Shown here: piece by piece, positions 1 through 64,000 of the stretch
How the letters are laid out: each line of letters begins with the position of its first letter
How positions within the stretch are numbered: the stretch's first letter is position 1
NCBI GenBank assembly: GCA_965248925.1
Contig: CBDFLE010000005.1
Coordinates: forward strand, 288,001 to 352,000
Direction: 5' to 3'
Source of the DNA: Candidatus Multivoradales bacterium
GTDB lineage: Bacteria; Acidobacteriota; Thermoanaerobaculia; Multivoradales; J023
Length of the DNA stretch: 64,000 nucleotides
Notes under the pieces: model-generated
The model's input: only the letters and a program-made list of their open reading frames with translations
Told to the model about the DNA's origin: nothing
Databases searched by the model: none
Translations under genes and position numbers: made by a program

Positions 1-6
1 ATAACG

Positions 7-771
7 ATGCAAGCAGTAAAGCTTGTCTGGGAAGCGATCCTGGACTGCAAGTCCACTGATCCCCAGCTGGAGTACCACTCCAATCTCCCTCGATTCCTTA
101 GCGAATCTGGAGATGATGGCTTCCTAACGGAATGCTCACGCTCGCTTCAGAGACCGCCCTGGTTCGAGTGCGACATAACAAGAACAGTCCGGCCGTGCTA
201 CGACTATGACTTTGACCAATGGGCCGTATTTGAAGAAGAACTAATTAACGGCGGAATTGCTTTCTTTTTCTCAGCGGAATACAGCCCCATTGGCGGCAGC
301 AATCTTGCCGGACGATTCTCGAGAACCTATAGCAACAAGACAGTTAGACTTGCAACACATGAAGTCGACAACTACGAGGACGCACCATTCCTCACTGATG
401 AAACTGAGAAGCAGCGCTACGACGACCTAGACAAGGCATACTCCTTTGACGCACGAGTACAAGAGTTCACAGCCCGAATCTCGATCTTACCTTACATTTT
501 TGACACCAACGGCCTCTGCATCCCTGAAAATGGCGGAAGATGGGCTGAGACTCCCCTTCAGGCCGCCAAGTACATAGCAGCTCATGAGATGGGGCATTTC
601 GAGCATTATTTCGCTGAAAAGTTTCGAGAGTATGACGAGGATGCGTATCCCGTTTTTCAGCTCGTGGGCTTTGGCAAAGAAGAAGACGCATGGTCTTATG
701 CGTCTCTAGTTCTAAGGTGCAGCTCTGACACTAGGAAGCCCGCTATCCCGGATAGTTCACGACACGACTAA
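7..771 (+). CDS. Hypothetical HExxH (zincin-like) protein; frame is open to the window edge, so possibly the 3' end of a longer gene
   Basis: AAHEMGH motif followed by a downstream E-x-x-A-W (EEDAW); no in-frame stop between position 1 and ATG 7; more AT-rich than the core genes. Confidence 0.5.
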   Translation: MQAVKLVWEAILDCKSTDPQLEYHSNLPRFLSESGDDGFLTECSRSLQRPPWFECDITRTVRPCYDYDFDQWAVFEEELINGGIAFFFSAEYSPIGGSNLAGRFSRTYSNKTVRLATHEVDNYEDAPFLTDETEKQRYDDLDKAYSFDARVQEFTARISILPYIFDTNGLCIPENGGRWAETPLQAAKYIAAHEMGHFEHYFAEKFREYDEDAYPVFQLVGFGKEEDAWSYASLVLRCSSDTRKPAIPDSSRHD

Positions 772-814
772 AGAAGGGCCTGTAGTGGGCAATAACTCAA
801 TCCGGCCCATTCGG

Positions 815-1270
815 TCATGCCGCGACCAGTGAGTACTCATGGTGAAGGCCGCCAAGGACAGCCTTCGAGGCTACTTGACGTCCCTGCGATAGCCGCTTCC
901 GTTCAGTTTCAAAGTCCAAGCACCGGCTCGCGACCACTGGTATATTCGGGCCAAGACTCTCGTGCGGCCTTTGGTAGTTGTACAACCATGTACATCCCCA
1001 CAGCTCGTTGGGGAACCTATCGCCGGCTGAGTTTGCTGGTGCGATCCGCAAGCAAGAAATGAGAGTGTGCTAAGACTCTCATTGGCCGTGGTACAACCAT
1101 GGGGAGCACCTCACTGGCCGGCGCTTCTTGGACTTCCATGTCCGGTAGGCACGGAAGCCGAGCCGATGCCATCGGACGACCGTCTCGGGCTTCACCAGAA
1201 TCAGAGCATCACGCCATCTCGGCCAGAAACGGCGAAGAGCGACCCAGAAGAGTCGACCGAGCGTCGGCAT
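815..1270 (-). pseudogene. Fragmented integrase-core-domain transposase
   Basis: N-terminal piece WRDALILVKPETVVRWHR (1079-1270) and C-terminal piece YNYQRPHESLG...VLGGLHHEYSLVAA* (815-1051) lie in separate ORFs; the central DDE region is absent. Confidence 0.75.
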
Positions 1271-1749
1271 TCTGCGGCGCGGCTTCTGGCCCTGAAGAAC
1301 CGCGAGCTGTTGGCGAAGAGCGGCGTTCTCGAGGATCAGATCGGGATCGGAATAGGGAAGCGAGGGAAGCCAAGGAAGCTCGGATCATGGGCCGTGCCTA
1401 TTCCGACGAAACTGACCAGCCATTCCGATCGAAACCGACCACTTGTCGGAGCGAAGCGACGCTGGCGCTCTCCTCAGTTGTAAGTGTCCACTTTCGCTGT
1501 AGCTGGGGCCCTCCTTCCGGCTCTTCTTCTTGATTGATTGTATTCAAATAACCCGTCGTCGGGGCTGTGCGTAGCTGTGGGAAACGCAGGTTGGGGGGCA
1601 GGGGGGCGTTTTCCAAGCGGTTGTGGGAATCGCAGAGCGATTTCCACAACCGCGGCAGCTTCCACAGTCCATCTTGGGTCGGGTCCGGATCGGGCCGCAG
1701 GCCCGCTGATGGGTCAGGATCGGCGATCGCTTCAGCATGCTCTTGGATC

Positions 1750-2514
1750 TCACCTTGCCTCTCGCTGGGCGGCCTTGCGAATACCGCCGGCTCTCTTCGC
1801 CCGCATGGAGTCACCGTCCACCGCGAGCTTGTAGGCGCCGTGGACAGTGCGATCGAGGATGGCGTCGGCCAAGGTCGGATCGCCGATGACCTCGTACCAG
1901 CTCTCAACCGGTAGCTGGGAGGTCACCAGCGTGGAGCGGTTGCCGTAGCGGTCCTCAAGAATCTCGAGCAGGTCGCGCCGCTCGCTGGCCCCGATCGGCG
2001 CCAGCCCCCAGTCGTCGAGGATGAGCAGGTCTGTGCGAGCATAGCTCTTGAGCAGCTTCTCGTAGCTACCATCACCCCGCGCGATGGCGAGCTGGCGAAA
2101 CAGCCTCGGCACCCGCAGGTACAAAGCGGTGTAACCCTCCCGACATGCCTTGTGCGCGAAGGCGCAGGCGAGAAAGGTCTTGCCCACCCCGGCCTTGCCG
2201 GTGATCAGCACGTTGAGATGCTCGGCGATCCACTGGCACGAGGCCAGGCGCAGGATCTGGCCTTTGTCCAGGCCCCTCTTGGCTCGCCAGTCGATGTCTT
2301 CGATGGCCGCCTGCTCGCGCAGCTTGGCTTTTCGCAACCGCGCTATCAAGCGGCGGCTGGATCGCTCGGTCGCTTCGCGCTCGACCAGCAGCCCGAGGCG
2401 CTCTTCGAAGGAGAGCTCTGAGACATCGACCATCGACAGCTGCTCCTCAAAGGCTTTGGCCATACCGTGGAGCTTGAGCGCGGCGAGTTGATCGAGCGTC
2501 GCGTGCCTCAGCAT
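1750..2514 (-). CDS. istB: IS21 helper AAA+ ATPase IstB
   Basis: Walker A GKAGVGKT, Walker B LLILDDWG, ADAILDR motif; ATG at 2514 overlaps the istA stop. Confidence 0.95.
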   Translation of the reverse strand: MLRHATLDQLAALKLHGMAKAFEEQLSMVDVSELSFEERLGLLVEREATERSSRRLIARLRKAKLREQAAIEDIDWRAKRGLDKGQILRLASCQWIAEHLNVLITGKAGVGKTFLACAFAHKACREGYTALYLRVPRLFRQLAIARGDGSYEKLLKSYARTDLLILDDWGLAPIGASERRDLLEILEDRYGNRSTLVTSQLPVESWYEVIGDPTLADAILDRTVHGAYKLAVDGDSMRAKRAGGIRKAAQREAR

Positions 2515-4082
2515 GGCGGCGTCTCCTCGCGGCGCGCGGCACTGTAGTAGCTGGCGCCGCGGACGTTGCGGTGCTCGATCGGCGCCGTCACTTCGGTGGG
2601 CTCGGGCGCTGCTTGCTGGTCCAGGCCGCTCTTCAGGATCGACTTCACGCTCTTGTAGGACAGGCCGTGAATGGCGAGCGCGCGGCGGCACGCAGCCTCC
2701 AAACGATTGGCACCATAGGTCTTGCCCAGGCGCATCAGCCCCAGACACGAGCGAAAGCCGTGCTGAGGATGGGAGCGGTTAAGCATGATGGTCTCCACCA
2801 GTTCGGCCGTCGCCTGGCCTGTTTTCGCCGCCCAGCTGATCAGCCGTGTCGGTGTCCACTCCAGGTACGCCTGGTGCGCTTTGGGCATGTGCTCGCTCTG
2901 GGTCGTGTGCCGACCCCGACACCGATTGCGACGATGAGCAGCCACACGCTTGCCGCGATCGAGCACCTCCACCAGTTGCGCCGTCGCCCGCAGATCGAGC
3001 TGCTTCTTGATCAGCTGGTACGGCACACTGTAATAGTGGCCCTCGAACTCGACGTGGTAGTCCGGGGCAACGCGTACCTTCTTCCATTCGGCAAGCTCGT
3101 AGGGCTGGAGCGGCAAAGCACCCAGAGCAGGACGATCGACCTGCTCGAACAGCGCTCGGCGCGAGACGCCCAACACCTTCAGCGGACGGTCGTTAAGCTC
3201 GACCAGAAGCTTCGCGATGCTCTCGTTGAGCTCTCGCAGGCTGAAGAACTGCTGGTTACGCAGCCGGGCCAGAATCCAGCGCTCCACTTGCAATACACCG
3301 TTTTCGACCTTCGCCTTGTCTTGGGGCTTCCTCACCCGCGCCGGCACCACCGCCACGCCGTAGTGCTCGGCCAACTCCGCGTAGGTGCGATTGATCTCCG
3401 GCTCGTAGCGGCACGGGCTGGTCACGCCGCTCTTCAGATTGTCCGGCACCACCAGCTCGCTCACCCCGCCCAGAGCCGCGAAGGTCCGCACATGAGAGCC
3501 GATCCAGTCCTCCAGGCCCTGGCTCCACGTTGATTCGGCATAGGTGTAGTTGCTCGCCCCCAGCACCGCCACGAAGATCTGCGCTTCGCGCGCTTTGCCA
3601 GTCGCCGGGTCGATCACCCTCACGGTCTGTCCGGCATAGTCGACGAACAGCTTCTCGCCCGCCCGGTAGGCTTGGCGCAGGCACACATCCAGGCGCCCTT
3701 CCCAGATCCGGTACAGCTGACAGAAGCGGCTGAGACCGTAGCCGTCAGGATGGTCCTCCCGGTACTCCTGCCACAGCAGCGACAGGGTTACGCACTTCTT
3801 CTTCAGCTCGCCATGCACCTTGGTCCAGTCGGGCAAGGCTCGCTGACCACCCCTCCGAAGCGGCTGCGGCCGAGGGTACAGGCGTTGCTCCAGCTCAGCG
3901 TCGCTCAAAGCTGCTACTTGCTCCCAGCTCAGGCCTTCAACCTTGGCTCGCAGCAGGTAGTTGCACACCGTCCCGTGGCCCAGCCGAACCGACCGTCCGA
4001 TCTGGCGGTGCGACAGGCCATGCTGCCATTTCAGTCTCAGTACCTCGCGTATCTTGCGCATCGATGTCCTCACTCTCGGCAT
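2508..4082 (-). CDS. istA: IS21 transposase IstA
   Basis: N-terminal HTH; DDE motifs FVDYAG, VPDNLKSGV, DKAKVENGV; C-terminal YYSVP region. Confidence 0.95.
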   Translation of the reverse strand: MPRVRTSMRKIREVLRLKWQHGLSHRQIGRSVRLGHGTVCNYLLRAKVEGLSWEQVAALSDAELEQRLYPRPQPLRRGGQRALPDWTKVHGELKKKCVTLSLLWQEYREDHPDGYGLSRFCQLYRIWEGRLDVCLRQAYRAGEKLFVDYAGQTVRVIDPATGKAREAQIFVAVLGASNYTYAESTWSQGLEDWIGSHVRTFAALGGVSELVVPDNLKSGVTSPCRYEPEINRTYAELAEHYGVAVVPARVRKPQDKAKVENGVLQVERWILARLRNQQFFSLRELNESIAKLLVELNDRPLKVLGVSRRALFEQVDRPALGALPLQPYELAEWKKVRVAPDYHVEFEGHYYSVPYQLIKKQLDLRATAQLVEVLDRGKRVAAHRRNRCRGRHTTQSEHMPKAHQAYLEWTPTRLISWAAKTGQATAELVETIMLNRSHPQHGFRSCLGLMRLGKTYGANRLEAACRRALAIHGLSYKSVKSILKSGLDQQAAPEPTEVTAPIEHRNVRGASYYSAARREETPPC

Positions 4083-4399
4083 CCAATTCTCCTTTCAAGG
4101 AGGCTGGAATACCCCAATTGTGAGGAGCGCGCTACCGTCGAACTCCGCCGTGGCCAGGATTCCGATCCAATCTGACCACCCATTCCGATCGACCCGGAAA
4201 AGTGGTCACTTTCGATCGGAATCGATGGTCAGATTCCGTTGGAATCACTGGTCACTTTCAATCGGAATCGGTGGTCGGTTTCCGTCGGTGCAGGCAGGCC
4301 GATCATGCCCTGACGGGCTCCGTCAAGCAAGATGTATGCGTTCCGGCCTATGGGCTGTAAGTCGTTGAGAAAACAGGTCGGTATTTTATTGGCGAGGCA

Positions 4400-6415
4400 G
4401 TGCGCCAGGCCAAGCCTGGGTGAGGAGGACAAGATTTAGATCATTGAAACCTCACGACGTAACCCGGCAGGTGGGAATCCTGCCCAGCAAAGGTTGGCCA
4501 CCAGCTGGAAGCGAGTCTTGCGTGGTGCCGTAGCGATGCGGGCTGCGAAGCGTAGACAGCGAGTGCTCAGGCTGTGTGATGGAGCCCCGATATCAAATTG
4601 TTGTTGCGGCGGTCGACGTAATTGTCTCTGCGGAAGACAGGATCTCTCCACCGTCTTGGCCAGGTGGAAGAGGCGCTGCCGGGGTCGATGAGCAGGGCAT
4701 GAGCACACGAGGGTTACCCAGGAACCTGGGAGGCCCTGTCTTCTCCAGATCGAAACGCCGGTTGATGGGCACCGGGGAATCAACAGTCCAGGCCCGCGAG
4801 AGCTCGCGTTCGGCCCCTCGCGGGAGCGAATGAAAGGAACGCAATCTGGTACCGCCAAGCGAAGGCAACGAAGTGCGGCGGGATGGACGACAGGGAGTCA
4901 GAGTGCCTCATAGTACCGGTGAAGCCGGGGAACCCGCCCACGGGACCCGGTGGAGGGAAGGGGGCGCCGAATCACTGACCCGTTGGGGGGAAAGATGGCG
5001 AGAGCATCGGATCTCGGGAACATCTCAACGCGACTTCAGCGGATAGCAAAGCTGGCTCAGGAGGCACCGGATCGTGTGCTGACGAGCCTGGCCTACTACA
5101 TTGATGTCGACTTTCTGCGGGAAGCCTATCGGCGAACGCGGAAGGACGGTGCGGTGGGCGTGGATGGTCAGACGGCGTCGGACTATGCGGAGAATCTGGA
5201 GGAAAACCTCCGGTCTTTGCTAGAACGCTTCCGTTCGAGTAGTTACCGCGCACCGCCCGTGCGGCGTCACTACATTCCGAAAGGCGATGGGTCGAAGACC
5301 CGGTCGATCGGGATTCCCACCTTCGAGGACAAAGTCCTTCAGAGAGCCGTGGCGATGGTGCTGTCGGCGGTCTATGAGCAGGACTTCTTGGACTGCTCGT
5401 TTGGGTTTCGGCCCGGCCGCTCTGCGCATCAGGCGCTGGACGTTCTATGGAAGGGTCTGATGAATCAGGGTGGTGGCTGGGTTCTAGACATGGACATTCA
5501 GGGTTTCTTCGATGCCCTGGTGCCCGCACACCTTCGAGGTTTCTTGGACCAGAGGGTACGCGATGGAGTGCTACGGCGGGCGATCGACAAGTGGCTCAAG
5601 GCGGGTGTGATGGAGAAGGGGAGCGTGGTCCACTCGGATCGAGGCAGTCCACAAGGCGGGGTGATCTCACCGATTTTGGCCAACTTGTACCTGCACGAAG
5701 TGCTCGACAAGTGGTTCGAGGAGGTGGTCAAGCCTCGTCTCCGGGGTAGGGCGTTTCTGATCCGCTACGCCGATGACGCTCTGCTGGTCTTCACGGACGA
5801 GCAGGATGCGCGGCGAGTTCTGGCGGTTCTGCCGAAGCGGCTCGACCGTTTCGGTTTGACGCTCCATCCGGAGAAGACGCGCCTCGTCCGGTTCCAGCGT
5901 TCCCATCATCGAGCACGGCCCAAGGGAGGCGAGCGCCCGGAGACCTTTGATCTCCTGGGGTTCACCCACTTCTGGGGCCGATCTCGACGGGGAAACTGGG
6001 TGGTCAAGCGCAAGACAGCCAAGGATCGATTTCGTCGTGCGCTGAAGAGGATCTCGATGTGGTGTCGTCGGTATAGGCATGCGCCGGTCCCGTGGCAGCG
6101 AGCTCTGCTCGCACTCAAGCTGCGAGGCCACTATGCTTACTACGGCATCACAGGAAACTCGATAGCGCTGGCGCTCTTTGCCGACCGGGTCAAGATGATC
6201 TGGTTCAAGTGGCTCAACCGCCGATCTCAGAGGTCAGGTCTGACGCTGAGGAAGTTCCGTCAGGGGCTTCTGAAGCGCAACCCGCTTCCTGGGCCGGTGG
6301 CGGTCCACTCGGTGCTGCGCGTAGCGAAACTGTGATTCGAGGAGCCGGATGCGGTAGTCCCGCACGTCCGGATCTGTGGGAGCCCCGGGTGGGTAACCGC
6401 CCGGGGCCACCCGAT
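4400..6415 (+). mobile_element. Group II intron (ribozyme plus RT/maturase ORF)
   Basis: 5' GTGCG at 4400; domain V GAGCCGGATGCG..CGCACGTCCGGATC at about 6342-6374; domain VI ending ACCCGAT at 6415; candidate EBS1 TGTCTC (4623-4628) and EBS2 CCGATA (4587-4592) complementary to the 5' flank. Confidence 0.92.
4950..6335 (+). CDS. ltrA: Group II intron reverse transcriptase/maturase without an endonuclease domain (start may be the downstream ATG at 4995)
   Basis: [33 protein letters not shown] and FDLLGF motifs; thumb/X domain; no HNH motif at the C-terminus. Confidence 0.95.
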
Positions 6416-6546
6416 CAGCCAGCGCTCGGGCTCGGATTACACCGAATAGATACGTTCTTGCTCAGCCGCTAACATGGAAACCCAAAGCGTAGACTTTCTG
6501 CACGGGTCGCGAAGGATGTGACCGTCTCGTGCGACAACAGGAAACG

Positions 6547-7140
6547 ATGGAGCAAGAACTCAACTTCGAAGGGCGCGTCGAGGACCGAGCCCTGGTGCGC
6601 CGGATGTCCAACGGTGATCCATCCGCGTTCGATACCTTCGCCTACCGCTATTCACCGATGCTGATGCGCTACACGCAGGTTCATCTCTCGTCCTATCCAG
6701 AGGCAGTGACCGACGTGGTGCAGTCCACGCTGGTGGCAGCGATCGAGCGCATCGAAACCTACCGGGGTGAAGGTGCCTTGGGCGCCTGGATGATCGGCAT
6801 CTGCCGCTTTCAGATCGGTACCTACCAACGCCGTCGTAGAATGCGTAATAGACTCGCCGGTAACGCTCCTGAGAACTTCGATCGCCTCCAGTCGGAGGAG
6901 GAATCACCGGCTGCCGAATTCGAACGTCGGGAGCTGAAAGCCATGGTTCACAGCACCCTTGAGCTCCTGCCGCCGCCCTACGGCGATGTGTTGGAATGGA
7001 AATATCTTCAGGATCTGCCAGTGAAGGCAATCGCAAAGCGGCTCGAGGTGACACCGAAGGCGGCGGAATCGCTCCTCACCCGGGCTCGGGACGCGTTTCG
7101 CAAGTTTTTTGATTTATCCTCGACCCGCTCAGGAGCGTGA
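6547..7140 (+). CDS. ECF sigma-70 factor (FecI-like)
   Basis: Region 2 (DVVQSTLVAAIE..YRGE..LGAW) and region 4 (VKAIAKRLEVTPKAAESLLTRAR); stop overlaps the FecR-like gene. Confidence 0.88.
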   Translation: MEQELNFEGRVEDRALVRRMSNGDPSAFDTFAYRYSPMLMRYTQVHLSSYPEAVTDVVQSTLVAAIERIETYRGEGALGAWMIGICRFQIGTYQRRRRMRNRLAGNAPENFDRLQSEEESPAAEFERRELKAMVHSTLELLPPPYGDVLEWKYLQDLPVKAIAKRLEVTPKAAESLLTRARDAFRKFFDLSSTRSGA

Positions 7141-8087
7141 CGATGCAGAGATCCTCTGATCACCGAGGCGAGACCGATCCAGTAGTTGAAAAAATACGAG
7201 CTGCCGGGCCGAGGCCTCCGCTGCTGCCTTTCGACATTGAGGAGCTTGCTGCACCGGCACGCGCTGTCTGGCAGGAGAAGATCGCGAGTAAACGTCGGCG
7301 CTCGCGCCAACGCACCTATTGGGCGCTGGCGGCGGTTCTGTTGGTGGCTGTTGCCGCCGTCCTATACCGTTCCGCATCGGTGCCGGTATTCGCCACCGTG
7401 CGCGCCTATTCGGGCCCCGCCCCCGAGCGTTTCACCGTCGGCTCGCAGGTTGGCTTCGGCACGGTGTTGCGCACCGAGTCTGCGGAGTGGCTGGCGGTGT
7501 GGCTCGGGAGCCACAGTCTACGGCTGGATGCCGGCAGTGAGTTGCGCCTCGACGACGAGTCGCACATCGAGCTGCTGCGCGGCGCGATCTATCTCGAAGC
7601 GTCGCAGGCCCCGCTGAGGGTACGCGCTGGCGGCATCGACATCGAGCACATCGGTACTCGTTTCGAGGTCCGCTTAAGCGGCGGGGGTGTGGTCGTACGA
7701 GTGCGCGACGGTCGAGTGCGGTTCGGCGGAGAGCAGCAATGGACTGAGGTCGCACGTGGTCAGCAGGCGCTGGGCGCCGCCGCCGGCAGCTTCTCGGTCA
7801 GCGAAAGCCCGTCCACGGGCAATTCCTGGCAGTGGATTCGCAAAGCTGCTCCACCGTTCGAGAGTCACGGCGCCAGCCTCGAATCCGTGGTCACCTGGCT
7901 GGCGGGGGAAGCCGGCTGGGAGGTGGCTATCGAACCGGCGCTCTATCTCGATGCATCGGGTCAACCCACACAGGTGCGAGGCTCCATCGATCGACTGAGT
8001 CCCGAAGACGCGCTGAGCCGCGTGCTCGACGGCTCCGACCTGCGCCATCACTTCGACGGCGATCAAGTGATCATTGAAGAGAGATAA
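7137..8087 (+). CDS. FecR-family transmembrane anti-sigma/sensor
   Basis: Single TM segment (YWALAAVLLVAVAAVLY); FecR motifs LRLDAGSEL, LLRGAIY, IGTRFEV, VRDGRV. Confidence 0.88.
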   Translation: MTMQRSSDHRGETDPVVEKIRAAGPRPPLLPFDIEELAAPARAVWQEKIASKRRRSRQRTYWALAAVLLVAVAAVLYRSASVPVFATVRAYSGPAPERFTVGSQVGFGTVLRTESAEWLAVWLGSHSLRLDAGSELRLDDESHIELLRGAIYLEASQAPLRVRAGGIDIEHIGTRFEVRLSGGGVVVRVRDGRVRFGGEQQWTEVARGQQALGAAAGSFSVSESPSTGNSWQWIRKAAPPFESHGASLESVVTWLAGEAGWEVAIEPALYLDASGQPTQVRGSIDRLSPEDALSRVLDGSDLRHHFDGDQVIIEER

Positions 8088-8094
8088 GCCACAC

Positions 8095-10599
8095 CTACCA
8101 GGCGAGCTCGAGGCTCCAGCGCAACGCTCTGCCCAGGGTCCTCTCGGTCGGCAACTCGGCCACAGGTTGCTGTGTGCTGCGCAGCGGCAAGAGATCGAAG
8201 CCCGTCACGCTTCTATGGTCATAGAGATTGTCAATGCCGAGCACCGCGCGGAGCGTCGTGGCGGAGGTCCGCCAACTCCGGGAGAGGCGGAGATCGAGCT
8301 GATGCTCGGCCGATAGTCGGCTGCTGTTGATCTCACCGATGGCGGCCGAAAAGTCGTAGGTCGCCAACTCGCGATCCAGAGGTGTCGTTGGGCGACCGGA
8401 GGAGCCGCGCCAGAGCAGGTTGGTGGACACGCTGCGGGGTAGCTCGACAGCCAGCCACAGATGCATCGCATGACGGCGATCCGAACGCCGAGGTCGCCAG
8501 CGCTGATCCGGCCACAAATCCTCGAATCGGCTGAGTTCGTAGGTGGCGGAGGCTTCGTAGCGTTGGCCCCGGAAGGAGTAGCGCACCTCCAGGCCTCGGC
8601 TCCGCGATTCATCAGCAGCCACTCTAAGGCGGTCGATCTCCAGTTCGGGGAAGCGACCTACCGATCGAAAGAGATTCTCGAAACGCAGTCTGGGATTCTC
8701 GGTACGCTGGTAATAGGCCTCTACCGAAAGGCTGCCAGCACCTCGGCTCAGCTGGTATCCGAGCGATAGGTAGTCCGAGGTCTCGGTACCCGGCAGCCTT
8801 TCTTCTCCATCGGCCAGCAGCTGCTCATGACTAGATGGGAAGTCGCGCACCCGAGTCCAGCCGGCGCGCCACACCCCTGAGCGGTGGCCGAAACTGGCGC
8901 CGAGGCGCGGCATCAGAGCCGTTTCGCCGCTGAGCTCGTCGTCGTCGAAGCGCACCCCGCCGGAGACCGCCAAGTAGGCGTGGGGTCGCCAAGTAGCCTG
9001 GGAGTACAGGCCCAGCTGGCTCTGCCGCAGGTCGCCCTTGAAGAACACAGGCAGGAAAATCGGCGAACTCGGGTCATCGCGAAAGGGGGCGAAGAGCAGG
9101 TAGTCGTAGGCGGTGGTCTCGCGCTCGCGTTCGGCCCCCCAGCGCCACTCGAAGCGATCGCTCAGGCTCGAGAGACCGTCGGCATGGGCGGTGGAGCGCC
9201 GCGTCATGCGCCGATTGTCGAGCACAAAGTCTTCGTTCGTGCCCGGAGGAGTGAGAATGTCTGCCTCTTGCTCCTGGCCAAACCGCCTACGTTCGATCTC
9301 GCTCTGAGACAGCCGCAAATCGAGAAAATGGCGATCGCCCAGCGCGCCAAGGTACCGCAGGTGCGAATATCGACTGTCTTGGAAGATCGTCAGGGCGGTT
9401 AAAAAAGGATCCTCTCTCGAGGTCAGGAAATCGTCCGAGGCCCACTGAGTTTGAAGGGTCAGCTCGTGGCGGGCATTGAGGGTCGAGGTGACCTTGGCGA
9501 GGCCGTCCCAATAGGAGGGTTTGCTGGCGAGGCTGCCGGCGGCCGGGGGGAGATCGGGCACGCCACGGCGATAGGCGGCGAGCCAGCGCAAGCGGGCGTC
9601 CAGGGCGTTGCCGCTGAGCGCTGCCTGGCGGGTCTCGTCGCCGGCTCCTAGGCGTGCGGTGAAGCGTTTGGCGGTGGTCTCGGTGAGCATTTCGAGCACA
9701 CCGCCGGCCCGATTGCCATAGGCCACTGGCGGGCTGCCCCGGTGCAGGCGAATATCATCGATAGCGGTGGGCGTCACTGCGCCGGCAAGGCTTCCCAGGT
9801 GACGAAAGTGGTAGGGCTCAGCGATCTCGATGCCATCGACCACCAAGGTCAACCGGTGGGCGTCATGGCCACGAACGCCGAACGCGACGCCAGTGCCCAC
9901 ACGGTTGCCCGGCAGCCTGGAAGCGGTGGCGAGAGCATCCTGGTCAATCAACAAGGAGTCGCGGGTTTGCTCCAGGCTCAGCTGCCAAGTTCCGAGCGGC
10001 GGTTCTTCCGATGTGGTCGAGACGGAGATCTCATCGCTGGTCTCGGCATCGAGCCTCAAAGTGGCTTCGAGACGAGTCCGGGTTCCTGCTTCGATGTCGA
10101 TTTCCAAGCTGCGGCTGAGGTATCCCGGCCGGTGAATTTCCAGACTCTGTCGGCCCTCCGGCACCCGCAGGATGCGAAATCGCCCCACCGCATCCGAAAT
10201 CGCTGTGGAGACGGGGAAGGAGATCGGCGAAGCACCGGGTTGCAGGTCGACGCGGGCGAAGGGAATCGGATGGCCGCTGGGATCGGCACGAATGGTGCCT
10301 TCGAGCACGCCGCTGGGCGCCAGGCTGATGACGAACTGGCCATCGGGCGCGGGTTGGGCCACCAGCCCCAAGGGCGCTAGCAGGGTCCGCAGGCGCTCTT
10401 CCGCCGAGCCGGCATCGGGTAAGGGTAGCTCGTCGACTCGGGCTTCGGCATCAACCAGCCGGCTGGTGTAGAGCGTCTGCACACCTTCGCGGCGCAGCTG
10501 CTCGAGTGCCTCTTGCAGGGTGTAGCCGGCCTTGCCCCCGGCGGGCATCGTCAGGGCGAAAAGCAGAGTCGCACAGATCAGAGGGTTAAAGCTGGGCAT
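8095..10599 (-). CDS. TonB-dependent outer-membrane transducer (N-terminal STN-like signalling domain, carboxypeptidase-regulatory-like domain, plug, barrel)
   Basis: Signal peptide; LQEALEQL...LRTLLAPLGL STN-like segment; plug motifs VRG, VDGI, YGNRAGGVL; IDNLYD; C-terminal W. Confidence 0.85.
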   Translation of the reverse strand: MPSFNPLICATLLFALTMPAGGKAGYTLQEALEQLRREGVQTLYTSRLVDAEARVDELPLPDAGSAEERLRTLLAPLGLVAQPAPDGQFVISLAPSGVLEGTIRADPSGHPIPFARVDLQPGASPISFPVSTAISDAVGRFRILRVPEGRQSLEIHRPGYLSRSLEIDIEAGTRTRLEATLRLDAETSDEISVSTTSEEPPLGTWQLSLEQTRDSLLIDQDALATASRLPGNRVGTGVAFGVRGHDAHRLTLVVDGIEIAEPYHFRHLGSLAGAVTPTAIDDIRLHRGSPPVAYGNRAGGVLEMLTETTAKRFTARLGAGDETRQAALSGNALDARLRWLAAYRRGVPDLPPAAGSLASKPSYWDGLAKVTSTLNARHELTLQTQWASDDFLTSREDPFLTALTIFQDSRYSHLRYLGALGDRHFLDLRLSQSEIERRRFGQEQEADILTPPGTNEDFVLDNRRMTRRSTAHADGLSSLSDRFEWRWGAERERETTAYDYLLFAPFRDDPSSPIFLPVFFKGDLRQSQLGLYSQATWRPHAYLAVSGGVRFDDDELSGETALMPRLGASFGHRSGVWRAGWTRVRDFPSSHEQLLADGEERLPGTETSDYLSLGYQLSRGAGSLSVEAYYQRTENPRLRFENLFRSVGRFPELEIDRLRVAADESRSRGLEVRYSFRGQRYEASATYELSRFEDLWPDQRWRPRRSDRRHAMHLWLAVELPRSVSTNLLWRGSSGRPTTPLDRELATYDFSAAIGEINSSRLSAEHQLDLRLSRSWRTSATTLRAVLGIDNLYDHRSVTGFDLLPLRSTQQPVAELPTERTLGRALRWSLELAW

Positions 10600-10895
10600 T
10601 CTTGATGTTCCGAGGACTTGACGCCGCTGGCGTTTTCGTTAGTGCTCCGTAGCTGGAGACTGTGCCAGAGCATGGAGCCCATGAGCCTTCTCCTAGGGAT
10701 AGTACCGCGCGCCTGGGATCGTGGCTGGTTAATTGCCGCAATTTTTTCGTGCTTCCGCGAAGGAATTTCTCGCCTCGAATGACAGTGCAGGTTGAGAGGC
10801 CGTCTGGTGCGGCCCTCTTTGACATCTGCCCTTCGTCGTTCGGCCTTCATCGTTGATCGAGCGGCTGATCGACGAGGCATGGGGCGAGAGGTTTC

Positions 10896-12404
10896 ATGCG
10901 CTCGACCGATCTCAATCTCGAACAGGGGCCTCCCTTCGGCCTTTCCCTCCTCTTGACTGCCGTCTGTGCCTGCGTTTTCCTGCCCGGACTCGACAATCCT
11001 CTGGTTTCCGACGATTGGGTATTCGTCTACCGCGGGGTCGAATCCGACTCGCTAGGGGAGGCTCTGGACAACGGCGGGCAGGCCTGGTTCTCGAGGCCTG
11101 TGGTTTGGCTTTTGAGCTTCGTCCTGGCCCAGACCTCCGGCTCCGAGGCGGTGGGATTCCATGCTCTTTCGCTCGCCTTTCACGTTGCCAACGCTCTGCT
11201 CTTGGGTTCTTTCTCGAGGCTCTTGCTCGTCCACTGTCGTGTGGCCGAACCTCTGAGTCGACGCGGGCAAGACTTTGCGGTGTGCGCGGCGACGGCATTC
11301 TTCATGCTCTATCCACTGCACCACGAGGCCGTCTTCTGGTACTCGTCGATCACAGAATTGACCGTATTGTTCGGCCGCTTGCTGGTGTTGCACGCCTGTG
11401 TTCGCTTCATGTACCGGCCGCGTGCCGGCGCGTCGCGACAGCTCGCCAACGGCGTTATCGCCATGATCGGCATGGCGTTGGCGCTGGCCAGCAAGGAATC
11501 TGCAGTCGTGCAACCCGGCGTGCTCTTTCTGTTGATCGCCGTCGGAGCTTGGCCACGCTCCGGCGAGAGCTGGCGTTGCCTCTTTCGCCCGCGGGCCGCT
11601 TGGGTCCTTCTTGCCGTTTCCTCGATCGTCACTGTGGTCTGGCTGCTCTGGTATCGGTCGACGCGTGGTCTTTCCATGGCCGACCTGATGGTGCTCGAAG
11701 CCTCATCTGGCGAGTGGGCTTTGAGAGTGGCCCAGGGTGTGGTTCGCACCGTGCTCGGCGGTAAGATCGTGCAAGATCCTGAATTGCTCGGTTTGGCGGT
11801 GGGTCTTGGAGTGGCCGGGCTCGCCCTCGCTTGGTGGCGGAACCAACGCCTGGCACTCTTCAGTAGCGGCTGGTTGATGCTCTGCTTACTGCCGTATCTG
11901 AGCATCAGCTCAGTGGCAGATCATGAGGCGCGGATACCAATCGTGCGCCGGATGGTCGGCGTCGCTGATGACCGCTACTACTACAGCGCTGCGGCGGCGT
12001 GCAGCTTCGTCCTCTTGGCGCTGGTGCTGTGGTTGCCGAAAGAGCTGGCTAGACTCGGCGAAAAAGTCGGGAGGCGAGCACAATGGTGCGGCGTGACCGT
12101 CGTGTTCGGCGTCAGCTTGGTCGGCGGGTGGCGGATCAGCCACTACGAACGACAGTGGCATGCTGCCGGTGATCTGCTCGACGGGGCGCGGCGCGAAATT
12201 GCCGCTGAGATCGCCTTGCCAGTGGCGAAGAAAGAGCTGATCTGCGTCCATACGCGACCTGACAATCTGCAAGGGCGTTATGTGCTGCGCAATGGAGTCG
12301 CTGAATTGCTCTGGCTCCACGCCGGCCATCGAGAGTTTCGAATTCTCGTGCCTCCGGCGGCCGAGAATCCGAACTGCACCCGCGATCTCTTCTTGGACGG
12401 GTAG
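10896..12404 (+). CDS. Polytopic membrane protein, GT-C/PMT-like glycosyltransferase
   Basis: SDD after the first TM; RP, H..N, PLHHEAV.W, SKE and DRY motifs; about 12 hydrophobic segments. Confidence 0.65.
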   Translation: MRSTDLNLEQGPPFGLSLLLTAVCACVFLPGLDNPLVSDDWVFVYRGVESDSLGEALDNGGQAWFSRPVVWLLSFVLAQTSGSEAVGFHALSLAFHVANALLLGSFSRLLLVHCRVAEPLSRRGQDFAVCAATAFFMLYPLHHEAVFWYSSITELTVLFGRLLVLHACVRFMYRPRAGASRQLANGVIAMIGMALALASKESAVVQPGVLFLLIAVGAWPRSGESWRCLFRPRAAWVLLAVSSIVTVVWLLWYRSTRGLSMADLMVLEASSGEWALRVAQGVVRTVLGGKIVQDPELLGLAVGLGVAGLALAWWRNQRLALFSSGWLMLCLLPYLSISSVADHEARIPIVRRMVGVADDRYYYSAAAACSFVLLALVLWLPKELARLGEKVGRRAQWCGVTVVFGVSLVGGWRISHYERQWHAAGDLLDGARREIAAEIALPVAKKELICVHTRPDNLQGRYVLRNGVAELLWLHAGHREFRILVPPAAENPNCTRDLFLDG

Positions 12405-12448
12405 GGTCGGCTCAAGGTCGCCGCTAGCCAAGAGAACAGTGGATCGCC

Positions 12449-12533
12449 TGTGCGTCGCCAAAACTAGATCCGGCCGTGCCGGGCAAAAACTCATCCGGGC
12501 CATCTTGGTCAAGCTGCTGCCAGGGAGTATTCA
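12449..12533 (-). mobile_element. Tiny second remnant of the rve-type element (terminal repeats plus last codons), cut by ISL3
   Basis: TGTGCGTCGCCAAAACTAGATCCG (12449) and CGTGCCGGGCAAAAACTCATCCG (12475) resemble the ends at 781 and 6417; the minus strand reads EYSLAAA*, like EYSLVAA* at 815. Confidence 0.6.
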
Positions 12534-14083
12534 GGGTCATCCGGGAAATGGAGAGGTGAGCTGGTCATGGAGAAAGAAGAGCCTGAGCTTGAAGTACTCC
12601 ATGTCTCGGAATCCATAGGCACTCCTCTTGAGGACCTTGATCTTGTTGTTGATGCCTTCGAGGGGTCCGGATGAGATGCGGTGACGGAAGTAGCTGAGCA
12701 GTCCTGGGCGATGTTTGTCGAGGGTATTGGCGAGCTTCGCGAAGTGGGGATTGTCGATGGCTTTGGCCTGGGTAGTCCAGGCGTCGAGGAAGTCCTTGCC
12801 GTCCTCTTCGTTCGGTAGGTTCCAGAAGAATCGTAGCTCCTCTTTGAGGAGATAGGCTTGGTAGAGGGGCTGGTTCAACTCCATGAGAAGGGCGAGGTGC
12901 TCCAGGGAGGAGGGCTTGAGCTTCTCCAGTCCCTTGAGCAAGAGGTAGCGGCTACCTTTGATTACGGCCCGCTCCTGGCCCTGAAGATTGCGGACCATCT
13001 CTCTTCGGGTTTCGTCGATGGCCTGATTGGCAAGAGCCACGACATGGTAGGGGTCGTGGACGATGTCGACCTGCTGGCCGAAGACCTGCCGGATTGCCCT
13101 GTGGTAGGCCTGGGACATATCGATGGCCACAGCTCGGGGACAAAGGCCTCTACTCTTGAGCTTCCAGAGGAAGGGCAGCAGGGCCTCGGCGTCCCTTCCG
13201 GAGTGAGCATGGAGGATCTGTCCGCTTTCCAGATCCAGCACCACGGTCATGTAGCGGTGTTCCTTGTGGGTGGCGAACTCGTCGACCGCGAGGTAGCGAA
13301 CTTTGGAGAGCTTGCGCCGCTTCAGGCGCCTCTGGAGATGGCTCTTGTGGATCTCCTTGACCAAGTCCCAGCCGACGCCCAGTAGATCGGCGACGGCCTG
13401 CAGGGTGGCGATCTGGCACAGCTGGACGACGTAACGCGCGAAGGCCCGCAAATGGCTTTCTTTGCCCTCGGTGAAGGCGATCGGCTCTCGCCGGGTCTCT
13501 CCACATCGCCGACAGTGCTGGCGATGACCATGCAGAACCACAAACTGGGGTCGCCACCCCACGGGTAGGGCGAAGAAGGTGCGCTCGAAGCCACCTTCAA
13601 GACGCAGATCGTACCAGCGCGCTCCGCACGCTCGGTAGGTGCGCTTGTGGGGAGCGAGTTCGACATGGTGGTAAACCCATCCGTGGGCGAACTCGGTGCA
13701 GCGCTGCACGTATCCGACCAAGCCGAGCGTGTGGTACAAGAAGCTGGTTGTCGCCATGAATCGGTCTCCCTGGGTTGGTTTGAGATACGACCAGGATGAT
13801 CGACATGGCGACAACTCTCAAATCCCGCGCGCCCTCCTGCTCACAGAATTGCTCAATCCGGTGCCTGTGCCCAGCCCTGCTTGGCGGCCTCCAGATCGTC
13901 TTGACCCCGTCGCCCACAGGTCTAGGGGCGACAGCGGCTGACCGGGTCAAGGGCGGCGGAGCCGGCGAAGCGTACCCTTGAGGCGGTCAGACGATGGCGC
14001 CACACTGGGCCAGCGACGGGGCTTGCATGGTCTGGTCTGACGAGTCCGACCAGACCATGACCTCCTCATTTCCCGGATGAACC
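12534..14083 (-). mobile_element. ISL3-family insertion sequence
   Basis: IRs GGGTCATCCGGGAAATG / GGTTCATCCGGGAAATG; flanks (AGTATTCA vs GAAGTTTT) are not duplicated. Confidence 0.9.
12537..13757 (-). CDS. ISL3-family transposase
   Basis: Zn-finger-like N-terminus (first CxxC degenerate), AVDEF, AIDMS, DPYHVV, LEGINNKIKVLKRSAYGFRD. Confidence 0.93.
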   Translation of the reverse strand: MATTSFLYHTLGLVGYVQRCTEFAHGWVYHHVELAPHKRTYRACGARWYDLRLEGGFERTFFALPVGWRPQFVVLHGHRQHCRRCGETRREPIAFTEGKESHLRAFARYVVQLCQIATLQAVADLLGVGWDLVKEIHKSHLQRRLKRRKLSKVRYLAVDEFATHKEHRYMTVVLDLESGQILHAHSGRDAEALLPFLWKLKSRGLCPRAVAIDMSQAYHRAIRQVFGQQVDIVHDPYHVVALANQAIDETRREMVRNLQGQERAVIKGSRYLLLKGLEKLKPSSLEHLALLMELNQPLYQAYLLKEELRFFWNLPNEEDGKDFLDAWTTQAKAIDNPHFAKLANTLDKHRPGLLSYFRHRISSGPLEGINNKIKVLKRSAYGFRDMEYFKLRLFFLHDQLTSPFPG

Positions 14084-14859
14084 GAAGTTTTGAACCTTTC
14101 GGCCTTGATTTCAGTGGCGCACTAGGCCAGGGAGTCTTCCTACGCTTCCCTGGCCAGTGGGTCGACGGGACATGGGCGGTTGGCCCGGGCTCGGCGTCTC
14201 TTTCGTCCAATGTTCACCGGTGGTACGCGCCGAATATTGGCACTTACAACAAGCCCGACCCAGCAGGTTTGATCCGGAGCAACTTGGGCCTTTATAGTTA
14301 CTCGCTCAGGAATCCGATCAGATTTGTCGACCCTTACGGACTGACAACCTGTGAAATTGTAACGATGAATAACGCATTCAAGCTGGGCGGGACCAGCTTC
14401 TCTTTTAGTACTCACGCCTCATTGTTGATCTCTAACTCGTGTCGGTCATCCGGCGGTTGCCAGGACGGCCCAGGGCCTCTCTTGTATGATCCGGCTGGGG
14501 GCTATTCGGCACAGGTTCCTGATACTGGATCGTTGGAAGTACTGAATCGTGACATACCAGGTTGGAGCCTTGGTGGATTCTTAGACTATCACTGCGATAG
14601 CGGAGATGACTCCGTAGAAGCATTCTGCTTCGACACGAATTGTTGCGAGAAGGAAAGAATTGCGGGGAATATTTTCAGTGGTGGGTCGACGCAAGGTGGG
14701 CTCTGTGCAGTTGGCGTCGGCGGGTCCGTGAAAGGGGTAGGACCGTTCTCAAGTCTTGGTCCGACCGCAACACCGGCGATCCTTCATCGAGCAATGAACC
14801 GCCTGTTGCAGAAGCATAGCGGTTCTGGCGCATTCTTCTGGAAGTACAGTTGTCCCTAA
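14084..14859 (+). pseudogene. Orphan Rhs core end plus toxin C-terminal domain, 5'-truncated at the ISL3 end
   Basis: FEPFG, LRFPGQW, NVHRWY, PDPAG and NPIRFVDPYGL cleavage motif; the listed ATG (14077) lies inside the ISL3 IR. Confidence 0.85.
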
Positions 14860-14874
14860 CTCAGGGTTTTCCAC

Positions 14875-15330
14875 ATGCGTGAGCCTATTGGAGTCGGATT
14901 CGCAGTTATCCTCGCTGCCGGCGGGCTATGGTATCTGGGATTGTCTTCGTGGATCTTGCAACGGTTTCTCAGTTGGCCCCATTTCTTGGAGCGTCAGATG
15001 GTTCTCTTCCCACTTATTCTCCTTGGTTTGTTGCTAGCCGTCCGCCGCTTGCAAGCCGCTCGGTCAAGTCTTGGTCTTGCGGCTGTATCCGGTGCATGTG
15101 TGGGTCTACTGGCAAGTATGATCTCGTTGGTTCTTGGGAGGATTGCGACTGCATCGGACCGCCTGGCCTTCTTGAACGGGATCGAGCAGGCTGGTACTGG
15201 AGGCTACCTCTTGATCGAGCTAACATTCGCCTTTGTCCTCTTTCCTGGCTGGCTGGCTGGTGCTGTCGCCGCTGTGCTTGCCGTCGCAATAGACCGTCTG
15301 GGGTCGAGATTCACAAATCGAAGCAACTGA
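14875..15330 (+). CDS. Putative cognate immunity protein, about 4 TM helices
   Basis: Starts 15 bp after the Rhs-CT stop; strongly hydrophobic. Confidence 0.6.
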   Translation: MREPIGVGFAVILAAGGLWYLGLSSWILQRFLSWPHFLERQMVLFPLILLGLLLAVRRLQAARSSLGLAAVSGACVGLLASMISLVLGRIATASDRLAFLNGIEQAGTGGYLLIELTFAFVLFPGWLAGAVAAVLAVAIDRLGSRFTNRSN

Positions 15331-15448
15331 GAGCGCGCCAGGGTACTAGGCCCGAGCGGGCGGAATTTTATGCCAAGCTAGCCGCATCGACCGGCCAGGC
15401 GGTACCACCTGGGTTTTCCTCTACGGCGACCCCACTCTGCCGGGATAC

Positions 15449-18400
15449 ATGACACGAATAAGCTTGGCGGGTACAGACGCTAGCGAGCGGATCGCTGGCT
15501 CCTGGGCCTATGATCCCTTCGGCAATGTTGTGCAAATGTGGAAAGGCGCCGCTAACTTCAACGACGCCGGCGCCGTCGATCGCTGGTCGATGAGCTTCGA
15601 CGATCCCCAGCTGCCCATGGTCACCACGGTCACCGACCCCATGGGCGAGATCTCCACCTACACTCTGGGTCGCGACTCCGAGAGTCGCAAGCCTCGTCTG
15701 GAGCAGCTCGAAGGCTCTTGCCCAAGCTGCGGCACCGGCCCCAACAGCCGGCTGTTCTATGAGGATCCGGCTCACCCCCTGCGCCCCACCCGCCAGATCG
15801 ACGGCGGCGGCACAACGACCCTGACCACCTACGACGCCAACGGCCAAGCAATCTCCCGTGTCGAAGCTCTGGGCACGGCGGAGGAGCGCGAGACCACTTG
15901 GCAGCGCGACCTCACCTACCCGGCGCTGATCACCGAGATCGAGCGTCCCTCGACCACTGGCAGCCCTCTCGATTTCCGCCGTACCACCTTCACCCTCAGT
16001 GGCCGAGGCAACGCCACCGACCGCATCGACGAAGGGGTAGAAGACGGCCAAGCCTTCAGCTACACCACCACGACCACCTACACCGCCGAGGGCCAGCCAG
16101 AAGATCGCGATCAACCCGGCTATGGCACCGCCGATGTCACCACCAGCGCCTGGGACGCTGCCCGTGGCGGCCTGGTGCTGGCCAGCCGCACCGATCCGCT
16201 GATCGGCAGCACCCTGTTCGGCTATGACCCATTCAACCGCCGAACTTCAGTCACCGACCCCAACGGCGTAGCCAGCGAAACGCAGTACGACCCGCTCAAT
16301 CGCGTTCTGTTCAGCCTCCAGAAAGGTGCGGTACCGGCCGAGGATTTGATCACCGAGCAGCGCTACACGGTCTTTGGCGACCTCTTCCAAACCGTACTGC
16401 CGCGCGGCAACGTGCTGGAGTATGGCTACGATCCCACAGGCCGATTGGTGTCCATCGAGCGCAAACCCGATGACTTACCGGGCAGTCACGTCGAGCGCAC
16501 CTTCTACACCCTCGATGGCTTCGGTCACCGGGTTCGCGAAGAGCTACAAAGCTGGGACGGCGCGAGCTGGACGAGTGCGTCGACTACCGACTACCTGTAC
16601 TCGACCCGCTGCCATCTCGACCAGATGATCGAAGGCGCGGGCAGCCCCGAGCAGGCGATCACCGAGTACGCCTACAACTGCGATGGCGACCTCGAACGCT
16701 TGTGGGACGCGAACCATCCATCGGCGGGCCAGACTGCTGCAGCCAGCACGGTCTACGGCTACGATCCACTCGACCGATTGACCTCGGTCAGCCAGCCATT
16801 CGGTGGTGCGGCTGGAGGGCAGGCTGTGACGACCTACGGTTTTGACGTTCAGGATCATCTGACCGCAGTCTCTGATGCCGAAGGCACAGTCACCAGCTAT
16901 CTCTACAGCGATCGAGATCTGCTGACCGGCGAGACCTCCGAGGTATCTGGCGTGACAAGCCATTTGTACAATGAGCACGGCCGACTCACCCAGACCATCG
17001 ACGCTCGCAGCATTGCCACTCAGCGCACTCTCGATGAGCTAGATCGGGTCACCCTGGTCGACTACCCCGACGACACCCTCGACGTGACCTACACCTACGA
17101 TGATCCGCAGGTGCCCTTCAGTCTGGGCCGACTCACCCAGATCGAACGTGATGGCCAGCCGATCGACTACCAATTTGATCGCTTCGGCCGCATGACTCAA
17201 GACGGCGAGCTGACCTACGCCTTCGACGCCAACGGCAACCAGAGCGAGATCCTGTATCCTGGTGGCGTGAGGGCTATCTACACATTCGATCACGCTGACC
17301 GTCACCTGACCCTCGATGCCGAGGTGCCAGGCCAAGGCATCCAATCGATTGTCACGGGAGCCTTCTACCAACCGATTGGCCCACTGCGCCAGCTGACGCG
17401 CGGCAATGGCGTCACCGAAAGCCGCCAGCACGACAGCCGCTATCAGCCCGCCAGCATTACAGCGGTCGGCCCTGGCGGCACCTTGCTCGACTGGGACTAC
17501 ACCACCGATGGGGTCGGCAACATCACCGTCATCGGCGATCTGCTCGATTCGCTGAACAACCGCACCTACGCCTACCAGGAATACCAGTACTTCCTCACCC
17601 AGGGCGCCGGCCCTTGGGGCGCTCTGGCCTGGGCCTACGACAAAATCGGCAATCGGCTCAGCGAGACCCGCGACGGCGCCACCGACATCTACCAGTACCT
17701 CGCCAACGCTGCCGCGAGCGGCAATACCGCGAAACTCGACCAGATTGCACTCGGTGCAGGCGGCAGTCGCGTCTACACCTTCGACGCAGCCGGCAATCAA
17801 ATCGGGATCGACGAAAACGGCGACCCCGTGACCTACACCTTCGATGATTCTGGCCGCCTGTCGGCTATCGATCACCCTTCGGCACAGGCCAGCTCGGTAA
17901 TGTTCTACGACGGTCGCAGCTACCTACGCCAAGCAGTCGGCCGCGAGCCCGACACCTCTGGCAACGCTCTCTTCTGCGATGGCTTTGAAACCGGCGACAT
18001 CAGCGCCTGGGGCGATCCGGGAGCGAGTAGCTGCACAGCTGAGGCCGTAACCGAAGCGGCCTACAGTTCCGACGGTGTGCTGCAACGGCGAGCCGGTGCC
18101 ACCGAGGCCAATGCAGTGCTCTACTTCGGGGGACAGCCGGTAGCCCAAACCGGTGGGGCTCTCGAGACCCACCTCACGGCAGACCACCTCGGCACACCGG
18201 TGCTAGCTTCTAGCACTGTCGGCGACTCGAACTGGAGCGGCGGATTCGAGCCCTTCGGCAGTGACTTCGCAAATGCCGGAGACGCAGGCGTTTTCTTGCG
18301 CTTTCCGGGGCAGTGGGACGATGCAACTTGGGGCGCTGGTGAGGGAGCATTCTACAATGTCCATCGTTGGTATGGGGCCGGGACCGGGAGGTATGGGAGG

Positions 18401-18919
18401 GCGGATCCGGAATGGAGCGAGAACCTGATGCTAGAGCAGGCAGTTCCAGCAGCCTTGTCTCATTACTTGTATGGTCAGGCTCAGCCAATTCTCATGTTAG
18501 ATCCGCTGGGACTCTTGGCATTCAAGTACCATGAGAGTTGCAGGAAACTTTCCGAAGCTGACCGCAAGGCGCTGGAGAACGCTGCCAACAATGCGGCAGA
18601 CCTCGCGCCCTTGACTCCCCGGTGCAAAGCGAACCCGAGAAAAAACATCAAGGTAAAGTGCGGAAGTTGCGGGAACAACTGCGGGCGACAGTTGGGGAAG
18701 ACCATCTGTATCAACATGAGCAAGATCCAGAAAGGCATATGTGGAGCTGGACCTGGATGCCTGGCCTCGACCATACTTCACGAGATCGTGCATACTTGTG
18801 GCGGTAATGAACGCGACGCTTATGCTTGCGAGAAGCGTTTCTTCCCTACTTCTTGCCGCTTCACCGTACCGGAGAAATATCGGCCGACACCTGATTGCCC
18901 AACGCCATGCACCGACTAA
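15449..18919 (+). CDS. Rhs/YD-repeat protein (N-terminally truncated) with Cys-rich HExxH toxin tip
   Basis: Many YD repeats; ADHLGTP, LRFPGQW, YNVHRWY, PILMLDPLGL; tip TILHEIVH..ERDAY; Rhs-like sequence (SRIDRPGGTTWVFLYGD) continues in frame upstream of the ATG. Confidence 0.9.
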   Translation: MTRISLAGTDASERIAGSWAYDPFGNVVQMWKGAANFNDAGAVDRWSMSFDDPQLPMVTTVTDPMGEISTYTLGRDSESRKPRLEQLEGSCPSCGTGPNSRLFYEDPAHPLRPTRQIDGGGTTTLTTYDANGQAISRVEALGTAEERETTWQRDLTYPALITEIERPSTTGSPLDFRRTTFTLSGRGNATDRIDEGVEDGQAFSYTTTTTYTAEGQPEDRDQPGYGTADVTTSAWDAARGGLVLASRTDPLIGSTLFGYDPFNRRTSVTDPNGVASETQYDPLNRVLFSLQKGAVPAEDLITEQRYTVFGDLFQTVLPRGNVLEYGYDPTGRLVSIERKPDDLPGSHVERTFYTLDGFGHRVREELQSWDGASWTSASTTDYLYSTRCHLDQMIEGAGSPEQAITEYAYNCDGDLERLWDANHPSAGQTAAASTVYGYDPLDRLTSVSQPFGGAAGGQAVTTYGFDVQDHLTAVSDAEGTVTSYLYSDRDLLTGETSEVSGVTSHLYNEHGRLTQTIDARSIATQRTLDELDRVTLVDYPDDTLDVTYTYDDPQVPFSLGRLTQIERDGQPIDYQFDRFGRMTQDGELTYAFDANGNQSEILYPGGVRAIYTFDHADRHLTLDAEVPGQGIQSIVTGAFYQPIGPLRQLTRGNGVTESRQHDSRYQPASITAVGPGGTLLDWDYTTDGVGNITVIGDLLDSLNNRTYAYQEYQYFLTQGAGPWGALAWAYDKIGNRLSETRDGATDIYQYLANAAASGNTAKLDQIALGAGGSRVYTFDAAGNQIGIDENGDPVTYTFDDSGRLSAIDHPSAQASSVMFYDGRSYLRQAVGREPDTSGNALFCDGFETGDISAWGDPGASSCTAEAVTEAAYSSDGVLQRRAGATEANAVLYFGGQPVAQTGGALETHLTADHLGTPVLASSTVGDSNWSGGFEPFGSDFANAGDAGVFLRFPGQWDDATWGAGEGAFYNVHRWYGAGTGRYGRADPEWSENLMLEQAVPAALSHYLYGQAQPILMLDPLGLLAFKYHESCRKLSEADRKALENAANNAADLAPLTPRCKANPRKNIKVKCGSCGNNCGRQLGKTICINMSKIQKGICGAGPGCLASTILHEIVHTCGGNERDAYACEKRFFPTSCRFTVPEKYRPTPDCPTPCTD

Positions 18920-19362
18920 TTCCTCTTCTCCTACTGGTCGGCCTCGTACCAACACCGGCTGCTGCGAAGTGCGCGTTCGCGAAGTACACTGTCGAGGGTA
19001 CAGTCGAGATTCCTGCTGGCGTGGAGCACAACCAGATCAAGATCTACCTCTTTCTGGAAGGTATGGGGCGAACCAGCGACTATCCGGCACGAGCCGGTTC
19101 GCCAGAATATGTAGTGCCGGATAGTGACGGTCAGTTCGAAGTAGAAGCATGGCTCAATACGTTTTCGTCCCGCACTCCCTTGATCGGCGACCGTTGTAGG
19201 AAAGTCGTCAAGTATGGCGACCTGTTCATTGTTGGCGAGTTCCTTCGAGCAAGAAGGCTCCACGTGAACTTTGGAGAATCAAAGCGTCAGATCAGAAGAG
19301 AGCTGGATGTTTCGTCCAGGGTGCCGAGGGTCTATCTGACGAAACTCGCGCCTCCTGATTGA
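18907..19362 (+). CDS. Putative cognate immunity protein, exported
   Basis: Overlaps the Rhs stop; signal peptide MHRLIPLLLLVGLVPTPAAA. Confidence 0.7.
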   Translation: MHRLIPLLLLVGLVPTPAAAKCAFAKYTVEGTVEIPAGVEHNQIKIYLFLEGMGRTSDYPARAGSPEYVVPDSDGQFEVEAWLNTFSSRTPLIGDRCRKVVKYGDLFIVGEFLRARRLHVNFGESKRQIRRELDVSSRVPRVYLTKLAPPD

Positions 19363-19456
19363 GGGTGTCTTACCGCGACCCTAACCAACCGCTGCTGCTA
19401 AAGGCTCCGCCTATGGCGCGACCTCGCAAGGCCCCAGGCTGGGGAGATGCACCGCT

Positions 19457-19807
19457 GTGATAAAGCAGACAGTAGCCGTACTAGTTGCCTTGGTAACTAC
19501 TGGGTGTTTCTCCAGTGGATTGCAGAACAAGTTTCGAGAATCCCTAGGTTGCGGCCTGACGGTTGAAGATGTTCGGGAAATAGCCGAGAGTTCAAGAGTA
19601 AGTCGCTTCAGCTGCTATCACCCTGGAGGGGGGCTTTACACCTGCTCTGCGGCCTGGGGTCTACGAGGCTATGATTGCGAGTTCGATTCGAAGGGCGGCC
19701 TGGTTGCCTACAGACACGTCAAGCTAAGGCCGCTAATCGAAGTGATCGTCTCAGAAACCGTGGTGCTCTGCATTGTGCCATCAACTGAGGTCAGCGAAAC
19801 GAACTAG
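19457..19807 (+). CDS. Small lipoprotein, putative orphan immunity protein
   Basis: Lipobox-like VTTGC after a hydrophobic stretch; GGAG upstream. Confidence 0.6.
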   Translation: MIKQTVAVLVALVTTGCFSSGLQNKFRESLGCGLTVEDVREIAESSRVSRFSCYHPGGGLYTCSAAWGLRGYDCEFDSKGGLVAYRHVKLRPLIEVIVSETVVLCIVPSTEVSETN

Positions 19808-19880
19808 TCGGGGTATCAGGCCCGAACGCGCGAGATGTTACGCTAAATAAGGGGCGGCCATCCAAGAGCAGGAAAGCCAA

Positions 19881-20501
19881 GTGTCCAGGAGAGCGATGAT
19901 GCCAAGGTTAGCCGCAGTCTCAAGCAACCTTCTTGCATCTCTTGTTGCGCTTCTTACGCTGGCCTGCTTGTCGCCGCCTTTCGTTGGTTCTGTGAAGCCA
20001 TGGGGTAGATCGAATGCGTTCGTCAGCGGCTTGCGTTGCCAGATGGTAGAGGCAGATATTGAGGGACAAGTACAGCAGTTTCCAAAGATGCTTCTTCACC
20101 GGCCCGACAGCTATCCTCATGAACTGGTCGCTCAAAAGGGCGACACCATGGTCATCTTGGAAATGAACAGTAACCTACTGCAGACATACCAGATATCTTG
20201 GACGAGTGGATTTACCCAAATGTCCTCACACCTTAAATATGACCTTTGCGAGAAACGCTATTTGGTAGAAATGTGGCTCGTGAGTTCTAGGGAATACGGC
20301 GGCGCAGCAGTCTTGCTGGACGGCGTGCTCGTGGGCAAGCTCAACGGATGGGGCGGATTCGCGCGAGACATTCCCTTGGGGGTCCACGAGTTACGGATCG
20401 AGAGGCCCGGCCTTGGCACCTGGGTATTGGAGCTGCTCTATGACGAGTCTAGTCTCGGCCATGATCGGATCCCGATCGGGGTGATGACCAAGCTGGACTA
20501 A
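19881..20501 (+). CDS. Lipoprotein, putative orphan immunity protein with a PEGA-like C-terminal domain
   Basis: LLTLAC lipobox; GAAVLLDGVLVG..GVHELRIERPG PEGA-like pattern; N-terminal half loosely resembles the previous lipoprotein (F..L.C.M..D). Confidence 0.6.
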   Translation: MSRRAMMPRLAAVSSNLLASLVALLTLACLSPPFVGSVKPWGRSNAFVSGLRCQMVEADIEGQVQQFPKMLLHRPDSYPHELVAQKGDTMVILEMNSNLLQTYQISWTSGFTQMSSHLKYDLCEKRYLVEMWLVSSREYGGAAVLLDGVLVGKLNGWGGFARDIPLGVHELRIERPGLGTWVLELLYDESSLGHDRIPIGVMTKLD

Positions 20502-20675
20502 CGACACGGGGCTCCCAACTTCGGCAATTCTCGGACTAAGAATGTTCGCGACAGCGTGGTCTAGGCCGCCAGCCGCGCGGCTCTGGACCGCAGCACGTCG
20601 CCAGCCTGGTGATAGCGCATGGCCACGGCCGGCGTGCGGTGCCCCACTCGACCCAGGTTCTGGCGACGGTGGCGA

Positions 20676-21251
20676 ATGAAGTTGCGCTCACTCTCGGCTG
20701 TAGCCTTTCTCCTGCTTGCCTGGGCAGGTTGTGCTTCAGTGGTTGTCGATCGTCATGATCGAATATTGATTAGTGGAAAAATCCAGGACGAATCTGGTGA
20801 TCTGCTCAGAGATGCCAAGTGCTTCTTTGTAGACTCTGGACTGGGCGATTGGCGCCATGGCAAATTTGAATCCTCCATCCTGGCTTCCAGTGATCAGCTT
20901 GGGCGGGTTCACGTTTTATTTAACTACAGCTGGGGATATGAGTTGCCGGGCTCACGTCCTCGCGAGTTGCCGGCTGCCGACATTCGACACTTCTCTATAA
21001 GTCGTAAGAAAGCTTGGATATCGCCCTTTTCATGTAGAATTCGACTACAAACAAGTCGAGCGCCTGGACGTGTTTGCCAACACGAACGGAAGCACTTGAT
21101 GCAAATGCGAGAGCCCAGAATCCAACGGCTCCTCACGGAGCGCGTGCCCACTCGTCAGATAACCAACCTCTTGGAATGCGAGGCTTACGGTGTAGGCTCC
21201 AAGTGCCTTTCAAGGCTATATCCTTTTTCGTTTTCTGGAACTCCATTCTGA
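20676..21251 (+). pseudogene. Chimeric ORF: lipoprotein 5' half joined to an HExxH toxin-tip remnant
   Basis: MKLRSLSAVAFLLLAWAGC lipobox; 3' part VCQHERKH...ECEAY...CL; stop overlaps the next ATG (TGATG). Confidence 0.5.
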
Positions 21252-21655
21252 TGAGCATGATGATTTTTGCTATCGTCCTTCTACTCCTATGCCTTAATTG
21301 TCACTCGGTGCCAACAGAACACAGCATAGAAGTCGACAACGAAATCTCTGACGCGATAGCAATTTGCGATATATACTGCGAAATAAAGATAACAGAATTA
21401 CGGGCGCTAACTTTTCAGTTGTGGATAGAGGGTGATACTGAGGTTCTGAGTTCTGTGTCAACTAGTGAATTGAATAATCTCAGAATACACATCACTGACT
21501 TTGCCCGCAGTGAAGGATTTGGCTTCTATGTATATGCCGAAGACAAGGAATATCTCAGCGAAATTGCTTCGCTCGTGAACAGACTTCTTGGACGACAGGT
21601 TGCCAGAGATGTACGGTTGACAGAGGTTTCTCTAAGTGAATGGATGCCGACGTAA
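21251..21655 (+). CDS. Small lipoprotein, putative immunity protein
   Basis: MSMMIFAIVLLLLCLNC signal; translationally coupled to the toxin-like remnant; AT-rich. Confidence 0.55.
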   Translation: MSMMIFAIVLLLLCLNCHSVPTEHSIEVDNEISDAIAICDIYCEIKITELRALTFQLWIEGDTEVLSSVSTSELNNLRIHITDFARSEGFGFYVYAEDKEYLSEIASLVNRLLGRQVARDVRLTEVSLSEWMPT

Positions 21656-21780
21656 CGTTGTCGGTGGGCAAAAACGCCAACAGAAACAGGTGCCACTCTC
21701 TTCGGGGCCGCGGGGCTGAGAAAAAATTGCTCGCTCTTGTAGGCGGCAGGCTCTCATCACAACCAGCTAGGCTGGCCGCC

Positions 21781-22653
21781 TCAATGATCGAGGATCAGGG
21801 CCGTAGGCGGAGCTTGGGCGACTGGCGGCCAGTCGATGAGCAGTCCAGCACCGATACCTTGGGCGACTGGCTCGCCGTAGAGATGGTCTACCAGATACAT
21901 TGCCACGTCGAAGCTACGCACCCCGCCCTGGGAGGTCAGCGCCCTGCCATCGTGAACGAAACTTGGTCCTCGGTGCAGGTCAACAGCGGGAAAGCGGTCG
22001 CTGAAGCGGTCGTAGTCCTTGGGGAAGGTGGTCATTGCCGTGCCGTCGAGCAAGCCAGCTTCGGCCAACACGAAGGCGCCCCAACAGAGCGACATGACAT
22101 AGCTTGCCCGGCCCCCGCGTTCGGCGACCCAGGCGATCATCCGCTGGTCTTTGAGATCACTAGAGGGGCTACCAACAGCACTCGGCACCACCAAGATGTC
22201 GAACTCAGGGGCGTTGTCGAAGCTGTGGTTGACGCCGATTTGCAGCCCCTCGGCGGTGGTGATCGGCTGGCCGTCCGCTGATACTGCGAAGATCTCGAGC
22301 GGCGGCACCCCTTCGACATAGCTGGCGACGTGATCGAGCACGTCCCAGGGCGCCGTCAGCTCGGTGTTGTAGACCCCATCAACCAGCAGGAAGGCCGCCT
22401 TTAAGGGGCGATCCAAGGGTATTTCGATCTGCCGCGGCACCCGCGGCCAAGAACTCGCCGCGGCGCTTTGGGGCGCGGCGGTGGCGGTGGGAGTGCCGGC
22501 GCTGACACTCGGTTCGGGGTGGTGATCGCTACTTGTAGGCGAACTCGAAGTCGCCGGCGCGCAGCCGTTCGCGAGGAGGATCAGTATGCCGAGCAGCGAT
22601 GCCGAGAGGGAGCGATGGATGGGTGCCACGAGGTCCTCCAGATGCAAATTCAA
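21781..22653 (-). CDS. DJ-1/PfpI-family protein, probably a lipoprotein
   Basis: LANGC lipobox; GVYNTEL, DILVVP, SLCWGAFVLAEAGLL. Confidence 0.85.
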   Translation of the reverse strand: MNLHLEDLVAPIHRSLSASLLGILILLANGCAPATSSSPTSSDHHPEPSVSAGTPTATAAPQSAAASSWPRVPRQIEIPLDRPLKAAFLLVDGVYNTELTAPWDVLDHVASYVEGVPPLEIFAVSADGQPITTAEGLQIGVNHSFDNAPEFDILVVPSAVGSPSSDLKDQRMIAWVAERGGRASYVMSLCWGAFVLAEAGLLDGTAMTTFPKDYDRFSDRFPAVDLHRGPSFVHDGRALTSQGGVRSFDVAMYLVDHLYGEPVAQGIGAGLLIDWPPVAQAPPTALILDH

Positions 22654-22763
22654 CCCTAATAGGTGAGTGGGGGGCAGCGCCGATCTTGTCAGCAGGCGGG
22701 GAGGGCGGCAAGTTCAAACTCGATCTCTGCGCTGGTGGGTAGTCGTTGGGGTAGGCTCTAGGG

Positions 22764-23453
22764 GTGCTAGAAACTCTGCTCTTTAGCGGTCTCTTCCTGG
22801 TCCTGCATGTGCAGGGCTTGCGGCGTTGGCCGGAGAGGCCGTTTCATTTGCAACTGGCGGTGTCCAGGGGCTGGGCGGCGCTGTGTCTGGTGGCCCTCGG
22901 CCTGGGTACCTTGATCGGGGCGCGGCGACTCTGGCGCTTGGCCTTCGTGGACTTTCGCCCGCCAGGAGATCCCGCCTTCTTGATTGTCTTCTTCATTCTC
23001 GGTCATTTGATCGCCGATTTCATTTGGCTGGCTTATGGTTGGCGGGTTCGGCAGTCGCGACCGCGGGCCGATTTGCTGGCGCATCATCTGCTCGGAGTGG
23101 TGGCTTGTGGGCTAGCTCTGTGGCTGCATTGCGCGCCGCTGCTGGTTGGTGTGGTGTTGATTACCGAGCTGATGCCGGTGGTCAGCGGGCTGCACGCCTG
23201 GGCCAGGCTGGGTCGCAACATCGCTCTGCAGCGGCTGGCGGCGAGGCTGCGCTTGCTGACTTTGGTGGGCTTGCGAATACCGGTTTGGGCCTTTTTCTTG
23301 TGGCGGGCGATTCCGCTGGCCCTCGGTGACCGCGGCGGTGTGGAAGTTGTTGCGATCTATCCCTTGGTCATCGCCGCGGTGCTCTGTGTCTTGGCGCTCG
23401 ATCTGCGCTGGACTCGGATGTCTTGGCGGGCGCTGGTCACGGCTGAAAGCTAG
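22764..23453 (+). CDS. TLC (TRAM/LAG1/CLN8)-like membrane protein
   Basis: Multiple TM segments; D...LLAHH...ITE...R pattern. Confidence 0.55.
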   Translation: MLETLLFSGLFLVLHVQGLRRWPERPFHLQLAVSRGWAALCLVALGLGTLIGARRLWRLAFVDFRPPGDPAFLIVFFILGHLIADFIWLAYGWRVRQSRPRADLLAHHLLGVVACGLALWLHCAPLLVGVVLITELMPVVSGLHAWARLGRNIALQRLAARLRLLTLVGLRIPVWAFFLWRAIPLALGDRGGVEVVAIYPLVIAAVLCVLALDLRWTRMSWRALVTAES

Positions 23454-23599
23454 CGCGCTCAAAGGTAGAGCCTGGCGGCTGGTTGTCGTAGGATGCGGTG
23501 GCTCGCCAGGACCGGCTTTCGTCCGCAAGAGTAGCCCTGCACAGCCTAGCGACAGCCGAGCAAGGCGGTGACATCTCACAAGCTGGAGGTTCAAGACCC

Positions 23600-24019
23600 A
23601 TGCCTTATAGTCCCTTACTCGTCAAACCGATGCGCGAAGAACTCACCACGGTGGGTTTCGAGGAGCTTGCCGATGCGAGTTCCGTCGATAGTTTCCTCGG
23701 TGATACCGAAGGCTCTTCCTTCCTGGTGATCAATTCAGTCTGTGGCTGTGCCGCGGGCATGGCTCGTCCAGGAGTTCGCCAGGCCCTTGAGGAGGGCAGC
23801 CGCCCCGATCACCTGGGAACGGTCTTTGCCGGCCAAGATGTCGAAGCCACCGCCAAGGCCCGTGGCTATTTCGCCCAGGTACCGCCATCGAGCCCGTCGA
23901 TGGCTCTGTTCAAGGACGGTGAACTAGTCTACTTCTTGCCGCGCCACCGCATCGAGGGGCGCAGTGCCGAGGATGTGGCGGCGGATCTTCGTACCGCTTT
24001 CGCAGAGCATTGCGGCTGA
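23600..24019 (+). CDS. BrxA/BrxB-family bacilliredoxin
   Basis: PMREELT, INSVCGCAAGMARP, TVFAGQD, PPSSPS, RHRIEGR. Confidence 0.92.
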   Translation: MPYSPLLVKPMREELTTVGFEELADASSVDSFLGDTEGSSFLVINSVCGCAAGMARPGVRQALEEGSRPDHLGTVFAGQDVEATAKARGYFAQVPPSSPSMALFKDGELVYFLPRHRIEGRSAEDVAADLRTAFAEHCG

Positions 24020-24024
24020 GCGCG

Positions 24025-24297
24025 ATGGGTACCTTTCACCAGAATAAGAGCGAGCTGCACGGCATCACGGTAGTGGTCGACACCGATGGACCAGAGATCT
24101 ACGTTGGCCGTTGTGACGACGAGGACGACCAGCGCCTGGTGTTGCTCGATGTCGATGTTCATCGCGCTGGCGATGACGGGCTGTCGAAGGCTCAGTACCT
24201 GGAGCGGGCGGCCCAGTTTGGGGTCTGGAAGAAGCATCAGCAGCTGGTGCTAGAGCGCAGCCAGGTAACCTCGATTCGCCGCCTCGCCGAGGTTTGA
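24025..24297 (+). CDS. Small hypothetical protein
   Basis: Tightly spaced between the bacilliredoxin and DUF423 genes; host-like codon usage. Confidence 0.7.
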   Translation: MGTFHQNKSELHGITVVVDTDGPEIYVGRCDDEDDQRLVLLDVDVHRAGDDGLSKAQYLERAAQFGVWKKHQQLVLERSQVTSIRRLAEV

Positions 24298-24307
24298 GTT
24301 GCTACCG

Positions 24308-24676
24308 ATGGCGAAGCTCTGGTTGGTAGCAGGGGCGTTGTGCTGCGCGTTGGCGGTAGTCGCCGGAGCCTTCGGCGCCCATGCACTTGAGAAGCGGCTC
24401 GACCAGCATTCCCTGGCCTTGTGGGAAACCGCCGCGCGCTATTTGATGTTCGGCGCTCTGGGCTTGTTGGCCATCGGCCTGGTGGGCTTGCAGCGGGCCC
24501 AGCGGGTGATTGCCGTTGCTGGTGCCCTGGAACTATCCGGCGCCCTGCTGTTCAGCACCACGGTGGCGATTTTAGCCCTTGGTGGCCCGCGGTGGTTGGG
24601 AGCGGTGACGCCGCTCGGTGGTTTGATGATGATTGGCGGCTTCGTGGCTTTGGCCTGGGCCGCTTGGCAGCTTTGA
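24308..24676 (+). CDS. DUF423/YgdD-family membrane protein
   Basis: GAFGAHAL, WETAARY, LFS, LGAVTPLGG. Confidence 0.9.
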   Translation: MAKLWLVAGALCCALAVVAGAFGAHALEKRLDQHSLALWETAARYLMFGALGLLAIGLVGLQRAQRVIAVAGALELSGALLFSTTVAILALGGPRWLGAVTPLGGLMMIGGFVALAWAAWQL

Positions 24677-24762
24677 TCAGTAGCGCAACGCGGCCGATCG
24701 AGCGAAAACAAACAAATTCGTCACCTATGGATCGTCTGATCCGCTAGAGGAGAAGGACCGCC

Positions 24763-26394
24763 ATGAGCAACGCAATCGTCCAAGTACCACCGCCCCACAA
24801 CGAGCCGGTGCTGAACTACGGACCCAAGTCCGCCGAAAAGCTGACCCTCAAGCAGCGCCTTAGCGCCATGCACACCGAGCGCATTGAGATCCCCCTGTTG
24901 ATAGGTGGCAAGGAGGTGCGAACCGGCAAAATGGCGACCGCGGTTTGCCCGCACGAGCACGGCCATGTGCTGGCGGACTTTCACCAGGCCGGACTGGCCG
25001 AGGTCGAGCAGGCGATCGCCGCCGCCGACGAGGCTTGGCATAGTTGGTCGGAAATGGCCTGGGAAGATCGCGCGGCGGTGTTCCTCAAGGCCGCTGATCT
25101 TTTGGCCGGCCCGTGGCGCGACACCCTCAACGCCGCCACCATGCTCAACCAGTCGAAGACCGTGGTGCAGGCCGAGATTGACGCCGCTTGCGAGTTGATC
25201 GATTTCTGGCGCTGCAACGTCCACTTCATGTCTCAGATCTACGCCGAGCAGCCTCGTTCTTCGGCGAACACCTGGAATCACCTTGAGTATCGGGCGCTCG
25301 AAGGCTTCGTCTTCGCTGTCTCGCCGTTCAACTTCACTGCCATCGCCGGCAACCTGCCCACCGCTCCGGCAATGATGGGCAATACGACGGTGTGGAAGCC
25401 GGCTTCCACCTCAGTCTTGTCCGGCTACTACATCATGAAGCTGCTCGAAGAGGCCGGCCTGCCTCCCGGGGTGATCAACTTCGTCCCCGGTCGCGGCGCC
25501 GCGGTGGGCGATCCGGTGATGGACAGCAAGGCGCTTGCCGGCATTCACTTCACCGGCTCAACGGCGGTGTTCCAAGGCATGTGGCGATCGGTGGGCGACA
25601 ACATCCAGCGCTACCGCTCCTACCCGCGGATCGTCGGTGAGACCGGTGGCAAAGACTTTGTCTTCGCCCATCCCTCGGCGGATGTCGAGGCGTTGGTGAT
25701 CGCGCTGGTCCGTGGCGCTTTCGAATACCAGGGCCAGAAGTGCTCTGCGGCCTCACGGGCGTTCATTCCGCGATCCCTATGGCAGCGGGTTTCCGAGCGC
25801 TTGCGGGCCGAGGTTCACTCCATTCGGCAGGGCACGCCGCTTGATTTTCGCAACTTCATGGCGGCGGTGATCGACGCCAAATCATTCCGCACTCAGCAAG
25901 CTGCCATCGAGCGCGCCGAGGCTGCAAGCGACGCCGAGGTGTTGATCGGCGGTGGCTGCGACGCCTCGGTGGGTTGGTTTGTCGAGCCGACGGTGATTCA
26001 CACCTCCAATCCGGGCTACGAGACCATGCGTGAGGAACTCTTTGGCCCGGTGCTGACCACCTTCGTCTACGAAGACGATCGCCTCGATGAAGCCTTGACC
26101 TTCTGCGACACCGGCAGCGACTACGCCCTTACCGGCGCTATTTTCGCTCGCGACCGTCGCTCCATCGTCGAACTCAGCCGCCGGCTGCGTCATTCCGCCG
26201 GCAACTTCTACATCAACGACAAGCCCACCGGCGCGGTGGTCGGCCAACAGCCCTTCGGTGGCGCCCGCGCCTCTGGCACCAACGACAAAGCCGGCTCAGT
26301 GTTCAACTTGCTGCGGTGGGTTTCTCAACGGACGGTCAAAGAGACCTTCGTGCCGCAGCGCTCCTACGGCTATCCGCACATGGACGAATCGTAG
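24763..26394 (+). CDS. pruA: L-glutamate gamma-semialdehyde (P5C) dehydrogenase
   Basis: SPFNFTAI, HFTGST, GETGGKDF, FEYQGQKCSA, EELFGP, QQPFGGARASGTNDKAG. Confidence 0.95.
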   Translation: MSNAIVQVPPPHNEPVLNYGPKSAEKLTLKQRLSAMHTERIEIPLLIGGKEVRTGKMATAVCPHEHGHVLADFHQAGLAEVEQAIAAADEAWHSWSEMAWEDRAAVFLKAADLLAGPWRDTLNAATMLNQSKTVVQAEIDAACELIDFWRCNVHFMSQIYAEQPRSSANTWNHLEYRALEGFVFAVSPFNFTAIAGNLPTAPAMMGNTTVWKPASTSVLSGYYIMKLLEEAGLPPGVINFVPGRGAAVGDPVMDSKALAGIHFTGSTAVFQGMWRSVGDNIQRYRSYPRIVGETGGKDFVFAHPSADVEALVIALVRGAFEYQGQKCSAASRAFIPRSLWQRVSERLRAEVHSIRQGTPLDFRNFMAAVIDAKSFRTQQAAIERAEAASDAEVLIGGGCDASVGWFVEPTVIHTSNPGYETMREELFGPVLTTFVYEDDRLDEALTFCDTGSDYALTGAIFARDRRSIVELSRRLRHSAGNFYINDKPTGAVVGQQPFGGARASGTNDKAGSVFNLLRWVSQRTVKETFVPQRSYGYPHMDES

Positions 26395-26732
26395 GCACAG
26401 GCGGTGGGGGGAGACTCAGTCGGCGAGGACTTGGTCGAGGCTGGTGGAGTCGAGTAGTCGGGGGTTTGTGAGACCGAAGAGGACCTGACGATCTGGCCGT
26501 GGTCTTCTAACTGGATGTCTCGGGGATTACAAAAACGCCTGAGAACAAGCGATTTGCTCTCCGTCCCGCCAGGGACGTCACATCCCAGAGAGGGATTTCG
26601 ATCCCTCGTGGAGGCGCAGCGTGATTCTCCGGGTGCAGGCTCCGGAACCCCGCAAGTGATTGAAATCACTCGCTGCAGAATAACGTCCCCGACGGGTCGA
26701 GGACGCGATTCGTCCCAGGTTCGCGCGGAGAT

Positions 26733-28328
26733 CTAGGTTCCGACCCTGCCTAGATTCCGCAGCCGCTGCAAGTGAGCAAGAATCTGGCGCTCGGCGATCG
26801 GCTGGACCTGTGGCGGGATATCTTGGTAGACGGCCGCCACCATCTCGGCCGGTGTTTTCAGGCCGCCTTGGTAGGCAGCCAGCACTTGGGCTTCGCGCTC
26901 TAGGCGGTGTCGGTGGAGCTTCTCCAAGTGTTCTGTGGCGGGAGTCAGGAGGGGGCCGTGGGCGGGGAAGAGGCAGCTTGGCTCAACTGCGAGCACCTTT
27001 TCTAGGGATCCCAGGTAGGCGTCCATGTCGCCCTCAGGCGGGTCAATGACGATGGTGCTGAGGCCGGCCACCAGGTCGCCGGCAATCAGCGAACCGTAGG
27101 TCGGGTCGTGGAAGGCGAGATGGCCGCGGGTGTGGCCGGGGGTGTGCAACACCCGCACCGGGAAAGGGCGATGGACTGAGCCGAGCTGGTGGATCTCGCC
27201 GTCAGCAAGTTCGCCGTCCAATTCGATTCCGGCGCTGAGCAGCGCTGCTCTGCTCAGCGAGTGAGCGAGGACTGGCACCCTGAGATGACGGCGAATTTCC
27301 TCGACCGCGCCGATGTGGTCGGCATGATGGTGGGTGAGCCAGATGGCGCGAACTCGGCGACCCCGCTGCTGCGCCGCGGTGAGGGCCGACAAGAGACGGT
27401 TGATCTCTTCGGGAAAAGGCGAAGCCGGATCTACCAGCACTGCTTGGTCGTAGCCCAGCAGAAAGGCGTTGGTGTGGGTGGCTGGGGGCAGGGTGGGGGT
27501 ACGCAGGGGTAGCAGCAGGACGCCGGGACGGAACTCAATCTGGCGCATTTGGCCGAGAAAAGTCTCGCGAGTGTCGACCAAACGGCGCAAGCCTCTATTG
27601 GGGCCGTCTTCGTGCAGCACTTTCAGAATGTGAACGATGGGCGGCGCCGCCAGGACTTCGCCGCTTCGCCAACGGGCCAGGGCGATGGCTGGTTCTATCC
27701 ACTCGCCATGGTCGAGTTCGCCGGGCTGAATTGTGGGTTGCGTGGTTTCGCTGGCCGGCCATTCGAGGAGGAAGAAGCGATTGTCGAACCTCATTGGCGC
27801 TAGCGGGGGAGTCAACCAACGGCCGGCAAAGGACAGTCGGGAGGCGTCGGGCAGGATGCTGCTAGCCGCTGCCAGCTCAGCAAAATCGCCTGCCGCCAGC
27901 AGCTGCTGGCGCAGGCACTCGAGGTCGGCAGGATCTCCTTGAGCGAGAGGTAGGAGGCCAGTTTCTTCAACCAGCTCGCGCAGAGCAGCGGCCACTAGAC
28001 CGGGAATCAGATCAGTACCGATCGCTTCTCGGGTGGCGGTGTCCATGCCGGCCATTGCCGGGCTGGTCTGAGTCGCGCTGAGGCCGTGGGCGGAGCCAGC
28101 GATCTCGACGCCGGCGTCTGAGCGATCCAAGCTGCCACCGGGGAAGGCGTGCCAGCCGGCCATGAATCGCAGCCGTGGCGAGCGTCGTACCCAGTAGACC
28201 TCGAGGCGACCGGCGGTGCGCCGCCAAGGCACCACGGCGGCCGAGGGGCGGGGTGGTCGCGGCGGCGTGGCAGGAGCTGCCAAACCTGACAGGATCTGCT
28301 CGTAGAGACTTTGCTGCGGCTCGCTCAT
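26733..28328 (-). CDS. NUDIX plus metallo-beta-lactamase-fold fusion protein
   Basis: FPGG..AALRELVEETG Nudix box; THHHADHIG, TPGH, AGD, PAHG. Confidence 0.88.
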   Translation of the reverse strand: MSEPQQSLYEQILSGLAAPATPPRPPRPSAAVVPWRRTAGRLEVYWVRRSPRLRFMAGWHAFPGGSLDRSDAGVEIAGSAHGLSATQTSPAMAGMDTATREAIGTDLIPGLVAAALRELVEETGLLPLAQGDPADLECLRQQLLAAGDFAELAAASSILPDASRLSFAGRWLTPPLAPMRFDNRFFLLEWPASETTQPTIQPGELDHGEWIEPAIALARWRSGEVLAAPPIVHILKVLHEDGPNRGLRRLVDTRETFLGQMRQIEFRPGVLLLPLRTPTLPPATHTNAFLLGYDQAVLVDPASPFPEEINRLLSALTAAQQRGRRVRAIWLTHHHADHIGAVEEIRRHLRVPVLAHSLSRAALLSAGIELDGELADGEIHQLGSVHRPFPVRVLHTPGHTRGHLAFHDPTYGSLIAGDLVAGLSTIVIDPPEGDMDAYLGSLEKVLAVEPSCLFPAHGPLLTPATEHLEKLHRHRLEREAQVLAAYQGGLKTPAEMVAAVYQDIPPQVQPIAERQILAHLQRLRNLGRVGT

Positions 28329-28465
28329 GAGGGTCTTATAGCAGGATCGGGGCGCTGGTTGAAAGGGAACTCTGGCTGCTGCGTGCTGCTAGTCGCGTGG
28401 GCTGGTTGTGAGACTATGAGGCGTCTATCGAGGTCGCTGCCACTCTCTGGCTGAGAACTCTACCG

Positions 28466-29695
28466 ATGAAACGCAAGCTTGGCACTCTCGCCCTTCTATA
28501 CATCGTTCAGGGGCTTCCCTTTGGTTTTCAAGTCACCGCTCTGCCGATCTACTTGCGGCAGCAGGGGGTGTCGCTGGCCGGTATCGGACTGGCCAGTCTG
28601 CTGTCGCTGCCGTGGATGATCAAAGTTTTCTGGGGGCCGGCGGTAGACCGCTTCGGCTCGCGCAAGTTCGGCCGCCGACGGTCTTGGATTCTGCCGTTGC
28701 AAGCGGCGCTGGCGGTGAGTTGCCTAATTGCCGCGTCAGTCTTGCCCGGCGGCGAGCTATCGCTGCTGGTCGGCGTGGTGCTGTTGATGAACCTCTTCGC
28801 CTCGACCATGGATGTAGCGGTCGATGGCCTGGCGGTCGACATGCTGCAAGCGCACGAGCTGGGCTATGGCAACATCGCTCAGGTAGTTGGCTTCAAACTT
28901 GGCATGTTGACCGGTGGCGGTTTGCTGGTCTGGGCGAGCGGTTGGATCGGTTGGCGCGGTTTGTTTTTCTCCATGGCGGCTTTGATCGCGTTGGCGATGG
29001 TCTTTACTTGGAGGTTCAATGAGCAGTCGGTGGTCAGCGAACCGGTCGCCGAGAGGCCGACCATGGGTGAAATTCTGCGCAGCCTGCTGGCCACCTTTCG
29101 CCTGCCCGGAGCCTATTGGCTGCTGCTCTTTGTCGCCACCTACAAGCTTGGTGAGTCGATGGCCGACGCGATGTTTCGGCCTTTTCTCTACGATGCCGGA
29201 TTCCAGCCGCAGCAGCTCGGATTCTGGCTTGGAACTTGGGGATTGGGCTTCTCTCTAGCAGGTTCACTTCTCGGCGGCGTGCTGGCCAGCCGGATACGTA
29301 TTCTGTGGGCGGTGGGTTGGCTGGCGCTGTTGCGGGCTCTGGCGGTGGGTGGTGAGTTTTGGCTGTCGTTGGTCGACCCGACCAGTGGGAGGGTGGCGAC
29401 GGTGATCGCCGTCGAAAATCTATTTGGTGGCGCGCTGACCCCAGCACTTTTCGCCTACATGATGTCGCGGGTCGATCGACGGATCGGTGCTACCCACTTC
29501 ACCTTGCTGGCGACCGTCGAGGTGTCTGGCAAGCTGGCTGCCGGCACGATGTCAGGCTTCCTGGCCGAGCGATTGGGTTACACCTCGCTGTTCTTGATTG
29601 CGACCCTGCTGGCGCTCATGTTTCTTGCTCTTCTGTGGCCTATGTGGCGGGCTGAAGAACGACTCAGAAGGTCGGCCGAGGTCTTTGTGCGCTAG
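28466..29695 (+). CDS. MFS transporter, AmpG/RhtX/FptX family
   Basis: [42 protein letters not shown]. Confidence 0.88.
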
Positions 29696-29747
29696 AATCA
29701 AAGACTGGAAACGCTGAATTCAATAGGCGACTCAAACGACGGACAAG

Positions 29748-31043
29748 ATGGAATCTCTACCCCCCAACAAGGATCGTCGCTCTGCGACTCGCGCTGCCCT
29801 GGGCCGGCCGATTCGGCTGCAGTTCGACGATTCTCTGGAATCCGATCAGGGCACCTGCGAGAACCTGTCGACCGGTGGCATTTTCGTCGCCTGTACGGCG
29901 CTGCGACCGGCCGGTAGCCTGGTGCGTTTCGAAGTCCGTCTGGACGAAGAACAGCGGATTCGCGGCCTCGGTGAAGTGGCGTGGAATCGCGGCGAGGGAC
30001 GGGGGCCTGCCGGCATGGGGATTAGTTTTCGCTTTCTCGAGCAGAACGATCGGCAAAAAATCCTCAAATTGCTCAGCGAGGAGATCAAGCGGCGGCTTGA
30101 GAACCAGTCGTTGGTGGCCGATCAGGAAGCTCCGCTCGGCCAATCATCGCCGGTGAGCGGAAGCCGGTCAGTAGGGGAACGGTTGGCGGCCCAGCCGCGG
30201 CCCAGCTCGCTTAGCAGGGAGGCTGAGGAGGTCGAAATCGATGCGGCGCTCGACGAACTTGGGGTCGCTGAGAGCGACCCGCGGCTGGCCGACGCAGAGC
30301 GGCCAGAAACCTCTTCTGTTCCCCTGCGCCTATCGGCCGAGCCCTTTGATGATCTGTTGGATCAAGCCGACAGCCAAGAGCTTCCCCGGCTCAGTGATTT
30401 GCCGACCGCGCCGCGTTTGTCCAAGATCGACGCGCGGGCGGTGGTTCGAGCGGCGCGGTCCGCTGGTATTCGCCGATGGCCGTTGATTGTTGGGGCGATC
30501 TTGCTGTTGGCGGTGGTGCTTGGTTGGTGGTGGCTGCGAGGTCTGCCAGAGACCGAGGCTGAGGGCCCTCCGGCGGGCGAGCCGGTCGGCCAAGAAGAAT
30601 CAGCTGAGCCTGTTAGCCTGGGGTCGGCGCCGCCGGACCCGAGTGGGCAGCCGCCTCGAAAGACCGAGTCAGTAGAGTCCACGGCAACCGCGATGTCCAA
30701 CTTCAGCAAGTTGCTGGATATTTCCTGGCAGCCGACCGGCGATGGTGGATTGCGCGTCGTGTTGCAGGGCGATGGAGAGATTTCCCGGGGTCGGACTCGT
30801 CGCTTTCACATGGTCGGCCTAGAGCCCCGAGAGGGAGTTGTCCTGCGGGGAGTACGGCAGCGCTTCAAACGCGAGACGATGAAGGTCGGCGGGCCGCGAG
30901 TGGCGCGGATTCGCACCGGTTTCCATCGCCGGTCGGGCGACGATGAGCTGCATGTGATCTTCGACTTGCTAGATGCCAGAGGACCACGCCCGCGATTGAA
31001 TTTCGACGGAGCCCAGCTGGAAGTCCTGTTCCCGGCGAGTTGA
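29748..31043 (+). CDS. PilZ-domain bitopic membrane protein with an AMIN-like C-terminal domain
   Basis: RRSATR (RxxxR) and NLSTGG (NxSxxG); low-complexity linker; TM WPLIVGAILLLAVVLGWWWL; RIRTGFH...LHVIFDL. Confidence 0.75.
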   Translation: MESLPPNKDRRSATRAALGRPIRLQFDDSLESDQGTCENLSTGGIFVACTALRPAGSLVRFEVRLDEEQRIRGLGEVAWNRGEGRGPAGMGISFRFLEQNDRQKILKLLSEEIKRRLENQSLVADQEAPLGQSSPVSGSRSVGERLAAQPRPSSLSREAEEVEIDAALDELGVAESDPRLADAERPETSSVPLRLSAEPFDDLLDQADSQELPRLSDLPTAPRLSKIDARAVVRAARSAGIRRWPLIVGAILLLAVVLGWWWLRGLPETEAEGPPAGEPVGQEESAEPVSLGSAPPDPSGQPPRKTESVESTATAMSNFSKLLDISWQPTGDGGLRVVLQGDGEISRGRTRRFHMVGLEPREGVVLRGVRQRFKRETMKVGGPRVARIRTGFHRRSGDDELHVIFDLLDARGPRPRLNFDGAQLEVLFPAS

Positions 31044-31111
31044 CCAGCCAGCGTTGGGAAAGGCCGCGGGTCCGGCGCCTACCGCTAGACCCGCTTTCCC
31101 AAGAGGGAGCT

Positions 31112-32356
31112 CTAGGCCAGGACCGTGGCCGGCTCCAAGCCGCGCACTCCGGTCCCCATCAGCACCGGTTCGATACGCGCCAAGGCCCAATCTAGCTCGT
31201 TCCGTTGAATGACCAAAGGCGGTGCGATACGAATCACGTTGTCGTGGGTCTCCTTGCACAGCACCCCCAACTCCTGCAAGGTCTCGCAGAAGCGCCGGGC
31301 GCCCCCCGCCTGGTCGGTGAGTTCGATGCCAATCCACAAACCACGCCCGCGGACTTCGCGGATGTAAGGCGAATCGAGATTGCGCAGGCGATCGATGGCG
31401 TAGCGGCCCAGTTCGGCCGAATTCTCGACCAGGCTTTCATCGACCAAGACTCGCAAAGCTGCCCCAGCCACCGCCGCTGCCACCGGATTGCCGCCGTAGG
31501 TCGAGCCATGGTCGCCGGGTTGGAATACATCCATCACCACGTCATCCGCGAGAATCGCCGACACTGGGTAGAGTCCGCCGGAAAGAGCCTTGCCGATGAT
31601 CACCACGTCGGGGCGGATATCTTCGTGCTGGTAGGCGAAGAGCTTGCCGGTACGGCCGAGGCCCGATTGGATCTCGTCGGCCATCAGTAACGAATTGTGC
31701 TGCTCGGTGAGCTGGCGCAAATGGCGCAGGTAGCCGTCCGGTGGCACGATGATGCCACCTTCACCCTGGATCGGCTCGAACAACACAGCGGCCACGTTGC
31801 TGTGCATGGCCTCGGTGATGGCGTCGAAATCACCGAAGGGTAAGATCCTGAAGCCTGGGGTGAATGGGCCAAAGCCGTCCTTGTACTGGTCATCGGAGGA
31901 GAAGCCGACGATGGTCGTGGTGCGGCCGTGGAAGTTATTCTCGAACACCAGGATCTCGGCCTCACCCTCTGGGGTGCCCTTGACCTTGTAGGCCCATTTG
32001 CGAGCCGCTTTGATGGCGGTCTCCACGGCCTCGGCGCCGGTGTTCATCGGCAGGGATTTCTGAAAGCCGGTGAGTTCGCTGAGCATCTTGTAAAAAGGGC
32101 CCAGCTTGTCGTTGCGGAAAGCGCGCGACGTCAAGGTCAGGCGTGGCGCTTGTTCGACCAATGCTTGGACCAGCTTGGGGTGGCAGTGGCCCTGATTGAC
32201 CGCGGAATAGGCGGCCAGCATGTCGAGGTACTTCTTGCCTTCGACATCCCAGACCCAGATCCCCTCGGCACGCTCAATAACGACATTGAGGGGATGGTAG
32301 TTGTGGGCGCCGTAGGCATCTTCCAGGGCGATGAAATCGGCGGTCTTCATGCTCAA
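31112..32356 (-). CDS. rocD: Ornithine--oxo-acid transaminase
   Basis: GAHNYHPL, YSAVNQGH, NTGAEA, FHGRT, EPIQGEGG, DEIQSGLGRTG, GKALSGG. Confidence 0.95.
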   Translation of the reverse strand: MSMKTADFIALEDAYGAHNYHPLNVVIERAEGIWVWDVEGKKYLDMLAAYSAVNQGHCHPKLVQALVEQAPRLTLTSRAFRNDKLGPFYKMLSELTGFQKSLPMNTGAEAVETAIKAARKWAYKVKGTPEGEAEILVFENNFHGRTTTIVGFSSDDQYKDGFGPFTPGFRILPFGDFDAITEAMHSNVAAVLFEPIQGEGGIIVPPDGYLRHLRQLTEQHNSLLMADEIQSGLGRTGKLFAYQHEDIRPDVVIIGKALSGGLYPVSAILADDVVMDVFQPGDHGSTYGGNPVAAAVAGAALRVLVDESLVENSAELGRYAIDRLRNLDSPYIREVRGRGLWIGIELTDQAGGARRFCETLQELGVLCKETHDNVIRIAPPLVIQRNELDWALARIEPVLMGTGVRGLEPATVLA

Positions 32357-32490
32357 TCCTCCATCGAACGATGCTGCTGCAAGCCGGTGGGCGGGATGCT
32401 CAGACGGCGGTCGCCGGGACGGCGGTTAGTGCTCTGCCGCTTCTACCACAGATTGTCGGGGAAGAGAATCGCTGCGCTGACTCTGAGGGC

Positions 32491-34344
32491 TCAGATGTAG
32501 CCTAGGGCCCGCAGGCGGTCGAGAGTCTCATCGATGCCCTGGAGTTCAGCGGCGGGCCGCCCCGGGTCGTGCCAGGCGATGGCGCCACGCTCGGGGAGGG
32601 TCATTGGGGCTTGCTGGAGGGCGGCAACAGCCGAATCGATGAGGATGATTTGCTGCGACTCGCGGGCGGGCAGTAGGAGCAGAGTGCCCGCGCCCGGCCC
32701 GCTGATGCTGAATCGCAGCTGGCCACCGACTTGGGGCTCAGCGACATAGTTTGCCGGCTCGCCCCAGATCAAGGTGGCTGCCAAATCGACTCCAGAGACG
32801 GTGAAAGCTAGATCGGTTTCGGCGACAAACAGAAAGAGCCCACGGCGAAGGCCCCTGAATTGGCCAGCGAGGGCGCGCAGACTGGCACGGAGGTCGTCTG
32901 CGGACGGTGGGTCGATGCCGGGCAGCGTTTCGATCAACCGCCGCGGGTGGTGTTGAGCCAGCCACTCGGCCACCGGATCCTGGTGGACCGGTAGATCTTC
33001 TGCCGCTGCCTTGGGTTGTTCAAAACGCTGGGCGAACCAGGTAATCCGGCGCCCGGCCTGCAAAGCGGCCCAGCGTGGCGGACCATGGACGAAGCTCTCG
33101 TTGGTGACCAGGCGACTCGGGCGGTCAAAAAGACCGCGGTCGCCAGCGACCAGGAAGCTCTTAAGCTGGGTCTGCGATACCGGCGAGGTAATTTCAGCGG
33201 CCTCGATGCCGGTACCTTGGATCCACAGCGGCACTCGGACTACTTCATCCCACAACCCCGGACCGTGGCCGAAGCCACCGTGGTCGAGCAGTTCTTCTCC
33301 GTGGTCGGCGGTGAAGACCATCAATTCAAGGGGGCCGAGGTGTTGCAGCAAGATGTCGAGTTGTTGGCTCAAGTAGCGCGCCTCGCTGGCATAGGCGTCG
33401 CGCATTGCCGACAACTCCGCCGGCAACGGTGGGATGCTGCCCGTGGTGCGAGCCTGTACTACCTCGCCGGTCTGGTGCAGGCGATAGGGGGCGTGGGTCT
33501 CCATGTATTGCAAATAGAGAAACAAATCGAGGTCGGGGAACCACTCCGCGGCCTGAAGTGCCTGGCGATTGACCCAAGTTGCATCGGTGAGTTCAGCCCC
33601 CAGTGTTGTACTGGCATCGGGAGCGATAAACAAGCCGAATCCTTGGGCATAGCCATTTTCGTAGCTGACCGTTGGATTGGCCACCACCGCGATCGGTAGT
33701 TGGCCCTTCGCCGCCAGACCCTCGGCCAACGTGTCGAGGGCGTTGGGTAGGGAGATCAAGGTGCCTTTGGGTGCCCGCAGCTCCACTGGCGGGCGACCGG
33801 TGAACAGCGCAGCGACCGAAGGCAGAGTCCAGGCGGCGGCGCTGTAGGCCCTAGTAAAGCGCGCACTTTCGCCAAAGCGGGCATCGAGTTCGGGCATGTG
33901 GGCAGCGTTGGCGTGGTCGAAGCGCAGCGTATCGGCGACGATCAGCAGCCGACGTAAACCCCGGCGACGTGGATCGGCCCAGCGGGCCTGCAGCAGTTCG
34001 ACCGGCCGATCGCTAGCCAGAATCAACTCGCTGGCGGAGCCCGCTGGGCACTCGATGGAGGTCGGCTGGTCCAGCTGCCAGCGGTGAGCCGTGCCCGCAC
34101 CAGCCAGGCAACTCAGTTCGGCTCCCTGCGGGCCGGGTACCGCCACCGCACGAAAGACCCCTGGTGCCATCGGCACAGCAACTTCATCGACCAATGTCCA
34201 GCTGCTCGCCCAGCCCAAGCTAAGGCGCTTGGTGGTCTGTTCGCCCGCGAGGAAAGCGCTTCGACTTGGACCGGGGTCGCTGCCGCAGCTGCTGAGAAAA
34301 GAAAGTAGGAGAAACCAGGAGGCGAGCTTGCGATAGATGGCCAT
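32491..34344 (-). CDS. Sulfatase-like (alkaline phosphatase superfamily) lipoprotein
   Basis: LSSC lipobox; ADTLRFDH, WTLPS, HAPY, TADHGEE, HG; C-terminal RLRALGYI. Confidence 0.85.
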   Translation of the reverse strand: MAIYRKLASWFLLLSFLSSCGSDPGPSRSAFLAGEQTTKRLSLGWASSWTLVDEVAVPMAPGVFRAVAVPGPQGAELSCLAGAGTAHRWQLDQPTSIECPAGSASELILASDRPVELLQARWADPRRRGLRRLLIVADTLRFDHANAAHMPELDARFGESARFTRAYSAAAWTLPSVAALFTGRPPVELRAPKGTLISLPNALDTLAEGLAAKGQLPIAVVANPTVSYENGYAQGFGLFIAPDASTTLGAELTDATWVNRQALQAAEWFPDLDLFLYLQYMETHAPYRLHQTGEVVQARTTGSIPPLPAELSAMRDAYASEARYLSQQLDILLQHLGPLELMVFTADHGEELLDHGGFGHGPGLWDEVVRVPLWIQGTGIEAAEITSPVSQTQLKSFLVAGDRGLFDRPSRLVTNESFVHGPPRWAALQAGRRITWFAQRFEQPKAAAEDLPVHQDPVAEWLAQHHPRRLIETLPGIDPPSADDLRASLRALAGQFRGLRRGLFLFVAETDLAFTVSGVDLAATLIWGEPANYVAEPQVGGQLRFSISGPGAGTLLLLPARESQQIILIDSAVAALQQAPMTLPERGAIAWHDPGRPAAELQGIDETLDRLRALGYI

Positions 34345-34568
34345 GGCGCTGAGTCGGTGCTAGGAACGAGCAATTCTGCGTCGATCCGCGAACCGTCTTG
34401 AGGTCGCGGGGCAGTCAGGGTGGTTGGCCGGAGCTGCCGTGGGCCGGCTGAGGATACCACGGCGCTAGCTGCGAGATTACAGTTGGCCAGGGCTTGCCAG
34501 GACTGCCGCAGTAATAAAAAGGACTCTCGACCGCAGCCGAGAGCCCACCGTACACTCAACCCATCAGA

Positions 34569-37500
34569 TCAGTTGCAGATCGAGACGTCGTCGAGGCCAC
34601 CCTCGACCAAGTCGCCGGGGCCGGCGCCGTCGGAGACCTGCATCCGCAACTGGACACTGGAACCAGCCGGGATGGCCGCCGTGGCGGCGGTCCAAGCTGC
34701 CTGGTTACGGACGTCGCCGATCGACACTATGGGGGTGAAAGACGCGCCGCCGTTGGTCGAGAACTCCAGCAGGAAGAAGTCGTCGCCCGGATCGTCGCCG
34801 GTGTCGCGCTGGCCGTGGAAGTAGAAGGCTTCCAAGGTCGACGCATCGGTCACGCTCCACACTGGCGACAGCAGGATGCAGTTGCCGCCATCGACATCGG
34901 CGTTTCCGGCCGAGATGTTGGTGGCGGTGAACACCGCATCGCCATTGCCCAACGTGTTGTCGCCACCGACCTGGGTGACGACGCCGCTATTGGTTTGCTG
35001 ACTCGGCGTGTCGAGTACGAAGGCGCCGCTGGAGCAGGTGCTGCCGGCAGCGTTGGTCCAACCAGCCGCGCCGCTTTCGAAGTCGACTACCACCGAACAG
35101 CCGCCGCCGATCGCGTTGATGGTCACCTGGATCGAATCGCTATTCGATAGGCCGCCGGAGTCGGTCACCGCGGCGGCGATCGTGTGGCTGCCCACCGACA
35201 GGCTCGAAGTCGACACCGAAGCGCCGCTGCCCAAGCTGCCGTCGAGGGACGAACTCCAGGTGATCGAGCCCGAGATGTTGCCATCTTCAGCGTCGGTAGC
35301 GGTGCCGGTGAAGCTCACGTTGGCACCTTGGCTGAAGGACGAGCCGTTGGCCGGGGCGGTGATCGACACCGTCGGAGCAGTGTTGCCACCGCTGCCGTCC
35401 GAGCAGATTGAGAAGTCGTCGATACCACCTTCGACCAAATCGCCGGGGCCAGCTCCGTCAGAAGTCGACACCCGCAAAGTGACGTTGGAACCGGCGGACA
35501 CCGGCACGGTGACCTGGGTCCAGACGGCGTTTGAGGTAACATCGCCGATCGACACTGCCGAGGTGTAGCTTGAGCCGCCGTTGGTGGAGACCTCGACGCT
35601 GAAGAAGTCGCCCGTCGGATCGTCGCCAGCGTCGCGCTGGCCGTGGAAGTAGTAGAAGGTCAAGTCCGAGTTGGTATTGACCGCGAAGACCGGTGAGTCG
35701 ACCACACAGACGCCACCATCGACATCGGCATTGCCGGCCGAGATGTTGACCGCGGTGAACAGCGCATTGCCCGTGCCGCTGGTGTTGTCGCCACCGACCT
35801 GGGTGGTGACGCCACTATTGATGATCTGGGTTGGATTGCCGATCACATAGGTACCGGTCGAGCAGGTGCTCAGTCCGGCATTGTTGACCCAGCCGGCGAA
35901 ACCGTTCTCGAAGTCGGTTTCCACCGTGCAATCACCCCCGCCCACCGTGTTGATGGTGATGGCGACCGAGTCGCTATCGCTCAAGCCGCCGGAGTCGGTG
36001 ACCGCGGCGGTGATGGTGTGGCTACCGGCCGAGAGGCCGGAAGTGGAGAAGGAAGCACCGCTGCCAATGGCTCCATTGATCGACGAAGTCCAGGCCAAGT
36101 TGCCGGCGATGTTGCCATCTTCGGCATCGGTGGCGGTGCCGGCAAAGGTCACCGACGTGCCCTCGTTGAACGCCGAGCCGTTGGCCGGGGCGGTAATGTT
36201 GACGGTCGGTGCGGTATTCGCCGGGGCGCCGCAAGAGGGGAAGCTGAAGCTGCAAACCCGGGTCTTCCAAGCCACCGTTCCAGTGGTCTGGACATACTCG
36301 TTAGTCAACCAGAAGGTGCAGCCATCGACCGGGTCGACGCTGATCGACGAATAGTCGACCCAGCGGTTAGAGCCGAGCTGCGAGCCGGTACCGTCGACGC
36401 AAGCGCTTTCCGTCTGCAGCGAGCCGGCCGCATCCGTGGTCTCGTTGCCGGTGAAGTATATCGACGGGAAGGTCGAATTCGATGAGCGGGTATAGCTCAG
36501 GCCGATGTTGCCGCTGCCGTCCATCGCCACCGAGCCTCCCCAGCGGCTCTCACCATCACCGGGGGCCAAAGTGCCGGTCTGGGCGATCGAGATGCTCACT
36601 GCGCTGTTGATTGCAAATTGCGCCCAACGAATGCCGGCGATATCGCCGCCAGAGTCGACGGTGTGATTGATCACCCCGAAGTGATTGCCACCGATGAAGC
36701 GGTTCTGGAACCGATACATGGTGAACTGACCCAGGGTGTCGAGGTTCTGGGCAGTGCCGGGCTGCTGAATGCAGTCGCGGCTGAAGCCGCAGAGTTCGGC
36801 GTCAAACTCACCGGTGGTGACGTAGCTGGTCTCGGAGAAAGTCGAGGTGTTGAGATTGCCCCAGTTGGTGCAGAACTCCCAGAAGCGGTAGCCGTCCGAG
36901 CCATTGACTACTCCCCAGGTTTCCTCGTCGAGGGCCTGCACGTAGAGAGGGCAAGTGCCGGCAGGAGCCGCTGGGCCCTCGAGGTGTGCCGGTTGGATGC
37001 CGAAAGCAGTCGGGGATCCGGTCGACAGGTTAAAGCGCACGAAGTTAGCGTTGGCGCCGCTCAGCATGGCGTCGCGATCGAAAGCAGTGACCTGCACCCC
37101 GGAGAAACTAGCGCCGAAGTTGTTGGTCATCATGTGGTAGGCGCTCTGGCCGGCGCCGTCGCTCCACAGGCTGATCTTTGGGTAGTCGTTGAACTCACCG
37201 GGGCTGACGGTGAAGTCATAGAGAAAGTAAGGGCCGGCCGGGTTGGAACCCTGGCTGATGGCGAAACATTGGTGGCCATCGGTGTTGCTCGGACTGGTGA
37301 ACTGGCTGAACACCCAGCGGCCGGCGAGATGATCGTAGAGCACGATCGGGTCGCCCGCATTCTGCGAATCGCAGACGCCGCCAAAGCCCTGCCAGAAAAT
37401 ATTGCCGACGAAGGGGCCGCCGGCCACCGAGCCGTTGCTCTTGTTGAAGAACACCCAGCCCAGGTTGACGTACTGGACGTAGAAATTGACCCCGACATCG

Positions 37501-37877
37501 CCGTTGATGTCCGGAGGCGAGATCAGGCCGCCGATCAAGGCGCCGTTGTCGTTGTTGTCATAGCCGTCGAAAGACAGGTTGGCGGAGGGCGCGCGACTGG
37601 CCAAGAAGTCGCTCCTCAGCGGGTCCGTGCTGGTCTCGACTGCGCGGCGGCCGACCAGGAAGGCTGGAATGGTGCGGTTGGGAACTTCATGCTCGAAACC
37701 AAAGGAGGTGGGTTTAGGCACTCGCCGAGCCAGCTCGTCGATAGTCGGCGCGACGCCGAACCGGACTGCCTGGCCGGTGCCGGGGGTGGTGCTGTCGGTA
37801 CTCTGCGCCCACAGCGGGAGGCTCAGCAGTCCAAGGGCCAAGGCGGCGATCAGGAAAAAGTTAGTCTGTCGTTTCAA
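34569..37877 (-). CDS. Large secreted multidomain protein: N-terminal beta-rich domain plus two [Ig-like + MAM/jelly-roll-like] repeats
   Basis: Signal peptide; duplicated NTAPTV.ITAP..ATDAEDG and DFE.G...GDLVEGG.DD modules. Confidence 0.85.
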   Translation of the reverse strand: MKRQTNFFLIAALALGLLSLPLWAQSTDSTTPGTGQAVRFGVAPTIDELARRVPKPTSFGFEHEVPNRTIPAFLVGRRAVETSTDPLRSDFLASRAPSANLSFDGYDNNDNGALIGGLISPPDINGDVGVNFYVQYVNLGWVFFNKSNGSVAGGPFVGNIFWQGFGGVCDSQNAGDPIVLYDHLAGRWVFSQFTSPSNTDGHQCFAISQGSNPAGPYFLYDFTVSPGEFNDYPKISLWSDGAGQSAYHMMTNNFGASFSGVQVTAFDRDAMLSGANANFVRFNLSTGSPTAFGIQPAHLEGPAAPAGTCPLYVQALDEETWGVVNGSDGYRFWEFCTNWGNLNTSTFSETSYVTTGEFDAELCGFSRDCIQQPGTAQNLDTLGQFTMYRFQNRFIGGNHFGVINHTVDSGGDIAGIRWAQFAINSAVSISIAQTGTLAPGDGESRWGGSVAMDGSGNIGLSYTRSSNSTFPSIYFTGNETTDAAGSLQTESACVDGTGSQLGSNRWVDYSSISVDPVDGCTFWLTNEYVQTTGTVAWKTRVCSFSFPSCGAPANTAPTVNITAPANGSAFNEGTSVTFAGTATDAEDGNIAGNLAWTSSINGAIGSGASFSTSGLSAGSHTITAAVTDSGGLSDSDSVAITINTVGGGDCTVETDFENGFAGWVNNAGLSTCSTGTYVIGNPTQIINSGVTTQVGGDNTSGTGNALFTAVNISAGNADVDGGVCVVDSPVFAVNTNSDLTFYYFHGQRDAGDDPTGDFFSVEVSTNGGSSYTSAVSIGDVTSNAVWTQVTVPVSAGSNVTLRVSTSDGAGPGDLVEGGIDDFSICSDGSGGNTAPTVSITAPANGSSFSQGANVSFTGTATDAEDGNISGSITWSSSLDGSLGSGASVSTSSLSVGSHTIAAAVTDSGGLSNSDSIQVTINAIGGGCSVVVDFESGAAGWTNAAGSTCSSGAFVLDTPSQQTNSGVVTQVGGDNTLGNGDAVFTATNISAGNADVDGGNCILLSPVWSVTDASTLEAFYFHGQRDTGDDPGDDFFLLEFSTNGGASFTPIVSIGDVRNQAAWTAATAAIPAGSSVQLRMQVSDGAGPGDLVEGGLDDVSICN

Positions 37878-38201
37878 AGCTTCGATCCTCCACTAGCGAT
37901 GGTTGGGGTCTCTCGGGGGACACCTAATGAAGGGATCGCTGGCGGCAGGAACGGCGGCTGCACGCCGCACCCGGACAGGCCGGCACGCCACATCTATGGC
38001 GCGCTACGCTCCCGGTCGCGCGGACAGTGAACACCTCGCAGCCTCTCCCGCGATAGGCCACACGACCGGACTATGGCAAATCCCTAGGCTAAACCATATA
38101 GGATTTCGTCAATAAGACCGAACCACTGCCGATCTGACACCGATCTGACACAAGATACAGAGATTGTTTCTGACTCCAGAACTCCTGACATACCCTTTTT
38201 C

Positions 38202-40595
38202 TCAAATGTCCGGTTGAGCCTCTCCGGAGGTGTTCCGAGGCCCTGGGAAGGCCAGGCTCCGGGGTGGCGCCTTCTTGATCGCGAACCGCATCCGTAGCTC
38301 GGTGCCGGGGAAGTGGGTGGCGGTAGCGTTGAGTTCTTCGCAGACGGCGGCGATCGCCGCCGTCTTGTGGGGAGAGCTGAGCGGGTCGATGGAAAGGAGC
38401 AGCACGGTGTCGGTAACCTCCATATCGCCGCCGGCCGCGAAAGCGCTTTGGATCAGGGTGCGTCCCTCCTGCTCGGTGCGGCGGTAGTGGGGTGATAGGA
38501 GCCGGAGAAGATCACCTTCGGCCTGGTAGGCGACCATCTTGAGAATATCGGTGAGGTGCTTGCGCTCGACGGACAGCTTGATGACATCCGCTTCGACGAC
38601 CTCTTGGACGGGGACGCGGACGGGGAGGGTCGCGCGCTGGTTCTCGAGTTCGGTGATCTGCTCTATCGCTGCCCGGACCCTGGCGGAGATGGCGGCGTTG
38701 GCGATCTTGAATCCGCGCATCGTGCGCCGCCGATCCTCGCGGTTTTCAAGAGCAGCGATCCCGATGTGGGCCCGGAGCTGCTCGAGATGTGCGTGAGCTT
38801 TGCGCAGCTCTGCATTGATCTTGCCGCGCTCGGGATTCGGCACATCGCGGGCAGCGTCCGCTGGCTCGGTGCCATAGTCCACCAGGGCATCGAGTGCGAA
38901 TTCTTCGCGCAGGTATTTGAAGAAGTTCTCTTGCCTCCAACGATCGAACATGCGGTAGGCGACCTCGAGTGTGGAGAGGTCGCGGCGGGAGGTGATGATG
39001 GACGTCTGGTGGCCGTTGTCGCAGAGGCGGGTGACCTGGCGCAGGTACAGCCGCTTGCGCTTCTTCCTCGGGCCATACTCGAGGTAGATACGCTGATCGG
39101 CGAGGAGGTACTCGAGCTTCCGCCCGTGGATCGTGTCCTTGATCTGCCCGAACTTGCTCAACGGCACCGGACGAAAGGGGGCCTTTCGGTATGTGAGGAT
39201 GTCGAACTTCTTGGCGATGAGCTTCGCAAACAGCTTCGGGCTCCAACCCCCACGGTCGAAGACGACGGTGACTCGCCGGTCTCCGAGTAGCTTTCGTACC
39301 TCTTCGAGAATGAGGGGAAGCATCGTCGCAAGCCCCTTGTTGGCCTCGGTGGGGACCACGAAGAGAGGCTCGCTCTCAGCATCGTTGACCCAGTAGTCGG
39401 TGGTGGCCGGCATCGCGATCCGCATCCGCGCTACGTGTGTCTTGGGAATCTCTCGGCCACCGTGGTAGGCGCGCACATGCCCGTCCACGTAGAGGAAGCC
39501 CATGGCATGGCCCCTGGTGGCGACCCGGCGCTGAGCGAGGGCGCGACCGAGATCCGCGGCCAGGCCATGCGCGGCCAGCCGAGCGAGCTTGTTGCGCAAG
39601 GTTTTCACTTCCGGCGCTCGGTCGAGCCCGAGAAGCTGACCCAAATGCCGGGGTGAGCGCTCCTTGAGCCCTTCGGGTCGCTTGACCCGCAACAGTGCCA
39701 TCAGCAGCAGGGTTACCAGAGTGGTGCGCAGCCCATAGAAGGCCGGCCCGATGCTGCCGTACAGCTCCTGCGCGATGGAGAGCACGCCGCTGTCCACCAG
39801 GGCGGGAATCGCCAGCAGAGCACCGGCGCCCGGTAGCTGGGTCGCCGCTCCGAAGATCGGCGCCGCATCATCGAGGAATCCCAGCCTCGCCAGCAGCCGA
39901 TCGCTGGCGCGATCCGCTGGATCGAGGTCCAGCGAGAGGGGAACCTGATCTTGCTCGGACGCAGAAGCGGACAGTTTTGGGTCCGCAGCCGCTGGGTCAC
40001 CGCCACCCTCAGCGTCGAGCGCAAGATCCGCAGTTTTCAGGGGGCCGTCGACCTGCTGCTCATCAGAGGCGGACAGTTTTGGGTCCGCACTCTCGAAGGG
40101 CATCGTCATCTGCACTACCGACCGCTCTTTCCAGCCCAGGCGCTTGGCGAGCTTGCGAACGGCCTTCTCATCGATGCCCAGCCGCCGGCCAATCTCGCGA
40201 TTCGACACACCCTCGGCCTTCCAGCCGTTGACCGCGTCCAGGCGGCCCTGCGCTACCCGAGACTGACCCCGGGGAAAACCGCGCGGCCGGCCCAGAGCAG
40301 CCAGCCCACCTTCTTCGAAGCGGCGCTGATTCCGGCGCACAGTCCGCACATCACAAGCGAACGCAAGGGCCACCTCGCGTTGCTGTGCCCAGCCCAATTC
40401 AACGAGACTCACCATCGCGTGGGCCTCGCCTGTCCTGTCGCCGGCAGCGAAGTGAGCGAGCGGCATGCCGCTGACCACCACCACCCGATAGCCGCCCCTC
40501 TGCCGGAGGCGGCAGCGGTCGTTGATCACCACAACCCCATCGGGGACCCCGGCGTGGTCTGGGAACAGGACGGTGTGCTCGCTCGTCAGTGCCAT
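38202..40595 (-). CDS. Putative DDE transposase with tandem N-terminal HTH domains
   Basis: Two HTH segments; LYVDGH, VVFDRGG and RWRQENFFK (IS4-superfamily-like D, D, E); enclosed by IRs. Confidence 0.85.
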   Translation of the reverse strand: MALTSEHTVLFPDHAGVPDGVVVINDRCRLRQRGGYRVVVVSGMPLAHFAAGDRTGEAHAMVSLVELGWAQQREVALAFACDVRTVRRNQRRFEEGGLAALGRPRGFPRGQSRVAQGRLDAVNGWKAEGVSNREIGRRLGIDEKAVRKLAKRLGWKERSVVQMTMPFESADPKLSASDEQQVDGPLKTADLALDAEGGGDPAAADPKLSASASEQDQVPLSLDLDPADRASDRLLARLGFLDDAAPIFGAATQLPGAGALLAIPALVDSGVLSIAQELYGSIGPAFYGLRTTLVTLLLMALLRVKRPEGLKERSPRHLGQLLGLDRAPEVKTLRNKLARLAAHGLAADLGRALAQRRVATRGHAMGFLYVDGHVRAYHGGREIPKTHVARMRIAMPATTDYWVNDAESEPLFVVPTEANKGLATMLPLILEEVRKLLGDRRVTVVFDRGGWSPKLFAKLIAKKFDILTYRKAPFRPVPLSKFGQIKDTIHGRKLEYLLADQRIYLEYGPRKKRKRLYLRQVTRLCDNGHQTSIITSRRDLSTLEVAYRMFDRWRQENFFKYLREEFALDALVDYGTEPADAARDVPNPERGKINAELRKAHAHLEQLRAHIGIAALENREDRRRTMRGFKIANAAISARVRAAIEQITELENQRATLPVRVPVQEVVEADVIKLSVERKHLTDILKMVAYQAEGDLLRLLSPHYRRTEQEGRTLIQSAFAAGGDMEVTDTVLLLSIDPLSSPHKTAAIAAVCEELNATATHFPGTELRMRFAIKKAPPRSLAFPGPRNTSGEAQPDI

Positions 40596-40644
40596 GCTCG
40601 ATCATGCCTCGGCACCGAAAAAAGCGGACAGTTTTGGGTCCGCA
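39967..40644. repeat. Three identical 21-bp palindromic repeats GCGGACAGTTTTGGGTCCGCA
   Basis: Copies at 39967-39987, 40069-40089 (both coding ADPKLSA) and 40624-40644 (upstream of the ATG). Confidence 0.9.
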
Positions 40645-40759
40645 CCACCTCTGAGGGGCGGTCCTGTGTTTTCAGAGGGTTAGGAGGGGTAGGTCAGGAG
40701 GTCTGGACTCTTGTGCCAGATGTTTAGTCGCGGAGATGGCGGCGGAGATCAGAGGCGGA

Positions 40760-43471
<2,712 letters not shown>

Positions 43472-43686
43472 GGTGGATATTCCAGCAGCGTCGGTCAAAT
43501 ACGTATCGAAATCGACTGTCAGGCCACTGGAGCCTAGTGCCGAATAATCGAAAGCGAAGTGCGGGGCCACGCCGCGGCGGGCCAGAGCAAATAGTCTAGC
43601 AGGAGAGCGAGGCTTACTGAGAGGCAAGAAAAGGGCGCCAGGACAGTGCCAACGGCGGCGGAGTGCCGCCGCCGAGGCTCAAAGAG

Positions 43687-44619
43687 CTACTCTGAGATGC
43701 TGTTGTGAATATAAGCCAACGGGTTGGTCGGACGGCCATCTAGGCGCACTTCATAGTGCAAATGGTAACCCGTCGAGCGGCCGGTGTTGCCGACGTGGCC
43801 GATCACTTCGCCGCGCTTGACCCGCTGCCCGGACTTTACCACGATCCGGGACATATGACCGTAGCGGGTGGTGATGCCGTAGCCATGGTTGATCTGCACG
43901 GCGATGCCTAATCCCTTGTTACGTCCAGCCATGGTCACAACGCCGTCACCGCTAGCAACCACCGGCTTGCCGGGCGGGGCGACAATGTCGAGTCCCCCAT
44001 GGCGTGCTCGACGACCGGTGAAGGGGTCACGGCGAAAACCGAAGCGGCTGGTCATCAAGCCCTTGACCGGGCTGATCGCCGGAATCGACGAGATCAATAG
44101 CCGACGTTCGGTCAGTCGCTCGTCGAGTCGCTCCATGCCGCCGCCCATCTGATCGATGCTGCTGCGCAGGGATGAGATCTGCTGCTTGAGTTCAGTCTCA
44201 CGATCGTCCGCCAACTCGCGGCCCAGGCCGTCGTTGTCGGCCCAACGCTCTTCGAACAGCGCATCGTTCGGGTCCATGCCACCGATGCCGGCTTCACTGC
44301 CGGGAGAGAGTTCAGCCAAACCGGCGACGATCGCCAGCTTGCGGATACGCTCTTCGTAGTCCTCAAGCTGATCTTGCAGCTCGCGAATGCTGGTTTCGAA
44401 GCTCTCGTTGACCTGCCGCAGATCCTCGTTCTGAGTCTCGATGCGGACTAGTTCCTGGCGATCCACCGCGGTGGTGAAGTAGGAATAGGTAGCGATCAGG
44501 CCACCGACGGTCAGAGCTAGCAGGCTGGCAAAGACCAGGCCAACCTGAAGGGAAGTGACGCGCCATTTGCGAAACTTGGCGCGTGCATGCGGGACGAAAA
44601 TGATCGTGTGCTGATTCAA
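43687..44619 (-). CDS. M23-family metallopeptidase with N-terminal TM and coiled coil
   Basis: HGGLD (HxxxD), YGH, GRSTGYHLHYEV. Confidence 0.92.
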   Translation of the reverse strand: MNQHTIIFVPHARAKFRKWRVTSLQVGLVFASLLALTVGGLIATYSYFTTAVDRQELVRIETQNEDLRQVNESFETSIRELQDQLEDYEERIRKLAIVAGLAELSPGSEAGIGGMDPNDALFEERWADNDGLGRELADDRETELKQQISSLRSSIDQMGGGMERLDERLTERRLLISSIPAISPVKGLMTSRFGFRRDPFTGRRARHGGLDIVAPPGKPVVASGDGVVTMAGRNKGLGIAVQINHGYGITTRYGHMSRIVVKSGQRVKRGEVIGHVGNTGRSTGYHLHYEVRLDGRPTNPLAYIHNSISE

Positions 44620-44897
44620 AGCTCGATTGCAACCCGGTAAAAGTGGAGTGGGCAGGCATCCTTCCTTCTTACGCAGCCCACACGGCCCGGTGCCGCCCTC
44701 CTGGGAGCGCGTACCGAATAACCGAAAAAGGGCTTCGAAGAACGTACTTACCTTGTTCCTACTCCGAAGTCTTGCATTCGTTCTTGAATTCTTTTCGGGA
44801 CTCGTTGAGAGCGGGAAAGCCCTGTAAGGCGAACTCCGTCAAGAACTCCAGCTTGGCGGCCAAAGACCGGCGCAGTGTATATGAATAGCCCCTAATG

Positions 44898-45683
44898 TCA
44901 AGGCCTATCGGTACTTGGAGCGTTTTCCACAATGGCAATTTGTCTAGCCAGATGGTTCTCTAACTGCCCTCTCAGCTCAGCCAAGTGAGCGCTCTGTCCG
45001 GCCAGTCCATCGCTGATTCGGTCGACGATAGAACTCAGCTCTCGAGCTTGCTGATCGAGTTCGATCGGTTCTTCGACCGCTGCATCGAGACCGCCGCGGC
45101 GCCAGGCCCAGGGCCGTAGCAGCTTGGCTAACTGCCGGGCGGCCTGGAGCATCACCCGCCAGCTGCCGTGCAGACTTTGCCGGACTAGCTTCTCAACAGG
45201 TTGGGTATTCGCATCGGCGAGAGCCTCGTCCAGAGCTGCCCGCAACGCCAGTGGGCCGGGTTTGACCGCGGCTCCCCGCGCCAGCCCATGCCGCAGCAGG
45301 TAGGCGTCGTAGAAGGTACAGGCAACGGTCTCGACGCAATCTTTGACCATGAAGACGATCACCAGCTTGCGGATCAGCCGCTTGAGCACCTTGAACACAC
45401 CGCCGAGCAGCAGCCGGCGGAGGCAGCCCTGATGGGCCGACCGCAGGGTGCCGCTGAGCAGAGCGATCTCCATCGCGTGCAATGCGAATCCCGCCTTGGC
45501 GGCCAGATCTCGGGCCAGCCGGCGGCGTAAAACGTCGCGCACGAAATCGTCGAGTAGGGGCAGTGGAATCAGTGGGCAAAGCCCAGTCAAAAGGCTGTAG
45601 AAGACGATCCGCCGAGGAATTTTTCTAGGCTCGTAAGGGCCGTCGGAGTCGTAGCGCGCCAGGGGGTGCGGCGAGTCCGTCAT
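44898..45683 (-). CDS. Hypothetical protein
   Basis: ATG overlaps the helicase stop (TGATG); PLIPLPLLDD motif. Confidence 0.65.
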   Translation of the reverse strand: MTDSPHPLARYDSDGPYEPRKIPRRIVFYSLLTGLCPLIPLPLLDDFVRDVLRRRLARDLAAKAGFALHAMEIALLSGTLRSAHQGCLRRLLLGGVFKVLKRLIRKLVIVFMVKDCVETVACTFYDAYLLRHGLARGAAVKPGPLALRAALDEALADANTQPVEKLVRQSLHGSWRVMLQAARQLAKLLRPWAWRRGGLDAAVEEPIELDQQARELSSIVDRISDGLAGQSAHLAELRGQLENHLARQIAIVENAPSTDRP

Positions 45684-47725
45684 CAGCTCTCTCCAAAATA
45701 GCTTTGAATGCGGCGCATCCGCTCCTCGTCTTTGCCGTCCAGGCTTCGTTCCGTGGCTTCGCTCAACGTCGGTTCGAAGTCGCCGTGGTGGACCCTCTGC
45801 TCTACCAGCTTGGAGAAATTGGGGATCTCGGTGAGCAGCGAGCTGATTTCGAGCACGTCGCGGTAGGGGCCCCGGCCGCTGGCCTCTTCGGGCTTGAGCA
45901 GGTACAGCCGCTGTTTCGCTCGGGTTACTGCAACGTAGAGCAAACGGCGTTCTTCCTCGTAGCTGTCGCTGTCGGCCAGGGCCGCACGCGAGGGGAAATG
46001 ACCGTTGCTGAGGTGCACCACGAACACCGCCCGCCATTCCAGGCCCTTGGCCGAGTGTACGGTCGATAGGGTCAACCACTCATCTTCTGCCTGCCGCTCG
46101 GCGCGTAGGCGGCCAAAATCGGGCGGGTCGATCGCCAGGTCGGCCAGGAAAGCGTCAAGCTCGCGGTAGCGCTCAGCAATGACCTGTAGGGCCTCCAGGT
46201 CCTGTAGCCGGCGGTTGACGTCGTCGTATTTCTTGGGCATCCAGCGGCGGTAGGCGAGAATGGCGCTGGCCAGCCGTTCGGCCAAGGGCTGGCGCTCGGC
46301 GGCCAGCTGGCCCAAGACTCGTTGCAGCTCGGCGAGTTCCAGCGCAAAACGCTTCTTTGCCAGAAGGGCAGCGGTCAAGACCGCGAGATCGCCGCCGCTG
46401 TCGATCACCTGCCGGCTGATGCTTTCCGCGGTGGCTGGGCCGATCCCTTCGAGCAGCTGCAAGATTCGAAACCACGCGGGTCCGTCGAGAGGGTTGGCGG
46501 CCAACCGCAGCAAGGCCGTCACATCTTTGATGTGGGCGGTCTCGACCAGCTTGAGGCCACCGAATTTGCGGAAAGGGATGTTGCGCTTGCCGAGTTCCAA
46601 CTCCAGACCGTTGGTGTGCCAGGCGGCGCGGCAGAGCACCGCCATTTCGCCCAGCGCGACTCCTTGCTCACGCAGTTCGAGCACCTGATCACAGATGAAA
46701 TCCGCTTCTGCACGGTCGTCGGCGGTGCGCACGAAGGCGGGTAAGGTCTCACCCTCGAGTTCACTCCACAGCTGCTTGCCAAAGTGCTCGCGGGCCGGGC
46801 CGAGCACCGCGTTGCCGAGATCGAGAATTGGCTGCGTACTGCGGTAATTCTGCTCCAGCAGGAAAGTCTTGCAGTCTTTGAAGAGGGTTGGAAAGTCGAC
46901 GATGTTGCGGAAATCGGCACCGCGGAAGGAGTAGATCGACTGCGCTTCGTCGCCCACCACCATGAGATTTCCGTGGGCAGAGGCCAGCAAGGCGGCGAGG
47001 TGTGCTTGCAAGCGGTTGGTGTCTTGGAACTCGTCGACCATCACGTAGTGGTAGCTGGCGCCGAGGCGGCGGCGCACCGCGTCGTGCTCCACCAGCAAGC
47101 GGCGCAGCTCCACCAACAGGTCGTCGTAGTCCATCACCGAGAGTTCCCGCTTACGCTGGCTGTAGCGCCCGGCGAGTTCAGCGATATCGTCCAGGTCGTC
47201 GAGAAATTGCGGGTAGTCCGCGGCCACCAGCTCGGCCAAGGGGCGTTGGGTGTTGACCCGCTTGGAGGCCAGGTCGATCAGCGTGTCCTTGCGTGGAAAC
47301 CGCCGGCCGCGCTGGGCGAAGCCAGAGGCGCTGCGCAGCATGCCCATCAGGTCGGCGGCGTCGCCTCGGTCGAGGATGGTAAAGCCGTCGGCGTAGCCCA
47401 GCAGCGGAGCGTGGCGCCGCAGGACCGTATTGGCGAAAGAGTGAAAGGTGCCGCCAGCGACTCGCTGGCAACGCTCATCGAGCAAGCCGGCGGCGCGGCG
47501 TAACATCTCTTGCGCCGACCGCCGAGTGAAGGTCAGCAGTAGAATGTGCTCGGGCGCCAGGCCGCACTCGACCAATCTCGCCAGCCGCCAGACCAGGGTC
47601 CGAGTCTTGCCGGTGCCAGCGCCGGCAACCACCAGAAAGGAGCCGTCGCGGGCCTCCACGGCAGCTCGCTGGGCCGCATTGAGCTGGCCTGCCAAGTCGA
47701 GAGCTGGAGCCTCGGAACGTTGCAT
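45683..47725 (-). CDS. UvrD/Rep/PcrA-family ATP-dependent DNA helicase
   Basis: AGAGTGKT, TFT, VDEFQD, VGDEAQSIYSFRGA, NYRS, TVHSAKGLEW, EERRLLYVAVTRA. Confidence 0.93.
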   Translation of the reverse strand: MQRSEAPALDLAGQLNAAQRAAVEARDGSFLVVAGAGTGKTRTLVWRLARLVECGLAPEHILLLTFTRRSAQEMLRRAAGLLDERCQRVAGGTFHSFANTVLRRHAPLLGYADGFTILDRGDAADLMGMLRSASGFAQRGRRFPRKDTLIDLASKRVNTQRPLAELVAADYPQFLDDLDDIAELAGRYSQRKRELSVMDYDDLLVELRRLLVEHDAVRRRLGASYHYVMVDEFQDTNRLQAHLAALLASAHGNLMVVGDEAQSIYSFRGADFRNIVDFPTLFKDCKTFLLEQNYRSTQPILDLGNAVLGPAREHFGKQLWSELEGETLPAFVRTADDRAEADFICDQVLELREQGVALGEMAVLCRAAWHTNGLELELGKRNIPFRKFGGLKLVETAHIKDVTALLRLAANPLDGPAWFRILQLLEGIGPATAESISRQVIDSGGDLAVLTAALLAKKRFALELAELQRVLGQLAAERQPLAERLASAILAYRRWMPKKYDDVNRRLQDLEALQVIAERYRELDAFLADLAIDPPDFGRLRAERQAEDEWLTLSTVHSAKGLEWRAVFVVHLSNGHFPSRAALADSDSYEEERRLLYVAVTRAKQRLYLLKPEEASGRGPYRDVLEISSLLTEIPNFSKLVEQRVHHGDFEPTLSEATERSLDGKDEERMRRIQSYFGES

Positions 47726-47813
47726 CGCGAAGCGACTCTAACCTGTCTCTTCGCTCGCTAGGAGAAATCTCACTCACGGCCTGCTAAGGTCGCCGAAAAT
47801 TTGAGGAGAGAGC

Positions 47814-48611
47814 ATGTTTGCAGAGCCGATGAAGAATCACCAGATCGCTATTCTTTCGACCGTCTTAATCGCGGTTCTCGGCCCTGGGGCGCCGTTGGCC
47901 GGTCAGACCGAGGAAGCCCCGCCGACCCAGCACCAAGCCGAGCAGCACGGCCACGCTGGGCATCAGCAAGCGGCTCAGGGCCAGCACGCCGCAAGCGCTC
48001 CCCACGCCGCGGGTGCCGCTCACTCAGGGAGCGGGTTGCACCATGATTTCAGCGATGTGGAACGGTGGCAGGCCCGCTTCGACGATCCAGCTCGCGATGA
48101 ATGGCAGCAGCCAAGCCGTGTTGTCGAGCTGTTGCAAATCAGCTCCGGTATGACGGTGGTAGATCTCGGCGCGGGTACTGGCTACTTCATGCCCTATCTG
48201 AGTGCGGCGGTAGGCAAAGAAGGGCAGGTCTTGGCCCTCGATGTCGAGCCGACGATGGTTGAGCATTTGCAAGGCCGCGCCGCTGAAGCCGGTTTCGAGA
48301 ACGTCGAGGCCCGGCATATTCCGTTCGATGATACTCAGCTTACAGCCGGTTCCTCGGACCGGATCTTGATCGTCGACACCTGGCACCACATCGACGCCCG
48401 CTCAGCCTACAGCGCCGGTCTGGCGAAAGCGCTGAGCGCCGACGGCCGGGTTTACATCGTCGATTTCACCCGCGATAGCCCCGAGGGGCCGCCGGTCGAG
48501 CATCGGTTGACACCTGAGCAGGTGATGCGTGAGCTTCAAGATGGGGGGCTGCGCGCCGTGCTGGTGCAAGAGGACCTCCCCTGGCAGTTCGTCGTCATGG
48601 CCCAGCATTAG
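47814..48611 (+). CDS. Class I SAM-dependent methyltransferase with signal peptide and His-rich linker
   Basis: VDLGAGTGYF motif I; RDEWQQP; DTWHHI; N-terminal hydrophobic stretch. Confidence 0.85.
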   Translation: MFAEPMKNHQIAILSTVLIAVLGPGAPLAGQTEEAPPTQHQAEQHGHAGHQQAAQGQHAASAPHAAGAAHSGSGLHHDFSDVERWQARFDDPARDEWQQPSRVVELLQISSGMTVVDLGAGTGYFMPYLSAAVGKEGQVLALDVEPTMVEHLQGRAAEAGFENVEARHIPFDDTQLTAGSSDRILIVDTWHHIDARSAYSAGLAKALSADGRVYIVDFTRDSPEGPPVEHRLTPEQVMRELQDGGLRAVLVQEDLPWQFVVMAQH

Positions 48612-49045
48612 GGAGGACGGTTGGCGTCGACTTTCGACGCGACTCCTGCGTCAGGCTTATCCCACCGCAGAGTCTCCTGCTACGGAGTCCGTGGACTAGG
48701 TAGCCAGGGAGGCTTCCGTTGTCGATTCTGTCCGCGAGGATGATCGCCGAGGGCACAAGATACCCTTAGCAGCCCACCGTCTATGCCCGCCTTGGCGCGG
48801 TTCCCTCAGAGTCGTTTCCTCAGTCGGCGAAGAGACCGCGGTTGGAAGGTCGTATGCCACTGGGAGACGGCGAGATTTCGCGCCTCCGAAGATCCTTAGA
48901 TCTGAGGAGCCAACGAGAATTCGTCGAGCAGTTTATAAGCGACTTCCTAGGTCGCTTGGCGTCCGCCGCTTGCATTTTTGTACGATACGCTGGCGAGCGT
49001 CAGGTTCATTTTGCGACTAGAGTCGCAGTTCAGTGAGGTGGGTAA

Positions 49046-49590
49046 GTGATTCAAAAAATACACGAATCTAAGCAACAAAAACTACGCGAAGGCATTGGTG
49101 GAGGCGGCAGGTGGTTTGTTCCTCTAGCACCCGTTTCCATTCAAGTCATAGATGAAGAGAGAGAGCAGATTGCACACGCTGTTGAAGGCATGTCGCAAAC
49201 CTATCGGAGCCTGAAGGCACCGGAGTTTAGCTTACGCTTGCCCTAGTTGGCGGGGCAACACCTGCCGGCTCGCCTGTACCAACAACTGGCGATTTTTCGC
49301 AGCGCCTTTGGACGCGACAACTTTGGTGCGCTCATTCTCAAGAGTCTCGTTGACGTCGACCAAGTGAGTCTGGGTCCGACGCCAACACGATGGCAAGAAG
49401 TTGGTGCCGAGAGGACAACTGTATTCGACTGGACCGCAGCGTCTTTTCACTGCGCCTTGGGTGGGACATCGGTGAAGTTTCTATACCAACGCAAAGGGGG
49501 AATTTCCCACTCTCTGATTCCGGATTCGGCGATGAAAAAGACCCAAACCGGGGCGGGCGAAGTGAAGTTGGGATTGCACACGGAAGATCC
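49046..49590 (+). pseudogene. Fe(II)/2-oxoglutarate dioxygenase (TauD/clavaminate-synthase-like) fragment
   Basis: One frame with an internal TAG (49244); LGPTP..W, QRKGG..H..IP, QTGAG and LHTED (HxE) motifs, after which similarity ends. Confidence 0.6.
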
Positions 49591-49628
49591 AAACCAGCGT
49601 TTGCGCCGAGCAAGCAAGCGGCAAACTC

Positions 49629-50690
49629 TTAGTCTTGAGCGTCCTGCTGTTCGGGGTTGGTGGTCGCCCCTGCAAACTGTCGCGATCCTCCCTGCTCCGC
49701 GGTTGATGATCGCAGTCCCCGCTCGAGGTCATGCCACAAGTCGCCCGGATCTTCCAGACCGACCGCCAGGCGCAGCAGGCCACCATCGATGCCAGCGCTG
49801 GCGCGAGCCCCTGGATCCACGAGTCGGTGGGTCAGCGCCGCGGGATGTTGAATCAGGGTGTCGGTGGAGCCGAGGCTGACCGCTGGGGTGATCCAGCGGA
49901 GTGCCGCCACCAGGCGCTCAGCTGCCTGCATGCCGCCATCAATAGTGAATCCAAGGATGGCGCCAGGGCCGCGCATCTGGCGCCCTAGGAGGCTCTGCCT
50001 GTCGCCACCAGAAAGCCCCGGATAGAGCACCCGCACGACAGCCGGGTGTGCGGCCAGGCGAGTAGCCAGGTAGCGGGCGCTTTCTTGGGCGCGACGGACT
50101 CGCAGGGGCAGGGTGGCGAAGGTGTTGTCGATCAGCACCGGCACGTCGCCGGCAGCTGCTACCAGCGCTTCGATGTCGAGCAGATCGAGGGTCGGATTGG
50201 CTGGCGTCTCAGCGATCACTAACGAGGTCGAGGAAGTCACCGCCCCTACCACCTGCTCGGCGGTGACAAATCGAACATCCAAGTCCAGGAGGCCGCTGGC
50301 CAGCAGATGATCGCTGGTGCCATAGAGCGGACGTACCGCCAGGATTTGTTCCCCCCGCTGCTTGGCGACCAACAGGCAGGCGGTCAGCGCCGCCATGCCG
50401 GAGGCGAATGCCACCGCTTCGCCGGCGCCTTCGAGTTGGGCCAAGCCGCTTTCAAAGCGAGCCACTGTCGGATTGTGCAGCCGTGAGTACACCGGATTGC
50501 CCAGCACGGGACCGCCGGTGCACAGAGATTCCAGGCTTTCGCCAGCTGTACCCAGTTCTCCCAGCGGGTAAGTGGTGGAGAAGTCCAGCGGCGGGGCGTG
50601 GACACCGAGAGCAGCGAAATCCTCGCGGCCGGCGTGCACGGCGAGAGTGTCCAGGCAGGGGAAGTGGCGGTTATTTGATTCTGTGTCCAT
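49629..50690 (-). pseudogene. Cys/Met-metabolism PLP enzyme (methionine gamma-lyase/cystathionine gamma-synthase-like) with an in-frame internal deletion
   Basis: YSRLHNPT, FASGMAA, ETPANPT and AVSLG are present, but DNTFAT runs directly into LPLR; the HSxTK PLP-lysine segment is missing. Confidence 0.8.
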
Positions 50691-50763
50691 GCAAATATCT
50701 TAGGAAATCTACGATAGGCGGGAATATAATCCGCAGAATATTCGTCCAGGAGGCCAAAATTCA

Positions 50764-51234
50764 ATGCTTGACCGAATTGACCGTGCCATCATCGAAGCCC
50801 TGGTGAAGAATGCTCGCTTGCCCAACAAAGTGCTTGCCGCGCGGGTGGGGGTGGCGCAGTCGACTTGCTTGGAGAGGGTTCGGCGGCTGCACCAGCGCGG
50901 CATCTTGGTGGGCTACCACGCCGAGGTCGACAAACGCTCCCTGGGGATCAGTCTGGAGGCGATGGTGGCGATTCGTCTGGCGTGGCACTCGCGGGAGCTG
51001 GTCGACTCGTTTCGCCGCCATGCGCTGGGTCTGGCCGAGGTCTTGGGTTGTTACCACATGGCCGGGGCCAACGACTTTCTGCTCCATGTAGCGGTGCGTG
51101 ATGCCGAGCATCTGCGCGACCTCACTTTGTCGTCGTTCACCACCCGTCCCGAGGTCGATCACATCGAGACCGCTTTGATTTTCGAACACGCGACGAAGGC
51201 GAGGCTGCCGATCTACCTCGAAGAGGAGGTCTGA
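50764..51234 (+). CDS. Lrp/AsnC-family transcriptional regulator
   Basis: LDRIDRAII..L..NAR HTH, RVRRL...GIL.GY; divergent from the PLP enzyme. Confidence 0.92.
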   Translation: MLDRIDRAIIEALVKNARLPNKVLAARVGVAQSTCLERVRRLHQRGILVGYHAEVDKRSLGISLEAMVAIRLAWHSRELVDSFRRHALGLAEVLGCYHMAGANDFLLHVAVRDAEHLRDLTLSSFTTRPEVDHIETALIFEHATKARLPIYLEEEV

Positions 51235-51284
51235 GGCAGGGCCGTTGGCTGGATCGCAGCTGCCGGCAGCTGATGAGGGAGTCT

Positions 51285-51836
51285 TCTATGAGTCGGACGG
51301 TTCAAATCAAGCAGAATAGTGGACCGACTTGATCAGCCTTGTGCGATTTCTCACCAGCTCGGTGCGAACCCGCAGGCGCGTCCGCAGAAGCTGTGCTGCT
51401 CTACTACGCTGATACACGCTACCCAGCAACACCCCGTCGAAGCGACTCAGCCGGGCCAGGATCTCCGCGTCGATCGTGTCGCTCTTCAGGGTGCTCTCAG
51501 CGATCAAGCGCGCCCGCCGCGGATTCACCACGACGACCTCATGGTCCCAGTTCTTCAAGAGCCGATACAACCGGGGAGTCACACTGCCACACTCCATCAC
51601 TAGCCGAGAGCGCTCCCGCTTGGCGAAGAATCGCCGCAGCGAAGTCTCGGTAATTGCGACTTGCCGGCGCTCCAGTACCCGGCCTCGGGAGGAAAGAACG
51701 CAGATCTCACTGTACTTTGTGTGAACGTCGATGCCAACAGGGTCCATGGTCGGTTTCCTTGCGGGCACCACTGCGCCCTGGGTCTTTCTCCCACGCAGGA
51801 TGTCACTGATGGGAGACCGGCCGACTCATCTCATCT
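51285..51836 (-). mobile_element. Internally deleted IS110-family (IS1111-type) element
   Basis: Subterminal IRs ATGAGTCGGACGGT (51288-51301) / ACCGGCCGACTCAT (51816-51829); outer limits inferred from the 3- and 7-nt IS1111 offsets. Confidence 0.75.
51307..51747 (-). pseudogene. IS110 transposase N-terminal DEDD (RuvC-like) domain only
   Basis: VGIDVH, VME, VVNP, KSDTIDA; ends before the C-terminal domain. Confidence 0.88.
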
Positions 51837-52986
51837 GGCACCTATTTCCGCCTTGAAGAGCGTGCCAGTTCTCAAAATGGAGTATCGGGTTCCGCCTGGC
51901 CGGTCATCGCCGAAAGCTTTGTTATGGCAATTGGTCGCGTCGTGGGGCCACCTACTCGCAGGCGATTCCGTATATTCCCATTTTGCTAATACTGCGAAAC
52001 TCGCCATACGCCTTCAACTTAAAATAGATCTTCTCCCCAACCCTAATCTGGCCATGATCAGTGGAACCGAGAAGTGCGCCCAGACTGCTCATCACATTCA
52101 GTGTACGGTCATTGCTATCTGAGGCGTAGCCCTCAACGATCTCACACGAGGCACTTCCAACAGGAAACTCGAAGCTTACAACCGAGGACAACTCGCCCGC
52201 TCTCTCACTGGTGAAGAACAAGTCGACCCATTCGGCGGCTCCCGCGCCCACCGAATCAAGGATATAGTCACTGACATGGTAGATATTGGAGCTGTCCGGG
52301 GTCATTGAAAACTTGTTATAAAACAGATTCTCAGAGATGTCGCTTCTCGCGTATGTAGGGCCCGAGTTCTTCTGTAAAGTAAAAGTAATATCTGACGTGT
52401 TTATAGCATTATCCACTTTACTCCGATTTCTGAAACGAAGATGGGCACTTTGGTAGCTACATAAATAGGCACTCCACTCCGGATACTCGGTGCAGCCTAG
52501 TTCCCAGTTTAGCTCGTGGTTCGGCCTGATTTCAGCGTCTGGAACACCGGAAAGACTGCCGTCAAGATCCCTGATGCTCGCAGTGTAGCTATCCGCCCAA
52601 TATTCCGTTCTGGCCTGCGCCCGGCCCATATCAATCTTGAAATACGGCTCGGCGGGGTCAAAGCTGAGTCCCCTCGTAAGGTTTACATAGCGAGCGAGTC
52701 CGCCCATCAGTTTGAATGCCGAGGGTGCGTACTCGATCCCGTCGTGGCTTAGGAGCGATTCAGAGAACCGCGCAAAGTGGACACTCTCCAAGGAAAAGGG
52801 GCCATCATAGAGGAGAACACCGATCAGATCGTCCGACAGACCAAAAGACCCGCCTGCCAAGAAGTCAAGATCTGATTCGGTCAAGCTGCTGCTGATGCCA
52901 ACAACCAGTGAATCTATGACTCTTGAATTGAAGGCAAAGAAGAGCGACGCTGCATTGTCGGCAAAAATACCGTCTCTATACGTACC

Positions 52987-54259
52987 CACTGCTGTCCCGT
53001 TAACTTCCGACGATTACCAGTTGTCTTTCGTCTAGTCCTGGGATCGGCGGCGGCTCTCGTTTCAAGAGGGCCATGAGGTCGCGGCGCTCAAAGAGGTTCA
53101 ATTGAAGGAGGCGCAAGGCCTCCCGTAAACTACTGGAAAGACGGTGCTTGTGCTTGATGAAAGCGAGCAATAGGTAGACGCACATGGCGATCCAAAGCTG
53201 AGTCAGCACGGCGTTGCGGCTGGTGCCGACGAAAGTCTTGATCTTCAGATTCTGCTTGATCCACTTGAAGAAGAGTTCAATTTGCCAACGTTCGTGGTAG
53301 ATATCGGCAATGGTCTGAGGTGACAGGCGGAACAGGTTCGTCAAGAAATAGTAGATCTTGCCGGTCTCAGGGTCGCGATAGCCTACTCTCCGCAGAGGCA
53401 TCGGGCAGTCACGACACGCCTTCACACCGGTCCATTCGATCGTTTGGTCGCTCATCAAACCCTTGGAACGATTGACTCTTCGACGTTCGGTCACGCGGTA
53501 CTTGGCCCCGCGCTTCAGACGGGTCACAAAGAAAAGACCCTTCTCGCTCAGCTGACGAAACCAGCTGTAGCTGTTGTAGCCACGATCACAAGCTACGATG
53601 CTTCCTCGTGGCAGCGTCAGGCTCTTGCAGCCCGCGATGTCACCTGTTTTTCCATCCGAGATCGCAACGAAGGCAGGCAAGTAGCCACCGTGATCCAACC
53701 CCACATGCAGCTTGATCGCTCCCTTGGTCGTACGAAACTTCGCCCACGGGAATATCGACAGACAAAGGTCTATCACCGAGGCGTCAAGCGAGAACAAGCG
53801 GTTCTTGAACCGGAACGTATGCTTGGGCGCCACTGCTTGAGCACGGCCCAGAAGTCTCCCAAATAGCTCTTCAAAAAGGAGATAGGGCTTCTCTTCGTTG
53901 ATCCGTGCCAAGTTGGATCGCGACAGGACTCGGCAGCCGAGATGGTAGAGCTTGTGCCGCTGCGCTCGTAGATTGTCAACGATGTCGCGCAAGCTAGAAC
54001 GCCCGGACAGCTGGGCCATCATCAGAGCCACCAGCTGCGACCAGCGGCTCGCAGTGCGGAACTGGCGACCGGCGTGGTGGCGTTTTGCGAGGGCCTCGAA
54101 TTCATGTCTCGAAATCAGTTGCAGTAGCTGGGCGAAGACGGTGCTATGATGTGCCAAGGCTCAGATCTCCCTTTGATTCAGCCGTTTAGCGATGACTGAT
54201 TCTATCAAGACCAGGGAGGTTTGAGCCTATTTTTCTGCGAAGTTAACGGGACAGCAGTG
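52987..54259 (-). mobile_element. IS4-family insertion sequence
   Basis: Perfect 20-bp IRs CACTGCTGTCCCGTTAACTT; 9-bp duplication ATACGTACC at 52978-52986 and 54260-54268. Confidence 0.96.
53000..54157 (-). CDS. IS4-family transposase
   Basis: SLDAS, KLH, CDRGY, and Y..RWQIELFFKWIKQ (YREK). Confidence 0.95.
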   Translation of the reverse strand: MAHHSTVFAQLLQLISRHEFEALAKRHHAGRQFRTASRWSQLVALMMAQLSGRSSLRDIVDNLRAQRHKLYHLGCRVLSRSNLARINEEKPYLLFEELFGRLLGRAQAVAPKHTFRFKNRLFSLDASVIDLCLSIFPWAKFRTTKGAIKLHVGLDHGGYLPAFVAISDGKTGDIAGCKSLTLPRGSIVACDRGYNSYSWFRQLSEKGLFFVTRLKRGAKYRVTERRRVNRSKGLMSDQTIEWTGVKACRDCPMPLRRVGYRDPETGKIYYFLTNLFRLSPQTIADIYHERWQIELFFKWIKQNLKIKTFVGTSRNAVLTQLWIAMCVYLLLAFIKHKHRLSSSLREALRLLQLNLFERRDLMALLKREPPPIPGLDERQLVIVGS

Positions 54260-56299
54260 ATACGTACCCCTCTCGCCTCGATAGTAGACGCCAGTCTCGG
54301 AGTTCTTGTAGGCCTGCAAGTTCTCGAGGCAGGGATCCGCGGCCGGGTAGTAGTGAGTCGTGACGACTTTCCTGTCGGCGGCATTTCGGGGGTTGTCTAA
54401 GCTGGGGCCGTTGGGCCCGCCGTCGTGAGTGAAACCAACCTTTGAGGAATGCGCGACGTTTCTCTTGAATTCCAATGTATTCGTAACGACTGCCGGTCTC
54501 GCCTCCTCTCCCTCAACGGCAAGACAGTCCGTCGGATGGTTGCAGATTAGCTCCTTGTGGAACGCCATCCAGAAGCCGGTTCCGTCGGAACCAGCCGCAA
54601 TATTGTCAGTTACATAGTTGTCCGGATTGGAAATCCAGAATGTGGCAGGCCCAGGAAAGCGGGTAGCTGATACGTCCTTGCTCTCACTCTCCAAGAGTTC
54701 TCTTCCTACTGGAACTTTCTTCGAGAGAATTCCGATGTTTTCCTCCAGGCGATTCTTTCGCTCGTTGCCATCCTCGAGGAAGTATCCATGCCCAAAGTGA
54801 TCATAGCACGCATTCCCACTTACAAGCGCGAGATGGGTGCCATGGATCGTCACGCAGCGGTTGTAGGACTCGTGAATACTGGAGTCTTTGATGTACTGCC
54901 CCGTCACGATTCCGTTCTCGTGCCAGTGAAACGGATAACGCCCCAGTTCCGCCATTTGGCCAACTCGGAAGAATTCCACGTCTCTGATGAACCCTGCACT
55001 ATTCGCGCCGGAAATCATCATATGAGCTCCGATCTCCTCAGAAGAAAACATGTCATCATCGGATATAAATCGAATATTTCTCGTTAGATTGACTACTTCT
55101 GCTCGTTCATCGAGTGACCATTCAAGGCCGTTGCCATTTGAAAACGCTTCTGTTTCACCCCAATGCTGATGCGTCAGAGGCGTTGAGACGACGAATCCAA
55201 ATCCGCTGAAGAAGATCGACTCAATTACCCTTTCTTCGGCTTCCCTGGGATCGAAACCCGTCGCCGCGATGACGACGACATCGCCGACTTCCCAGCCGTA
55301 GATCGATTCGCTCACGTGGATCGTCTTGGTGTCCTTCGCCGTTCTTGATAACTTGGCCACACCGCTCTTCCCCGGTTTACCGATCAGCCGAATTGTGCCG
55401 CCATTCAGGGCAACAAACTCCTTCCCAGGCCTGTCCGAAAATGGATTCAGCGGCCTATTGCCCACCATTGTGAAGCTGATAGTTCCAGTAAACGGCACCA
55501 TCTCAGTGCCACACTCCACCATTGCGCCAGGGCCGTCAACCAAAATACTGTTCACGGCTACTGCATAGTCCTCATTGTAAGGACAAGACAACTTGCCATT
55601 GACAGTCAAGATGCCACGACTGAGGTCTTCGTCTATCCTGACCTCTAGTTGTTCGGGTATAACGAGGTCGACAGAAGCATCGTTCTCGTTCAAATATGAC
55701 AGGTCGACACAAGAGGGCACTTCAAAGAGGCCGGAGCGATTGATTAGAGGGTGCGGGCCTGGGTTCGAGATACCATGTATGTAGATCTTTCGCCCAGCGT
55801 GCTGTCTCACCTGACCATAGGTAAGCGGTATTCGAAAGCGGTGGCTGGCACCGGTGCTTTCACATTGCTCTCCGACAGCCGGCTCGGAGGTGACATCCGC
55901 CCTTGCTGCGACGAGGAACTCGCCATTTTGCCCGAAGCCTGCATCGAGATAGACATGAACATCGATGGGATCGGACTGGCCAATCTGGCATGCCCAACCA
56001 CGGACATAGTAGGTATTCTCCTGGAGAACGAGGTTATCTATGCGACCTATGACTCCGGTAGGAGGCAAAGGAGCTGTCGGGAGGGCGCTGCCTATGGTGG
56101 CTTGGCAGGCAAGGGCAACTGCCGCACAGATTCTCAGGCTGTTCAAATTGGAACTCCTAGTTGTTTCGGTTTTCGATTTTGGCGAAGAAATCCAAATTGG
56201 CGAGGCGTCGCGGATGCCGAATGCCATGGAGGTCGATGGCGATCCTTATAACGATACACTATCATGGTTGGAAGCAACCCGAAGAACCGCGATCAGAGG

Positions 56300-57873
56300 T
56301 GCCGATGGCTGTCATATCCTTGGCAGTGTGAACAAAGACCGCCTTCCAGGTCGAGTTGAAGGGCATTCCGTAGGATGCTTCCGCGTCGCTGAAGAGAACC
56401 GACTGCCGCTGCTTATCATCGAGGTTCACCTGGCGATAGAGCTGGGTGAGTTAGAGCACCACCTGCGTCCCTACTACCGGCGAGAGTCTCCAGCCAGTCT
56501 CCCACGGTTTTGCATCCATGCTCAGCAATAGAGTGCCGGCGGCTGCTTGCTGAGCGCTGAGCAAGGCTTGGCCAAACTGCGGGATGTTGTCGGTGTGGCC
56601 CCAGCCTGTGATGCCACAGAGGAGTGTCGGTGGCGAATCGCCATTTGAACACCACCGCAATGTTGCGCATTAGGTCGATGCCATCGATCTCGATGACGAA
56701 CCCCGAGTCCAGCTCTGGGCGGTAGGTTGCGGGTCGGCGCTGCGATATCGGTCTTGATACGCCCATCGTAGGTGGGACCGGAGCTGTTGCTAGGGTGAAT
56801 GTAACCGTTCACCTGAGTGTTGCCGACGATCAACGCATTCTCGGCGTTGTTCTTGATCGAGAAGTAGCCCAAGTCGAGGCCACTGTTGCCACCGGCAGCG
56901 ACGTGTGCGTGAAACCTTTCAATCGTCAGGTCGCCGACAATCGCCGCGTCCCAGTCGGTATTCGTCGGATTCGATGTGTGGACGTATGAATGGCTGCTCA
57001 CATGCGGCCTGGCGCCAACCTTTTGGTAGCAATCGTAGGTGGCTTCGGGGGCGATCCCGCGAAAGGCCAGAGGCTGCCCGCTATTCCTGGCACTTTGCCA
57101 ACCGTTGCCCAGCATGATGCCGGCGGCCATCTGGGCATGCAGCAGATAGAACGCCGGTGCGGTGGTATCGATGCACTGCTGCGGCGCCAGCGGTGTCCAG
57201 CGGGGCAGCGTAGGATTGCCTGCAAGATCATGTTCATAGAAATCCTCATGGCCGGACCCGGTGCCGATCCTCTCTCTGTTGGCCATGCGAATGCCTGCGC
57301 CAGTTAGCACCTCGCCGTTGGCTCCGAGTACCTGATCAGCATCGACGACAGCTCGGATGCCGTCCATCAGCAGCTCTTCGTGCCACGCTCCGGGGACGAT
57401 TGCCAGCACATTTGCAAAAGCCGAGATCTTGGCGATGTCGCTCGGCTCGGTGACCAGGGTCAAGCTCCTGCCGCCACTGTTGTCGACGAAAGTTCTGCCT
57501 CGGTGGTGAAACAGCTGGCGTGGCGATTGCCGAGGTAGCTGGCATGGCTCACCCCGCGGGCAGACCAGTGCCGCCACTGCGCGGCGGTGGGGAAGCTGGC
57601 AAAGCTGGCGATGACCAGGACGGGATGCTCAGCTGACCCGGCTCGGTCGGCAAGATCCGCCGCCAGGCCACGGCCGGGCTCTATCGACCTTCGCAGCAGG
57701 TGGACGCCGGGGAAGCTCCTGCGGCTCACCGTGTCGTCCTGCTCGGCGAAGATCTGCTGTAGATGATCCGGAGCATTCTCTTTGCTGCGCGTTTGCGCGA
57801 GGGGTGCGGAGTAGGCACTGCTGGCTAGGGCGAGCAGGATGAGCGGGCTGATGAATCTCGTGGATTGACGCAA
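56300..57873 (-). pseudogene. Frameshifted S8 (subtilase) serine peptidase
   Basis: Signal-peptide ORF 57460-57873; next frame has HAQMAAGI, GIAPEA, AAGGNSG, SSGPTYDGRIKTDIAAP; NSTWKAVFVHTAKDM remnant near 56310-56360; no intact GTSM motif seen. Confidence 0.7.
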
Positions 57874-58106
57874 CGGCGTGGACTCCTTCCGTGGACGGCA
57901 AGTGAGGAAGCGGCCAGGTGGATCCTGGATCGGCCCAGCCAGCTCGCGGGCGGTTCAGCGCAGAGCTGCTGCCGTGTTCAGCGCGGCGGTGCTCTCGGCT
58001 CAAGACGCGCAAGCGGGCCCGCGAACATGCCAGGTCAAGAGAGGTTTTCTGGTCGACCGATCAGGCCTGGGGTCTTTAACAGCCCTGGCCGCGGCCGCCG
58101 CGGCGC

Positions 58107-60491
58107 CTAGATGGCTAGGGCCTGCAGGCGTTGCCAGCGCTCGGCGGCCCGCTGATGGGCCTTGGGGACTTGCTGGCGCAGCGGCACCAGGCCGGCCAGG
58201 CTCTGCCGCAGTGGCTCAGCCGCTTCGCTCAGCCGGCCCTGGCAGATCAGGGTTTCGCCGAGCAAGCTCTGGGCGTCAAAATATCGCCAGGGCTTGTCAG
58301 CACGCTGGGTGAGCCTCGCCAGGCTCAGGCGCAGCTCTTCCTCGGCCTCAGCGCAGCGGCCTTTGCTGAGCAGGAACCTGGCCAGCGAGGAGGTCGGTCG
58401 GAGAACAAAGCCGGGTGAGCTCGTCTTGCGGCCGATCTCGGCGGCCTGGCGATAGAGTTCGACAGCGCGCTCCACCTGGCCCTGCTGCTTGGCATTGATC
58501 GCCAGTCCCAGCAGGGGCTTGACCCGCTGGTAGTGGTCCGGTCCGAGGTGCTGCTCATAGAGCTGGTCGGCGAGCTCGAGCTCAGTGACCATGTCCTCGT
58601 GCCGGCCTTGATCCGCGTAGATGCGGGCCAGGTTGTTGTGCAGCATGGCGAGCTTGGGATGGCCGCCCGGGAACTGGCGCTGAAGAGTCTCTTGCGCCTC
58701 GTGATAGAGCATGGCCGCGTCCCCTGGATCGCCGACATGGCTCACCACCTGGGCGTGCTGAAGCAGTGCCTCGATGGCCTCGGCTTCTGCGGGCAGCAAC
58801 TCGGCTTGCGCCAATGCCAGAGCCTCTGAGGATGGGCCAAGCGCGGCCTGGTAGCTCTCCCGCCAGCACTCCAGATTGACCTGATGGTTGAGGCTTTGAA
58901 TCAACAGCCGGGCGCCGGCGGTGGAGTCTTGCCGCAGCACAGCCAAGGCGGCCCGGTTGGCTTGCTCCGCTGCATCGAGATTACCCAGCTCCCGCTGCGC
59001 CGCACCGACCATGTCGAGACTGGCCGCTGCCTCGCGGCTGCGCTCGCCGCGCAGCGCCAGATGCAGATCGAGAGCTTGGCGGGACCAGCGCAGCGACCTC
59101 TCCGGCTCACCCAGCTCGAGGTAGATCTCGCCGAGCACCGCGACCAGAGCAGCGTGGATCCGCGGCTCACCTGCCGGGCCAATGGCCAGATGGCTGGAAC
59201 TCCGATCAAGGGCCTCCTTGAGGGAAACATCTACCCCTTCGGCTATCCAGGGGCCGGCTTGCTCGAAAACACCAAAGAAGAAACGGGCTACTTGCAGCAG
59301 TCCGGCGCGCTCTTGCTCAATGCGGAGGTTGTTGAACCACAGTCCGCCGGAGAGGATCAGTAGAGTGATGAAGGCAGCCAGCGCCGTCGCCGCCGGCCAG
59401 CGATTGCGCCGCAGCAGCTTCAGGGCTCGGTAGGCAGGGCCGCCGCTGCGCGCATCTACGGCTAGCCCGTCGAGGTAGTGGCCCAAGTCCTGGCTGAGGC
59501 TTTCTACCGATGGGTAGCGCCGAGCTGGCTCCAGCTGCAGGGCTTTTCGCACGATGCTGTCCAGGTCACCGCGCAGGGCCCTGGCCCAGGCCGGTCGATC
59601 GGCGGCTCGCTCGCTCAGCAGCTGTTGCTGCTCAGCGCCGCTGGAGGGCAGGGTTCCGCAGAGCAGCTGGTGCAGAATCACCCCGAGGGAGAAAACGTCG
59701 CTGGCCGTCGAGACTGGCTCTCCTCGCAGCTGCTCTGGACTGGCGTAGTGCGGGGTCAGCGGTCGAGCTCGGCTTGCTTTGCAGTCGTCGTCCAGCTGCA
59801 CACTTGGATCGAGGAGGCTGGCAATGCCGAAGTCCAACAGCTTCGGCTGACCATCGTCGCGGACCAGGATATTGCTCGGTTTGAGGTCGCTATGCACGAT
59901 CAGCCGCTGGTGGCAAGCGGAAACCCCCTGGCAGATCCGGCGCAGCAGAGCGACCCGCTCGGTCACCGAGAGGCTGCGCTGCTCACAATACTGATCGAGG
60001 GGCTGCCCTGGAACATACTCGAGAATCAGGTAGGGAAATCCCTCCTCGGTCGTGCCACCGGCGAAGATCCGGGCCACCGCCGGGTGGTCCACCCTGCCCA
60101 GGGCCTGCTGCTCAATTTGAAAGCGGCGTCGCGCCGATTCGCCAAAGGGCCGCCAGCTGAGCACCTTGACGGCTACTTTCCGGTCGAAGATCTGGTCGGC
60201 CTGATGGGCGAGATAGACCGTGCCCATGCCACCTTGGCCAAGGCGAGCGGTGATCCGGCAGGTGCCCAATCGGCGCCCGAGCAGGTCGGGAGCGGCCAGC
60301 ACCTCGCGGGCCAGCCAACCGTCTTCGAGAAAATCTGCCGAGTCCGCATCGGCCCGTAGCCACCGCCCTACCGATCGCTGGGTCTCTTCATCTGCGTCGC
60401 CGCTGGTCAACAGCTCTTGGCGCTGTTCGGGCGGCAGGTCCAGGGCCTGGTCGAAGAGGTTCCAGGCTCGTTGCCAGCGGCTAGAGGTCAT
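58107..60491 (-). CDS. Membrane Ser/Thr protein kinase with C-terminal TPR repeats
   Basis: GQGGMG, VAVK, HSDLKPSN, DFG, YASPEQ; one TM; helical repeats. Confidence 0.93.
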   Translation of the reverse strand: MTSSRWQRAWNLFDQALDLPPEQRQELLTSGDADEETQRSVGRWLRADADSADFLEDGWLAREVLAAPDLLGRRLGTCRITARLGQGGMGTVYLAHQADQIFDRKVAVKVLSWRPFGESARRRFQIEQQALGRVDHPAVARIFAGGTTEEGFPYLILEYVPGQPLDQYCEQRSLSVTERVALLRRICQGVSACHQRLIVHSDLKPSNILVRDDGQPKLLDFGIASLLDPSVQLDDDCKASRARPLTPHYASPEQLRGEPVSTASDVFSLGVILHQLLCGTLPSSGAEQQQLLSERAADRPAWARALRGDLDSIVRKALQLEPARRYPSVESLSQDLGHYLDGLAVDARSGGPAYRALKLLRRNRWPAATALAAFITLLILSGGLWFNNLRIEQERAGLLQVARFFFGVFEQAGPWIAEGVDVSLKEALDRSSSHLAIGPAGEPRIHAALVAVLGEIYLELGEPERSLRWSRQALDLHLALRGERSREAAASLDMVGAAQRELGNLDAAEQANRAALAVLRQDSTAGARLLIQSLNHQVNLECWRESYQAALGPSSEALALAQAELLPAEAEAIEALLQHAQVVSHVGDPGDAAMLYHEAQETLQRQFPGGHPKLAMLHNNLARIYADQGRHEDMVTELELADQLYEQHLGPDHYQRVKPLLGLAINAKQQGQVERAVELYRQAAEIGRKTSSPGFVLRPTSSLARFLLSKGRCAEAEEELRLSLARLTQRADKPWRYFDAQSLLGETLICQGRLSEAAEPLRQSLAGLVPLRQQVPKAHQRAAERWQRLQALAI

Positions 60492-61077
60492 CGTCGGCGC
60501 CCTCCGCGATGCGGGCGAAGAGCCAGGCCTTGGCCCGCCGCCACGACCGCGCCACGGTGCGCAGCGAGACGCCGAGGCTCGCCGCAGCCTCTTGCTGGGT
60601 CAGCCCCGCGAACACCCGCAGCAGGACGACTTGGCCGAGCAGTGAATCCTGCTGCTCGAGCTCTTCGAGAGCGCGGTGCAAGTCGAGCAGGTCGGGGGTG
60701 CCGCGGACCGCGGTGGTGAGCCCTTCTGAGGCACCCACCAGCACCTGCTGGCCGCCCCGCTTCAGGCTGCTGCTGCGACGGGCGTGGTCGACCAGGATGC
60801 GGCGCATGATGCGGGCCGAGATGCTGAAGAAGTGGGCACGGTCCTGCCAGCGTACTCGCCGCTGGTCGACCAGCCGTAAGAATGCTTCATGCACCAGATC
60901 CCGGGTCTCGAGGGTCAGCCCCCTCTTCTCCCCGCGCAGCCGGTTCGCCGCCATCTGGCTGAGCTGAGTGTAGACCCGCTCGAAGAGCTGCTCCCTGGCG
61001 CTGGCGTCACCATCACTCCAGGCGCGCAGATAGCGGGTGATCGTGCTCTGTGCTCCGTCCGCAACCTCGTGCTTCAC
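60481..61077 (-). CDS. ECF sigma factor, kinase-associated type (TIGR02999/ECF43-like)
   Basis: ITRYL.AW..GD..A, LVHEAFLRL, WQDRAHFF, MRRILVDHAR, KRGG; overlaps the kinase start. Confidence 0.9.
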   Translation of the reverse strand: MKHEVADGAQSTITRYLRAWSDGDASAREQLFERVYTQLSQMAANRLRGEKRGLTLETRDLVHEAFLRLVDQRRVRWQDRAHFFSISARIMRRILVDHARRSSSLKRGGQQVLVGASEGLTTAVRGTPDLLDLHRALEELEQQDSLLGQVVLLRVFAGLTQQEAAASLGVSLRTVARSWRRAKAWLFARIAEGADDDL

Positions 61078-61266
61078 GCTGCCATCCGCTCTCTAGACCG
61101 CTGCCTGTATTTAGTTGAAAACGCACACCGTAGAAGAGGAGAATAGCAGCGGGCAGGTAACTTTGCGGCCACTGGTTGGCACGATTCTCGGCGCCCTTGC
61201 GCGTCGAGAAGCAGAAACTCGCTAGCCGAGAGTGGGGAGAAGTGTCGAATCGACAAGGAGAGACTG

Positions 61267-61551
61267 GTGAATAAATGGAGCATTGGGATTCTCGTGCTGG
61301 TGGTCGGTCTGGGCTCCTCAGCGCTACCCGCGGGTGATTCGCAGGCCATCGGACTGCTCTACAACGAGCCATCCGGCTATTGGGCGAATCCGACCCTCAG
61401 CGACCTGTGTCTGGACACCGAGCGCTGTGTCGAGTGGCATGACGACGGGCCCGGCGGCAGACCGCGGATACTGTGCTGTGTGGAAGTGGCGAGGATCCCC
61501 TACAACCTGCTGAAAGACTGCCGGCAACGTTTCGTGTGGTATCCACGGTAG
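61267..61551 (+). CDS. Small secreted Cys-containing protein
   Basis: AGGAG RBS at 61256-61260; signal peptide; 5 Cys. Confidence 0.55.
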   Translation: MNKWSIGILVLVVGLGSSALPAGDSQAIGLLYNEPSGYWANPTLSDLCLDTERCVEWHDDGPGGRPRILCCVEVARIPYNLLKDCRQRFVWYPR

Positions 61552-61634
61552 GGCGCTGAAGGCCTGTCCAGCAGGCGGCGGCCGCTGTCCGAAGCGCCGC
61601 CGCGGGAGTACGGCGAGAGCCCTGCCGGGGGCTC

Positions 61635-62867
61635 TTAGCCGCGCAGGTTCTTGAGGATCTCGAGGCCGCCGATCCAGGTGCCGATCAAGCTACCGATGCC
61701 GGGTAGGGTGAACGCCAGGAAGACCTTCAGCAAGCGATTCTGCCACCAGCGGGACAGCACCCCAACATCGTCGGCGACGTTCTGGATTTCCAGGACCGTC
61801 GGTGGCCGCACCCAGGCCTGGACGAAGGCGCAGACGTAGCCGGCCCCGATCACCGGCGTTAGGCTGGTGATCGGGGCGCCGAAGAAGGCCGCCGCGATGG
61901 TTAGCGGATGGGCCAGGCCGGCGATCGCGCCAATCGACGCCGGGATGGCGTTGGCGAAGAACCAGTAGCTCAGGTTGGCGCCAGCCTCGGCAAACCCTTG
62001 GCGGTAGCCGATGTAGCCAATCGAGCCCAAGATCAGCGCCGGCACCGCCCAGCCAACGATCTTCCACAGCGGTGATATTGGGGGGATGACGTCGAGGGCT
62101 GCGAGATCGCCGCGTTGTTCGGTCTCGAGCGCCCGGCGGATGCCCTCCAAGTGGCCGGCGCCTACCACCGCCACTACCTTGTCGCCGGTAGAATCCAGGA
62201 TCCGCGTTGACAGGTAAGTGTCGCGTTCGTCGATCAGCACCCGCTTGAGTGCCGGCATCTGCTTGCCCAGTTCGCCCATCAACTCGTTGAGCACGTCCTG
62301 CTGCCGCAACTCGGCCATTTGCTCTTCGGTGATATCGGGTTTCTCGAACACCGTCGCTAGCAGAAACGACAGCAGGTAGATTTTGCGCCACAGGGAGGTC
62401 TCGCGGGCCGCTCGCCGCAGGGTCACCCTGACATCGCGATCGCAGAGCTCGACTGGGAGGCCGAGTTCCTCGGCGACTCGGGTTGCCTCCAACAATTCAG
62501 TGCCGGGTTCGACGCCCAATTCCAAACCGAGTCGTTTCTGATAGGAGGACAACAGCAGGTTGACCAGCAGGGTGGAGAGCTGCTTCTTGCGGATCACTTG
62601 CTTGATGTCGAGCTGCTCCCAAGACTTTTTCTTTTTCAGCGACTCGAAGCGCTGCGGGTCGAGTTCTACGCAGATGCAGTCTGGGCGCTCGCTCTCGATC
62701 ACCTCGCGCACTAGATCGACCGACTCGCGGGAGACGTGGGCGGTGCCGATGAGGATGAATTGACGCCCGCCTTGCTCGACCAGCTGTACTTCGCCAGGGT
62801 AGTCGGCGAGGGATCTGGGTGCCGTTTCGTCGGCGCCGTCGGGTGGATTGTCGGGGTCGGTGCTCAT
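61635..62867 (-). CDS. TraB/PrgY/GumN-family protein
   Basis: IGTAHVS, CVELD, LIDERD, VVGAGH; C-terminal TM segments. Confidence 0.92.
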   Translation of the reverse strand: MSTDPDNPPDGADETAPRSLADYPGEVQLVEQGGRQFILIGTAHVSRESVDLVREVIESERPDCICVELDPQRFESLKKKKSWEQLDIKQVIRKKQLSTLLVNLLLSSYQKRLGLELGVEPGTELLEATRVAEELGLPVELCDRDVRVTLRRAARETSLWRKIYLLSFLLATVFEKPDITEEQMAELRQQDVLNELMGELGKQMPALKRVLIDERDTYLSTRILDSTGDKVVAVVGAGHLEGIRRALETEQRGDLAALDVIPPISPLWKIVGWAVPALILGSIGYIGYRQGFAEAGANLSYWFFANAIPASIGAIAGLAHPLTIAAAFFGAPITSLTPVIGAGYVCAFVQAWVRPPTVLEIQNVADDVGVLSRWWQNRLLKVFLAFTLPGIGSLIGTWIGGLEILKNLRG

Positions 62868-63694
62868 GGGTTGTCGTCCGGGTTTGAGCGGTGCCCTTGC
62901 CAGTCGTCCATACTGGTGGAGGCGCCGAAAGCATCACTCAAGAAGTCGGCTATGCCGGTGGGCAGGCCATTGCGTAGCAGCGGGGTGATTTTGACGATCC
63001 ACGGCTCCAATAACCAGACCTTACGTTGGCGCACCGCCTCGACGATCTTCGCGGCCAGATTCTGCGGATCGAGCATGGCGGCGGTCTTGGGCGGCTTGGC
63101 GCCAGCGAACATTCCGGTTGCGATGAAGGTCGGGCAGACAGTGGTCACCCCGACGTTCTTGTGGCCACTTTTCTTGAGTTCCAAGCGGATCGACTCCGCC
63201 AAGCCGATGGTCGCCCATTTGCTGGCGGCGTAGGTGGCGCCGTTGGGCAGGCCGACGAAGCCCGAGGCGCTGGCCATGAACACCAGCTGGCCCCACGGTG
63301 CGGCGATCAGATCTGGCAGGAAAGCGTGGGTCATGGCGATCATGCCTTCGACATTGACCCGGAAGGTCGTCCGATGCTTGGCCATCGGCACCGCCAAGAA
63401 AGGGCCGCCGAAAACCACCCCGGCGTTGTTAACCAGCATGTCGATACGGCCGGCCTGGTCGTGCAACTGCTGCCGTGTCTGGCTGATCGAGGCGTCGTCG
63501 GTGACATCGAGCAAATAGGTTCGGCAGCGGCCGCCGGCGGCTTCGATCGACTCACGGGCAGTGCTCAGACCGGCCTCGTCGATGTCGGTCAAGACCACTT
63601 CGGCGCCGGCAGCAGCGAACCGCTCCGCCATCGCTCGACCCATGCCTTGGGCGGCGCCAGTGATCAGAATCCGCTTCAGCCTCAACGATCTCAT
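62864..63694 (-). CDS. Short-chain dehydrogenase/reductase
   Basis: TGAAQGMG, NNAG, YAASK. Confidence 0.93.
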   Translation of the reverse strand: MRSLRLKRILITGAAQGMGRAMAERFAAAGAEVVLTDIDEAGLSTARESIEAAGGRCRTYLLDVTDDASISQTRQQLHDQAGRIDMLVNNAGVVFGGPFLAVPMAKHRTTFRVNVEGMIAMTHAFLPDLIAAPWGQLVFMASASGFVGLPNGATYAASKWATIGLAESIRLELKKSGHKNVGVTTVCPTFIATGMFAGAKPPKTAAMLDPQNLAAKIVEAVRQRKVWLLEPWIVKITPLLRNGLPTGIADFLSDAFGASTSMDDWQGHRSNPDDNP

Positions 63695-63836
63695 CGCTTG
63701 AACCTCATGCTTCGATTGGCCTGGTGCAGTCGGTGGTGCTACTCTGCCACCGGCCGGCGACGTTATGCTACCGGCGTCTACACCGCAAGGCCCACCGTCT
63801 CGTGGATCCCCATAGCTACCATCCGGAGTCAGCCTG

Positions 63837-64000
63837 TTGAGTGATCCCTTTCAGCTGCCGAAGATCGTCCGCCAGGGTGATGAGCCGCAGCCCTTCGCGA
63901 CCCTCGCTCGCGGCCCGGTGGCCGATTTCGGGGTGTTCACTGTCGAGAGCTTGGAGCGGCGTTCGCCGCGCACCGGCAAGACAGGCACCTACCATGTGAT
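63837..64000 (+). CDS. Probable NUDIX hydrolase, partial (runs off the window)
   Basis: TTG start after GGAG; open frame ...DFGVFTVESLERRSPRTGK..YHV resembles ADP-ribose pyrophosphatase N-termini; Nudix box not in the window. Confidence 0.5.
   Translation, partial: MSDPFQLPKIVRQGDEPQPFATLARGPVADFGVFTVESLERRSPRTGKTGTYHV

Follow-up and report, generated by a model that had tools for sequence, protein, structure and literature searches.

A stretch of 64,000 nucleotides, hereafter the window, very probably carries a three-deep nest of mobile DNA, in which an insertion sequence that we call X hosts both an IS21-family element and, at its tip, a group II intron that would have entered by RNA-guided retrohoming, at least twice in this genome. 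The first-pass annotation of this DNA had described a group II intron whose target site is the terminal inverted repeat of a transposon. As an observation this is partly confirmed, and the interpretation attached to it, that the intron is RNA-programmed to home into a multicopy transposon end and immobilises its host element, is partly supported.

The intron itself, which the annotation had placed at 4381–6420, is real, and occupies positions 4400–6415 of the plus strand (2016 nt, GTGCG...GAT), with matches to RF02005 and TIGR04416. Its ends were fixed against unoccupied X ends: the 5′ exon terminates in GGCGAGGCA at 4399, the intron opens with GTGCG at 4400 and closes with CCCGAT at 6415, and CA at 6416–6417 opens the 3′ exon. 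RF02005 (group-II-D1D4-6) is matched over its full model length at 4474–4694, with 147.8 bits against a cut-off of 49, and is the one Rfam family above threshold in the whole window. In a looser Rfam scan, the domain V/VI model RF00029 aligns to 6340–6415 with 37.3 bits, just short of its cut-off of 40 (E 3.4e-5), and this alignment places domain V at about 6342–6374 and domain VI, with its bulged A at 6409, at about 6377–6413, both on the plus strand. Inspection of the sequence by eye finds the GTGCG start, the AGC of domain V, the bulged A and the terminal AT. No further match to the 18-nt ligated-exon motif occurs in the window at up to three mismatches (expected 0, from 100 shuffles), and the 4399 to 6416 joint is found in none of the 15 matches listed of 36 sequencing-run contigs aligned to the window.

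Two fragments elsewhere in the genome (G000) resemble parts of the intron. At C5:437720–437745, 26 nt are identical to the intron 5′ end; ...TTGGTTGGACA stands before them, and what comes after is unrelated. This may be a remnant of another insertion. At C6:2014303–2014402 a related intron has left its domains V/VI, with 79% identity and the CCCGAT end, preceded by what appears to be the end of an RT ORF.

The intron encodes an RT/maturase in an ORF at 4950–6335 on the plus strand (461 aa from a GTG), for which the ATG at 4995 is a likelier start than the GTG at 4950. The ORF matches TIGR04416 with 331.9 bits (cut-off 300), the match stopping at residue 425 of 461, and a YADD motif can be read from its sequence. 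Pfam gives RVT_1 only, with no HNH, in agreement with the earlier description of an RT lacking the endonuclease domain. The ORF is open in both of the intron copies considered below.

The rve transposase gene that lies just upstream of the intron belongs to an IS21-family element occupying 1395–4296 on the minus strand, as delimited by its genes and its copy boundaries. IstA (2508–4082, minus strand) matches NF033546 with 285 bits against a cut-off of 160 and carries an rve domain, and IstB (istB, 1750–2748) matches IstB_IS21 with 253.7 bits. The first-pass annotation had set the intron 2 nt inside the terminal ACA of this visible rve element, a reading that makes the terminal inverted repeat of a multicopy IstA/IstB element the insertion site and has the intron immobilise that element. 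The proximity of IstA and the multicopy nature of IS21, with 21 full-length copies, speak for this reading, but it appears almost certainly wrong, and on the copy boundaries it counts as already refuted. When the genome is searched against itself with BLAST, 21 of 21 full-length IS21 copies align to exactly 1395–4296 (bases 1–2902 of the query); since every copy ends at 4296, 103 nt remain between the IS21 end and the intron. A flush 5-bp duplication, GGCCG, borders the window copy at 1390–1394 and 4297–4301; flush direct repeats of 5–7 bp were seen by eye at 12 of the 21 copies, and a scripted 5-bp test found them at three. Two X copies, cp2 and u1, show the IS21 insertion site uninterrupted, with 4297–4399 contiguous with 1114–1394 and IS21 absent between, and an intron 5′ end lies within 200 nt of just one IS21 copy in 21, namely that of the window. 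The position 2 nt inside a TGT...ACA transposon terminus therefore stands, while the IstA/IstB element as host, which ends at 4296 where the intron begins only at 4400, does not. A wrong host is easily named when the nearest transposase gene alone is read.

By sequence comparison, the true host of the intron is X, and the IS21 copy is nested in X. The 103 nt that separate IS21 from the intron recur elsewhere in the genome, and with IS21 removed they are contiguous with window positions 1114–1394 in other copies. This segment (4297–4399, minus strand), 98% identical to three other genomic copies, corresponds to bases 3–105 of the left end of X and comprises the inverted repeat together with the sequence upstream of the transposase gene; its positions 4297–4301 are X sequence and also one copy of the IS21 duplication. 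The X remnant continues, again on the minus strand, at 1114–1394 with the start of the transposase gene (79% identity to X transposase residues 5–103 by tblastn) and is truncated at about 1114. On the far side of the intron, 6416–6417 (minus strand) hold the last two bases of the X left terminal repeat (CA; TG in the X sense), cut off by the intron.

The terminus was located in an alignment of four close X copies, those of the window, cp2, u1 and u2, together with u3, a 71%-identical remnant. The four close copies are common up to ...GCACA and diverge immediately beyond, the sequence just past the shared end being CAGCC in the window, CAGAC in cp2, CAGGT in u1 and CAACC in u2. Because the homology of the four copies stops right after ...GCACA, the intron is placed 2 nt (perhaps 3) inside the real transposon terminus. 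The insertion point falls between bases 2 and 3 of the left inverted repeat, and the intron runs antisense to the X transposase.

A segment of 46–49 nt just beyond the X tip, at about 6429–6474, recurs with 100% identity at six or more other places in the genome and probably represents the terminus of a further repeat family. Directly downstream of the nest are genes for an ECF sigma factor (6529–7140) and a FecR-like protein (7137–8087), with a TonB-dependent receptor on the minus strand at 8095–10599.

A full copy of X, u1, measures 1271 bp, and its ends read, from the outside in, TGTGCATCGCCAA... and TGTCCCTCGCCAA... The terminal inverted repeats are of the form TGT...ACA, left and right being identical at 14 of the first 20 nt, and no clear target duplication is seen at the u1 flanks. 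The X transposase matches the Pfam families rve_3 (42 bits, cut-off 26.5) and HTH_32 (35.8 bits, cut-off 33.7), and stays under the NCBIfam cut-offs for IS3 (73.7 bits against 160) and IS481 (61.5 bits against 224). We assign X, on these domain matches, to the IS3/IS481 superfamily without a finer class; its annotated plasmid relatives, at 42–45% identity, are named just 'integrase core domain-containing protein'. In a tblastn search of its own genome, the X transposase is found at four loci only, all damaged: the window holds a 381-bp remnant split by IS21, cp2 is a 728-bp remnant, u1 has its full length and carries both a frameshift and an in-frame stop, and u2 has an open ORF and a 2.5-kb insertion near its right end. 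X is therefore a low-copy, decaying IS, and the earlier description of the target as a multicopy transposon end does not hold.

A second copy of the intron lies at C5:1967275–1965260, differing from that of the window at 29 of 2016 nt (98.6% identical). It occupies the identical position in X copy cp2, whose outer flank is unrelated to that of the window, so that the two full intron copies are both in the X-family inverted repeat (2/2). Homologous recombination cannot explain the second copy, because it needs homology on the 3′ side and merely 2–3 nt are common there. The simplest reading is that of two homing events, in separate X copies. It is unlikely that there was one homing event only, with X later moving or being duplicated with the intron already inside. 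The two loci do have X and the intron in common and nothing past the X tip, as composite transposition would leave them, and the divergence of the intron (1.4%) equals that of X (1.6%). However, a 2-kb intron parts the two tip bases from the repeat, which would make cleavage at the true tip by a repeat-bound transposase improbable, and the X parts at the two loci are truncated at different points, 381 bp versus 728 bp.

The two copies also agree in their orientation relative to replication. On contig C5 the sign of the GC skew changes at about 0.78 Mb; the window intron, at 0.29 Mb, is on the plus strand and the cp2 intron, at 1.97 Mb, on the minus strand, and, as judged from GC skew, the target strand is the lagging-strand template in both. 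A lagging-strand preference seen in 2/2 copies is only suggestive, as this is too few for strand or site statistics. Lagging-strand-template orientation has been reported for RmInt1-type introns without endonuclease.

The pairings that direct the intron to its target were mapped with the help of its relatives, comprising 80 loci with an RT 60–66% identical and more from related genomes (loci L001–L110). Domain I was aligned for 66 distinct introns with ends defined by nhmmer, and the EBS1 register was tested column by column against the exon bases on a MAFFT alignment. In these 66 relatives, columns 4623–4628 are the best partners of exon positions −1 to −6 every time, with pairing fractions of 1.00, 0.91, 0.92, 0.94, 0.95 and 0.80 and five to six pair types per column. 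The window intron forms all six pairs. The EBS1 proposed from the window alone, UGUCUC at 4623–4628 (plus strand) pairing with GAGGCA at 4394–4399 with one G-U, is thus upheld by covariation and by two folds, as the Rfam alignment and the MFE fold both put 4623–4628 in a hairpin loop and not outside it; yet the stability of the MFE fold of 4578–4692 is no better than that of shuffles (z −0.14).

For EBS2, a column-wise search on the MAFFT alignment was without clean signal, whereas a search anchored on the conserved helix GAGCYYYG gave one, supporting a register in which loop position i pairs with exon position −(i+5). Among 49 relatives, three positions of this register pair in 0.78–0.84 of the sequences, and the score of a 5-nt stretch is 0.69, where shuffling reached at most 0.54. 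Applied to the window intron, the family register gives EBS2 as UCAA at 4593–4596 (plus strand), pairing with UUGG at 4389–4392 (exon −11 to −8), a 4-bp pairing with a modest family signal. The sequence previously put forward as EBS2, CCGAUA at 4587–4592, is indeed complementary to UAUUGG at 4387–4392 with one G-U, but its identity as EBS2 is not supported, because three of its six bases (4587–4589) fall in the conserved helix and the family register is different. Finally, EBS3 is G4687 (plus strand), which pairs with C at 6416 and is the column that covaries best with exon +1 (0.80 Watson–Crick, with all four pair types, in 51 relatives). The 5′ exon thus presents IBS2 at 4389–4392, a spacer C at 4393 and IBS1 at 4394–4399, on the plus strand.

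Sequencing run X6 contains a contig, from another organism, with an intron that is about 95% identical to that of the window in the aligned stretches; at window positions 4590–4667, its 75 letters across the EBS2–EBS1 region are replaced by unlike sequence. A retargeted close relative would fit this pattern.

From what we observe of the limits of the elements, the base pairings, the occurrence of two copies and their strand bias, we infer the homing pathway and its priming as follows. X lies on the minus strand, its left end formed by the sequence ending at 4399 plus the CA at 6416–6417, and an IS21-family element inserted into it 103 bp from that end. The excised RNA of an intron with an endonuclease-less RT would have reverse-spliced into the DNA strand carrying TTGG-C-GAGGCA/C (the slash marking the insertion point), between bases 2 and 3 of the repeat. 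The target strand would be recognised via EBS2 (4593–4596), EBS1 (4623–4628) and EBS3 (4687), the intron RNA making use of an EBS3 pairing, as IIB introns do. Priming of the cDNA probably took place at a replication fork, since the target strand is the lagging-strand template in both copies. The same homing event would have taken place at least twice, in two separate X copies.

Candidate sites in the genome were compared for occupancy. The X left ends with a perfect match are both occupied (2/2), while the X-type ends with one mismatch are all empty (3/3): the mismatch is a T in u1 (at −4) and in u2 (at −8), and a C at IBS1 position −4 in a solo IRR-type end of the X family (TGTGCGTCGCCAAAAC...), identified by sequence match at 12449–12475 on the plus strand. 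The minus strand of this solo end reads TTTTGGCGACGCACA at 12449–12463, which the first-pass annotation had picked out as a near-match unoccupied site; it is a genuine X-family end with one IBS1 mismatch, 22 of its first 27 nt being identical to the X IRR (counted by hand), and tblastn finds no X transposase near 12449–12475. At a distance of 59 nt from the solo end is an ISL3-family element (12534–14083; transposase at 12537–13814 on the minus strand, DDE_Tnp_ISL3 231 bits), with 24-nt inverted repeats that are 88% complementary.

The right repeat of X has a mismatch at −2. Outside X, the full TTGGNGAGGCAC core is present at two sites, both empty, of which C6:34946 is in the favourable replication orientation, and GGCGAGGCAC is carried by 36 sites, none of which holds an intron (0/36). 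Because the two non-X sites with a perfect core are empty, either the 12-nt core read by the RNA does not suffice or homing is a rare event. A search of metagenome contigs for the 17-nt exon–intron junction found an intron-like 5′ region at none of the 80 loci listed of at least 120 matches, the pattern being too short to inform on other hosts.

The wider family of this intron does not share its target. Among matches spanning much of the intron in 60 other related genomes (61 with G000), relatives have a DNA identity of 67–72% and none exceeds 72%; short stretches over domains V/VI reach up to 96% in related genomes. The 5′ exons of the relatives are unrelated to that of the window, and their target sequences differ. 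Homologous introns in unrelated sequences, which the first-pass annotation had counted against a transposon-end target, are therefore found at 60–72% identity, but their EBS1 changes along with their sites, which supports RNA-set targeting and makes IS-end targeting a lineage trait and not a family trait. The surroundings of the relatives are in line with this. When the longest ORF per 1.6-kb flank was taken at 58 distinct insertion sites, and the resulting 84 ORFs were scanned in Pfam, transposase families made up two of the 25 families listed (81 in all), and most neighbours were ordinary genes; IS-end homing is thus particular to the lineage of the window intron.

In other respects the relatives are close to the window intron: L001, L003 and L029 belong to the same Rfam D1–D4 subfamily, EBS1 and EBS3 are at the same positions, and the length, about 1940–2064 nt in those measured, is similar. 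L029 and L043, unlike the window intron, are sited after T-runs following hairpins. L003, L005, L008 and L011, from Acidobacteriota MAGs, are inside a palindromic repeat of ~70 nt with inverted ends GAGACGYCCC ... GGRRCGTCTC, which is common to several loci and genomes. About half of the relatives (for example L003, L007, L021 and L028) start with TTGCG or TCGCG, not GTGCG, and when the intron is taken to begin there, the last six exon bases remain paired with EBS1. At L004, two copies of a relative are arranged head to tail (2937–4969 and 4970–7002), the second beginning directly after the first, and at about 2000–2320 of L044 the 5′ region of a different group II intron begins inside domain VI of the first, an arrangement that may be a twintron.

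Homing of group II introns into mobile elements has precedents in Sinorhizobium meliloti. RmInt1 prefers the lagging-strand template, and its target is inside ISRm2011-2, not at the tip. It differs from the window intron in its RNA subfamily: an RmInt1-like intron from pSymA falls under RF01999 instead of RF02005, and over residues 48–429 its IEP shares 35% identity with that of the window intron. With these differences, class D (RmInt1/RmInt2 type) was rejected for the window intron, and IS-repeat homing is therefore common to distinct intron lineages. RmInt2, 72% identical to the class D intron RmInt1, has all its genomic copies within terminal inverted repeats of ISRm17, and homing into this target was demonstrated (PMC4615759). 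Its target is set by IBS1, IBS2 and IBS3, with a 4-bp EBS2/IBS2 pairing being tolerated, and the lagging-strand argument is made for it as well (PMC4615759).

The window intron is similar to RmInt2 in having an IEP without endonuclease domain, copies in the inverted repeats of one IS, a 4-bp EBS2/IBS2 pairing and a lagging-strand case (PMC4615759). RmInt2 can use both ISRm17 repeats, whereas the window intron matches the left repeat of X only, because of the mismatch at −2 in the right one; and RmInt2 homing was established by experiment, whereas that of the window intron is deduced from sequence (PMC4615759). With RmInt1, which is described there as having no endonuclease domain and a natural homing site inside ISRm2011-2, the window intron shares the absence of that domain and a homing site within an IS (PMC4615759). 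Homing of group II introns into IS terminal repeats is an already documented habit, as RmInt2 and ISRm17 exemplify.

The intron could be a functional anti-transposon device, or exploit transposition intermediates, with the tip being selected for disabling X or for exposed ssDNA. In favour of this, only 2 nt separate the site from the cleavage terminus, every one of the four X loci is damaged, and the two occupied copies, both truncated remnants, are the most truncated of them. However, the intron-free copies u1 and u2 are damaged too, by the frameshift and stop and by the 2.5-kb insertion respectively, the relatives are in ordinary genes and repeats, with the paucity of transposase families among their neighbours described above, and the strand pattern already fits ordinary fork-primed homing. 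We therefore regard such a function as improbable. We give a similarly low chance to a lineage specialised on an IS tip 2 nt from the transposase cleavage point, or, alternatively, to a nicked or replicating IS end as the entry point. If the tip specialisation were true, each homing would sever the cleavage terminus from the transposase-binding repeat and so kill the IS copy, which would make the intron a natural, RNA-guided transposon parasite.

Under the preferred reading, of ordinary RNA-guided retrohoming into X, the window offers a clear-cut example of nesting among three mobile elements. Its intron would be a second, phylogenetically separate example of homing into IS terminal repeats, from an RNA subfamily other than that of RmInt2 and with its targeting pairings mapped. 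The unoccupied sites in this genome, three X-type ends with a single mismatch and two non-IS sites with a perfect core, provide a ready test of what an endonuclease-less intron needs beyond its 12-nt core.
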